Positions 1 through 64,000 of a stretch of 64,000 bases of DNA are shown in pieces. Source of the DNA: Callorhinchus milii (Eukaryota). Numbering within the stretch: position 1 is the first letter of the stretch; each line of letters opens with the position of its first letter. The position numbers were made by a program, and so were the translations under genes. Location of the stretch: positions 8,310,001 to 8,374,000 of the forward strand of contig NW_024704742.1 in the NCBI RefSeq assembly GCF_018977255.1, in the 5' to 3' direction. The notes under the pieces were generated by a model. That model ran no database searches, was not told the DNA's origin, and was given only the letters and a program-made list of their open reading frames with translations.

Positions 1-138
1 TTGATGCCCCTTTTAACCATAAAAAAAATTCACTGTGGGCACTAATAATTGTCAGGGTTACATATAACCTTTATTTCAGCCTCCAAACTCCAAGCAAGTG
101 ATGGGATTGTGGTGAGTTGAAGCTCATCTTAAAATATA

Positions 139-450
139 TAATCCTTGCATTTGATATAGCGCCTTATCATCTCTTCGAGACGTCTCAAAGTGCTTCACAG
201 AATATACTGTAAAGTGAACTGACTGTATATTTTGTGGGCAAATGCGGCAGCCAACTGCGCATAGCAGTGTCACACAGTTGTGGATTGAGTGACCAAATTA
301 TTATTTTTCTTTTTAATTTTTTTGAAGGGATTATTACCCCAGGAAAAGTGATCTGCCAATCAACTAACAACTGGATTCCTACTTTGCTAGGTGAATAGAG
401 GTATGTGGAGTTAGGAAACTTGCCTAAGGTTTTGCCGTCTTTCCCCACAT
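139..450 (-). mobile_element. tRNA-derived Deu-type SINE, long subfamily (5'-truncated)
   Basis: Tail ...gcgctatatcaaatgcaaggatta and core caattggctgccgc-like sequence on the minus strand. Confidence 0.8.
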
Positions 451-995
451 TCAGGGCATGTTGTGTTCAGATCAGAAACAGGGGTCAATCTGACTAAACC
501 AGCTCACAGAATCCTTGAGCCATGTTGGGGAGGGGGAGGCAGTGGACAATTATCCAATGTGGGACTCTAACTGATTTTCCATCCTGCCCAAAACCAAGGC
601 AAACTAAGGCTCCTACCTGGCTGAGGTTAATAACCAACACACCAGGGTTCCACTAACTTTGTGTGGCTTTGTGCTGCACCTGGTACATCCCACTCTGTGT
701 GACTGAGTATTGGGTATGGATGCAGTCTGACTGGTGGATGGAGTTACGCAGAGTGAGAGGGACTTGGAGAAACATCAGTACAGATACAAGCAGACACCGT
801 GAGCTGGCCGAGAGGGAACTGGACATTCATCAGTAGAGGTGAAGTCAGACCCAACAGTGCGCTGTCTGGGAGGAGATACTGAGCCTGACAGTATGAGAAA
901 CTGAAGAGAACGATGCTGCAAGTGAGAGGTTTCATCTTTAGCAAGAGTTCTGTTGAAGAGTCCTTGGTTTTGCTCAGCCTTGAATTGCAGGATGG

Positions 996-1055
996 TCAGC
1001 CCCACGCCTGTGACTTGCAGTAATGTAACACCAGCTTTCCATCGCTTCCGAAACA
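996..1055 (-). CDS. ATG12: ATG12 exon 4 (C-terminal conjugating Gly, stop)
   Basis: CFGSDGKLVLHYCKSQAWG* is the canonical ATG12 C-terminus; TGA at 998-996. Confidence 0.96.
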   Translation of the reverse strand, partial: CFGSDGKLVLHYCKSQAWG

Positions 1056-1092
1056 CTGGGAGAGAGAACGAGGTTAGAGCTTCCAACATCAG

Positions 1093-1630
1093 ACTCATAG
1101 AATTTTACAGTACAGAAAGAGGCCATTTGCCCACTGTGCCTGGGCCGGCTCTTTGGAAGAGCTATCCAACTAGTCCCAGACTCCCCCTTTTACTCCAAAG
1201 CTCTGCAAATTTTTCATTTTCAAATTCCCTTTTGAAAGCTATTATCGATTCTGCTTGCACCACCCTTTCAGGTAGTGCATTCCAGACCGTAACAACTCTC
1301 TGGATAAAAGTATATCTCCTCATCTCCCCTCTGGTTCTTTTGTCATATTATCTTCAATCTATGTGCCCTGGTTACTGACCCACTGGCCGGAGGAAACAGT
1401 TCCTCTCGATCTACTCTATCAAAACCCCCATGATTGTGAACACCTTTATTAAATTTCCTCTTAACCTTCTCTGCTTTAAGGAGAATAATCCAATCTTCTC
1501 TAGTCTCTCCATACAAGTGTAGTCCCTCATCTCTGGTATCATTCTTGAAAATCTTCTCTGCACCCTCTCCAAGGTCCTTTCTGAAGTGTGGTGCCCAGAT
1601 TTGGACACAATACTCCAGCTGAGGCCTAAC
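1093..1630 (-). mobile_element. CR1 LINE 3' fragment
   Basis: RT C-terminus RPQLEYCVQIWAPHFRKD / LERVQRRF / LFSLKQRRLRG; attctatg-type 3' tail. Confidence 0.88.
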
Positions 1631-2139
1631 ATCACACAGACAAATCCGAAACCCAAGCACATTATATTACAATAAGAAGAAGTCCTGCATTTTATTTCAA
1701 CATGAAAATGTTTCAAAGAGCATTGGGGAGAGTTACTGTTGTGTAGTAATTGCATCACTAGGCAAACGTTACAGCAATTTTGCACACAACAATGTCCCCT
1801 TCAAAGAGGCATGCATTGAATAACCAAGTTATCTGGGGGATTGCTTCCCACACACTGGGAAAAATTCTCATCTCTTTCCCACAATGTCGCAGGAATGCCA
1901 ACATGAGCAGGTGCAGATCTGCTCACCTGAAAGACAGCAACTCCGTAATAATAATTCCTGCATTTGATATAGTGCCTTATCACGTCTTCAAGGCATCTCA
2001 AATGCTTCACACAATATACTATAAAGTGAATTGACTGTATTTTTTGGATGAAACACAGTGGCCAATTGCTCACAGCATTGTCCCGCAAACATTCAGGGAT
2101 TGAGTGACCATGCAACAACAACAAAATTACATTTGTATA

Positions 2140-2725
2140 TGATGAACACTGGTTAGGCCTCAGCTAGAGACTGTGTTCAGTTCTGGGCGCCACACTTTAG
2201 GAAGGATGTCAAGGCATTGGAGAGGGTGCAAAGGAGGGTACCAGGAATGAGGGACTTCAGTTGTTAGGAGAGGCGAGAGAAGCTAGGATATTCTCCTTGG
2301 AGCAGAGAAGGTAAAAAGGAGATTTAATAGAAATTTTCAAAATTATGAAGGGATTTGATAGGATGAACAAGGAGAAACTATTTCCACTGGCGGGTGGGTC
2401 GGTAACGTGAGGACATTGATTTAAAATAGTTGTTAAAAGAAACAGAGGGGAGGTGAGGAGAAATGTTTTCACGCAGCGAGTTGATCTGGAATGCATTGCC
2501 TAAAAGGGTGATGGAAGTCGATTCTATAATAACTTTAGAGTGATATAATAATAATAATAAGTTCTATAAGTTCTATAATAATAAGAGATAATTATTTGGG
2601 GAGGACAAGTTTGCAGGGCTATGGAGAGAGAGTGGGGAGTGGAATTGATTTGGAAGCTCTTTTCAAAGAGCCGCCACAGACACGATGGACCGAACGGCCT
2701 CCTTCTGTGCTGTATAATTCTATGA
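2140..2725 (+). mobile_element. CR1 LINE 3' fragment
   Basis: ctggttaggcctcagctagag...gaacggcctccttctgtgctgtataattctatg. Confidence 0.85.
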
Positions 2726-3005
2726 ATATTAGTTGTTTCATTTTATTGTATTTTTGAAGAGATTATTACCCCGGAAAAGCGATCCGCCAATCGACTAAGA
2801 ACCAGGATCCTATTTACTGGTAAGTAAACAGGCGTATGGAGTAAGGAAAATTGCCCAACATTTCGCCCTGCTGGGAATCGAATACGAGTCCTCTCGCTTG
2901 TGAGGCGAGTGCTCTAACCACCACACTACAGAAAGCCACAATTCAGTGTTCCTCCAGTACAGAACAATCACAATGAACAGTAGTTATTCCCAATGACTCA
3001 CTCAC

Positions 3006-3068
3006 CTGGTACAGGGTTCCCACATCCTGTTCCGGAGAGGGAGCAAACGATTGATTGACGTAGATGAA
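3006..3068 (-). CDS. ATG12: ATG12 exon 3
   Basis: [21 protein letters not shown]; 63 nt; AG and GTGAG boundaries. Confidence 0.96.
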
Positions 3069-3343
3069 CTGAAGACAGAAAATAGTTGGGCTTTAGTCAC
3101 GATAATCTGTATAATTCACCGCCACCCACACACACACTCACCCCCACCCACCCACACCCTCACCAATCCATCCACACACTCGCCCCACCCACACTCACTC
3201 CCACATACACCCACCCACCCACACACCCTACCCACACACTCTCCCAGGCACACTCACCCACCCACCTCCACACTCTTCCCCCACCCATGCCTACTCACCC
3301 ACGCCCCCACCCACCCCCACACACACTGTTGCTGCCACCTTAC

Positions 3344-3480
3344 CAGCTGCTCTGCAGGTTCTGCTTTGAGAAATTTCTTGATGAACAGACTGAGCGCCTG
3401 GATTGTTCGTGATCGCTCCACCGTCCATTTCTTTTGCTTCATAATTGGTGTGTCACCCACAGCCTTCAATAACACGTCAA
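3344..3480 (-). CDS. ATG12: ATG12 exon 2
   Basis: (I)[47 protein letters not shown] acceptor at 3482-3481, GTAAG donor; 137 nt. Confidence 0.96.
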
Positions 3481-3751
3481 CTGTGTTTGGGGAGGAGAGA
3501 GACAACATGTGAGAGACATACATGTGCGCACATACACACATACAGTGAGACACAAGCATGCAACAACAAATTACATAATCGAGAGGAAGTCCCACCCACA
3601 CTGAGACACAGTTTTACACATAAACAAACTGTCACACTGACATACACAACAAGATACAGTCTCACACACACAGTAACACGCAAAGGGACACATACCAATG
3701 AGACACAGTCATACATACTGATCACAGACACAGTAACACATACATTGATAC

Positions 3752-4118
3752 TGGACTCCTGTAGCTTAGGGGTTAGAGCACTCGCCTCCCAAGTGGAAGG
3801 ACCTGGGTTTGACTCTCGGGCAGGGCAAAACTTTAGGCAAGTTTCTGTACTCCATCCGCCTCTGTTTACCTAGCAGTAAGTAGGAACCTGGTTGTTAGTC
3901 GATTGATGGATCGCTTTTCCCAGGGTTATAGCCCCTTCAAAAAATAAAGAATAATTTGGTCACTTCAATCCACGACTGTTTGTGGGACACTGCTGTGCAA
4001 TTGGCTGCCATGTTTAACCCACAAAATATTGTCAATTCACTTTACAGTATATTCTGTGAAGTGCTTTGACGTCTTGGAAGATGTGATAAGGCACTGTATC
4101 AAATGCAAGAATTATTAT
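3752..4118 (+). mobile_element. Full-length SINE, long subfamily
   Basis: tRNA-like head with A/B boxes, central gcctctgtttacctagcagtaagtaggaacc block, Deu-like core and (att)n tail. Confidence 0.85.
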
Positions 4119-4315
4119 CGTTTCTTAGACACATGGCCTCACAGTGATACTGACACACAGACACACAAGTGATACTGACACACAGACAGACAGTGATACT
4201 GACACACAGACAGACAGTGATACTGACACACAGACATACAGTGATACTGAGACAGACACACACTTATACTGACACACAGACACACAGTGATACTGAGACA
4301 CAGACACACAAACTT

Positions 4316-5640
4316 ATCATAGAATCATAGAATTTTACAGCACAAAAGGAGACCATTCGGCCCATCGTGTCTGAAAAGAGACGGCTTTGAAAAGAGCTAT
4401 CCAATTCAATCCCAATCCCCCACTCCCTCCCCATAGCCCTGCAAACTTGTCCTTCCCAAATAATTATCTACTTCTCTCTTAGAAGTTATCAAATCGACTT
4501 CCACCAGCCTTTCAAGCAATGCATTCCAGATCCAAACAACTCTGTGTGAAAACATTTCTCCTCACCTCCCTTGTTTGTTTTAACAACTATTTTAAATCGG
4601 TGTCCTCGGGTTGCCAACCCACCCGCCAGTGGAAATAGTTTCTCCTTGTTCATCCTTTCGAATCCCCTCATAATTTTGAAAATTTCAATTAAATCTCCTC
4701 TTACCCTCCTCTGCTCCAAGGAGAATAATCCCGGCTTCTCTATCCTCTCCTGATAACTGAAATCCCTCATTCCTGGTACCATCCTGGTCAATCTCCTTTG
4801 CACCCTCTCCAATGTCTTGACATCCTTCCTAAAGTGTGGGGCCCAGAACTGAACACAGTATCGAGCTGAGGCCTAACCAGTGTTTTATAAAGGTTCATCA
4901 TACCCCGTATGCTTTTTTAACAGCTTTATCTACCTGTCCTGCCACCTTCAAAGATTTACTTATATGAACCCTCAGGTCTCTCTGTTCCTTCACCCCCTTT
5001 AAGATTGTACCATCAGCTTATATTGCCTCTCCTTATTCTTCCTCCCAAAATACATCACTTTGCATTTCTCCACATTAAACTTCATCTGCAATGTATCTGC
5101 CCATTTTACCAGTCTGTCTATGTCCTCTTACAGTCTGCTACCATCTCACCATTTACTACTCCTAGCTTAGTATCATCTGCAAACTCGGAAATTGTCTTCC
5201 CAAAACTCACGTCCAGGTGATTTATATAGATCAAAAACAGCAGTGCCGACCCCTGGGTAACACCACTGCACACTTCCCTCTGTCAGAAAAACAACCGTTC
5301 ACTACCACCCTGTTTCTGTCTCCCAGCCAGTTCTGTATCCATGCAGTCACTGTTCCTTTCATACCGTGGGTTTCTAGTTTGTTTACAAATCTCTTATGAG
5401 GCACTTTATCAGATGCCTTTTGAAAATCATATAAACTACATCAACTGAACCACCTTCATCCATCCTCTCCGTTACTTCATCAAAAAACTCTTATCAGGTT
5501 TGTTAAACATGATTTGCGTTTAACAAATCTGTGTCAGCTGTACTTTATTATTTATCCTTCTGCCCCTTTTTGTACAAAAGAGTAACATTTGCAACCTTCC
5601 AGTTCCCTTGCAAACCCCCAGTGTCCAAAGAGGATTGAAA
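4316..5640 (-). mobile_element. CR1 LINE RT fragment
   Basis: [43 protein letters not shown]. Confidence 0.9.
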
Positions 5641-5928
5641 GACAGTGACTGACACAGTGACTGACAGTGACTGACACACACAGTGACTGACACACACACA
5701 GTGACTGACACACACAGTGAGACACACACACAGTGACTGACACACACACAGTGACTGACACACACAGTGAGACACACACACAGTGACTGACACACACACA
5801 GTGACTGACACACACACAGTGACTGACACACACACAGTGACTGACACACACACAGTGACTGACACACACACAGTGACAGACAGTGACTGACACACACACA
5901 GTGACACACAGTGACTGACAGTGACTGA
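5641..5928. repeat. Minisatellite (CAGTGACTGACACACACA)n
   Basis: Tandem ~18-nt units in ATG12 intron 1. Confidence 0.9.
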
Positions 5929-5982
5929 CGTGGTGACGGTATATGATCAGTTGCTGATGAAGCCGCAATGGCTTTTCCTCAC

Positions 5983-6139
5983 TTTTTTTCTTCATGTCCC
6001 CGTCAGCATCTCCCGGGGCTGAGCTGCCGGTGCCCGGGGGGGGGTCCGGGGCTGAGCTGCCGGTGCCCGGGGGGGAGGCCGGGGCCGGGGCCGGGGGGGA
6101 GGCCGGGGCCGAGACGCCTTCACTCTCCACGTCCGCCAT
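5983..6139 (-). CDS. ATG12: ATG12 coding exon 1 (model: 6139-5983, 3480-3344, 3068-3006, 1055-996; 417 nt, 138 aa)
   Basis: ATG at 6139 encodes MADVESEG...GDMKKK, a low-complexity N-terminus. GTGAG donor at 5982. Phase 1 joins exon 2 to give [13 protein letters not shown]. Confidence 0.93.
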
Positions 6140-6168
6140 TTATACACCGGAAACGGCAGTGACGTCAC
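6131..6168. promoter_or_regulatory. ATG12 proximal promoter motifs (CRE/ATF palindrome, ETS core, YY1-like site over ATG)
   Basis: GTGACGTCAC at 6159-6168, CCGGAA at 6147-6152, and AAATGGCGG on the minus strand overlapping the start codon; CpG-rich context. Confidence 0.55.
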
Positions 6169-6180
6169 CATCGAGCGTGT

Positions 6181-7262
6181 CAGAGAGAGGAGGGGGAGTG
6201 GGGGGGGAGAGGAGGGGGAGTGGGGGGAGGGAGGGAGGAGGAGTGGAGGAGGGGAGTGGGGGGAGAGGAGGAGGAGTGGGGGGGAGAGGGGGGAGGGGGG
6301 GAGTGGGGGGGAGGGGAGAGAGGAGGGGGAGTGGGGGGGAGGGGAGAGGAGGAGGGTGGGAGAGGGGGGAGGGGGGAGGGAGAGAGGAGGGGGGGGAGAG
6401 AGGAGGGGAGTGGGGGGGGGGGAGAGAGGAGGGGAGGGGAGAGCAGAGAGGAGGGGGAGTGGGGGGAGGGAGAGAGGAGGGGAGGGGGGGAGAGAGGAGG
6501 GGAGTGGGGGGGAGGGGAGAGAGGAGGGGAGTGGGGGAGGGGAGAGAGGAGGGGGAGGGAGAGCAGAGAGGAGGGGGAGTGGGGGAGGGGAGAGAGGAGG
6601 GGAGTGGGGGGGAGGGGAGAGAGGAGGGGGAGTGGGGGGAGGGAGAGAGGAGGGGGGTGGGAGAGGAGGGGAAAGAGGAAGGGAAGTGGGGGGGAGAGGG
6701 GGAGGGGAGAGGAGAAAGGAGGGGGAGTGGGAGAGGGAGGGGAGAGAGGAAGGGAAGTGGGTGGGAGAGGAGGGGGAGTGGGGGAGGAGGGGAGAGAGGA
6801 GGGGGAGTGGGAGAGAGGAGGGGATGGGGGGAGAGAGGAGGGGGGAGTGGGGGAGGGGAGAGAGGAGGGAGTGAGGGGGGAGGGGAGAGAGGAGGGGGAG
6901 TGGGGGGGAGGGGAGAGAGGAGTGGAGAGAGAACGGAGGGGGTGGGAGAGGGAGGGAGAGAGGAAGGGAAGTGGGAGGGGGTGGGGGAAAGGGGGAGTGG
7001 GGGGGGGGAGAGAGGAGGGGAGTGGGGGGAGGGGAGAGAGGAGGGGAGTGGGGGGGAGGGAGAGAGGGGTGGGGGGGGGAGGGGAGAGAGGAGTGGGAGA
7101 GGAGAAAGAGGAGGGGAGTGGGAGAGGAGGGGAGAGAGGAAGGGAGTGGGAGGGGTGGGGAGAGAGGAGGAGTGGGGGGAGGGAGGAGGAGGGGAGTGGG
7201 GGGAGGGAGAGAGGGGAGTGGGGGGAGGGGAGAGAGGAGGGGGGAGGGGTGGGGGGGAGAGA
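6181..7262. repeat. Polypurine (G/A) degenerate minisatellite, GGGGAGAGAGGAGGGGGAGT-like
   Basis: About 1.1 kb almost entirely G/A on the + strand with many G runs. Confidence 0.9.
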
Positions 7263-7647
7263 GATTATTACACCACCATTGGCGTCTCCATCCAAACCTT
7301 GTACAAGTGTGTGAGCAGAGCGTGTGTGTGTGTGTGTGTGTACACCCTTTTGGTGCTTTCAATNNNNNNNNNNNNNNNNNNNNNNNNNATAACCTCCGGA
7401 CTTTGATACAGAGCTTTATCAGATGGTTGAAAGATCTCAAAAGTGCTTCAAGGGGTTTGACTGTGGATACATATGAAGGCAAACTATTGTATTATTATGT
7501 TTTTATAAAAGAAAGCGATCCTCCAACCAATACCCTGAGTAAACAGAGGTTTGTGGAGTAAAGAAACTTGCCTAATGTTTTGTCCTGCCCGGAAATCAAA
7601 CCCAGTTCCTCTCACTTGCGAGGCGAGTGCTCTAAGTATTCCTGCCC

Positions 7648-7919
7648 TCACTGCTGTCCGGTGCCCTGTGCCCAGCCCTCCCGTGGGCTGGCACACACCC
7701 AGTAGCTGTCTGGCTGCAGGATCAGCCCGGAGCGGCCCTGGAGGTCGGGCAGGCCGTGCCCTGGCGCGGGGCAGAAGGTGAAGCGCTGGAGCAGCCAGCT
7801 GAGCAGGAGGAAGAGCTGAACCCGGGCCACAGCCTCGCCCACACACGCCCTGGGCCCCGCCCCGAACGGCAGGAAACCACCAGGAGAGACTCGATGGTCT
7901 CCACCATCCACAAACCTGT
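7648..7919 (-). pseudogene. CYP17-family cytochrome P450, last exon (exon 8 equivalent) of a 5'-truncated copy
   Basis: (D)RFVDGGDHRVSPGGFLPFGAGPRACVGEAVARVQLFLLLSWLLQRF...LPDLQG...*; heme motif FxxGxRxCxG; AG acceptor at 7921-7920. Frame is intact. Confidence 0.8.
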
Positions 7920-8099
7920 CTGTGTAACAGCAACAATGCAGCACATTTACACAGAGCCCTCCATACACACACACACACACCGGTCTGTGTAACAGCAACA
8001 ATGCAGCACATTTACACAGAGCCCTCCGTACACACACACACACATTCTGTGTGACAGAGGGGAACAACATCAAAAACAGCAATAACAGCAGCAACAACA

Positions 8100-8815
8100 C
8101 AGTAAGAACAACAACAGCAACACCAGCAGCGGCAACAGCAGTAACAACAACAACAAGATTATATTTGTATAGCGCCTTTCATGTCGGGAGGACGTCCCAA
8201 GGCGCTGGACAGTGTATACAGCATTTCAGACCCGAGCTGGGGTCGGGGGGGAAACGGAGGGGAGGGAGCGTGGCCGATGGCATGGTCGAAGAGGAGGGTC
8301 TTGAGGCGGGACTTGAAGAAGGCTAAGGAGGGGCGAGGCGGAGTGATTCAACAACAACAGCAGCAGCAACAACAACCCCGCAGAAGCGATAACAATAACA
8401 GCAGCAACAACAAACTTACATTTGTCTAACGCCTTTCGTGTCGGGAGGATGTCCCAAAGCGCTGGACAATCAGTGTTGCGGACCCGAGCTGCGGGTGCCC
8501 GGGTTGGGGATCAGGATTGGGAAGGGTAGAGAGCGGGGAGGGGGGGTGGGGGTGTGGAGGGTGACCAAAGGCACGTCGAAGAGGAGCGTCTTGAGACGGG
8601 TCTTGAAGGAGACAAGGGAGGGGGCGAAGCAGAGGGTCTGAGGGAGTTCCAGATGGTGGGGGCAGAGTGGCAAAAGACCAGCCTGAGGACAGTGGGGCGG
8701 GCAAGGCGGGGGATGTGAAGCAGGCCGGAGACCACTGAGCAGAGGGAGCGGGCAGGTCAGTAGGGACCTAGAAGCGTAGAGATAGCGGGGAGCAAGGCCA
8801 TGGAGCACTGCATGA
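8100..8815 (-). mobile_element. Two L2 LINE 3' ends with (GTT/GCT)n tails
   Basis: gggacgtcctcccgacatgaaaggcgctatacaaat 3' end; LVSFKTRLKTLLF-type RT terminus. Confidence 0.75.
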
Positions 8816-8941
8816 TCTGATGAGCAGCAACAGCAACAACACAGCAACAGAGCACGTTTATACACAGCACCCACGCACACACACACACACACTGCCCCTC
8901 ACATATACACACACTACCCGCCAAACACACACACCTGTTAC

Positions 8942-9045
8942 CTGGGTTAAAGCGCTCTGGATGGTCCCAGGTGACCGGGTTATGGTGAATGGCCCACATG
9001 TTGAGAATCACACGTGTGCCTTTTGGAATCGTATGTTCTCCAATA
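8942..9045 (-). pseudogene. CYP17-family P450 exon 7 equivalent
   Basis: IGEHTIPKGTRVILNMWAIHHNPVTWDHPERFNP contains the PERF motif. The 104-nt length and 2-to-1 phase match the recalled CYP17A1 exon 7. AG/GT boundaries. Confidence 0.82.
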
Positions 9046-9899
9046 CTAGACGTGAAAGAAGCATGTTACACCCTAATCCCAGACCGTCACATCACGCGAC
9101 ACCACATGGGGTTGAAAGGTTACCCACTGAATGGCCCCTCCTTTGTCTCCCACCTCACCCCCTCCCTTGTCTGCTTCAAGACCCATCTCAAGATCCTCCT
9201 CTTTACCATTCCCTCGGTCACCCTCCATCCCCCTGCCCTCCACCCTCCCCAATCCCGATCCTCAGCTCGGGCACCTGCAGCTCGGGGGATGGGGTGGAGA
9301 TTCGGTCGGGTTGAGTGTTGTGGCGGTTGGGGGGAAGGGAAGTGTGAGGGGGAGGAGAGTGTAAGGGGGAGGGGAGTGTAAGGGGGAGGGGAGTGTGAGA
9401 GAGGAAGGGGAGTGTGAGGAGAGAGGGGAGTGTGAGGAGGGAAGAGATGAGAAGGGGATTTGGGATAGGAGTTGGGGTTGTGGTGGGGTGGAGTGAGGGT
9501 GGTAGAGTGGTTGGGGTGGGGGTAGGAGTGGGTTTGTGTGGGGTAGGAGTGAGGTTTGGGTGGGGTAGGAGTTGGGTGTGGTTAGGTGGGTGGGGGTAGG
9601 AGGGTTGGTGAGTGGTTGGTGGGTGGTGAGTTGGGGTAGGAGTGGTGGGGAGAGTGGGTGGGTGGTAATGGTTTGGGTGGGGGTAGGAGTGGGTTTGGGT
9701 GGTGGTGGGTGGGTGGGGTAGGGTGGGGTAGTGGGGTTTGTGGGTAGGTGAGTTGGTGGGGTAGGAGTGGGGTTGTGGGGGGTTTGGGGGGTAGGAGTGG
9801 GTTTGGGTGGGGTAGGATGGGGGTGGTGGGTGGTTGGGGTGGGGGTAGGAGTGGGGTTTGGAGTGGGGGTAGGAGTGGGGTTTGGGGTGGGGGTATTAC

Positions 9900-9943
9900 C
9901 TGGTGTCTGCGAGGGCCACGTGGGGAATGAGGAGGGGAGCAAT
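9900..9943 (-). pseudogene. CYP17-family P450 exon 6, 3' remnant only
   Basis: IAPLLIPHVALADT(S) followed by a GTAAT donor. Upstream sequence is SINE, and the ExxR K-helix is absent. Confidence 0.75.
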
Positions 9944-9949
9944 GAATTC

Positions 9950-10130
9950 CTTCAAAAAATAATAATAAATTGGTCACTCAATCTACGACTGTTTGTGGAA
10001 TCTGCTGTGAGCAATTGGCTGTTGCGTTTGGCCCACAAAATACACAGTCACTACACTTTACAGTATATTTTGTGAAGCGATTTCAGACGCCTTGAAGATA
10101 TGATGAGGCGCTATATCAAATGCAAGGATC
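9950..10130 (+). mobile_element. SINE 3' half abutting the CYP17 exon-6 remnant
   Basis: aataataaattggtcactcaatctacgactgtttgtgg...gcgctatatcaaatgcaagga. Confidence 0.85.
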
Positions 10131-10132
10131 AA

Positions 10133-11131
10133 CACAGCAAGAGTGAGGGGGAGAGCACGGAGCAGGAGTGAGGGGGAGAGCACGGAGCAGGAGTGAGGGG
10201 GAGAGCACGGAGCAGGAGTGAGGGGGAGAGACGGAGCAGGAGTGAGGGGGAGAGCACGGAGCAGGAGTGAGGGGAGAGCACGGAGCAGGAGTGAGGGGGA
10301 GAGCACGGAGCAGGAGTGAGGGGGAGATCATCACAGCAGGAGTGAGGGGGAGAGCACGGAGCAGGAGTGAGGGGGAGATCATCACAGCAGGAGTGAGGGG
10401 GAGAGCACGGAGCAGGAGTGAGGGGGAGAGCACGGAGCAGGAGTGAGGGGGAGAGCATGGAGCAGGAGTGAGGGGAGAGCACGGAGCAGGAGTGAGGGGA
10501 GATCATCACAGCAGGAGTGAGGGGGAGAGCACGGAGCAGGAGTGAGGGGAGAGCACGGAGCAGGAGTGAGGGGGAGAGCACGGAGCAGGAGTGAGGGGGA
10601 GATCATCACAGCAGGAGTGAGGGGGAGAGCACGGAGCAGGAGTGAGGGGGAGAGCACGGAGCAGGAGTGAGGGGGAGAGCACGGAGCAGGAGTGAGGGGG
10701 AGATCATCACAGCAGGAGTGAGGGGGAGAGCACGGAGCAGGAGTGAAGGGGAGAGCACAGAGCAGGAGTGAGGGGGAGAGCACGGAGCAGGAGTGAGGGG
10801 GAGATCATCACAGCAGGAGTGAAGGGGAGAGCACAGAGCAGGAGTGAGGGGGAGAGCACAGAGCAGGAGTGAGGGGGAGATCACAGCAGCAGGAGTGAGG
10901 GGGAGAGCACGGAGCAGGAGTGAGGGGGAGAGCACGGAGCAGGAGTGAGGGGGAGAGCACGGAGCAGGAGTGAGGGGGAGATCATCACAGCAGGAGTGAA
11001 GGGGAGAGCACAGAGCAGGAGTGAGGGGGAGAGCACAGAGCAGGAGTGAGGGGGAGATCATCACAGCAGGAGTGAGGGGGAGAGCACGGAGCAGGAGTGA
11101 GGGGGAGAGCACGGAGCAGGAGTGAGGGGGA
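10133..11131. repeat. Minisatellite (GCAGGAGTGAGGGGGAGAGCACGGA)n with variant ATCATCACA units
   Basis: About 1 kb of 24-27-nt tandem units. Confidence 0.95.
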
Positions 11132-11796
11132 GACTGGATGTCAGCTCCGAGGCCAGGCTGACAGCCACTGGGCAGGTTATCGAATACAAACCACACTTAC
11201 GAACAACATTGTTCTATGAGCTGCTGGGGATACCAGTTCCCTGGGCTCCACTCTGCACTACTAACTCATGGCGGTCACTGAGCAGCGCTGCATCTGCACT
11301 TGATCATATTACAAATGACACATTTTCCAGATATCATCGGGGCTGTGTCTGGAAATCCCACGACAGACATCTCACCCCGTCCCTGTGCACAGCTTACACC
11401 AGGGATATGTCTGACACCCAACGCAGCTGAAACCCTTGTCCACGCCTTTGTCACCTCCCTCCTCACTTATTTTAATGTCCTCCTCACTGGTCTCCCCATC
11501 TCCACGACCCACAAACTACAACTGCTCCCAAACTCCACCTCCCATGTACTCATCACACTAATCCTCGCCAGACTCCACTGGCTCCCTATCTGTTGGATAC
11601 TGTTTTCAATGAGAGTGTTCAGACGAATGAGAGTTTCAAAAAAGTTTTATTCAGTCCTGCAAACAGCCGCAGTCCACCCACAACTTCCTCAGACCCTCAT
11701 GGCTGCAGAGAGCTTGTAAATCTGTTTAAGCTGTTTATCATATCTTAGCTCACTCATCATACACCCAAATATGTTGTTGTTTTGAGTTCAAACAAT

Positions 11797-12120
11797 GGAG
11801 TCCTGTAGCTCTGGTTAGAGCACTCGCTTTGCAAGTGAGAGACCTGAGTTCAATTCCAGGCAGAGGGCGAAACCTTGGGCAAGTTTCCTTACTCCACACA
11901 GAGCCTAATAATAATCCTCCAAAAAAAAACAATAATAAATTGGTCATTTTCAATCTACGACTGTTTGTGGGACATTGCTGTGCGCAATTGGCTGCCGCGT
12001 TCGCCCACAAATATACAGTCAATTCACTTTACAGTGTGTTCTGTGAAGCGCTTTGGGACGTCCTCCCGACGTGAAAAGCGCTATATCAAATGCAAGGATC
12101 ATTATTATTGTTATTATTAT
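11797..12120 (+). mobile_element. Full-length SINE, short (young) subfamily
   Basis: tggagtcctgtagctc...ctttgcaag (tRNA-Ala-like head); nearly identical to copies at 20121, 22508, 35034 and 45230. Confidence 0.9.
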
Positions 12121-12559
12121 GGTCGACCGATGTTCTCCCACACTATCACACACTCTAAACTCCATACCCCTATTACAGCAGACCTCGCCAGGCTCCACTG
12201 GCTCCATATCACTGAATAGATCAATGTTAAGATTCTTTCACTTGTTTACAAATCCTTGGCACACCCCGACCTCTCTTGACTTGCTTTCTCCTCACTCCAC
12301 TACCCACTGCCTCCGCTCGGCTGACTATGGTCTCCTATTTGTCCCTCATCCCCTCTCCACCATTGGCAGCTGCACTTTCAACCACTTTATTCCCAAACTC
12401 TGGAACTTCCGCCAGCAATCCCTCTGCCTTGCCCCCTCCCTTCCCTTTTTCAGATCACGCCTGAAGACCTTCCTCTTTGACCATTCCTGCAGTTGCCTCC
12501 CCGTGAAGGGCGCTGTGTAAATGCAAGCTCTTGTTGGACAGGTTCCTGATCAACGCAGA

Positions 12560-12945
12560 TTCCTGTTGCTCAGTGGTTAGTGCAATTGCCTCGCAAGCGA
12601 GAGGATGCGGGCTCGATTCCCGGCAGGGGGAAAAGTTTGGGGAAGTTTCCTTACTCCAGACCCTCTCTGCGTATCCAGTAGTAAGTAGGAACCCGGTTCC
12701 TGGTCGATTACTGAAGCGCTTTTCCGGGGGTAATAATCCCTTAACATTTTTTAAAAATACAATAATGTATAATAATATACTTCAATCCACGACTGTTTGT
12801 GGGACGCTGCTGTGCGCAATTGGCTGCCATATTTCGGCCCCAAAATATACAGTCAATTCACTTAACAGTATATTCTGTGAAGCCCTTTGAGATGTTTGAA
12901 GACGTCATAATGTGCTGTATCAGATGGAAGGATTATTATTATTGA
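12560..12945 (+). mobile_element. SINE, long subfamily
   Basis: Same architecture as 3752-4118. Confidence 0.8.
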
Positions 12946-13034
12946 ACAGTTTTTTTTTGCCGATTCAGTTTGTTTTATTCGAAGCACCTGATCGACAACA
13001 CAGCTACAAAAATATCACCCAGCACCCAACTCCA

Positions 13035-13371
13035 CAGGCAGACACAACCCCACCCCCAGACACACAGCCCACCCCCCGCACACACACACACACACCACAC
13101 ACACACACACACAGAGCTTCCCCCCCCCCACACACACAGCCCCACACACACACACACACACCCACACACACACACACACCCACACACAGCCCCCCGCACA
13201 CACAGCCCCCCCCCACACACACAGCCCCACACACACACACACACCCACACACACACACACACACCCACACACAGCCCCCCCCCGCACACACACACACACA
13301 CAGCCCCCACACACACAGCCACCCCCCCCCACACACACACACAACCCACCCCAGACACACAGCCCACCCCC

Positions 13372-13403
<32 letters not shown>

Positions 13404-14836
13404 CACACACAGCCCACCCCCACACACACACACACAACCCCACCCCCAGACACACAGCCCCCCCCGCACACACACACACCCACACACACACACAGCCCCC
13501 CCACACACACACACACACACACACACGCAGAGCTCCCCCCCACACACACAGAGCTTCCCCGCCCCCCACACACACACACAGCCCCCCCCACACACAGCCC
13601 CCCCCCACACACACAGCCCCCCCACACACACAGCCCCCCCCACACACACACCCAGCATCCCCCCCCCACACACACACAGCCCCCCCCCCCACACACACAC
13701 ACAGCCCCCCCCACACACACACAGCCCCCCCACACACACACAGCCCCCCCCCACACACACACACAGCCCCCCCCCACACACACACACAGCCCCCCCCCCC
13801 CCCCCCACACACACACAGCCCCCCCCCCACACAGCCCCCCCCACACACAGCTGCCCTGTGAAATTGGGTTCAAGTGTTTGTCAGAAACCACACCGAGGAT
13901 ATGTTATTATTATCATTAACGTGTTTCATTAGCAATTATAAAACATCGGGTTGTGTGTGTGTTCGGGGCAGTGTGTGTGTGAGACTATCTCAGGGCTGTG
14001 TGTGTGTCTCGGGGCTGTGTGTGTGTGTGTGTGATTGTCTCGAGGCTGTGTGTGTGTGTGTGACTATCTCGGGGCTGTGGTTGTGTGACTGTCTCGGGGC
14101 TGTATGTGTGTGTGTGTATGTGACTGTCTTGGGGCTGTGGTTGAGTGCGTGGGACTGTCTCGGGGCTGTGGTTGAGTGCGTGTGACTGTCTCGGGGCTGT
14201 GGTTGAGTGCGTGTGACTGTCTCGGGGCTGTGTGTGTGTGTGACTGTCTTGGGGCTGTGTGTGTGTGTGTGTGACTGTCTTGGGGCTGTGGTTGAGTGCG
14301 TGTGACTGTCTCGGGGCTGTGTGTGTGTGTGTGTGTGACTGTCTCGGGGCTGTGTGTGTGTGTGTGACTGTCTCGGGGCTGTGGTTGAGTGCGTGTGACT
14401 GTCTTGGGGCTGTGTGTGTGACTGTCTCGGGGCTGTGTGTGTGTGTGTGACTGTCTCGGGGCTGTGTGTGTGTGTGTGTGTGACTGTCTCGGGGCTGTGT
14501 GTGTGTGTGTGTGTGTGTGTGTGACTGTCTCGGGGCTGTGTGTGTGTGTGTGTGTGTGACTGTCTCGGGGCTGTGGTTGAGTGCGCGTGACTGTCTCGGG
14601 GCTGTGTGTGTGTGTGTGTGTGACTGTCTCGGGGCTGTGTGTGTGTGTGTGTGACTGTCTCGGGGCTGTGTGTGTGTGTGTGACTGTCTCGGGGCTGTGG
14701 TTGAGTGCGTGTGACTGTCTCGGGGCTGTGTGTGTGTGTGTGTGTGTGACTGTCTCGGGGCTGTGTGTGTGTGTGTGTGTGTGTGTGACTGTCTCGGGGC
14801 TGTGTGTGTGTGTGTGTGTGTGTGACTGTCTCGGGG

Positions 14837-14870
<34 letters not shown>

Positions 14871-14968
14871 CTGTCTCGGGGCTGTGTGTGTGTGTGTGTG
14901 TGTGTGACTGTCTCGGGGCTGTGTGTGTGTGTGTGTGTGTGTGACTGTCTCGGGGCTGTGGTTGAGTG
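13035..14968. repeat. CA/C-rich and (GTGACTGTCTCGGGGCT(GT)n) minisatellites just 3' of the RDH stop
   Basis: Visible tandem arrays at 13035-13850 and 13950-14968. Confidence 0.92.
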
Positions 14969-14973
14969 ATGTC

Positions 14974-15162
14974 TCACTTGTCCCGGCTGTTGGCTGTCAG
15001 TCTCTCACTGATGTCCCAGAGTTTGCCGGCGATGCTGGCGTCCTGTGCGGTGGGGGAGGGCAGCCGCAGGGAGCAGTCACTGTCGATGTATTTGCCGCTG
15101 ACGTTCTCCAGCTCCTTGGACACAGCACAGTAGATGGTGCTGACAGCTCCCTCCTGTGGGGA
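14974..15162 (-). CDS. Retinol dehydrogenase (RDH11/12/DHRS13-like SDR) exon 6
   Basis: SPQEGAVSTIYCAVSKELENVSGKYIDSDC...AGKLWDISERLTANSRDK*; AG acceptor at 15164-15163; phase 0. Confidence 0.9.
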   Translation of the reverse strand, partial: SPQEGAVSTIYCAVSKELENVSGKYIDSDCSLRLPSPTAQDASIAGKLWDISERLTANSRDK

Positions 15163-15329
15163 CTGCACACACACAGCCATTATGTATTGAGAGACGGACA
15201 TCAGTCCATCGATCTGCTCTGTCACTGCCGTTCTGCAGTGCTGCTTCTCTTGGTCTTTCTCTCCCAAGCGCCCCCCCCCTCCACGCCGTCCATTCTTAAT
15301 CTCTTCAAGCGCTCTGAGACACCCTCCAG

Positions 15330-16970
15330 CGTGGACGGCGCTTTATAAACCCAAGTTGTTGTTGTTAATCTCGGCATGCGCCACCGACCCGAGCTGCTTC
15401 TCCCAAAAAATGCTCCCACCCCCTGTCCCCCAACCCTCCACTGCTCACGCTCAATCCTTCCCTCTCACCGCCCTCCCCGCCCACTGTCCCTGCTCGACCA
15501 TCCCACAGCCGCTCTGGGCTGCAAGTCCTCCATCGGGCCCAGCGTGTTCCACCTCTAGTGCGAAGCTCATCAGGCCCTGACCCCAGGACCAACCTCTCCT
15601 CCCTTATCCGCATCTCCACTCTCCCCGTCAGTCCTACTCCTCCCCCCTCCCCTCGCCTATTCCTCCACCAATAACTGTCCACTCCACATCGACTTGCAAA
15701 ATGACCGCTCTCTCACCAGCAAAACCCTCACCATCCAAGACCTCATTGTCGAGGAAAACATCGACATCCTCGCCCTCACCAAAACCCTCCAAATCGTCCT
15801 TGTCTGTTGTCCCCCTAAATCCTCTCCACTTTCCTCTCTGACATCTCCACCCTCCTATCTTCCCTCTCCCTCCACTCTGAACGCTCCCTCATCCTAGGCG
15901 AGTTCAACCTTCACTTCTACTGCTGCGGACTTCTTCTCTCCTCTCCTCTCACAATCTCTCCCTCCACATCCACTTTGCCACCCACATTCCTGGCCACCTG
16001 CTTGACCTGGTGATCACTCGGGGCATCAATATCTCAGATCTCACCATCACCGAAAATGCCATTTTGGACCATTACTTCATCTCTTTTAACTCGTCAATCC
16101 CTCTCCCCGCCGCCATCCAACCTATTCCATCTCCTACTGCCCCTGGAAAAAATCTCCCCTGTCCCTCTTGGCTGCCTTGGAATTATTTGAACTCCTCCCA
16201 CTCTGGGCTTCCTCCCGCAATGACCTAACCTCCTCGGTCACTCTTCTCCAGAGCTCCCTCTCCACCACTCTCGATTTCCTCGCTCCCCTCTCTTCCCGAA
16301 CCGTGTCCTACTCATGAAAGTCACTCTGGTACACCAGCCACTTCCCCTCCCTTAAGGCTCAGGTGGGTGCCGCTGAACGCACCTGGCTCAAATCCAACAA
16401 CAGCCCATCAGCAGATCTGGCTGGACCATATCAAATCCTACCACTCCACCCTCGCCTCCGCTAAATTGTCATTCTACTCCAAGATAATCTTGGAGGCCAA
16501 GGACAACCCCAGGCTCCTCTTCTCCTTCACCAACCGGCTACTCCACCCACCCTCTCACACCTCACCCATCCTCGCCTCCAATGCCAACTGCGAGGAGATA
16601 CTGACTTCCTCAAAACCAAAATCTGCACTTCCAACCACCTTCCCGCTTTGGCCTCTACCTATCCCTCCCTCCACACCTTCAAACCTATCTCCCCCTCCTC
16701 TCTCACCACTACTATAACCCACATGAAACTGATACCTGCTCCCTCAATCCCATTCCCACCCCTCTTCTTACCATTCCTACCCCAGCCAGCTCCACCTCCT
16801 TGCACCCTACTCACACACATCATAAACCTGTCCACTGCCACTGTTCCCATCCCTTTAAAAATGGCCACATCACTCCTATCTTTAAAAAAAACCCTCCCTG
16901 GTCCCTTCCCTGCTCTCAAACTAACGCATCACCAACCTCCTTTCCTCTCCAAGGTCCTGGAACTGACTGA
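15330..16970 (+). mobile_element. L2 LINE fragment (endonuclease and linker)
   Basis: QDLIVEENIDILALT, HLLDLVITRG, LDHYFISF, KIILEAKDNPRLLFS, PFLSKVLE. Confidence 0.85.
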
Positions 16971-17499
16971 ATCACACCCTGACTGATTCACACACACACA
17001 CACACACACACCGCCTCTCACACACACACACGCCGCCTCTCACACACACACACACCGCCTCTCACACACACACACCGCCTCTCACACACACACACCGCCT
17101 CTCACACACACACACACCGCCTCTCACACACACACACACCGCCTCTCACACACACACACACCGCCTCTCACACACACACACACCGCCTCTCACACACAGA
17201 CACCACCCCCATACACCCCCCCACACACACACCGCCTCTCACACACAGACACCCGCCTCTCACACACACACACACCGCCTTGCTCACATACACACACACC
17301 ACCTCTCTCACACACACAGCCTCACATATTCACTAACTCTTACACACACATAGCCACACACACACACAAACACTGACTGACTCACCCACACTGCCTTACA
17401 CTCACTCACACACACACACACACCACACACACACACAGAGTGAGGGGCTGGTGGCAGAGGCGAGGCCTGGAGTGGAGATTATCCGATTACTGAACTGAC

Positions 17500-17609
17500 C
17501 TTGAAGCAGAAGAAGCCGATAATATTGAAGCAGGAACGGATCAGGACATTGTAGTTTCTCATCACTTCTGTCAACACCACGCCCGGGTTTACAGCATTCA
17601 CCGTCACCG
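17500..17609 (-). CDS. RDH-like SDR exon 5
   Basis: (A)VTVNAVNPGVVLTEVMRNYNVLIRSCFNIIGFFCFK; 110 nt; AG/GT boundaries. Confidence 0.9.
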
Positions 17610-18002
17610 CTGCCACCAGAGCACAGGGAGAGCTGTGTCAGCCTACAGTACAAGTGCACAATACACTGACCAGGCTAACGGCAACCTACCACAATACAAC
17701 CGGGTGGAGTGGAGGTGGACAGAACAGGTGGAGAGCTATGAAGGTGGACAGGTGGACAGGTGGAGATGGTTTAAGCAATCCCAGAATTCTGGGATATTTT
17801 ACGTGAGCCAAAGAAAACCGCAAAGCCTCATGGACTTGTGTGGGGCACAGGTGGGTGGTGGTGACTATATGACACAGGTACTTGGCTGCCAAGGGTAATA
17901 GAAAACAAGTGGAAGAATATTTACAAAACAAAGGTTTTCTGCATCATATTAAAAGATAAGGTTGTTGTTTGTCACCAGCTGCTGTTTGTAACTCATCCGC
18001 CG

Positions 18003-18208
18003 TGCCCACCCGTTACCCCCTGCCCACCCGATCCCCCCTGCCCACCCGTTCCCCCCTGCCCACCCGTTCCCCCCTGCCCACCCGTTCCCCCCTGCCCACC
18101 CGTTCCCCCCTGCCCACCCGTTCCCCCCTGCCCACCCGTTCCCCCCTGCCCACCCGTTCCCCCCTGCCCACCCGTTCCCCCCTGCCCACCCGTTCCCCCC
18201 TGCCCACC
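18003..18208. repeat. 18-mer minisatellite (TGCCCACCCGTTCCCCCC)n
   Basis: About 11 near-perfect copies. Confidence 0.95.
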
Positions 18209-18229
18209 TACACCTACATGTTGTGCATG

Positions 18230-18770
18230 ACCTGAGAGATTCAGGGGAAAAATGGGAAGAGCAGAGTTTGGGAAGGGAGTAGCTAACCATAACCAATCTC
18301 GAGGAAAGAGGGATATACTACAATCAACATTGATTGACCTCAGCGCGTTAACAAGTCGATTCCGCCATCAAAGCCACTGTATTGATCTGATCAATTCATT
18401 GTTGTGAACTTTACCAATCTGTCATAGCATTAATTTGATTAGATGAAATGTATAACCTGTATATGTATAACCTTGCTATTCTTTATTATACATTTACTAA
18501 CTGAAGGAAACTGAGAGCTTGTGTCAGTTCATACTTCACCAATAGGTCAACAATTTGAAACCCCCCACAAATTGGTGCCCGAACAGGGACTTTAAGTGTT
18601 GAAGTTGAACAGGTACAAAATTTTGAACATTGAAATGTGTGAGAATAATTTTAAAGTGATTTGAATTTTGTCGAATTTGTAAGATTAAAAGTGAGAGGGT
18701 TTAGAACAATTGAAGGATTAAAATATATGAGAAGTATTATCATTAAGTATAGAAGATTTCCTTTACAAAT
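18230..18770 (+). mobile_element. LTR retroelement 5' fragment: LTR end, tRNA-Lys PBS and leader
   Basis: ...CCCCCCACA (LTR end at 18569), AAT, then TGGTGCCCGAACAGGGAC at 18573-18590, a 17/18 match to the tRNA-Lys(UUU) PBS. The left boundary is approximate. Confidence 0.65.
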
Positions 18771-19150
18771 CACTGGTTAGGCCTCAGCTGGAGTATTGTG
18801 TCCAATTCTGGGTACCACACTTTAGGAAGGATGTCAGGGCCTTGGAGAGGGTGCAGAGGAGATTTACAAGAATGATACCAGCGATGAGGGATGTGGAGGG
18901 TCTAAAGAACCTGGGATTATTCTCCTTAGAGCAGAGAAGGTTAAGGGGAGATTTAATAAAGGAGTTCAAAATTATGAAGGGTTTTGTTAAAATAAACAGG
19001 GAAGAAACTGTTTCTCTGGTGGGTGGGTTGATAACCAGAGGACACAGATTTAAGATAACTGGCAAAAGAACCAGAGGGGAGATAAGGAGAAATCTTTTTA
19101 CCCAGAGAGTAGTTACGGTCTGGAATGCACTGCCTGAAAGGGTGGTATCT
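18770..19150 (+). mobile_element. CR1 LINE 3' RT fragment
   Basis: LERVQRRFTRMIP...LGLFSLEQRRLRGDLI...FTQRVVTVWNALPERVV. Confidence 0.88.
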
Positions 19151-19159
19151 GCAGTAATA

Positions 19160-19545
19160 AAATAAACAATTTTGTATGTTTTTCACTGGCACTCGATGAG
19201 AGTTGTGATGTCAAAGGCACAGCCCGGTTGATAATTTTTATTCGAGGTATCAGCAAATATTTTTAGCTCACAGAAGAATTGGTATCAATGCAGTTAATGA
19301 AAGATACAACAACTGGAGAAGACTTTTTGGAGGCAGTAAATAAGTGTATCTTAAAATTAGGAGTGGAGTGGAAAAAATTGGTGAATGTGACCACCGATGG
19401 AAGTCCAAAACTGTTGGGTTACTGAAAAGAATTCAAGATCAAGTCAGAGAAACAAATCCAGAACAGAATATTATTTTTCTACACTGCATTATCCATCAAG
19501 ATAAAAGTAAGAGTGTTCTAAAACTAAGCAATGTCGTTGGACACA
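19160..19545 (+). mobile_element. hAT (SPIN/Charlie/Buster-like) transposase relic
   Basis: FSLALDESCDV...LIIFIRG...LTEELVSM..MKDTTTGEDF...WKKLVNVTTDGSP...FLHCIIHQ, with a stop and a frameshift. Confidence 0.85.
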
Positions 19546-19968
19546 GATTTATTAACCCATATTTTTCTAATTGAAAATTTATTTTGTCCCGGATTATAGT
19601 CTCTAGAAGTAACCCCAATACTGATGTTGGGCTGACTGGCCTGTTGTTCCCGGGTTTATCCTTCTGCCCCTTTTTGTACAGAGGAGTAACATTTGCAACC
19701 ATACAGTCCTCTGGCACCACCCTGTTGTCCAAGGAGGATTGAAAGATTGTAGCAGAGCCTCCGCTATTTCCACCCTTACTTCCCTCAGTAATTAGGATAC
19801 ATCCCGTCCGGACCGGGTGATTTGTCTACCTTGAGCACTGTCAAGCTTTTGAGTATCTCCTCTCTGTTTATTTTTAACCTATCCAATTTCTCTACCCTCT
19901 TCTCCAATACTGTGGCATTGGCTGCATCCTATTCTTTTGTGAAGACAGATGCAAAGTACTCATTCAGT

Positions 19969-20605
19969 ATGGAGTCCTATAGGTCAATGGTTAGAGCACT
20001 TGCCTTGCAAGTGAGACACCTGGGTTCAATTCCAGGCAGGGCGAAACCTTGGACAAGTTTCCTTACTCCACGCTCCTGATAATAATCCCTCCAAAACAAA
20101 ACAATAATTGGTCATTTTCAATAATAATACCAATAGTAATCCTTGCATTTGATATAGCGCTTTTCACGTCGGGAGGACGTCCCAAAGCGCTTCACAGAAC
20201 ACACTGTAAAGTAAATTGACTGTATATTTGTGGGCGAACGCGGCAGCCAATTGCGCACAGCAATGTCCCACAAACAGTCGTAGATTGAAAATGACCAATT
20301 TATTATTGTTTTTGGTTTTGGAGGGATTATTATTAGGCTCTGTGTGGAGTAAGGAAACTTGCCCAAGGTTTCGCCTCTGCCTGGAATTGAACTCAGGTCT
20401 CTCACTTGCAAAGCGAGTGCTCTAACCACTGAGCTACAGGACTCCACATCCACGACTGTTTGTGGGACACTGCTGTGCGCAATTGGCTTCTGCGTTTCAC
20501 CCACAAGTATACAATCAATTCACTTTACAGTATATTCTGTGAAGCGCTTTGTGACGTCGAGAAGACGTGAAAAGCGCTATATCAAATGCAAGGATTATTA
20601 TTGTT
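19969..20605. mobile_element. SINE (+) split by an antisense young SINE (20121-20446)
   Basis: The host SINE breaks after ...tggtcattttca and resumes at atccacgactgtttgtggg; the insert is a full minus-strand copy. Confidence 0.88.
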
Positions 20606-22374
20606 ATGTCAGCCATGCCCTCTGCCTCCACAAGAAGATTTCCTCTTTGGTCCCTAATTGGACCCACCCTACTTTTGACTAACCTTTTATTCTTTGTATG
20701 CTTATAAAATACCTTAGGGTTCCCTTTTATGTTACCCACTAATCTTTTCTCATATAGTCTCTTTGCCCCTCTTATTTCCCTTTTCAATTCTCCTCTATAT
20801 TCTTTTTGATTATCTTCTGTATTTTGGACCTTACATTTATCATAAGACTCCTTTTTTCTACCTTATTTTAATCCCAATTTCCTTATTCATCCATGGATGT
20901 TTGGATGCCCTATATTTCCCCTTTGTAGGAATGTATTTGTTCTGTTCCCAAACTATCTTTGCCTCGAAGACTTCCCTTTGCTTGTTAGCTGTTTTACCTG
21001 CCAATCTTTCTTTCCAGTCCGCCTTGGCTACATCCCTTTTTAACTCACTGAAATTAGCCCTCTTCCAGTTGAGTATCTTCACCTTTGATTGTTCCTTGCC
21101 CATTTCCATAAGTACTCTAAGTGTAATGATGTTGTGATTGCTGTTGTCCAGATGCTCTCCTACTGAAACCTGCTCCACTTGCCCCACTTCATTCCGCAGA
21201 ACTAAATCCAACACTGCTTCCTTCCTCGTTGGGCTGGGAACACATTGATCCAGAAAGTTATCCTGCACACATTTCAGGAATCCTTCCCCCTCCTTGCCCT
21301 TTCACTGTTATTTTGTTAGGATAATTGAAGTCCCCCATTATGACTACTCTATTGGTTTTGTACCTTTCTGAAATCTGCTTGCAGATTTGCTCCTCTATCT
21401 CCTTCCCACTGTTTGGTGGTCTATAGTATACGCCTAACAGAGTAACAGCTCCTTTTCTGCTTCTTAACTCTAACCAAATAGATTCTGTTTTTGGACCCTC
21501 TAGCACATCATCCCTTCCCAGGGCCGTAACCGTGACTTTAATCAATATTGCCACCCCCCCTCCTTTTTTTCCTTCCCTATTCCTCCTGAATACACTGTAG
21601 CCAGGAATATTCAGCTCCCATTCCTGCCCTTGCTTGAGCCAGGTCTTATTATTGCAACTGATCAAAGCCCCATGTGGCAACTTGAGCCTGCAGCTCACTA
21701 ACCTTATTTGTCACACTCTGCATTTATGCACATGCACTGCAAGACCAACTTAGTCTGTTCTGCATTTCTCCCCAATCTAATCCCTCCGTTTTCTGGATTA
21801 CTCCTTATTGCATTGCTATTCTTCACTCCCATTCCTCTATGTAACTTTTTTTCTCCTCTCTGATGCTACATCCTGATTTGCATCCCCTCTTGAAATTAGT
21901 TTAAACCCTTCCCCACAGCACTAGTTAACCTCCTTGCGAGGACATTGATTCCAGCCCTGTTCAGGTGTAACCCATCCACCTTGTACAGGTCCCACCTGTC
22001 CTAGAACTGGTCCAAATCATCCAGGAACCTAAAGCTCTGCATTCTGCACCATTTTTCCAGCCATGGGTTCATGTGTTTGATCCTACTGTTTTGATATTCA
22101 CTTGCATGAGGCACTGAGAGTAATCCAAAGATCACCACCTTTGAGGTCCTACTCTTTAGCTTTCTCCCTAGCTTCTGATACTCTCCCTGTAGGATCTCAG
22201 TCCTATTTTTCCCTACATCATGGATCCCAACATGTACCACGACTTCTGGATGTTCCCTTCCTCTTGTAGAATGTTTTGCAACTGTTCTGTGACGTCTTCA
22301 ACCCTGGCACCAGGGAGGCAATATTCCATGCAATAGTCATGTCTTTGGTTGCAGAAATGCCTGTTTACTCCTTT

Positions 22375-24550
22375 CAACAACAACAACAACAAAATTACAC
22401 TTGTATAGCGCCTTTCACATTGGGAGGACGTCCCAAGGTGCTGGACAAACAGAGTTACGGACCCAAGCTGGGGGTCGGAGTGGGAGAGGGTGGAGGGTGG
22501 GGGGGGAATAATAATAATAATCCTTGCATTTGATATAGCGCTTTTCACGTCGGGAGGACGTCCCAAAGCGCTTCACAGAACACACTGTAAAGTGAATTAA
22601 CTGTATATTTGTGGGCGAATGCGGCAGCCAATTGCGCACAGCAATGTCCCACAAACAGTTGTAGATTGAAAATGACCAATTTATTATTGTTTTTGGTTTT
22701 GGAGGGATTATTATTAGGCTCTGTGTGGAGTAAGGAAACTTGCCCAAGGTTTCGCCCTCTGCCTGGAATTGAACTCAGGTCTCTCACTTGCAAAGCGAGT
22801 GCTCTAACCACTGAGCTACAGGACTCCACAGGGAAGCAGGGAGATCAAAAGCATGATGCTGTCCTGCGGTGAGAGGCACTGATGAAAGCCAATCAGGAGC
22901 CTCGGTCTTGTTGACATTCAACTGAAGAAAGTTAGATCTCATCCAGGACTTGATGTCTGACAGACATTCTGTCAGCACAGCAGTGGTCCTGGAGTCAAGG
23001 ATGGAGGCAGAAGTTGACCCCATGCCTGCAGATGATGCCACCAAGAGGGAGCATACAGAACATACAGAAGAGGAAGGCACCAAGGACAGAGCCCTGAGGA
23101 ACACCACACGAGACGGTCCTGGGGCGAGAGGAGAAGCCGGTTGAGAAGATGAAGTGCAGGAGGTGTGAGAGGTACAATTTGAACAATTTGAACAGCGTGT
23201 TGAGCTTGAGTTGAGAGGAGAGGCAGTGGATGAGGATAGAGTGGTCGACGATGGACAGAATGTAATTTTTCACTTTGACCAGGGCTGTTTCTATGTTGTG
23301 GGCGGCACAGAAGCTCGATTGGAGGGATTCGAGAAGGTAGTGGTGGGAGAGGGAGGAGCAAAGCTGAGAAGCAACAACTCGTTCCAGGACTTTGGAGAGG
23401 AAGGGGAGGTTGGAGATGGGGCGATAGTTAGGCAGTACAGAATGGTCCAGGGAGGGTCTTTCTAAGGATAGGAATGATGACAACAGTTTTTAATGGGGTG
23501 GGAACAGTACCAGAGGACAGGGAGAGGTTGACAATGCCAGTGAGTAGAGGGGCAAGGGGGTGGAGCTGGAAGGTAGGGAGTGGGGTAGGAATGGGGTCCA
23601 GGGAGCAGGTGGTGGGTTTCATACGGATTATGGTGGTGATGAGAGAGGAGGGGGAGACGGGTTCAAAGGTGTGGAGGGAGGGATGGTAGGGGCAGGGGTG
23701 GGAGGAGGAGATGGGGAGGGGATAGCAGATGCAGTGGCAGAGGCAGCTGAGCGGATTCCCTTTGGATGTGAGGAAGTCCAGCATCGCCTCGCAGTTGGCA
23801 CTTGAGGTGAGGATGGGTGAGGCGTGAGAGGGTGGACAGAGGAGCTGGTTCATGATGGAGAAGAGGAGCCTGGGGTTGTCCTTAGTCTCCAAGATTGTCT
23901 TGGAGTGGAATGACGATTTAGCGGAGGTGAGGGCGGAGCGGTAGGATTTGACATGGTCCAGCCAAATCTACCGATGGACAGTTAGGTTTGATTTAAGTCG
24001 GCTGCACTCAGCGGAACGTACCTGGGCTTTAAGGGAGCAGACGTGGCTGGTTCACCAAAATGATTTGCGTGAGTAGGAGACGGTTCAGGAAGAGAGGGGA
24101 ACGAGGGAATTGAGAATATAGCAGAGGGAGCTGTGGAGAAGAGTGACTGACGAAGATAGGTCATTGTGGGAGGACGACCAGAAGGGAAGGAGTTCAGGTG
24201 ACTCCAAGGCAGCTGAGAGGGAGGCGGGAGAGATTTTTTCCAGGGGCGGTGTGAGATGGAGGTGGGTTGGGTGGCGGTAGGTAGAGGAATTGAGTTAAGG
24301 GAGATGAAGTGGTGGTTCGCGATCGCTTTGTCCCATGATGGTGAGATCCGAGACGGTGAGGCCCCAAGTGATCACCAGGTCGAGGGGGTGACCACGAACG
24401 TGAGTGGCAGAGTGGATGTGGAGGGAGAGATTGAGGGAAGAGATAAGGGAGGAAAAGTCAGCAGAGGTAGAGCAGGAGGGGGTGAAGTGAAGGTTAAAAT
24501 CGCCAAGGATGAGGAGGCGTTTAGAGCAAAGGGAGAGGGAAGATAGGAGG
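22375..24550 (-). mobile_element. L2 LINE inserted in CR1 ORF1, itself carrying a SINE at 22508-22828
   Basis: [50 protein letters not shown]; (GTT)n tail at 22375-22390. Confidence 0.88.
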
Positions 24551-25925
24551 GAAATTAACTAATTTAAATTAATTTCACTGTTGTGGCCTCAATGATACCT
24601 GCCTTGACACTCTTCCCTGTGTCCCCCTGTGCATCCATTTTCTTTTGCCTCCCCTTCCCAAAAGTGTCATCACCCTCACTGGTATTAGGAACAGAGAACC
24701 GGTTTGTGAGTGCCAAACTCTCAGGGGATTTCTGCACTGCCTGTCTCTCTTGGCTGTCATTGACACACAAAGTATCCTGGAGTTCCCACATGGCACACAA
24801 TATGCATTCAACAGGTCTTAGCTGCCCTGCCATATTCCCAGACATGTTTTATATTATTTTAATATAAATATTACATATTTTATAATTATTCACCTCTTTA
24901 CCCCTCTAGACCAATTCCCACTCTCACCAAATTCCTGCTCAGAATACCCATTCTGTTTCAGAATAAGTGGGTAAACAAGTAATTTCACACCTTTTGTCCC
25001 TAACTCACACCTATTTAATACTTAACACCTACTTTCTCAGGTATGTATATGAGGGAAAAAAGTTCTCACCTGCACCTCCTTCCCCCTCTGCACCGAATTC
25101 CCACTCTAACCAAATTCCTCAACAGAAGTTTCACTCAGTTCCCTCCTCAATCTGCTGAGTTCTCCCCTTGAGTGAGATGCTCGGAAATCTCCCCTTTATA
25201 TAGACCCCATGACACAACCAGTTTCAACTGGTCAGCAAATTAACTAATCCCTAATACCCGGCCTGTGACCAACTGCCAATTTGACTTGTTTGCCTGAAAA
25301 GATCTCTCTTGCTCAAGAAAAAATTCCTACTCTTTTGCTGAAAGAAAGAATTCTCTTTTGCCCCCTAGTTCTCTCTTGCTCAACAATTCCCACTCTTAGC
25401 AAAATCCTTAACAGAAGTCTCACTCTGTTCTACCTCACTGAGTTCCCTGCTCACTCTGCTGGCTCTCTGTTCACTATGTTATACACAAAATCACATTATT
25501 CCGGGAAACATTCCAAGATAAATAAAACAGGAGACACAGCAGCGATTAGCCAGTCAAAAGGCAAGAACAAATTTGAAAATCAAATTAATTGAAAACTAAT
25601 TTGACCCCCAATCCAAATGACACCCATGATGGCTAAACAAGAGCTGCAGACCTACTCCATTTAATCTGGTGACAAGGGGTAGAGGCTGAGACTATCAGGA
25701 TTATCCAAATCAAGGATAGTGTAGAGGTGCTCACAGTAATTGGTAAGGGCGTCATGACGGGCACACATATGAGAACTGTTAAAAGAAATACAGGCTCCAA
25801 ATACAGCAGTGAACTGAAGTGCTGGGCAGCCACAAATGCTCCCTGGATTCTACAAAGCACAGGTAGGTGGACAGGTGTGTAAGTGGACAGGTGTTTAGTT
25901 GGACAGGTGTGTAGGTGGTCCTGAC

Positions 25926-26111
25926 CTGAGTGCTGCAGGTGGTTGGACAACTCCATTGTGTGGAGAATGTTCATGAGCTTGGTGTTGTTGTAGGCAGAGT
26001 CAAAAGGGGGGAAGTTCTCTCCTGTCATCTGTGTGAAGTCAATCTTCCCTCGAGCATGATTCAGGGAGGAAACATTCACAATGCGAGCCAAAGTCGATAG
26101 CTTCAGCTTCT
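25926..26111 (-). CDS. RDH-like SDR exon 4 (catalytic Ser and YxxxK)
   Basis: (E)KLKLSTLARIVNVSSLNHARGKIDF...AYNNTKLMNILHTMELSNHLQHS; 186 nt. Confidence 0.92.
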
Positions 26112-26694
26112 CTATAACACAGCATGAGAGGGTGTGAGAGCCCAGCACAGCTCAGCCTAGCACAGCCCAGCCTATCACAGCCCCAGCCCAAGCCCCTAGG
26201 CCCACCAGCCCAGCCTGGCCTAGCCCAAACCCCAGCATAACCCCAAGCCCCAGTCCAGCCCCTAGTACACAGCACAGTCTCCAGCCCAGCTCAATCCCCA
26301 GTGCAGCCCCAAGACCAGCCCAGTCCCTAGTACCCAGCCCCAGGCCAACCTCTAACCCAGACCCCAGCACCCAACACAGCCCACAGCACAGCCCACAGCA
26401 CAGCTCACAGCCTCCAGCACAGCCCAATCCCCAGCCCAACAATCCAACCCCCAAACCCCAGCCCAGCAACCTGCACAGCCCCCAACCCAGCCTAGTACCC
26501 AGCCCCAGCCCAATCTCTAACCCAGACCCTAGCACCCAGCACAGCCCACCACAGCCCTCAGCCTCACGCCTGCCCCAGCCATTCCCCCAGTCCAGTCTAA
26601 CCCTCCAGAAGTTTTCCCCTCCCCCCACACAAACAGCCTGAGCTGGGCTGTGTCAGGGAACCTGTGCAATGCAGAAGAGGGTGGCAGTGCTTAC

Positions 26695-26784
26695 CCAGCA
26701 ACAGGTTTGTGAGGAGAAACGGACCCAGGCAGTTGGTGGCAAAAGTGAGTTCTAAACCATCTGAGGTTATTTCTCGCTTCAGCC
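26695..26784 (-). CDS. RDH-like SDR exon 3
   Basis: (G)LKREITSDGLELTFATNCLGPFLLTNLLL; 90 nt; AG and GTAAG boundaries. Confidence 0.92.
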
Positions 26785-26823
26785 CTGAGAGTGAGAAGCA
26801 AACAGTTGTTTAGCCACCTGTAA

Positions 26824-26980
26824 ACACAGAGACGCGCGGCACACAGAGACACGCGGCACACAGAGACGCGCGGCACACAGAGACGCGCGGCACACAGAGA
26901 CACGCGGCACACAGAGACGCGCGGCACACAGAGACGCGCGGCACACAGAGACGCGCGGCACACAGAGACGCGCGGCACAC
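26824..26980. repeat. CpG-rich 17-mer minisatellite (ACACAGAGACGCGCGGC)n in RDH intron 2
   Basis: About 9 copies fill most of a 205-nt intron. Confidence 0.93.
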
Positions 26981-26989
26981 AAGAGATAC

Positions 26990-27229
26990 CTGATGCTCCT
27001 GCGTTATTTATGAGAATATCCAGTTGTTTCTCCTCCTTGTTGATCTGCTCTGAGAACCTGCGGACAGACTGCAGGGAGCTGGTGTCCAGGATACGCAGAT
27101 GAACGTTGTGATTGCCTGTCTTGTGACGTATCTCCTGCTCTGTGTTCCGCCCTCTATGCAGATTGCGACAGGCAAGAATCACACGAGCATTTCTCCGGGC
27201 CAGATCCATGGCGATTTGTTTCCCGATCC
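26990..27229 (-). CDS. RDH-like SDR exon 2
   Basis: (G)IGKQIAMDLARRNARVILACR...LDILINNAGAS; 240 nt. Completes the TGANTGIG Rossmann motif and contains NNAG. Confidence 0.93.
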
Positions 27230-27631
27230 CTACACACGCGGTCAGAGACAGGCAGAAGAGAAGTGTCAATGTTCTGACAGGGTCGGCTTCACGTCTCTGA
27301 CCCTGGGCTAGAGCCCCTAAAGCCCTTGTGTTAATCCTGTCCAGCACACACCCAACATCCCAACCCTTGCCTGGCGAAAACAGAGGGGCCCCCAAACCAT
27401 GCATGAAGCTTCTTGTGGATCTGGGTTCATGGAAATTGGTGTGAGTGAGGACACAGGGTTGAGGATTCTGCGTATTACAATGTCACTGCTGGCCTCCCGA
27501 AACCCTCATAAACGCCTTCATTATTTTGAGGCTTGACTATGCAAACTCCCTGCTTGTCGGCCTCCCCAACTCCTCCCTCCACAGGATGCAGATCATCCAG
27601 AACTCTGCAGCTCGTGTCCTCTCCCGCACTA

Positions 27632-28633
27632 TGTTGGAATATAACAATATCAGGAATTTATAATGGAATATTATTCAGGATTATGTTATGTGAATATGTA
27701 TAATTTTATGTTAAATGTTGACGGTCATGGGATAGGACACATCTGGTTTTCTGTTTCTGAAGGAATAACAAGACAGCCTTGGAAAAGGGCAGGAGGTCAC
27801 CTCTTAACAACAAGCCCACAGAGGTAACGGACCAAGATACCGGTCAACACAAAATCTCAGTTTAGCAATAAGTCTCCAGATTCTGACAGGGACTGCCAAG
27901 CAACAGAAGGCAACCCTCAAGAATAGGAACTAATGAGCAAGTTGTTTAAACTGGAGGACTTTGGTACCATCCCAGGATACTGACAAGTGATGACCATTCA
28001 CTTAAAAGAAATGTACTAATGATCCCACATAACAAAATAATGAGCACCAGATACAGCCCTAAACCGATCGATCATCTTAGACAGGATAAAGGGAAGACCT
28101 TGTGGAGACTCAGTCAGGCTGCCACCAAACCACATGATTGATTAACCTGAGTACGTGACTGTATCAGAAGTGGGTAGAGGGGCCCTAAGAAAAGGACACT
28201 TGGAAAAGGGTATAACTACCCCAGGTCTAGGGAGAACAGATGGAAGATCAAGACGACTCAAGAGAGGGAGATAGTCAGTCTGGGAGCAGAGATCAGAGGG
28301 ATACCATAAGTTTGTGAGTATATCACTGAGCTGCTCGGGCTCAAGAGAGGGAAGACAAAGAACTGCTGTTCCTGACTCCTTTAAACTGGCATTATGAGTA
28401 TTTCTTAACTGCATGTAACCAATATGTTTTTAGTATAATAGTCAAATATAATCGTTAAACTTTGATATAATCATTGGATTCCAGTATTGCTTATTGGATC
28501 ATTTACTTTTCTTTGTATGGTATGACTGATATTACTGTTGGGCATCGAAATAAAGCATTCAAAGGTGTGTCACGCCATATTTGCTATTTGTCGAGTCTTT
28601 TGATCGAATTCAGGATTCATTTTTTTCCCAACA
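27632..28633 (+). mobile_element. Solo LTR (~1 kb) inserted in an L2 fragment
   Basis: TGTTGG...CCAACA inverted termini, AATAAA at 28549, and an imperfect 4-bp TSD (ACTA/ACCA). The L2 sequence is continuous across the insert. Confidence 0.78.
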
Positions 28634-29052
28634 ACCAGGCTCCGTGACCCTGTCACCTCATCCTCGCCCAACTCCACCGGCTTTCCATCACACAGAGGAT
28701 ACAGTTCAAGATCCTGGTCCTCACCTTCAAAGCCCTCCATGATCTTGCTCCCTCCTACCTCTCCGACCGCTAATCCCCTACCATCCTGCTTGCTCCCTCC
28801 GCTCAGCGGGCTCCGGTGTGCTTCACGTCCCCTGTCTCACTTGCCCCACTATTGGCGAGGGCGGGCGGGCCTTCCCCCACTCTGCACCCAATCTCTGGAA
28901 GTCTATCTCCCATTCCCCCTGTCTCCTCTTCGACCTTGCTTTCAATCTCCCTGCTTCACCCCTGCCCTCCAGCCCATCCCAATCCCCAGCTCGGGTCCGT
29001 AACTCTGTCTGTCCAGAGCCTTGGGACTTCCTCCCGAAGTGAAAGGCGCACA

Positions 29053-32000
29053 ATGTAACACACAGTCAGTGTATCACACACAGCATAACACACATAGATT
29101 GTGATACACAGTCAGTGTAACACACACTGTAGCACACACAGTGTAACAAGTAGTCAGTATAATAGTCAGTGTAACACACAGAGAGTGTAACACACAGAGT
29201 CTAAAAAACAGTCAACGTAAAATACAGTCAGTGAAACACACACAGTGTAACAGACAGTCAATGTATCATACATAGTGTAACAGTCAGTGTAACATACACA
29301 CACAGTGTAACACACAGAGATTAACACACACACACGGTATAACACACACAGATTGTAACACAGTCAGTGTAGCACACACAGTGTAACAAGCAGTCAGTAT
29401 AATAGTCAGTGTAACACACACAGTGTAACACAGTCAGTGTGTCATAACCAGTGTAACACACGGTCAGTGTAACACACAGTGTAACAAACAGTCAGTGAAA
29501 CACATACACACACACAGTGAAACACACAGAATCAGAGTATCACACACAGAGTCTGAAAAACAGTCAGTGAACACACACAGTGTAACAGTCAGTGTAACAC
29601 AAAGTGTAACAAAACAATCAGTGTAACACACAGTCAGTGTAACACACAGTCAGTGTAACACACAGTCAGTGTAACACACAGTGCAACATACACACACAGT
29701 GAAACACACAGAGTCAGAGTAACATACACATTAAAACAAACACACACACAATGTAACTCACAGGGTGTAACAGTCAGTGCAACACAAACAGTGTAACACA
29801 CAGTCAGTGTAACACACACACAGTGTAACAACAGTGTAACACACAAAGTCAGAGTATCACACACAGTCTGAAAAACACAGTCAGTGCAACAAACAGTGTA
29901 ACAAACAGTCAGTGTAACTAATACAGTGTAACACAGTAGTGTAACACACACACAGTGAAACACACAGAGTCAGTGTAACACACAGTGTAACAAACACAGT
30001 GTAATACACAGAATCAGTGTAACACATACACAGTGTAACAACACAGTATAACACACACAGAGTGTAACACACAGTCAGTAACATACACAGAGTGAAACAC
30101 ACACAATCAGAATATCACACACAGTCGGTGTATCATACAGAGTCTAAAAGACAGTCAGTGTAACACACAGTCAGTGTAACACACACAGTGAAACACACAG
30201 TGTAACACACACAGCCAGTGTATCACACAGTGTAACACACAGAGTGTAATACACAGTCAGTGTTACACACACAGTAACACACACAGAGTACAACAAACAG
30301 AGTATAACACACACAGTTAGTGCAACACACACAGTGCAACACACAGTCAGTGTAACACACACAAATGGAAACACACACACATTCAGTGTACTACACACAG
30401 TATAACACACACTATCTGTGTAACACACACACAGTGTAACACACACTCAGTGTGACACACACTCAGTGTAACACACACTCAGTGTAACACACACACAGTG
30501 TAACACACACACAGTGTAACACACACACAGTGTAACACACACAGTGTAACACACAGTTAGTGTATCACACAGTATAACACACACAGTCAGTGTATCGCAC
30601 ACAGTGTAAGGTACACAGAGTGTAACACACAGTCAATGTAATAGTGTAACACACAGTCAGTGAAACACACACAATGTAACACATGCAGTGTAACACACAC
30701 AGAGCATAATACAATCAGTGTAACACAGTCAGTGTAACACAGTTAGTGTAACACACAAAATGTAACACACACACTGTAGGTGAGGACCAGGATCTTGAAC
30801 TGGATCCTCTGAAGGATAGGGAGCCAGAGGAGTCGGGCGAGAATGGGGGAGATGCGGTCACGGAGTTTGGTGCGGGAGAGGACATGGGCTGCAGAGTTCA
30901 GGATGATCTGCAGTCTGTGGAGGGAGGAGTTGGGAAGGCCGACAAGTGGGGCGTTTGCATAGTCGAGCCTGGAGGTGAGGAAGGTATGAACAAGAGTTTC
31001 AGTGGCCTGAAGGGTGAGGTAGTGGCGGAGTCGGGCGATGTTACGGAGGTGAGGGAAGGCAGAGCGGGTCATGGCTTGGAGGTGGAGAAGAAGACAGTTG
31101 AGGGTCAAGCAAGACACCGAGGTTCCTGACTGGTTTGGTGAGTTATAGTGTGCAACCATGTGTTACACACAGTGTACACGCATGGTGTAACACGCACAGG
31201 GTAACACACAGTGTAACAGACAGTCAGTGTATCACACACAGTGTAACAGTCAGTGTAACACACAGTATACCTCACAGTCAGTGTAACACAGTGTAACACG
31301 CACAGTGTAACAAACAGTCAGTGTAATACATACACAGTAGAACACACACAGTGTAACACACACAGGTGTAACACACACAGTCAGTGTATCGCACACAGTG
31401 TGACACACGCACAATATAACGGTCAGTGTAACACACACAGATGTAACACACACAGTCAGTGTATCACACATAGTGTAACACACACAGTATAAGTCAGTGT
31501 AACAAACAGTGTAACACATAGATTAACATACACACAGATTAACACACACAGTGTAACACACACACAGTGTAACAGTCAGTGTGACACACACAGTCTAACA
31601 AACACACATATAATGTAACACACAGAGTTTAACAGTCAGTGCAACACACAGTGTTAACATGCTCAGTGAGGGTAACACATACAGTGTAACACACACACAC
31701 ACAGTGTAACATGCAAAGGCAGTGTAACACACACACATTGTAACAAACATTCAGTGTAATACACACAGTGTAATTCACAGTCAGTATAACAAACAGTGTA
31801 ACACATAGCGTCAGTGTAACACACACGCAGTGTAACACACAGACAGTGAAACACGCAGTCAGTGTAACACAAACAGTGTAACGCACACACAGTGTAACAC
31901 ACACACAGTGTAACAAACAGACAGTGTACAGTCAGTGTATCACACACAGTGTAACACACACAGTGTAAGAAAGCCAGTATAATACATACACAGAACACAC

Positions 32001-32790
32001 AGAGTGTAACACACACAGTCAGTGTATCGCACACAGTGTGACACACACACACAGTGTAACACACAGTTTAACAAACATACATAAAATGTAACACAGAGTA
32101 TAACAGTCAGTGCAACACACAGTGTAACATGCAAGGTCAGGGTAACACATACAGTGTAACACACACACAGTATTATATGCAAAGGCAGTGAAACACACAC
32201 ACAGTGTAACAAACATTCAGTGTAGCACACACAGTGCAACTCAGTCAGTATTACAAATGTAGTGAACCACAGAGTCAGTGTAACACACACACAGTGTAAC
32301 AAACAGACAGTGTAACACACACAGTGTAACACACAGTGTCAGTATAACACACATACAGTGTAACAAACAGATAATGATATAGTCAGCGTATCACACACAG
32401 TGTAACAGTCAGTGTAACACACACAGTGTAACACACACACAGTATAACACACCGTCAGTGTAACACACAGTGAGTGTAACACACAGTGAGTGTAACACAC
32501 ACACAGTGTAACACACAGAGCCAGTGTAACACACAGTGAGTGTAACACACAGTGAGTGTAACACACACACAGTGTAACACACAGTGTAACACACAGAGCC
32601 AGTGTAACACACAGTTTAACAAATGGTCAGTGAAACACACACACAGTGTAACACACAGTGTAATTCACAATCAATTAACCACAGTGAACACATAGTGTAA
32701 AACACAATGTAACAAACAGTCAATGTAACACACACACAGTGTAACACACACAGTATAAGAAACAGTCAGTGAAACACACACAGTGTATTC
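29053..32790. repeat. Degenerate (CAGTGTAACACACA)n minisatellite, interrupted by an L2 fragment at ~30775-31140
   Basis: Continuous tandem variants; the same unit recurs at 35877-36320 and 40260-40380. Confidence 0.92.
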
Positions 32791-33119
32791 GGAGGGCGGA
32801 GTGGGGTCAGCGCGGGGTGGAGATGAGGCCTTGCCAGGGTCAGCAGCCCCCGCCGCGGCATCTGTAGAAAAATCACTAATGACATCATCGTTACGTCCCC
32901 CCAAAAGACCATAAACTAACCACAATGAGCGCCCTCCCAGCCCTGCAGGCTGGCAATGTCCCATTAACCCACCACCTCTCATTCCAGCGTGCACATTTTG
33001 GATGCTGCCCCTGACCTGATCTGACAAACCCCTCAAAATTCCCCCTTCCCTGCAACTCTCCCGCTCTGTCCTGCTCTCTCTTCGCCCTCCCCGCCTCCTA
33101 TCTCTGCTTAACCCCCCCA

Positions 33120-34985
33120 TTGCTTCCCTCTGCTCCAGCCTGGGAATCCTCTGCCGGGTTCATCACATCACCATCACTGACAAGGCCATCTCTGACCAAA
33201 ATTGATGCCCTTGCCCCCCTCATCTCCCGAACTGCCTCTTATATCCTGATCCTCATTCCTCATCATGGTTCACTAGCCATCTCCGTTCGCCTAAGGGCCA
33301 GGTGTGGGCTGCCGAATGCACCTGGCTCAAATCTGGCCTAATGGTCCACCGCCACATCTGGCTGGACCTCATCAAAACCTACCTCTCAACTCTCACCTTG
33401 GCCAAATTGTCCTTCTATTCCAGGTTAATCCTTAAGACAAAGGGCAACCCCAGGCTCCTGTTCTCCACCACTAACCGGCTCCTCCGCCCTCTCCACCATG
33501 CCTTGCAGATTCTTTCCTCTGACCACCACTGCGAGAATTGCTGGATTTCCTCGAATCCAAAATCGAGGGAATCCACTCAGCTGCCACTGCCTTCCCAATT
33601 TCCATCCCCTCCCTAACCCCCGCCTACACATCGACAATTAGCCATTGCTCCTTCCACACCTTTGAACCTGTCAACCCCTCCTCTGTCTTCACAATCAAAT
33701 CCTCCATGAAATCCACCACCTGCTCACTGGATCCTGTTAAACCCAGATTGCGATGTGCGATTGCTCTTAAAGACCTGAAAACTCAACACGGAATCAGTGC
33801 GGTATACATTCAAAAAGCTTTATTTCATATATGTATGAGGTGCAGAGCGGTAGCAACAACTCTCCCAAGGTACTGCTCCCCACACTGCACACCAGAGAAA
33901 AACAACATCTGACCTTTATACATGTTCCATTTTCCCATAATTGGATGTCTGTTTCTTTCACAAAAAGAGATATGGGTCCCGGGTTCCTTAGCACAATAAC
34001 ATATACATTGATAGTTGCGAAACCAAAACAAAGCTGAGCTTACACCAAATACGAAAACATGTTTTGTCTCATTGCCTTTGCTTATTCTGTAACTTTTGCG
34101 ATTGCCCAAAGATGTTACATTGCCACACTTTCCACAGACCCCATCCCCACCTCATCCTTAAATCCCAGCTCCACCTCCTTGCCCCACTACTTGCCGGCAT
34201 CATCAACTTCTCCCTGTCATCTGGCACTGTTCCTTCCTCCCTCAAAACAGCCACTATCACCCCCACCTTGAAGAAACCTTCCCTTGATCCATCACAACTA
34301 ACCAGCTACTGACCCATCTCAAATCTCCCCTTTCTATCCAAGGTCCTTGCTCTGGTCAAGGTCAAAATGACATCCTGACCATGTGTGACCAGGGCTCCCT
34401 CTGTCTCCTCGTCCTCCTCGACCTCTTTGTTGCTTTTGACACTGTGGACCATTCAACCCTCCTCCACCGCCTCTCCTCCCATCTCTACCTTCAATGTTCT
34501 GTCCTTGACTGATTCAGGTCCTACCTTTCACACTGCCTCCACTTCATCGCAGCAAACGGCTTCTCCTACAGCCCCCGCAATGTCATGCAGTGTCCCTCAG
34601 GGCTCTGTCCTTGACCCCTGCTCTTCACCCTCTACATGATCTCCCTTGGTGACATCATCCGCAGACATGGGGTAAATTTCCACATGTCACCCAACTCTAT
34701 CTTTCTGCTTTCACCCTCAATTCCAGAACTACTGGCATCCTGACCGACTACCTGTCCGACATCAAGTCCTGGATGAGGGACAAGTTTCTCCAACTCATCG
34801 TCAGCCAGACCGAGGCCCTCTTGATTGGCATCCGTGGCTGCACACTCAACCTCACTAAGCCAGTCAGGAACCTGGGTGGCTTGTTTGACCCTGAACTATC
34901 CTTTCTCTTTTACATCCGCGCCATGACTGGCACCGCCTGCCAGCACCTCCGTAACATTGCCAGACTCCGCCACCGCCTCACCCCT
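33120..34985 (+). mobile_element. L2 LINE fragment
   Basis: KTKGNPRLLFSTTNRLL, LKTATITPTLKKPSLDP, VPQGSVLDP, HLRNIARLRHRLTP. Confidence 0.85.
33735..34136 (-). mobile_element. Solo LTR-like insert (402 nt) within L2
   Basis: TG...CA ends, GATCC/GACCC flanks, minus-strand TATAAA (33920) and AATAAA (33824); splits the L2 codons CSLDP|IP. Confidence 0.68.
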
Positions 34986-35033
34986 CAGTGTGACACACAC
35001 AGTATAACACACACAGTGTAATACACATACAGT

Positions 35034-35356
35034 AGAGTCCTGTAGCTCAGTGATTAGAGCACTCGCTTTGCAAGTGAGAGACCTGAGTTCAATTCCAGGC
35101 AGAGGGCGAAGCCTTGGGCAAGTTTCCTTACTCCACACAGAGCCTAATAATAATCCCTCCAAAAACCAAAAACAATAATAAATTGGTCATTTTCAATCTA
35201 CAACTGTTTGTGGGACATTGCTGTGCACAATTGGCTGCCGCGTTCACCCACAAATATACAGTCAATTCACTTTACAGTGTGTTCTGTGAAGCGCTTTGGG
35301 ATGTCCTCCCAACGTGAAAAGCGCTATATCAAATGCAAGGATTATTATTATTATTA
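35034..35356 (+). mobile_element. Young SINE, short subfamily
   Basis: Near-identical to 11797-12120. Confidence 0.9.
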
Positions 35357-35445
35357 TAACACACACAATCAGTGAACATATGTGGTGAGTGTCACATGGA
35401 CAAAGATGAATGCTGTGAGGACAGTGTGTGACTGTTGGATCCTAC

Positions 35446-35602
35446 CTGTGTTTGCTCCAGTAACAATCACAGTTTTCCCAGTGAGTCTCACTGGACAGTC
35501 TTGGGGTTTCCAATAGCCTTTTCTCTGCCACTTGACAACAATAATCAAAATAACCGAAACAAGAAACCAAAGTGGGTGACAGATGAGAGAAATCCACTCC
35601 AT
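35446..35602 (-). CDS. RDH-like SDR exon 1, proximal copy (full model 972 nt, 323 aa)
   Basis: MEWISLICHPLWFLVSVILIIVVKWQRKGYWKPQDCPVRLTGKTVIVTGANT(G): membrane anchor plus start of the cofactor motif; GTAGG donor; phase 1 fits exon 2. Confidence 0.88.
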
Positions 35603-36939
35603 AATGTCGTCCTTTCAAATGCCGGTTGCAATACAGTTTCTCTGAAGACTTTACTTCAGTGCAGGTTAATAATTAATATAACAATGTGTGCAAGCTCAAT
35701 GTTTAGATTTCAGTTCATCCAAATATCCTGGGACACGCACGGTGCATTACCCTGGAAATCAACAATTTATAGTTGTTCAAACAGTACACGCAGTTGTTAT
35801 TTAAGCCATATCTATTCCATGCCCAAACACAAAGCAGATTAGAAATTTCGTCATAACAACATTCCAGATAAAGTAGGTGTAACACACGCATGGTGTAACA
35901 CACACAGAGTGTAACATAACATAGCATAACATGTAGGAGCAGGAGTAGGCTATTCAGCCCTTTGAGCCTCCCCCGCCATTCAATCATGGCGGATCTTCTA
36001 ATCTAACTCCAGCTAATAACCTGACCCCGCCTTATCCCATATCCCTAATCACATTTGCAATAAGAAATATATCTATCTCAGCCTTGAATATGTAACACAC
36101 ACACAGTGTAACAAACATTCAGTGTAACACACACAGTGAAACTCACAGTCAGTATAACAAACAGTGTAACACACAGATACAGTGTAACACATATGCAGTG
36201 TAACACACAGACAATGTAACACACAGTGTAACAGTCAGTGTAACACACAGTATAACACACAGTGCAACACACACAGTGTCAGTGTAACACACACACATTG
36301 TAACAAATAGACAGTGTAAGAAAAAGACATTTGTGTTTACATTCATAAAAGGAACATATTAAAAAGCTTGTAGGGCAGACAGTAATCACTAACTGTGTGT
36401 GGCGTTCACTATTTTTTATTGTGTCTGGGCCTAGGACAGCATGGTGCTTGGCTGACTATTCCTGTGTAGTTACCAGGACTTCAATGTCCCAACAGAATCA
36501 TAGAATCATTGAATTATACAGCACAGAATGAGGCCATTTTGTCCATCGTGTCTGTGCTGGCTCTTTGAAAAGAGCTAACCAATTCAATCCCACCCCCGCT
36601 CCTTATCCCATAGCCCTGCAAACTTGTCCTCCGCAAATAATTATCAGCTTCTCTCTTGAAAATTGTTATCGAATCAGTTTCCCCAACTCTTTTCGGCGAG
36701 ATGCGAACAACTCGCTGGGTAAAATTTTTTCCTTACTTCGTTTAACAAATATTTTAAGTCGATGTCCTCGGGTTACTGCCCCACTCGCCAGTGGAATTAT
36801 TTTGAATCTACTTCATTGTATTCATACTTCAGGATACACGTAAATGAAGTTCCCTGCCTTTCAAATCATTCCTGCTTTCAACATGCAGCTGGGATTTTTG
36901 ATGTTGGTTTCTGCAGTGGTGGTGATGGTGGGGAGGCGT

Positions 36940-37499
36940 TGTAAGTAATGAATTCTGGGGCAGCACCTCGACTGGATTTAAATGCGCCTGAAGGTTTGTG
37001 TGACATTGACATTGATAGAGGAAAAAGATGTTATGGTATGTTTAAAAAACTATATCGTAGCTTGTGCCCTGGCCTATCTGCTTTTAAGCAGATATAAGTA
37101 AGTAGGTTAGACTTGTTATTGTAGAATTCGGTTATCTGAAGGCCACAGTCTAAGGAATGGCGGGTGATAACATAGAAATGGCCTTCAAGCAAAACCGTAA
37201 GATTAGTGCAGTTGAAACTAACTGAAGCAAGAAATGTGGGTAAACGTGCAGCAAACATGATTGGTCTGTAAGGAAAAACACCCCTTCTGTGTATTTTTGT
37301 GTACGCCTGTATAAAACTTAATTGTACCGACGAAGAGGATCTTTTGTCTGACAGGGAGTCATTAGATCCTATTTGTATACGGGAACAATTGTGTGCTCCT
37401 GTGTACAAGTAGAAATAAAAACCCATTCTTTGTTTCTTAAGTTTACTTGGATCAGATTTTTTCTCTCCAAATACAGACACATAATTCGCGGATCTAACA
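36940..37499 (+). mobile_element. Possible solo LTR
   Basis: TGTAAG...CTAACA ends with internal TATAAAA and AATAAA in the expected order; no clear TSD. Confidence 0.4.
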
Positions 37500-38899
37500 A
37501 CATCTCATCTCCGCGAAGGCAGAGTAAGGCGCTCACTCTCTGTCCAGTGTGTATTGACTGACCATGAGTTGGAGAGTGGGATATTTCGGGTAGTTACCCA
37601 CAATGTTGGGCAAGATTCCTTATGCCACACCTTTACCTAGCAGTAAATAGGAACCCGGTTGTTAGTCCATTAGTGGATCATAACTATTCCAAAAATAAAA
37701 TAAAAATAATAATTTGATCACTCAATCCACAACTGTGTGGGGCACTACTGTGTGCAATTGGCTGCCGAGTTTCGCCCACAAAATAAACAGTCAATTTACT
37801 TTGCAGTATACCCTGTGAAGCACTTTAAGAAATCTCAAAGATGTGTTAAGACGCTAAATCAAATGCAAGGATTATTATATCATCTATGTCCCCTGGTTAC
37901 CAACCCACCTGCCAGTGGAAATGATTTCTCCCTATCTACTCTATCAAAACCCCTCATAATTTTAAACATCTCTATTAAATCTCCCCTTAACCTTAACTCT
38001 TAGAATAATCCCAGCTTCTCTAGTCTGTCCGCATAACTAAAGTCTCTCATCACTGGTACCATTAGACAGAATGAAGCTTTTTAAGATTAATATTCTTTAT
38101 AAACCAAAGTCAGCTAAACTTTTGGAGCAATTATGAGGGATGGGTAGCGATGGGAATGAGTTCATCAGGGACTATGGCTACGAACTCAACAAAGCAACCA
38201 AAGGGCAAAGCTGTGAATGTTTATATGGATTTGTAGGTGTTTGATAAGGTGCCACATGGGAGACTGTGGTTGACATTCAGGACTCATGGGATGGGGGAAA
38301 GGTGGCGGTTTGGATAGGGATGCAATTGTGTTGGGTTTGAAGGTGTGAACAGCAGTGGAGCTAATCACTCTGTTGAAGGCTGAGACAGAAGGTTTGTCCA
38401 GAAAAGACCATCTTATTCTGTTTAGAAATGTCAAAATCGGAATCTGTGAGGAGAGGAACCAAACCTTATGTTCAACAATTCATTTACTTTCTAAGCCAGG
38501 AAGTCATCTCACTTAACATTGATTCAATAAGCAGGTTACTGCAGGCAGGGTATCATTTTCATACATGTAAACTATGTGTGGAATGTAAATCGCTCTAGTA
38601 GAAATTTTGTCTTGCAACTAACTAAACGTTAAACACGCACGGCAGTCTTGGAGGAGTGCTTGATAACATAACAAAACAATAATAAATTGGTCATTTTCAA
38701 TCCATGACTGTTTGTGGGACACTGCTGTGCGCAATTGGCTGCTGCGTTTTGCCCACAAATATACGGTCTTTTCAGTCTATTCTGTGAAGCGCTTTGAGAC
38801 GTCGAAAAGACGTGAAAAGTGCTATATCAAATGCAAGGATTCTTCTTATTCTTATAGACGACATTGTGCTGTTATGCCCTATTGTTATATAATAACAAT

Positions 38900-39290
38900 A
38901 ATCTTTCCATCTGATGTAGTGCCTCATTAGGTCTTTAAGACGTCTCAAAGCGCTTCACACAATATACTGTAAAGTGATTTGCCTGTGGATGAAACGTGGC
39001 AGCAGAATCAGTGACCAATTTTATTTTGGGGGATTGTCAGCCAGGGCATCGGGAGAGAAAAACTCCCTTTTCTGTTCGAATAGTGCTGTGGGATCTTTTA
39101 ACATCCATCTGAACAGGCAGTCAGAACCTTGGTTTAACATCTCATGCGAAGGACAGCAACTTCAACACTGCGACCCACCCCAGCACTGCGCTGCAGTGTC
39201 TTCTTAGACAGTGTGATTCCAAATCGCACCTTGGGGCTTGAACCCACAACCTTCTGACTCAGAGGTGAGAGCACTACCACTGACACACAA
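38900..39290 (-). mobile_element. Older DeuSINE (SacSINE1-like)
   Basis: Minus strand shows a tRNA head (ctctcacctctgagtcagaaggttgtgggttcaagccc) and Deu-domain-like gttaaaagatcccacagcactattcgaa. Confidence 0.7.
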
Positions 39291-40459
39291 TGACAGCTGT
39301 TAACATGTTGGCGCTCATGAAAGAGGCTGATTATAATATTATACAATCATAGAAATGTACAGCACAGAAAGAGGCCACTTGGCTATTGGGTCTGACCTTG
39401 CTGTGTGAAAACACATCTTCCCATGTTCAAACAATTCTCCTGAGCTTTCCTTCTTGTATCATATCTGTGGCCTCTACTCACTGATTCCTCTACCAGTGAG
39501 AACAGCTTCTTCCTACTCACTTTGTCAAAACTCCTCATCATTTGATCCATCTCTACTCAGCTTATCAGATAGAATATTGAATCCAGTATTGGTCATCCCA
39601 CTTTAGGAAAGACATCAAGGCAATAGAGGGGTGCAGAGGAGATTTACTGATGACACACAAATCTACTTTTCCTCCAGCTGCGGCTCCAGGTCCGACGATG
39701 TTTTGTCGGCTTGTCTGGCAGACATTAGGGCCTGGATAAGCGAAAACTTCTTATAGCTAATATTGGCAAGACAGAAACCATACTCCTTGCCTCCCATCAA
39801 CATCTTCTATCCTGTGGATCTGACCTCGTAAACCTCCCCGGCCTATTGTCCAGATTCACTGAACCAGTGCACAATCTTGGCATTAAGTTCAATGTACAGC
39901 TATCTTCCTTCCCCACATCTGGTCCCTGACCAGGAGCACCTTCCTTCACCTGTGTCACATTGCCCCCCTCCGACCGTACCTTACCCTAAGTGCAGCCGAA
40001 ACACTCATCCATGCGTTCCTCACCTCCCGCCTTGACAATTTTTCCTCACTGGTCTCCCCAGCTCCACTGCTGCCTGCATGCTCATCCATAGTAAACTCTG
40101 TACCCCCATCACACCAGTTCTAGCCACTCTCCCCTGAAAGGCTGGAACATTCCGCCTTGCCCCCTCCTTCCTCATCTTCAGATTGCTCTGGAAAACCTTC
40201 CTCTTCGACCTATTGTAACATCCCCCTTTCCCCCACTGGCTTGGCGCAGTACTCCGCCAGTATAACACACAAACTGTAACACATAGTCAATGTCACACAC
40301 ACAATGTAGCACACAGTGTAATTCACGTAGTCAGTGTGACACACACAGTGTAATACACATACAGTCAGTATAACACACACAATCAGTGAACATATGTGGT
40401 GAGTGTCACATGGACAAAGATGAATGCTGTGAGGACAGTGTGTGACTGTTGGATCCTAC

Positions 40460-40616
40460 CTGTGTTTGCTCCAGTAACAATCACAGTTTTCCCAGTGAGT
40501 CTCACTGGACAGTCTTGGGGTTTCCAATAGCCTTTTCTCTGCCACTTGACAACAATAATCAAAATAACCGAAACAAGAAACCAAAGTGGGTGACAGATGA
40601 GAGAAATCCACTCCAT
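40460..40616 (-). CDS. RDH-like SDR exon 1, distal duplicate
   Basis: Coding sequence and donor are identical to 35446-35602, offset by 5014 nt. Confidence 0.75.
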
Positions 40617-41616
40617 AATGTCGTCCTTTCAAATGCCGGTTGCAATACAGTTTCTCTGAAGACTTTACTTCAGTGCAGGTTAATAATTAATATAACAATG
40701 TGTGCAAGCTCAATGTTTAGATTTCAGTTCATCCAAATATCCTGGGACACGGTGCATTACCCTGGAAATCAACAATTTATAGTTGTTCAAACAGTATACG
40801 CAGTTGTCATTTAAGCCATATCTATTCCATGCCCCCAAATAATTTTCCATAGTAAACTCCGTACCCCCATCACACCAGTTCTAGCCACTGCACCTCGTAA
40901 TTCTGGAACACTCTGCTTTGCCCCCTCCTTTCCCCATCTTCAGATTGCGCTGGAAAACCTTCCTCTTCGATCGTGCCTATGGTAACCTCCCCCTTCCCTC
41001 TTGGCTCGGCGTCGTGCTCCGCCAGTCAAGCGCTGTGGTACGCTACCTTTCGCTATATAAATACAAGTTGTTATTGTTACTAAGATGATACCGGGGATGA
41101 GTGGTTTGGCCTCTGAGTGGAGGCTGGAGGAACTAGGGACATTTTTCCACTTGAATAAATGTTGGTTGGCGAGTCAGTGACTGGGGGGCATTCATTTAAG
41201 ATATTTAATAAATAAGTGAATGGGGAGGTTAGGAGAATTTTTTTCACGCAGAGGGAGAAGAAATATTCTTTCTCTTTTTCCTTCCATAGGATTTGGAATG
41301 TCTTGTCAGGAGCAATGTTCAGGTCAGAATCCATAATAGTTTTCAAATGCGAACTAGATCAATATCTAAAAATAAATCAGTTACAGCATATGGGTAAAGG
41401 GCAGGTCAATGAGAATGAAAGAATTGCTCTTAACAGAACAGTACAGACATGTTGAGCCAAATGGCCTTCGTCTGTGCTGTAAATATCTATAAAGTTCTAG
41501 GTCCCCTCTCAACCTTCTCAGCACTAAATTCTCCAATCTCTCTTCATAACTAAAACCTCTCATCTCTGTGATTATTCTCGTGAACCTGATACAAACCCCC
41601 TCCAAGACATTAACTT

Positions 41617-41972
41617 TGGAACCCTGTAGTTAGAGTGGTTAGAGCACTCGCCTTGCAATTGAGAGGCCTGGACACGATTCCCGGTAGGGCAAAATGTTGT
41701 GCAAGTTTCCTTACTCCACACGCCTCTGTTTACTTAGCTGTAAGTAGGAACACGGTTGTCAGTCAATTGGCGGATTACTTTTCCGAGAATAATAATTCCA
41801 TCAAAAAAAATTACATCGGTCACTTCAATCTGACTGTTTGTGGGACACTGCTGTGTGCAATTGGCTGCTGCGTTTTGCCCACAAAATTCCCTTTACAGTA
41901 TATTCTGTGAAGCTCTTTGAGACATCTAGAAGATGTGATAAGGCACTATATCAAATGCAGGAATTATTATTA
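41617..41972 (+). mobile_element. SINE, long subfamily
   Basis: Head, central block, Deu-like core and tail are all present. Confidence 0.82.
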
Positions 41973-42329
41973 ACAACCTTGCTGACCTGAGGGGCCCCAA
42001 ACAGAACAATCTCCAGCTGTGGCCTCACCAATGATGTGTATGATGTCAGCATTATTGCTTTACTGTTGTGCTCTGTGTATACAAATGTAATTTTGTTCTT
42101 GTTGTCACAGCCATTTCCGCTTAAGGTGCCAGGTTTTGTGTTCAAGCCCAACTTCAGGACTTTCAACTCAGAGTTGTAAGTTGTAGTGGGGTCATTGCAA
42201 ACAGCTATTTTACTTAATTACGAGGTTTTTAATAAGATATAGGCATTGGGAAATTAATTGGGGTTAACAAGTTAGTAAAGCATGATCAGCAAAATCTAAC
42301 ATTGTTTACAATGGCGGATGTGCTTAGAC

Positions 42330-42480
42330 CAGGAGTGGGCAATTATTTAGGCTGGCGGGCCACTTCACAAGTTTTGGTAAGCTTCGCGGGCTACAAAGTT
42401 AATATAAATGCAAATGCTTAACAATAGCTCAAAATCAAGTCTTACACTTGTACATGCATAAAATAAAGTCTATGTAACTG
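42330..42480 (+). mobile_element. hAT DNA transposon terminus
   Basis: CAGGAGTGGGCAA terminal motif after CTTAGAC, with subterminal GCGGGCC repeats. Confidence 0.55.
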
Positions 42481-43861
42481 ACATTCATTAAAACTAGGTT
42501 AAATAAAAATAACTCACTGAGCAGACATTTATTCGATAAGAATACGGGTGGGTGTGCCAAGATCAAGGAAAGAGTGAAAAAAACAACTCCATCCTTGAAA
42601 CTGTGTCCATGTCAGATCAGTATAAGAGTTTGGGTTGAAACACAACTTAAGTGTAGAATAAGAGTACTCTAGAGTAAGAAAAGTAAGAGTAAAAACAAAA
42701 GCAGGAAGATTACAACTCTACCCAGAGATCAGGTAATACCGCATATTTTCTCTGTTACTATTCGCTGAAATCTTTGTAAATGTTTGACCTAGTTTATGAT
42801 CTATAAATATCTATGTACAAAGAACTGGTGTCTCCTCCTGAACATTTTATAGGGATTATTACCTCAGGAAAGTGATCCGCCAATCGACTAACAACTGGGT
42901 TCCTACTTACTGCTAGAGAAACAGAGGCATGTGGGGCAAGGAAACTTGCCAAAGTTGTGGCTCTTTCTGGGAATCAAACCTATATCTTCTCACTTGTGAG
43001 GCAAGGGCTCTAAACGCTGAGTTACAGGACTCCACACTATTTTCCAAGCAAACAGGTGGAATTGATGACTGAATGGTGTAAAACTCTAAATATGTTTATT
43101 TCTGTACCAGAGCAGTAATTGCCCTGAGAGGTGAAGGCAAGACAGATGTTAGCGGGAGAGTGTGCTGTGAAGCAGTGCTGATACAGGCCTGATGTGAGGC
43201 CGTTGCTGGCGGAGCAGGGTCCCCATCAGAGGCTCCACACATTCAGACTCCTTGATCTCGTGGGGAGGGGAGGACTCGCAACTGGAGGATCACCTGCTCT
43301 TCCCCTCCATCGTGCCACGCTCTGTGGAGCGAGGCCCACTGGCTCGGGAGCCACACAGCTCCGTGTGGGAGCCACGGGCCCTCAGGCCCATCTCCACCAC
43401 CGTGGCCATGCCGGCACTGTGTGTACANNNNNNNNNNNNNNNNNNNNNNNNNNNNNNCGGATGCCCCGATCTATATTTTTTGTATAGCCGTCCGCCGAAT
43501 GAACTCGCGTTAAAGTATTGAGTGATATCTTTTCTGTGATCTCCTGCAGCTCCCAGTGTCCTGCCCACTCCCTCCACTTCTCCCACTCAGGTCAATGTGT
43601 TTCTCAGCCCCTCTTCCACCATCACTAATCCAGGGTCAGGCACTGTGTCCCTGTTCTCGAACTCTTCCCAAAACCAGTTGCTTTGTGTCTTCTCTTCCTG
43701 CCCCAATGGCCTCTTGTGTAAAAGGTGCTGTAAGTGCAGTGGGTTATATTGGGTTGTGGGGAATCCCAGCTTGTCCTCACCCGGCATCAGGAGACACCAG
43801 GCTGAAGTCCCCCCTATTCCACAGTTACTGAGGGCAATTATAGCCAAACTGTGTATATTGG

Positions 43862-44619
43862 TTAAGCTGTTCTTTGCATCATTTCTATGGGTTTATAAAC
43901 CTTTTCACATGATCGTACCTCAGTCTCCATCATATTAACCACTTTTCGTACCTGTTCAGCAATTCCTGACTTGGATCCGTTGCAACAGTTAAGGATATTC
44001 TTTATTGCAAAGTAAACATCGTACACAACAACAATTGCTAAGAGAAACTGTAAAACAGCCCTCACTGGGTTTACCTTGTGGGTGGCCTCCATGTCAACAA
44101 TGAGGGGAAAAGCACATGAACCACTGGAGAACATCTCAGCTTTACCAGTAGATGGATATCTTCCTGATTTCATGAACAATTGGATTATCCTGTGGAGTTT
44201 ATTGTAGCAATCCGCCATGGCTCTGCTGTCTGTTTTATATTGTTCTATTTCATTCACTCTTATCACTTTCTCTGTTTGTGAAGCAGTGATATTGCCACGA
44301 GCTACAAAGGTGATAACAGTCCCGACTGCAGCTATTACAACTCCCACAATGGTGAGGCTGAGTGTGAACACCAACCTCTTTACCAATATCTTCGCGAATG
44401 TTGTGCCAATGATTATTGCCACAATAATCAGTATCACTCCGGCAATACGCAGTATGGAGCCCAATGGTCAGAGCTGTGTCTGATCTGTGAAGGTGTCGAT
44501 GTGGTCCGCAGCCTCTCGCAGTGCTCTCAGGTGTCCTCCCCTGTTCCCTCCACAGAGAGCTGTGCTTTAAAGCTCTGCACATCATCAGTCCTCTTTGCCA
44601 GCTCAGTGAGGAAGGCTTC
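43862..44619 (-). pseudogene. Apolipoprotein L-like pseudogene, main exon
   Basis: Homology to the neighbouring APOL-like gene is spread over three frames (EAFLTELAKRTDDVQSF / LWREQG / HLRALREAADHIDTF) with an in-frame TGA at 44470-44468. These are followed by the hydrophobic hairpin and an APOL-type C-terminus SKSGIAEQVRKVVNMMETEV. Confidence 0.75.
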
Positions 44620-44999
44620 CTGTGAACACAAAACAACCAACTCTCAGCTACTGCCCACATCACACACAGCACCAGACACAGGGAGCCCAGTGGGGTCAGG
44701 GCAGCCTTTCCCACAGAGGAAAGTAGTTACAGATTTCTGAAGAGAAAGATCATGTGTTCTCTGGAGGGATGAGGGCAGCTCTGTCTCTCTCTCTCTTTGT
44801 CCCTTTAATCGTTGACTCTGCCCTCTATAATCGTATTCGGTGATTTCCAGAAAGCAGGGGATTCAGAGAAGTTATAAAGAGCTGGTCACATGATCATTTT
44901 ATTATTTCCATGTCAGTCTCTCTACTTTTAATATGCTATATATATAATTAGTAAATTAGTAATAATATTTATCAATAAAATAAGAACAGAGAGACTGGG

Positions 45000-45835
45000 C
45001 TTCATATAAATAAATATTTGAAGGTGGCAGGACAAGGGAGATAAAGCTGTTAAAAAAAAGCATACGGGATACTAGGCTTTATAAATAGGGCCATAAAATA
45101 CAAAAGTCAGAAAGTTATGATTAACATTTATAAAACACTGCTAAAGACTGTGTTCAGTTCTGGGCACCACACTTGAGGAAGGATGTCAAGGCATTGGAGA
45201 GGGTGCAAAGGAGATTTACCAGGATGGTAAATAATACTACCCTTGCATTTGATATAGCGCTTTTCACGTCGGGAGGACGTCCTAAAGCGCTTCACAGAAC
45301 ACAATGTAAAGTGAATTGACTGTATATTTGTGGGCGAACGCGGCAGCCAATTGCGCACGCAATGTCCACAAACAGTCGTAGATTGAAAATGACCAATTAT
45401 TATTGTTTGGGGTTTTTGGAGGGATTATTATTAGGCTCTGTGTGGAGTAAGAAAACTTGCCCAAGGTTTCGCCTGGGAATTGTACTCAGTCTCTCGCTTG
45501 CAAAGCGAGTGCTCAAACCACTGAGCTACAGGACTGACAGGACGTCAGTTATGAGGAGAGACTAGAGAAGCCAGGATTATTCTCCTTGGAGCAAAGAAAG
45601 TTAAGAGGAGACTTAATAGAAGTTTTTAAAATGATGAGGGGATTCGATAGTGTGAACAAGGAGAAACTATTTCCACTGGCGTGTGGCTCGGTAACTCGAG
45701 GAATGATTTAAAATAGTTGTTAAAAGAAACGGGAGGGGAAACAAGGGAAATTGTTTTACACAGCGAGTTGTTTGGATCTGGAATGCGTTCCTGAAAGGGC
45801 GGTGGAAGCCAATTTGATAACAACTTTTAAGAGAG
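45000..45835 (+). mobile_element. CR1 3' fragment interrupted by an antisense young SINE (45230-45534)
   Basis: CR1 ...accaggatggta breaks at the SINE and resumes at cagg..gtcagttatgaggagag. Confidence 0.82.
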
Positions 45836-46435
45836 TAGATTTTACATTTTACACCAGCTTCACACTGGGCCTCAGAGATTACCTCTTCCCCAACCCCACC
45901 CAGCCTCCAACTGCTCTCTGTAACCTAAGTGTCAAATCTCGTGTGTGGGAGTGTGGGCATCGCTGACAGGGAGCATTGGTCTCACTCCTGACATCCCCTG
46001 CCCTGCAGTTAGGTTACTTATCCTCTTTTTCTTTGCCCAGGGAGCAAAGTGTTCTTGAGCAGTGAGCCCAGCAGCGTGAGGAGGGAACTGAGCGAGAATT
46101 GTATTTCCACTGGCGGGTGGGTCAGTAACCTGATTGACACCAAATTTAAAATCGTTGTTAAAAGAAACAGAGGGGAGGTGAGGAGATCATTTTTCACACA
46201 GCAAATCATTCAGATCTGGAATGCATTGCCTATAAGGGCGGTGGAAGCTAATTCGATAACAACTTTTAAGAGAGAAGTAGGTAATTATTTGGGGAGAACA
46301 AGTGTGCAGCGCTATGGGGATTGGAATTGATTTGGCAGCTCCTTTCAAAGAGGCGGCACAGACACAATGGGCTGAATGGCCTCTTCTCTGCTGTATATTT
46401 TTATGATTCTATGAAAATAAATACTCTGTAAACAT

Positions 46436-46805
46436 ATAATAACAGTCCTTCTATTTGATATACAGCCTTTTCACGTGTTAGAGACTTGCAAAGCACTCCA
46501 CAAAATATACTGAAAAGTGAATCGACTGTATATTTTATGAGCTGAAAAAGGGGGACAATTGCGTACAGCAGTGTCCTACAAACAGTCGTGGATTGTGTGA
46601 CCAATTATTATTATTATTATTTTTTTAAAAGGATTATTACCTCCGGAAAAGCAATCCGCCAATCAACTGACAACCGTGTTTCTACCTACTGATAGGTAAA
46701 CAGAGGTGTGTGGAGTAAGGAAACTTACTCAAAGTTTCGCACTGCTTGGGAATTGAATCCAGGTCCTCTTGCTTGCAAGGCAAGTGCTCTAATCACTAAG
46801 CTCCA
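46436..46805 (-). mobile_element. SINE, long subfamily
   Basis: Reverse complement of the 3752-4118 architecture. Confidence 0.8.
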
Positions 46806-46902
46806 CTATTAATATAGACGCCGTCCGGCGCGGAAGGCACTATATAAATCCAAGTTGTTGTTGTTGTTAATATTCTAAATTATTCTATTAATTTACATGT
46901 AA

Positions 46903-47005
46903 CTAGTTGTACGCGTTGCAGCTACGCTTGCAATCAAAGGATCCAATACAGAATGTAGATTGATACAGACAGACACACAGACAGACATTTCATCTTTATC
47001 TATAC
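46903..47005 (-). mobile_element. Short non-autonomous Helitron-like element
   Basis: Minus strand: TATAGATAAAG...(GTCT)n at the 5' end; TTGCA..TGCAA hairpin about 10 nt before a terminal CTAG followed by T. Confidence 0.5.
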
Positions 47006-47978
47006 TCATCTGGAAGGACTCCTGTGGGAGGACTTTGTTCCACAGTTTCATTTAATGTGCCTTCTCTCTTTTGTCTAGCATTTTTGCTTATTCTTGAAAA
47101 GTTTGATTTTCACTTAGGCATCTTTATGATGATCAATAGAGATGTATAATTTATAATCACTAGGATGTCCTCCTGACGTGAAAGGTGCTTTAAAGATGCA
47201 ATTTTGTTGTTCCTGCTGCTTAGCTTCATCTGTGTTCTTTATTTTGTTCCCGCTGCCACTTAGCTCCAAGATACAAAGCCTTTCCGATGAGGTATAAAAC
47301 ATGTCTCTACATCAATTTGTTATTGATATACTTCTTGAAGCGCAGACAGACATTGTCGTTTAATTAGTATAGATTACAATATAATTATCTGCCGCCTCTC
47401 AGCCCAGTTCCCCAATCTAACCATCTCCCTCTTCTGTCCAGGTGTCCTGTTATCAGTAACTTAATCCAGAATCCAGGTTTGATCCCCAATTGCAGGTCAT
47501 TATCGTGCAGTAACCACCAGGGACTCCAACACTGAGCCCTGGGCACCTGCCAGTCACTGGCGACATCTCATTCTACTTCGGGAACCACTGCGCTTTACTT
47601 CCTCTGATTCAGGCAACTTCTCATCCACTTTACACGTCCCTCTATCCTGCAGCACTGACAGGTGTGTGGAGCCAGAAACAGACTATTCCCCGCCCCCCCA
47701 CCCCCACGCACCTTGCCATCTCTGAACCTGGATGGGGAGGTGGGGGAATAGAGAGAGAAATAATAATATAATAATACTTGCATTTGATACAGCGCTTTTC
47801 AGATCTTCCAGATGTCTCAAAACACTTCAAAGAATATACTGTAAGGTGTATTGACTGTATATTTGTCGGCTAAACTCAGCAACAAATTGCGCACAGCTAC
47901 AGGACTCCAGTAATCAGATAAAGAGCCAATCAGACAGAGTCGGACGAGAACAAGTAATTGATTCACATCTGTACATAC

Positions 47979-48003
47979 CTGTCCTTAGTGGCGCTGACTG
48001 TGT
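47979..48003 (-). pseudogene. 25-nt mini-exon of the APOL-like pseudogene
   Basis: ACAG|ACACAGTCAGCGCCACTAAGGACAG|GTATGT; paralogous to 57999-58023, including flanking intron. Confidence 0.65.
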
Positions 48004-49321
48004 CTGTTAAATAAGGGAGAAACAAGAGCCATTATTACTGCTTATTATCAGATGCTAAATGACCAACTGGTGACAATGCATCTTGGGGGTAGGGTGTGTG
48101 TCTGGGGTGGGGGAAGCAGGGTCTCGGGGCTGAACAGGCTCCAAGGTGACATGTTTGGGAATGGAATTTAGTCCATCCTATAATAATAATTCTTGCAATT
48201 GATACAGAGCCTTATCATGTCTTCGAGACGTCTCAAAGCGCTTCACAGAATATACTGTAAAGGGAATTGACAGTATATTTTTTGAGTGAAATGCCCACAC
48301 TGTGATGATCTCTCGTCCGGTTCCTGAGCCTGGCAGGTCCACAGTATTCAAGGGCACTGCTGATGACAGCACAGCACAGCCTGGCTGACTGGCAGGATCT
48401 GGAAGGGCAGACCATTCACTGGGGGCAGAGACTCTTCACACTCAGATCCTGTTCACCCTGCAAAGCCCTAATGAATAGAATGGTCCTACCTGAAGAAACA
48501 GTGGGAAGCTTCCCACACGGTGCTCTCAATGGCAAACTGTGATTTTAGCTGATTAAACTCCAGCAGTTACCTTAACACACAGTCTAGAGTCCCAAAGGCT
48601 TGGCTCTCACCAGCCTTTGCCTAATTCTCTCCAGAATTAGATAAGCAGTGGGTGTCCATCCAGGGAGAGAGTGTGCATTCCATTCCAGACATGGAAATTT
48701 TCACCTATGTGGATACTCAGTTTAGTTTGGAGACTCTTAAGCACAGCAATGGGTTTCCGCGTGTGTCAGAGACACTGCTGACCAAAACAAATTGTATATG
48801 TATTTATATTTTGAATTTGCGGGGCCATGGGGTAAGTTTGGGGGAGTGGGACTAGTTGGATAGCTCTTTCAAAGAGCTGGCACAGGCACGATGAGCCGAA
48901 TGGCCTCCTTCTGTGCTGTAAGATTCTAAGATTCTATGTGATTTTTTACCAAATATCGAGGTGTAGATTTATAGCCCCAGCTGGCCAAAGGGTTAAGTTG
49001 GAGCTGGAGAGCAGGCAGGAGGTATAGACAGAGAGGTCCAGAGGTGAGAAGGTGCTGGTGGAGTCTCGCATAATGGTTTCTGCTTTGGTCAGTTACAGAA
49101 AGTTGAGGCTCATCCAGGATTTGACGTGAGCCGCTATCTGTCAGGACAGTGAGAGCCGGGAGTTGAGGGCCACATCCAGATACATGTTGAAGTTGATCTT
49201 GCGCCCCTGTGGATGGCATTACTGAGGGAGAAGAGGATTACAGGGGAATAATAATAATATTAGATAATAATTCTGGGAGGACAGGCTTGCAGGCTATGGG
49301 GAGAGCGCGGTGGAGTAGGAT

Positions 49322-50132
49322 TCAATTGGAAGCGCTTTTCAAATAGCCGGCACAGAAACGATGGGCCGAATGGCCTCCTTCAGTGCTGTATAATTTTATG
49401 ATTCTTTGATAATAATCCTTCCTTTTGATATAGCACCTTATCACATTGTTCAGATGTCTCACCGTGGGTGACTGAGAAAGGGAAGCAACTATGACTGTAC
49501 CTTCCAGATGTTTATAAATCTCTTCATACGCCATCACTTCATTCTCCATCACTTCAGCCACACCGTGAATATGTTTAGCAGCATCTGCCCTGGCTCCACA
49601 GTTGAGATTATGAACATCGTTTACTCTGGAGATCAGATCCGATGCAATAAATAATCCTGTCTGAGCTGCTGACCCGGCCCTGGATGTCACTGACACCTGT
49701 TTGCTTATTGTTTCAGCCACAGCAGCAAATACAGCCAAGTGTTCAGTGAGACTCTCAGCTCCACCAGGAAATGTAATATCTGATTTCTTACTATATTGCT
49801 TCAAGATCCGAACTGCTCGTGAGAGTTTTGTGTAACACTCTGCCATTTCTCTGCTGTCCTTTGTATATTGTTCCCTGATATCATTAACCCTTTTCTGTCT
49901 CAGTGTTTGGGTTACAGTGTCCGTGTCAAAAGCTGCAGTGTTGTCAGCCCCACCAGCCACACTCTGGCCGACTCCCACTCTCGGGCCAGGTTTGTGAATC
50001 GAGTAAATGCTGTCTGCGATCTCTCGTAGGTCTCTGATGTAGCTGATCATCCACACTCTCCACATAGGGAACAAGGTGACAAAATCTTTCAAATCCTCCT
50101 TCCTCTGTTCAACCTCAGCTTTGTAAGATTTC
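49322..50132 (-). CDS. Apolipoprotein L-like protein, main exon 3 (model 59574-59553, 58023-57999, 50132-49322; 285 aa)
   Basis: KSYKAEVEQRKEDLKDFVTLFPMWRVWMISYIRDLREIADSIYSIHK resembles the APOL F...FP...I..LR..AD.I..H segment. C-terminal GARADAAKHIHGVAEVMENEV...YEEIYKHL. AG acceptor at 50134-50133; frame open. Confidence 0.8.
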
Positions 50133-50865
50133 CTGTTAATATTAGAAACTCAATTAGAAACCCAGCTCAGAGGAAGGCCCAAGGAACCTGCCTTTTTCAC
50201 CATCGTCTCCTCCCTCTTCCCCACAAAATATAAAAAGAATACTGGGAAAAGAGCAAACTGGTATGGTTATGGCTTGGATTGAACCCTAATAAAATGAGTA
50301 ACAGCTGTGTTCTTACAGGGTGTCAGAAGAAAACTGAATTGGACAGGAAATAACTACTGTACGCAATTAGAAATGGAGAGTGAAAGAAGCAAAATGCATT
50401 CTGCATCGAGGGAGTCAATTAAATATCGAGGGGTATGTAAATACCGAGACCATTGACATCAATGGGAAGCTTGAGTCACAATTGGCACTGGTTTGAGCGG
50501 GATTTCACTAGTACAGCCACAAAGACAACAAATTACTATAGTTTTGAATGTAGCAGAAGAGGAATGACAATATTTTAAGACTTTGGAAGGGGGTATCAAA
50601 TGCCATTACAGGACGTGATGAATATTAAGTGGTGCGGTGCTGTGCATAAAACAATGTGAAGATTGAGCAATACAAATTTGTCACCAAAAAACAAGAGCGA
50701 GTGGAACTGTTCACACAATATTTTATGGCACAGTGCTCCCCATTTTTGTGGGCGAAATGCAGTAGCCAACTGTGTACAGCAGTATCCCGCAAAAACATTT
50801 TTTGAGGGATTATTATACCCGGTAAAACGATTCACAAATCGACAAACAATTGGGTTCCTACTTAC

Positions 50866-51175
50866 TACAATAATAATAATCCTTGCATTTGATATAGCGC
50901 TTTCACGTCTTCTAAACATCCCAAAGCGCTTCACAGAAAATACTGTAAAGTGAATTGACTGTATATTTGTGGGTGAAACTTGACAGCCAATTGCGCACAG
51001 CAATGTCCCACAAACAGTCGTATATTGAAAATGACCAATTTATTATTGTTTTGTTTTGGAGGGATTATTATTAGGCGTGTGGGGTAAGGAAACTTGCCCA
51101 GGTTTCGCTCTGTCTGGAATTGAACCCAGGTGTCTCGCTTGCAAGGTGAGTGCTCTAACCACTGAGCTGCAGGAC
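50866..51175 (-). mobile_element. SINE, short subfamily
   Basis: Reverse complement of 11797-12120 with moderate divergence. Confidence 0.85.
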
Positions 51176-51259
51176 CACAATCCATTCACCAAAGGAAACG
51201 GTTTCTCCCGATCTACTCTATCAAAACCCCTCATAATTTTGAACACCGCGATTAAATCT

Positions 51260-51935
51260 CCTCAGCTGTCACAAAGCACAATTTAAACCAAGCCACGACA
51301 TTGGTAAAACAAGAGAATTCACAATTATTTAGTGTGTGTGTTTTCTTCAGGGACTCACATGATGGCTTCCGTGGATTCACAGCTGATATCTGAGTTGGCC
51401 AAGAAGATTCTTGAAAATGTGATAAGTGGCTATAACAAATGTATGGATTATTATTATCTGTGTACAAAACACTACAGCGAGGGTAAGTCTGCTGACTTGT
51501 CTCACTTTGAGGAGTAAGAGACCCTTCCCCAGGAATTCTATGGGACCACAATTTGTCAAAAATTTACAACACAGACAAGCCCCCCTTGTTGTTTAAGTGC
51601 ACCCGGACACAACTTACTGCATTGAGGGACAACCCTGTACTGGAGGCAAACAACCTGAAGACCGCAGTTCCATTATTCAATTATGGTCACATACAGCCTC
51701 TCATAATAGGAAAATCAAAATCCCTGTAATGCTTCAAAAACATCAAATATCTACCGGCAAAAATGAAGCCAAAACCTGGATAACATCTGATTTTCTCCAA
51801 AAAGTGCTGTATGAAGCTCTTATTTTGCAAAACGAAGAGTTCATTGATCTTTTTGTTAATGAGGATGTAAATGAGCAATGTACTGCAGCACTAGCAGATG
51901 AAGATATCATCATCTCAGTAAGGAAGGAACTAGAC
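51260..51935 (+). mobile_element. Tigger/pogo (CENP-B-like) transposase relic
   Basis: Frameshifted motifs IYNTDKPPLLF (cf. NxDETGLF), PDTTYCIEGQPCTGGK, QPLIIGKSKS.CFKNIKYLP, KTWITSDF, LADEDIIISVR. Confidence 0.75.
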
Positions 51936-51940
51936 AAATA

Positions 51941-53852
51941 GGAGGGGGTTTGGCAATATTAATCAAGGATACGGTTATAGCCATGGAAAGGGTCGAGGTG
52001 CTGGAGGATCCCCAAAACAGAATCTATCTGGTTAACGTTAAGGAACAAAAAAGGAGTTGTTACGCTGGTAGGGGTATACTATAGACCACCAAATAGTGGG
52101 AAGGAAATAGATGAGCAGATCTGCAAGCAGATCTCAGACAGATGCAAGGCCAATAGAGTTGTGATAATGGGGGACTTTAATTATCCCAACATAGACTGGC
52201 AAAACAACAGCGCAAAGGGCAAGGAGAGGGAAAGATTGCTAAAATGCATACAGGATAACTTTCTTGATCAGTATGTTTCCAGCCCAACGAGGAAGGAAGC
52301 AGTTCTGGGGAATGAAGTAGGGCAAGTGGAGCAGGTTTCAGTGGGAGAGCATCTGGGCAATAGTGATCACAACATCATTAGATTCAGAGTGCATATGGAA
52401 AGGGACAAGGAACAATCAAAGGTGAAGATGTTCAACTGGAAGAGGGTTAATTTCAGTGAGTTAAAAAGAGACCCAGCCAAGGTGGGCTGGAAAGAAAGAT
52501 TGGCAGGTAAAACAACTAAAGGGCAGTGGGAAGTCTTCAAGGATGAGATAGCTCGGGGACAGAACAAATACATTCTGTCCCACAAAAGGGAAAAGCAGGC
52601 CAATCAAAACCTCCCTGGATGACGAAGGTAATTGTGTCTAGAATGAAGCAGAAAAAGGAGGTATATGACAAATGTCAAACCTAAGATACAGAAGACAACC
52701 AAATAGAATATAAGAAATACAGAAGAGAACTGAAAAAGGAAATAAGAGGGGCAAAATGAAAAAAGGTTAGCGGGTAACATTAAAGGAAATCCTAAAATAT
52801 TTTACAAACATATCAAGAAAAAAAGGTTAGTCAAAGGTAGGGTGGGGCCAATTAAGGACCAAGGCGGAAATCTTGTTGTGGAGGCAGAGGGCATGGCTGA
52901 TGTACTGAATGAGTACTTTGCATCTGTCTTCACAAAAGAAGCGGATGCACCAAATGCCACAATATCGGACGAGAGGGTAGAGGAAATGGATAGGATAAGT
53001 GTAAACAGAGAGGAAGAACTGAAAAGGTTGACTGGGCTCAAGGTAGATAAGTCGCCCGGTCCGGACGGGATGCAGCCAAGGATACTATGGGAGGCACGGA
53101 TACAAATAACGGAGGCTTTGGCTACAACTTTTCAATCTTCGTTGGACTCAGGGGTGGTGCCAGAGGACTGGAGAGTGGCCAATGTTACTCTTCTGTACAA
53201 AAAAGGGCAGAAGGACAATCGTCGGGAGGACGTCCCAACTACAGGCCAGAGACCTTGCCAAGGTGGACTGGAAAGAAAGATTGGCAGGTAAAACAACTAA
53301 AGGGCAGCGGGAAGTCATTTAACATTTGACAAAGTGACACATTAAAGACTTGTAAGAAAAATAGAATGGTAAAATGAGTAGACACATGGCAGATGAATTT
53401 CAATGTGGAGAAATACGAGGTAATGCATTTTGGAAGAAAGAATGAGGGGAGGCAATATAGGCTGGTAATACAATCTTAAGGGGGGTAAAGAACAGAGATA
53501 TCTGGGGGTTCAGGTAAATGAATCCTTGAAGGTGGCAGGACAGGTAGATAAAGATATAAAAAGGGCATATGGGATACAAGGCTTTATAAATAGCGGCATA
53601 GAGTACAAGAGTCAGGAGGTTATGATTAACTTATATAAAACACTGGTTAGGCCTCAATTAGAATACTGCGCCCAGTTCTGGGCAACACACTATAGGAAGG
53701 ATGTTAAGGCATTGGAAAGGGTGCAGAGGAGATTTACGAGGATGGTACCAGGAATGAGGGACCTTGATTATAAGGAAAGGCTAAAGAGGTTAGGATTATT
53801 CTCATTGGAGCAGAGAAGGTTACGAGGAGACCTAATAGAAGTCTTCAAAATC
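51941..53852 (+). mobile_element. CR1 LINE ORF2 (EN plus RT), internally deleted and rearranged
   Basis: IMGDFNYPNIDW, KSPGPDGMQPRIL, VPEDWRVANVT, LVRPQLEYCAQFW. Confidence 0.9.
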
Positions 53853-53854
53853 AC

Positions 53855-54105
53855 TGGTAAAACAAGAGAATTCACAATTATTTAGTGTGTGTGTTTTTTT
53901 CTGGGATTCACATGATGGCTTCCGTGGATTCACAGCTGATACCTGTAGTGGCCAAGAAGATTCTGATCAGGTGATGTGTGAAGCTCTTATTTTGTAAAAT
54001 GAAGAGTTCATGGATCTTGTTGTTAATGAGGATGTAAATGGGCAGTGTACTGCAGCACTGGTAGATGAAGATATCATCACTTCAGTAAGGAAAGAACTAG
54101 AGGAC
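53855..54105 (+). mobile_element. Internally deleted second copy of the Tigger relic
   Basis: Matches ~51301-51412 joined to ~51811-51934. Confidence 0.75.
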
Positions 54106-54338
54106 ATACAAGAAGCGGAGTAACCTGAAAACAACGCCATTATGCGGGTGTGAAGAGAGGCATTTAGTGTATGTGAAGGATTGCAGACCTCTGTTGTTCA
54201 ATCTGAGCCATTGGCACAAATGGCTGAAGCAGCAAAGCACAGTGGAAACTGGTTAAACCGGACACATCAGGATGACCATTTGTCCGGCTTAAGGGCATCT
54301 CAGGTTAACATTGTCTCTTCCCACCCAGCAGAGGAGCA

Positions 54339-54534
54339 GGGGCGGGGCTGCCTCCCTCCCATTGCTGGTCCCATTGGACCAATCAGCAGTGGCTCTGAGG
54401 TGATTGACAGCCTTAGAGCCACCTGTGAGTATTTGGGCTCCAGCCAATCACAAGCGGCTCCAGCTGTCAATCAATCATGAGTTGACTCCTCCCATTCCCT
54501 CCCTCGTTCTTCTCTGTTCCTCACTGATTGACAG
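54339..54534. promoter_or_regulatory. Promoter-like motif cluster (GC box, three CCAAT, three TGATTGACAG)
   Basis: GGGGCGGGGC at 54339; ATTGG/CCAAT at 54373, 54379 and 54444; TGATTGACAG at 54401, 54464 (reverse) and 54525. Confidence 0.45.
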
Positions 54535-56229
54535 CCCAACTCCAGCCGCTTGTGAATGGCTGGAGTCCACTGTCTGAGATTCCTCCCAATTCCATCCCAT
54601 TTCCATCCCTTTCATTCCAGTCAACAACGCTTCAACCACAATCAATGCACAAGTCTCGTTCGTTTTATCTTGAAACCCACTTATGGCGACAGAATCCGCT
54701 CAGTCCCCGCAATGTCGACATAAACAGTTAGGACTGTTCTCAGATAGTTAAGCAAGTCATATAACTATGGAGCACTGTGAGAAGAAATGATTAAAACAAA
54801 TAGATTTGGAATTGGAATTTGAGACAAGGTAGTGGACTGGGGAGTAAGCAGGTCAGAAAGGTACAGAGGTGCCAGGACATAATGTGATTTCTAAACAAGT
54901 GAGAGGATCCTGAAGTCGATCCATTCTGTGATAGGGAGCCAGTGGAGCCTGGTGAGGACCGGTGTGATGGGGGTACGGCATAATGGAGGTATGGAGTGTA
55001 GTGCTGGTTTTGAATTAGAGAGTATTCAATTAGTTGGACTTTATGGATAGTGGAGCTGGGGAGACTGGCAAGGAGGGCATTGGAATAGTTGGGAGTTGGA
55101 GAGACTGGCGAGGAGGGCATTAGAATAGTTGAGACGGGAGGTGACCAAGGCGTGAATGAAGGTTGCGGCTGCATTGACATATGGTTGGAAGCAGGCAATG
55201 TGATGGAGGTGGAGGAAGGCGGTCCTCGTTAGGGACCGGATGTGCTGAGGAAGGACAGCTTGGGATCAACTCTGATGTCAAGGTTACGCACAAGTTCAGT
55301 AAGTATCAGGGAAAGGCCAAGGAGATTGAGGGGATAAGAACCACAGAAGACATTGATGGGAGCCAAGGAGTATGGCTTCCATCTTGACAACATTCCCAGG
55401 AATGAAGGTATGGTCAAAGAGGAAGTTATTGATAAGCTGAACCAGAAAAAAACTGTTTCCACTGGCATGTGGGTCAGTAACCTGAGGACAATGATTTAAG
55501 ATAGTTGTTAACAGAAACGGGGGGGGGGGTAGGAATTTTTTTTTACCCAGTGAGTTGTTTGGATCTGGAATGCATTACCTTAAAGTGTAGTGGAAGCCGA
55601 TTCAATGACAACTTTTAAGAGTGAAGTAGATGGGTATTTGGGGAGGACAGGATTGCAGGGCGAAGGAGAGAAAGCGGACCAGTGGGATTGAGTTGGATTG
55701 GTCTTTTAGGAGCGGGGGAGACATGATGGGCCAAATGGCCTCTTTCTGTGCTATATGATTCTATTATTCTATGATTCAACTTCAGGTGGTTTGCGTTCAT
55801 CCAGCCTTGATGTCTAACAAACAAGCTGATAGAGCATTGGTGGACCTGGAGTTACAGCTGGAGGAGAAGTAGATTTGGGTGTCAGTCGGACACATGTGGA
55901 ATTTGAACCCATATTTGCAGATCACATTGCTGAGAGGGAGCATGTAAATCAAGAAAAGAAAGGGGGCCAAGGATGTGCCCCACCCTGACCGCTCCACCAC
56001 TCAACATTTCTGCCCCCACTTTCTAGAACTCCATCCTTGAATCGCTCCACCGCACCCCGTCCCATGGCGCCTTCAAGATCCATCTCAAGAACTTACTCTT
56101 TGACCATGTGCAAACCCTTAACTTTCCAGCACCATGGTTCTCCCGACGTGAAATGAGCTATCAATGTTGCTGTTGGCAAGGTCTTTAGAGAGGAAAAGCA
56201 AGTTAGAAATGGGCCAATAGTTTGTAAGT

Positions 56230-57100
56230 GATTACCTCATTGTAGGTAACAACACAATACGATATTTTGAATATGCAGAACTAAAGGACACGACTGCAAA
56301 AACAGCAATAAATAATACCAAACAAATGTTAGTGCAGCGTGGAATACCCAAGACTGTAATCAGTGATAATGAATTACAATTCATGAGTACCCCATATAGA
56401 AAACCCACAAAGAGCTGAGGATAGAGCACAGGACAGGGTCACCCCAGGATATCCACAGAGCAACGGGAGGGCAGAGAGAACAGTCCAGGCAATAAAGAAA
56501 ATGTGGGAAAAAAACAAAAAATACCAGGGGACAAACACTTGGCAATCCTGGCATACAGGAACATGCCAATAGAGAACAAAGAAAGGTGACTGTACCATTA
56601 TTGTCACAGGTATTATGGGACTTGCTAACAGGCAGAGAAAAGATTATTTCATCTTCTCTGTGCCTGTGGTTTTAGAGATCGATGCTGAGATGAAGCAAAA
56701 AAAACTGTTTCAAAACGGTGAAAAACTATGGATGACAGTGGGCAGTAAGTCCATGTTTGATTGGTAGTTTTTTTCTTGAATATTTCTTAATTTATGGCAT
56801 AATTACAGAAATATTCAATCAAGAAAATGTATTTTGTTGGACGACCATAAAGGTTGGCCATCAATGGTGTAGAAACACATATCAAGACAGAAGGGTGGAC
56901 AAAGATAAAATGTTGAAAACTGATTTTAAAAATTCCAGGATCATATTGGATACAAGACAAAATATATATGCCCAGAGAGATGAGGAAAAAAGGCCATGGA
57001 ACAGAAAGAGGAACAGAATTGAGTAAAAAAGAAAAGTAGACCAGAGAAAAGAAGGAACAAGCACAAGATCAGGAAGAAAGATTAGATGAGCAGAAAGATT
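56230..57100 (+). mobile_element. Gypsy LTR retrotransposon integrase relic
   Basis: YFEYAELKDTTAKT...RGIPKTVISDNELQFMS, TPGYPQSNGRAERTVQAIKKM, terminal TRSGRKIR. Confidence 0.8.
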
Positions 57101-57318
57101 AATTGAACATGACAGAAGAAAAGAGACGAGAGCAAGGAAGATGTGGTTTTATTACTGTAATAATTAAGGACAATTAAGAAAGAGACAATAAGGTGAAGAC
57201 ACAAAGTATAAAAGGTCACTGGCAAATTAACAAACTGGTGTTGTTATGGCTGTTAGATTGGAGCTTTGGGTTGAGCCCCAATAACCTGAATAACACCAGC
57301 AAAGCTCCTTCACACAAA

Positions 57319-57785
57319 GCTGATAGTGTGTGCACATGGACTGATAGTGTGTGCACATGGTTTGATAGTGTGTGCACATGGGCTGATAGTGTGTGCACAT
57401 GGGCTGATAGTGTGTGCACATGGGCTGATAGTGTGTGCACATGGGCTGATAGTGTGTGCACATGGGGTGATAGTGTGTGCACATGGGCTGATAGTGTGTG
57501 CACATGAGCTGATAGTGTGTGCATATGGTTTGATAGTGTGTGCACATGGGCTGATAGTGTGGGCACATGGGCTGATAGTATGTGCACATGGGCTGAGAGT
57601 GTGTGCACATGGACTGATAGTGTGTGCACATGGGCTGATAGTGTGTGCACATGGGCTGATAGTGTGTGCACATGGGCTGAGAGTGTGTGCACATGGGCTG
57701 AGAGTGTGTGCACATGGGCTGATAGTGTGTGCACATGGGCTGATAGTGTGTCCACATGGACTGATAGTGTGTGCACATATGTGCA
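57319..57785. repeat. 21-mer minisatellite (GCTGATAGTGTGTGCACATGG)n
   Basis: About 22 tandem copies. Confidence 0.95.
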
Positions 57786-57998
57786 CATGCGCTGTCCGAC
57801 ACCTCGGGAGTCTTCACTGCAAAATTTTCCTCTTCTCACCAACTCAGCCACTCACCACCCCAAGAGGTGTGTGTGTGTGTGGGGGGAGAGAGAGAGAGAA
57901 ATGAGACAAAGATCCAATCAGAAGAGACCTGCGAGAAAAAGTGATTCATTCACAATATCCGGCAGTGTATTCAGCAGCTGCCTCACATCTGTACGTAC

Positions 57999-58023
57999 CT
58001 GTCCTCGGTGTCACTGACTGTGT
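57999..58023 (-). CDS. APOL-like exon 2 (25-nt mini-exon)
   Basis: ACAG|AC ACA GTC AGT GAC ACC GAG GAC AG|GTACGT; phases 1 and 2 link exon 1 and exon 3 in frame (DTVSDTEDR). Confidence 0.7.
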
Positions 58024-59552
58024 CTGTTGAACAAGGGAGAAACAGGAGCCATTATCACTGGTTATTATCTGGTACCAACAGAGTGAACAGACACAATCCT
58101 GACTGATACAGCGACCATACAGGAGGGAATGTCCTCACCACTCGCGGGTAAACAAAGCGTTCTCCCCTCAGCAGCGACAGGAGCAGAGCAGCAATGTGGC
58201 AGCTCTACTGTTTGGGTTTGGCTTCTTTCCTGACAAACACAGTGGGTCACACAGGAGCCGCGAGTGGGGAACACTCAATATAACAGAGACTCAGAGACAC
58301 AGCAAAAACTGCCGGCAACAGAGAAATGAAACACACACATAGATACTGTACCCTCCACAGACACACACACACACACTCAGACACCGTCCCCAACAGACAC
58401 CGTCCCCAACACACACACGCGCATACACATATACACACAGACACCATCTTCAACACACAAACACTGTCCCCCACACATACACACACACACACCCACACAC
58501 ATACTCACACACACAGACACTGTCCCTCACACACACACCCACACAGACACCGTATCCAACACACACGCACACACTGTCCCCAACACAGCAACACACACCA
58601 GCCCCAACACACATACACACACACAGACACTGTCCTCAACACAGACGCACAGACATTGTCTCCAACACACACATACACACACTCACAGACAAGATCCCCA
58701 ACCAACAGACACCATCCCCAACACACACACAGTCACCGTCATCCACACACACCCACACACACAGACACCATCCCCCACACACACAGACACGGTCCCCTGC
58801 ACACCATAAGACCATAAGACATAGGAGCAGGAGTAGGACATTCGGCCCCTCGAGCCTGTCCCGCCATTTAATACGATCATCGCTGATCCTCTAATCTAAT
58901 TCCATTTTCCAGCTTATCCCCATATCTCTTAATGCCTCTATCCTTTAGAAATCTTTCAACCTCAGTCTTGTTACACCACATCTACTGGTTCCCCCCTATC
59001 TAACCGACTAGTTACATCCCCAAAAACTGTTCAAAATAATTTCCCTTTTGTAAAGCCATGTTGACTGCCTAATCATGTTATGATTTTCTAAGTACCCCAC
59101 AACGACGTTCCTAATTAAGGACTCGCAAACGCAGACACACAGGCAGACACGGTCCCCAACACACACGCACACACACACGTAGACATGGTCCCCAACATAC
59201 ACACACATACACACACACGAGCACACAGACACCGTTCTCAACACACACACTGTCTCCCACATACACCCACAGACACCATCTCAACACACAGACACCGTCC
59301 CCAACACACACACAGACACCGTCTCCAACACACACACAGACACCGTCCCCAACACACCCACAGACACCGTCCCCAACACACACACAGACACCGTCCCCAA
59401 CACACACACAGACACCGTCCCCAACATACTCACAAACACTGTCCCCAACACCATCCCTGACAATATAAAGACTCACAGAGGCACAGTGATGGGAACGAGA
59501 TTAAAATAAATCAATATTTTCATTAAAAAACAGTAGAAAGCTTTGCTCTCAC

Positions 59553-59574
59553 CTGGTGTTGGGATCAGTGCCAT
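59553..59574 (-). CDS. APOL-like coding exon 1
   Basis: cacacaATGG Kozak context; MALIPTP; CAG|GTGAG donor; phase fits exon 2. Confidence 0.62.
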
Positions 59575-61263
59575 TGTGTGACTGGTCCCCAACAATCAAC
59601 AGTTCTCACAATAACTGAAACCTCAGCTTCAAGTGAAGGTGAACAACATCTTTCTCTTTAATCACCACTGAACCCTGAACTCCCCATCACTGCTCCCCGA
59701 GCCCTGCTCACTCCCCCCAGCCCTGCTCACTCCCCCCAGCCCTGCTCACTCCCCCCAGCCCTGCTCACTCCCCCCCCAGCCCTGCTCACTCCCCCCCAGC
59801 CCCGCTCACTCCCCAGCCCCGCTCACTCCCCGGCCCTGCTCACTCCCCCCCCAGCCCTGCTCACTCCCCCCCAGCCCTGCTCACTCCCCCCCAGCCCTGC
59901 TCACTCCCCCCCAGCCCTGCTCACTCCCCCCCAGCCCTGCTAACTCCCCCCCAGCCCTGCTCACTCCCCCCCAGCCCCGCTCACTCCCCCCAGCCCTGCT
60001 CACTCCCCGGCCCTGCTCACTCCCCCCAGCCCTGCTCACTCCCCCCCCAGCCTTGCTCACTCCCCCCCAGCCCTGCTCACTCCCCAGCCCTGCTCACTCC
60101 CCCCCAGCCCTGCTCACTCCCCCCGCCCGCTCACTCCCCCCCCAGCCCTGCTCACTCCCCAGCCCTGCTCACTCCCCCCAGCCCTGCTCACTCCCCCCAG
60201 CCCTGCTCACTCCCCCGGCCCTGCTCACTCCCCCCAGCCCTGCTCACTCCCCCCGGCCCTGCTCACTCCCCCCCGGCTCTGCTCACTATTCACTGCTCAC
60301 ATAACACAGCCCAAAGCCATGGTACACAGTTCAGTAACCCGACATAGCAGAGATCACAACAACAATGGAGTTGACATCGTGATCAGGTCATACCCTCAAT
60401 TCATCTCAGAATAAAGGACAGATGGACAGGTTGTTAAAGAGGAGGGAATGTACAAGAGAAGTTGACGAAGAGTTGAACAACACTGTGAGGTCAAACCTCA
60501 ACGATTTATCATAACATTTTTTTCACACATTCATAAGAGACATTTAATCAACATTCTACAATATTAATATTTCCTGATATATAGACAGTGAATGTTCATA
60601 TTTAGATCTGTTGTATTTTACAGATTTACAATAACCCTCACCCTAACCCTCTGTTTTCTTCCCATTAGCCACTCTCCAATCCAAGATAATAGATAACCTT
60701 TAATTCCATGGGCTCTAATCTTATGTAACAGAGTTTTATGTGGCACCTGTCGAATGCCTTCTGGAAATCCAGTTACACCACATCTACTGCTTCCCCCCTA
60801 TCTAACCGACTAGTTACATCCTCAAAAATCTATAAGATTTGTTCAACATAATTTCCCTTTCGTAAAGCCATGTTGACTGCCTAATCATGTTATAATTTTC
60901 TCAGAACCCCACAACGACGTCCCAAATTAAGGACTCGCAGACGCAGACAAACACGGTCCCCAACACACACACACACACACACACGTAGACATGGTCCCCA
61001 ACATACACACACACTTACACACGCACACACAGACACCGTTCTAGACACATACACTGTCTCCCACATACACCCACAGACACCGTCCCCAACACACCCACAG
61101 ACACCGTCCCCAACACACTCACAGACACCGTCCCCAACACACACAGACACCGTCCCCAACACCATCCCTGACAATATAAAGACTCACAGAGGCACAGTGA
61201 TGGGAACGAGATTAAAATAAATCAATACTTTCATTAAAAAACAACAGAAAGCTTTGCTCTTAT

Positions 61264-61285
61264 CTGGTGTTTGGATCAGTGCCAT
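61264..61285 (-). pseudogene. Duplicate of APOL-like exon 1 with inactivated donor
   Basis: ATGGCACTGATCCAAACACCAG is followed by ATAAG instead of GTGAG. Confidence 0.6.
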
Positions 61286-62304
61286 TGTGTGACTGGTCCC
61301 CAACAATCAACAGTTCTCACAATAACTGAAACCTCAGCTTCAAGTGAAGGTGAACAACATCTTTCTCTTTAATCACCACTGAACCCTGAACTCCCCATCA
61401 CTGCTCCCCGAGCCCTGCTCACTCCCCCCCAGCCCTGCTCACTCCCCCCCAACCCCGCTCACTCCCCCCCAGCCCTGCTCACTCCCCGGCCCCGCTCACT
61501 CCCCGGCCCTGCTCACTCCCCCCCAACCCTGCTCACTCCCCCCCAGCCCTGCTCACTCCCCCCCAGCCCTGCTCACTCCCCAGCCCTGCTCACTCCCCAG
61601 CCCTGCTCCCTCCCCGGCCCCGCTCACTCCCCGGCCCCGCTCACTCCCCAGCCCTGCTCAACCCCCAACCCTGCTCCCCAGCCCTGCTCACTCCCCAGCC
61701 CTGCTCACTCCCCAGCCCTGCTCACTCCCCCCAGCCCTGCTCACTCCCCCCCAGCCCTGCTCACTCCCCAGCCCTGCTCACTCCCCCCCAGCCCTGCTCA
61801 CTCCCCAGCCCTGCTCACTCCCCCCCAGCCCTGCTCACTCCCCAGCCCTGCTCACTCCCCCCAGCCCTGCTCACTCCCCAGCCCTGCTCACTCCCCCCCA
61901 GCCCTGCTCCCCCAGCCCTGCTCACTCCCCAGCCCTGCTCACTCCCCCCCCCCCGCCCTGCTCACTCCCCCCCAGCCCTGCTCACTCCCCCCCAGCCCTG
62001 CTCACTCCCCAGCCCTGCTCACTCCCCCCCCCGCCCTGCTCACTCCCCCAGCCCCGCTCACTCCCCCCAGCCCTGCTCACTCCCCCGGCCCTGCTCACTC
62101 CCCCCGGCTCTGCTCACTATTCACTGCTCACATAACACAGCCCAAAGCCATGGTGCACAGTTCAGTAACCCGACATAGCAGAGATCACAACAACAATGGA
62201 GTTNNNNNNNNNNNNNNNNNNNNNNNNNNNNNNCAAGTACTGTACCTGGCCGGTAAGGAGATCGAACCAACTATCTGGCACAGTGTCCTCTTCCGCCTTT
62301 CAAT

Positions 62305-64000
62305 TTCAGCCATTTGTGCCAATGGCTCAGATTGAACAACAGAGGTCTGCAATCCTTCACATACACTAAATGCCTCTCTTCACACCCGCATAATGGCGTT
62401 GTTTTCAGGTTACTCCGCTTCTTGTATGTCCTCTAGTTCTTTCCTTACTGAAGTGATGATATCTTCATCTACCAGTGCTGCAGTACACTGCCCATTTACA
62501 TCCTCATTAACAACAAGATCCATGAACTCTTCATTTTACAAAATAAGAGCTTCACACATCACCTGATCAGAATCTTCTTGGCCACTACAGGTATCAGCTG
62601 TGAATCCACGGAAGCCATCATGTGAATCCCAGAAAAAAACACACACACTAAATAATTGTGAATTCTCTTGTTTTACCAGTGATTTTGAAGACTTCTATTA
62701 GGTCTCCTCGTAACCTTCTCTGCTCCAATGAGAATAATCCTAACCTCTTTAGCCTTTCCTTATAATCAAGGTCCCTCATTCCTGGTACCATCCTCGTAAA
62801 TCTCCTCTGCACCCTTTCCAATGCCTTAACATCCTTCCTATAGTGTGTTGCCCAGAACTGGGCGCAGTATTCTAATTGAGGCCTAACCAGTGTTTTATAT
62901 AAGTTAATCATAACCTCCTGACTCTTGTACTCTATGCCGCTATTTATAAAGCCTTGTATCCCATATGCCCTTTTTATATCTTTATCTACCTGTCCTGCCA
63001 CCTTCAAGGATTCATTTACCTGAACCCCCAGATATCTCTGTTCTTTACCCCCCTTAAGATTGTATTACCAGCCTATATTGCCTCCCCTCATTCTTTCTTC
63101 CAAAATGCATTACATCGTATTTCTCCACATTGAAATTCATCTGCCATGTGTCTACCCATTTTACCATTCTGTCTATATCTTTCTGCAGTGGGCTTTGTGT
63201 TGTCCGCAAATTTGGAAATGGTACTTGCTATACCCAAGTCCAGATCATTTATATATATATTAAGAAGAGCAGTGGTCCCAATACTGATCCCTGGGGGACG
63301 CCACTGTACACTTCCCTCCAGTCAGAAAAGCAACCGTTCACCACAATTCTGGTTTCTGTCTCCCAGCCAGTTCTGGATCCATGCTGCCACTCTCCCTTTT
63401 ATACCATGGGCTTCTATTTTTCTTACAAATCTTTTATGTGGCACTTTGTCAAATGCCAAATGACTTCCCACTGCCCTTTAGTTGTTTTACCTGCCAATCT
63501 TTCTTTCCAGTCCACCTTGGCTAGGTCTCTGGCCTGTAGTTCCCACGCTTGTCCTTCTGCCCTTTTTTGTACAGAAGAGTAACATTGGCCACTCTCCAGT
63601 CCTCTGGCACCACCCCTGAGTCCAACGAAGATTGAAAAATTGTAGCCAAAGCCTCCGTTATTTGTATCCGTGCCTTCCATAGTATCCTTGGCTGCATCCC
63701 GTCCGGACCGGGCGACTTATCTACCTTGAGCCCAGTCAACCTTTTCAGTTCTTCCTCTCTGTTTACACTTATCCTATCCATTTCCTCTACCCTCTCTCCG
63801 ATATTGTGGCATTTGGTGCATCCGTTTTTTTGTGAAGACAGATGCAAAGTACTCATTCAGTACATCAGCTATGCCCTCTGCCTCCACAACAAGATTTCCG
63901 CCTTGGTCCTTATTGGCCTCACCCTACCTTTGACTAACCTTTTTTTCTTGATATGTTTGTAAAATATTTTAGGATTTCCTTTAATGTTACCCGCTTACCT
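62305..64000 (-). repeat. Inverted copy of 52763-54227 (CR1 plus Tigger piece plus flank)
   Basis: Near-identical reverse complement; the ORFs 53526-53885 (+) and 62648-63007 (-) give identical translations. Confidence 0.92.

Follow-up and report, generated by a model that had tools for sequence, protein, structure and literature searches.

The question raised by this locus is whether an ApoL-like frame that is open, can be spliced and lacks the hydrophobic hairpin encodes a free soluble protein or belongs to a larger design. APOL proteins are innate-immunity effectors acting on membranes. Their hairpin is described in a review as 'the major characteristic of APOLs' (PMC11726835), and a preliminary description of the window (the whole 64,000-nucleotide stretch of Callorhinchus milii DNA that was analysed) had proposed a stand-alone soluble gene next to a membrane-bound paralog.

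The three exons of the proposed gene (59574-59553, 58023-57999 and 50132 onward, minus strand) were found to splice in frame at GT/AG sites into 285 codons, with a stop ending at 49322. This frame is real, but the 285-aa gene model stood only in part, since its last 47 codons (49322-49461) are made of dispersed repeats with many copies across the window and the exon is ended at 49501 by a conserved donor. This donor, CTGGAAG/GTACAG, was kept in all eight located exon A copies; the sequence 3' of it varied from copy to copy. The same exon end was found in the NCBI model of the window gene (LOC121849683, 276 aa), whose exons 1-3 agree with the 285-aa model up to residue 228. Mini exon A had homologues in L031, L032, L033 and L034, and all five elements of the cassette described below were present in the window on one strand with their splice sites.

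Table 1. Parts of the window gene and neighbouring features (positions in the window).
Feature	Position	Strand	Description
Exon 1	59553..59574	-	22 nt, encodes MALIPTP, phase 1 end, donor GT; N-terminus identical in NCBI model P0002
Mini exon A	57999..58023	-	25 nt, encodes DTVSDTED; AG acceptor and GT donor
Big exon A	49501..50132	-	Hairpin-less ApoL domain, 210 full codons, conserved donor CTGGAAG/GT at end
Read-through tail of 285-aa frame	49322..49500	-	Intron if donor used; 49322-49461 repeat-derived
Mini exon B	47979..48003	-	25 nt, encodes DTVSATKD; AG and GT intact; part of NCBI model P0002
Big exon B remnant	43862..44619	-	ApoL domain with two strongly hydrophobic helices; disabled; last 201 codons open
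P0002 last exon, coding part	43299..43418	-	40 residues, no family match found; adjoins assembly gap 43428-43457
Exon 1, second copy	61264..61285	-	1 mismatch; donor AT, not GT; probably dead

The assignment of exon A to the ApoL family was confirmed with the Pfam ApoL profile (PF05461), which scored the window frame at 43 bits, above its curated cut-off of 25.9 (E 5.1e-11). The match fell into two stretches, the best covering profile positions 181-293 of 298, and the atlas clusters nearest to the exon A domain were ApoL as well. When compared with canonical ApoLs (human APOL1-6, and L037 and L039 of the same cluster), the domain showed 41% identity to L037, and three of its helices could be aligned with theirs: the LREIAD helix, the one with QKRVxEI...Y.KDS, and the amphipathic helix at the C-terminus. 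The LREIAD-type motif is regarded as BH3-like (PMC8557400), and a BH3-like helix ahead of the hairpin position, as had been proposed, is present here according to the alignment, in which L35 and A39 are invariant and I38 is nearly so. A zipper-like amphipathic helix at the C-terminus was also recognised, with A192 invariant and AKHIHGVAEVMENEV aligning with IRxVAxxMExE.

In contrast with the canonical proteins, exon A lacks the 35 alignment columns that hold the hairpin and has no hydrophobic later helix; within its gene it is also followed by another ApoL domain. The hairpin columns were empty in all seven A units and filled in the 12 other ApoLs aligned, and the count of 38 residues between LREIADSI and RVNDI proved exact in the translation. 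No 19-residue segment of the exon A domain exceeded a Kyte-Doolittle value of 1.07 and none thus reached 1.6, whereas segments of at least 1.6 were found in all 10 other ApoLs scanned (maxima 1.79-2.56) and in both two-domain paralogs. The two hydrophobic helices of an insertion hairpin are therefore absent, and so is the hydrophobic C-terminal helix (membrane-addressing, or HC2), where exon A reads SAAQTGLFIASDLISRV and the others read VSGVLSGVLVVWDVY. By alignment, exon A is thus an ApoL-family domain from which the hairpin has been lost in frame, together with the hydrophobicity of the later helix. The loss, which had been called clean, is indeed in frame, but it is not recent in this gene: the window A unit shares 29% identity with the neighbouring B unit, and the difference is an old one, common to nine copies.

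AlphaFold2 predicted the exon A domain as four long helices arranged in a four-helix bundle (pLDDT 78, pTM 0.73), with a low-confidence loop at residues 47-69 and a helix at 178-210, in which the block pLDDT was ~90-96 over residues 181-210. As the model suggests that A may fold alone with fair confidence, a use of its own is possible. Fold searches with this model returned only generic and designed helical bundles; the predicted fold of exon B (pLDDT 56) was too poor for such a search. In the N-terminal structures of APOL1 and APOL2 (7l6k, 7lf7 and 7lf8), the last helix matched family profile positions 5-48 (E 3.5e-4 to 3.1e-3). This helix is the one preceding the hairpin; the solved pieces end where the hairpin begins, and the rest of the domain is in no solved structure.

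The neighbouring sequence placed exon A in a repeated design. A cassette in which exon 1 (22 nt) is followed by big exon A and then by big exon B, each of these two preceded by a mini exon of 25 nt, was found nine times within ~0.37 Mb. The A units, all located in C1:8.35-8.66 Mb, comprise seven open ones at 75-100% identity, one with nine stops and one split by a frameshift. In seven of the nine cases, a unit of 28-32% identity (B) lies 2-5 kb further downstream on the strand of A; in L005 and L009/L010, the A unit is followed by a C variant and not by B. The second mini exon, with conserved splice sites, precedes B or C in all nine cassettes, and in none of the nine was an exon-1-like ATG exon found between A and B. 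The B or C exon is open in six cassettes (L028, L030, L031, L032, L033 and L034). When A, the mini exon and B were conceptually spliced, a single frame of 450-487 codons was obtained in six of the seven cassettes with an open A. The conceptual frames of L034 and L032 are identical to the NCBI models P0006 and P0007; NCBI has the intact two-domain paralogs LOC103187865 and LOC121849673 as single proteins of 485 and 443 aa. The Ensembl model P0004 fuses both units too.

By these gene models, conserved sites and frame logic, from which the A-to-B splice is predicted, A and its 'adjacent paralog' B are coding exons of one gene design and not two genes. The idea of a separate soluble gene with a membrane-bound paralog as its neighbour is thus not supported. 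For annotation, 'adjacent ApoL paralogs' in the cluster are to be joined into single gene models with two domains. As a design, the family is a new variant among ApoLs. It was confined to Callorhinchus milii (species name as the sources give it) in a library of 1.84 billion proteins. Among 29 library matches, the hairpin-less A domain was present only in P0001, P0002, P0004 and P0005, all Callorhinchus models; the 18 other matches whose sequences were retrieved all had the hairpin. In a neighbour-joining tree (200 bootstraps), from which 15 of the 25 distant library matches were omitted along with the broken units (window B, L035, L036 and L038), A, B and C formed one clade with 100% bootstrap beside the canonical ApoLs of the same cluster. 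The NCBI records LOC121849683, LOC103187865 and LOC121849673 are all named 'uncharacterized protein' and contain neither a description nor a domain assignment nor a count of the family; what is added here is the architecture, the number of copies with their individual states, and the pattern of substitutions. A literature search that was weak on subscription journals found neither a hairpin-less nor a tandem ApoL described, and none of the matches listed for elephant-shark APOL concerned these genes, as judged by title or abstract.

The window copy departs from this design in exon B. Compared with five intact copies, it misses 8 nt at five places (1, 2, 2, 1 and 2 nt) within the first ~175 nt, and it carries an in-frame TGA at 44468-44470. 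The neighbour had been presented as a paralog with 79 positions in the hairpin region; as assembled it is not an open gene, since these positions include the TGA, and its LREAADHI motif, upstream of the TGA, lies behind further frame changes. The conceptual splice of the window met an out-of-frame stop 131 residues past A; in six other cassettes the normal end is reached after 240-276 residues. As assembled, and possibly by a fault of the assembly, the window therefore does not hold one continuous frame through both domains. The NCBI model of the gene skips exon B, and no alternative acceptor giving an in-frame rescue was found by eye. With exon B disabled in the assembly, this copy is left with A only.

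The animal itself may lack these breaks in exon B, as all of them are bases missing from the window. If they were assembly or polishing errors, or a polymorphism, the window gene would be a normal member of the family with both domains intact. At and just before the start of exon B, the window differs from the intact copies in six places, each time by missing bases; the breaks cluster within ~175 nt, and the next 600 nt are free of frame-breaking indels. A run of N (43428-43457) lies ~400 nt past the exon B stop, and near-identical inverted copies are generally difficult to polish. A contig of run X1 over 44557-44758 carries an extra base after 44618 and another after 44632; the same contig, however, has a state typical of another paralog at 44601 and, the paralogs being 98% alike over this piece, it may come from one of them. 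Moreover, three of the five gaps are of 2 nt and lie outside homopolymers, exon A of this copy is free of indels, NCBI modelled no corrected frame, and no alternative haplotype copy of the exon B stretch was present in the assembly. We regard an intact window gene as unlikely, and consider it fairly probable that the window holds one copy of the tandem two-ApoL-domain family whose exon B is disabled, most likely a decaying member.

The substitution pattern of exon A bears on what the domain may do. Pairwise dN/dS ranged from 0.56 to 1.44 and was 1.03 and 1.20 for the window copy against L028 and L030, respectively. The 135 unique variants (34 synonymous, 101 nonsynonymous) were distributed as 44/47/44 over the three codon positions, and the replacements were evenly spread (index of dispersion 0.92). 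The six private replacements of the window copy are all conservative. Gap events within exon A were all multiples of three; in the upstream intron, 101 of 137 were not. No stop was seen among the variants against 4.7 expected (P 0.008, computed without the two broken copies of the nine). Judged by these counts, only the reading frame of exon A is kept, its replacements being as frequent and as even as neutral change predicts. Neutral evolution had been named beforehand as an outcome speaking against the soluble-gene proposal, and it is what was seen in exon A (dN/dS ~1.0-1.2 against the two nearest copies, equal codon positions, even replacements). Selection on A would then act to hold the frame open so that B gets translated. 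That A is instead an untranslated relic exon or long leader, the working protein being B alone, with exon 1 spliced to mini exon B or with a different start, appears highly improbable. Exon 1 is frame-compatible with mini exon B, as its end phase is that of exon A, and the neutral look of the A substitutions would fit. This reading is nevertheless opposed by the open state of A in seven of nine copies with its deficit of stops, by the in-frame indels set against flanks with many that are not multiples of three, by splice sites of A kept in all located copies, and by the lack of any protein of 110-352 aa matching the window B unit in a library of 5.8 billion.

The family may go back to an ordinary ApoL gene in which a module of mini exon plus big exon was duplicated. 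Of the two resulting copies, the first, A, would then have lost the hairpin (35 alignment columns) as well as the hydrophobic character of the later helix; the second, B or the variant C, would have retained both, and the whole cassette would have been amplified to nine copies in ~0.37 Mb. In the intact copies, the hairpin-less domain would form the N-terminal ~225 residues of a protein of 470-485 aa, and not a free soluble protein, and would have no independent function; the C-terminal half of this two-domain protein should be able to enter membranes. Exon B being disabled as assembled, the window copy can make only the A domain and a tail without family match. Its possible products are of 276 aa (NCBI model) or 285 aa (read-through into repeats), or would extend ~131 residues past A, mostly out of frame, via the B acceptor.

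A free soluble hairpin-less ApoL made by the window gene, acting as a pathogen-factor decoy, a BH3-type regulator or a dominant-negative partner of hairpin-bearing paralogs, is in our opinion quite unlikely. The open frame with its good splice sites, the 276-aa protein-coding gene modelled by NCBI, the retained LREIAD helix with its two invariant residues and the predicted four-helix bundle are all compatible with it. Human APOLs are reported to work by helix-helix contacts in cis and with partners (PMC11726835), and dN/dS of the B units reached 2.5, as in an arms race. Against these points, the A-only status is unique to the window copy and comes from its broken exon B, the C-terminus is repeat-derived or without family match, dN/dS is ~1 with evenly spread replacements, and the hairpin-less domain was restricted to the four Callorhinchus models mentioned above. 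A decoy or regulator role may exist, and nothing that was found points to one; the window copy is probably decaying rather than a purpose-built soluble decoy. Its A frame is still open.

A distinctly improbable variant, proposed by analogy, is that A would be a built-in partner of B, covering or co-assembling with the B hairpin until a trigger. A-only copies might then act in trans, restraining the B of other copies or soaking up a pathogen factor aimed at the ApoL bundle, and the near-neutral dN/dS would reflect a mixture of constraint and diversifying selection during an arms race. In ClyA-type multi-component alpha-helical pore-forming toxins, soluble and hydrophobic-headed paralogs act together, and the putative A-B partnership resembles this division of work. 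The likeness concerns paralogous long-helix bundles differing in a hydrophobic hairpin, and would be an analogy, not a claim of membership. MakE (6w08) and Nhe L1 (6tao) matched the family profile in the hairpin at E ~1e-3, via hairpin-bearing members, and the Foldseek matches of the A model to AhlB, SmhB, AhlC and ClyA were weak (E 0.085-0.2). Speaking against the likeness, these weak matches fall within a hydrophobic stretch rich in Gly and Ala, and domain A has no head at all. Nothing relevant tying apolipoprotein L to ClyA-type pore formation was found in the literature.

The two-domain family represents a natural experiment, in which an ApoL domain with its hairpin excised in frame is fused before a complete ApoL domain and the arrangement has, within a single lineage, been amplified nine-fold. 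Should the hairpin-less domain have a role, it would reveal the capacities of the ApoL helical scaffold once membrane insertion is taken away, for example in regulation, partner binding or autoinhibition; should it have none, it would clearly exemplify a domain whose frame stays open solely because the ribosome has to read through it.

Four runs were compared with the window, all as contigs and none on record as RNA. At 97% likeness, exon A was not covered by any contig of X6 or X7, and X8 contributed a 54-nt piece on exon A, with one mismatch, which fitted four paralogs equally well. An apparent 207-nt 'exon' (43221-43427) present in all four runs was rejected, its upper edge being the assembly gap at 43428-43457 and not a splice site.

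The gene is an ApoL relative, its large exon (A) scoring 43 bits against Pfam ApoL (cut-off 25.9) in a profile-HMM search. As proposed in the preliminary description, three exons splice in frame into 285 codons ending at 49322, all junctions being GT/AG, and 38 residues separate LREIADSI from RVNDI. The NCBI model LOC121849683 (276 aa) represents the same gene and is identical to this first model through residue 228. The 3' end had to be revised. The final 47 codons (49322-49461) derive from two dispersed repeats that recur many times within the window, and a conserved donor, CTGGAAG/GTACAG, lies upstream of them, immediately 3' of ...YKHLE. This donor is present in 8/8 located A copies, and the sequence 3' of it reads as very different tails from copy to copy, which fits intron sequence. 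LOC121849683 uses the donor and continues into a second mini exon and a last exon. The organism name, Callorhinchus milii, is as given by the sources of the protein library.

Features of the window gene, its paralogs (L loci, same assembly) and the surrounding sequence
Feature	Position	Strand	Remarks
ATG exon (exon 1)	59574-59553	minus	GT/AG splice sites
Mini exon, 25 nt	58023-57999	minus	GT/AG splice sites
Large exon (A)	start at 50132	minus	GT/AG splice site
Second mini exon	48003-47979	minus	in NCBI model LOC121849683
Last exon of LOC121849683	43418-43299	minus	NCBI model
Second copy of exon 1	61264-61285	minus	one mismatch; donor AT where GT is expected
Tandem arrays, 20-nt proline-coding unit	59695-60414 and 61373-62335		near exon 1 copies
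LINE fragments (endonuclease/reverse transcriptase)	51981-53885 (+), 62648-63064 (-)		E 7.2e-11
Short-chain dehydrogenase exon, unrelated gene	26694-27482	minus	adh_short, E 3.2e-13
Cytochrome P450 C-terminal end exon, unrelated gene	7651-8178	minus	E 6.5e-18
Assembly gaps (N runs)	43428-43457, 7364-7388, 62204-62233
Big exon B of paralogs compared	L030:5865-6614, L032:1575-2333, L033:1545-2309, L034:1355-2107, L028/L029
Neighbouring cassette	L028:3885-4598		just outside the window
C units	L031:4596-5288 and L036:4072-4731		after exon A, in place of B

The reported absence of the membrane-inserting hairpin was confirmed by hydropathy and by an alignment gap. The 19-residue Kyte-Doolittle maximum of the window A domain is 1.07, and segments of at least 1.6 occur in 10/10 other ApoLs scanned. 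Thirty-five alignment columns, taking in hairpin helix 1, the PFT turn and half of hairpin helix 2, are empty in 7/7 hairpin-less units and filled in 12/12 other ApoLs; a later hydrophobic helix has also turned polar in the hairpin-less units. AlphaFold2 predicted four long helices for A (pLDDT 78, pTM 0.73) and a disordered loop at residues 47-69, the former hairpin site, and structure searches with this model returned generic helical bundles and nothing more specific. Sequence similarity to the solved N-terminal domains of APOL1 and APOL2 is restricted to the helix preceding the hairpin. Among 1.84 billion representative proteins, 29 matches were recovered at E <= 0.001. Four are Callorhinchus models (P0001, P0002, P0004, P0005), all with an A domain; the others are 27-40% identical, and the hairpin is present in all 18 of those whose sequences were examined. 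A review calls the transmembrane hairpin the major characteristic of APOLs (PMC11726835) and our literature search found no paper on these genes, so the family design appears to be new among ApoLs. Over positions 36-108, where canonical ApoLs have their hairpin, the family profile (A4) matched the bacterial hydrophobic head hairpins of MakE (6w08, E 9.3e-4) and Nhe L1 (6tao, E 1.2e-3), with a PFTLGxSL-like turn in common; since this stretch is Gly/Ala-rich, the match may be compositional.

The hairpin-bearing unit 3' of A (B), described earlier as an adjacent paralog, is best read as the other half of one gene design that starts with A and its leading exons. A copy census of the window's own assembly (C1:8.35-8.66 Mb) gave nine A units, seven of them open (75-100% identity); of the other two, one contains 9 stops and a frameshift splits the second. 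In 7/9, B (28-32% identical) follows in the same orientation at a distance of 2-5 kb, and a variant, C, takes its place in 2/9. In all nine cassettes B or C is preceded by a mini exon of 25 nt whose splice sites are conserved, and an exon-1-like ATG exon between A and B was found in none of them. Exon 1 and exon A share the same end phase, and A, mini exon and B form a single frame of 450-487 codons in six of the seven cassettes with an open A. Conceptual A+B joins of L034 and L032 are identical to NCBI models of 485 aa and 443 aa, respectively; A and B are also fused in an Ensembl model, and a search for proteins of 110-352 aa that match the window's B unit found none in a 5.8-billion library. 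Judged from the mini exons, the frame and the models, A and B are most probably halves of one gene. In a neighbour-joining tree A, B and C formed one clade (100% of 200 bootstraps) adjoining canonical ApoLs of the same cluster, but all three groups are on long branches, so the grouping calls for caution. The tree fits an internal duplication, which would have come first, followed by hairpin loss in the first copy (A).

C shares 33% identity with A and likewise with B, its hairpin is shorter and less hydrophobic, and its L036 copy ends early. The L028 cassette, arranged head to head relative to the window gene, has open A and B exons; its exon 1 and first mini exon were not found in 3.9 kb upstream. 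NCBI model P0001 links the L028 copy to the next cassette via an out-of-frame piece of exon B.

Compared with five intact copies, the window exon B as assembled is missing 1, 2, 2, 1 and 2 nt, all in its first ~175 nt, and contains the stop codon TGA (44468-44470); the rest of the exon, 201 codons, is open. Splicing from A at the usual acceptor leads, mostly out of frame, to a stop 131 residues past A. We favour the view that the window gene is a copy, truncated and probably in decay, from a family of tandem two-domain ApoL genes. Were the breaks an assembly fault, the gene would be an intact member, which we consider unlikely. Every difference from the intact copies does consist of bases missing in the window, there is an assembly gap at 43428-43457, and in one contig of X1, one of four sequencing runs, two of the six places of difference in or near exon B show an additional base. 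However, this contig piece is 98% alike among paralogs, also carries another paralog's state and may be cross-laid, and the assembly holds no alternative copy of the exon B stretch. A dedicated soluble decoy, one of the roles first envisaged for the hairpin-less protein, received no support from any result of this analysis and seems more doubtful still. The gap itself lies ~400 nt beyond the exon B stop, and contigs of all four runs end there.

Pairwise dN/dS was 0.56-1.44 among the seven open A exons (window A: 1.03 vs L028, 1.20 vs L030) and 0.77-2.5 among B exons, exceeding 1 in 9/10 pairs. The B values suggest diversifying selection on the membrane-inserting half. The 135 unique A variants (34 synonymous, 101 not) are spread 44/47/44 over codon positions, and replacements are distributed as by chance (index of dispersion 0.92; 132 invariant columns, 134 expected). 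Stops were absent among these variants vs 4.7 expected (P 0.008, two broken copies having been excluded beforehand). All 22 pairwise gap events in exon A have lengths divisible by 3; over the 300 nt upstream, this fails for 101/137. On the simplest reading, the A frame would be kept open, with its own sequence little constrained, because translation traverses A to reach B. A mixture of constraint and diversifying selection on A would give the same pairwise values.

The second exon 1 copy sits in an apparent ~1.7-kb local duplication in which the proline-coding array is also repeated. LINE fragments lie inside the 7.9-kb intron upstream of exon A, and a 138-aa frame at 53469-53885 has a letter-for-letter copy on the opposite strand at 62648-63064.
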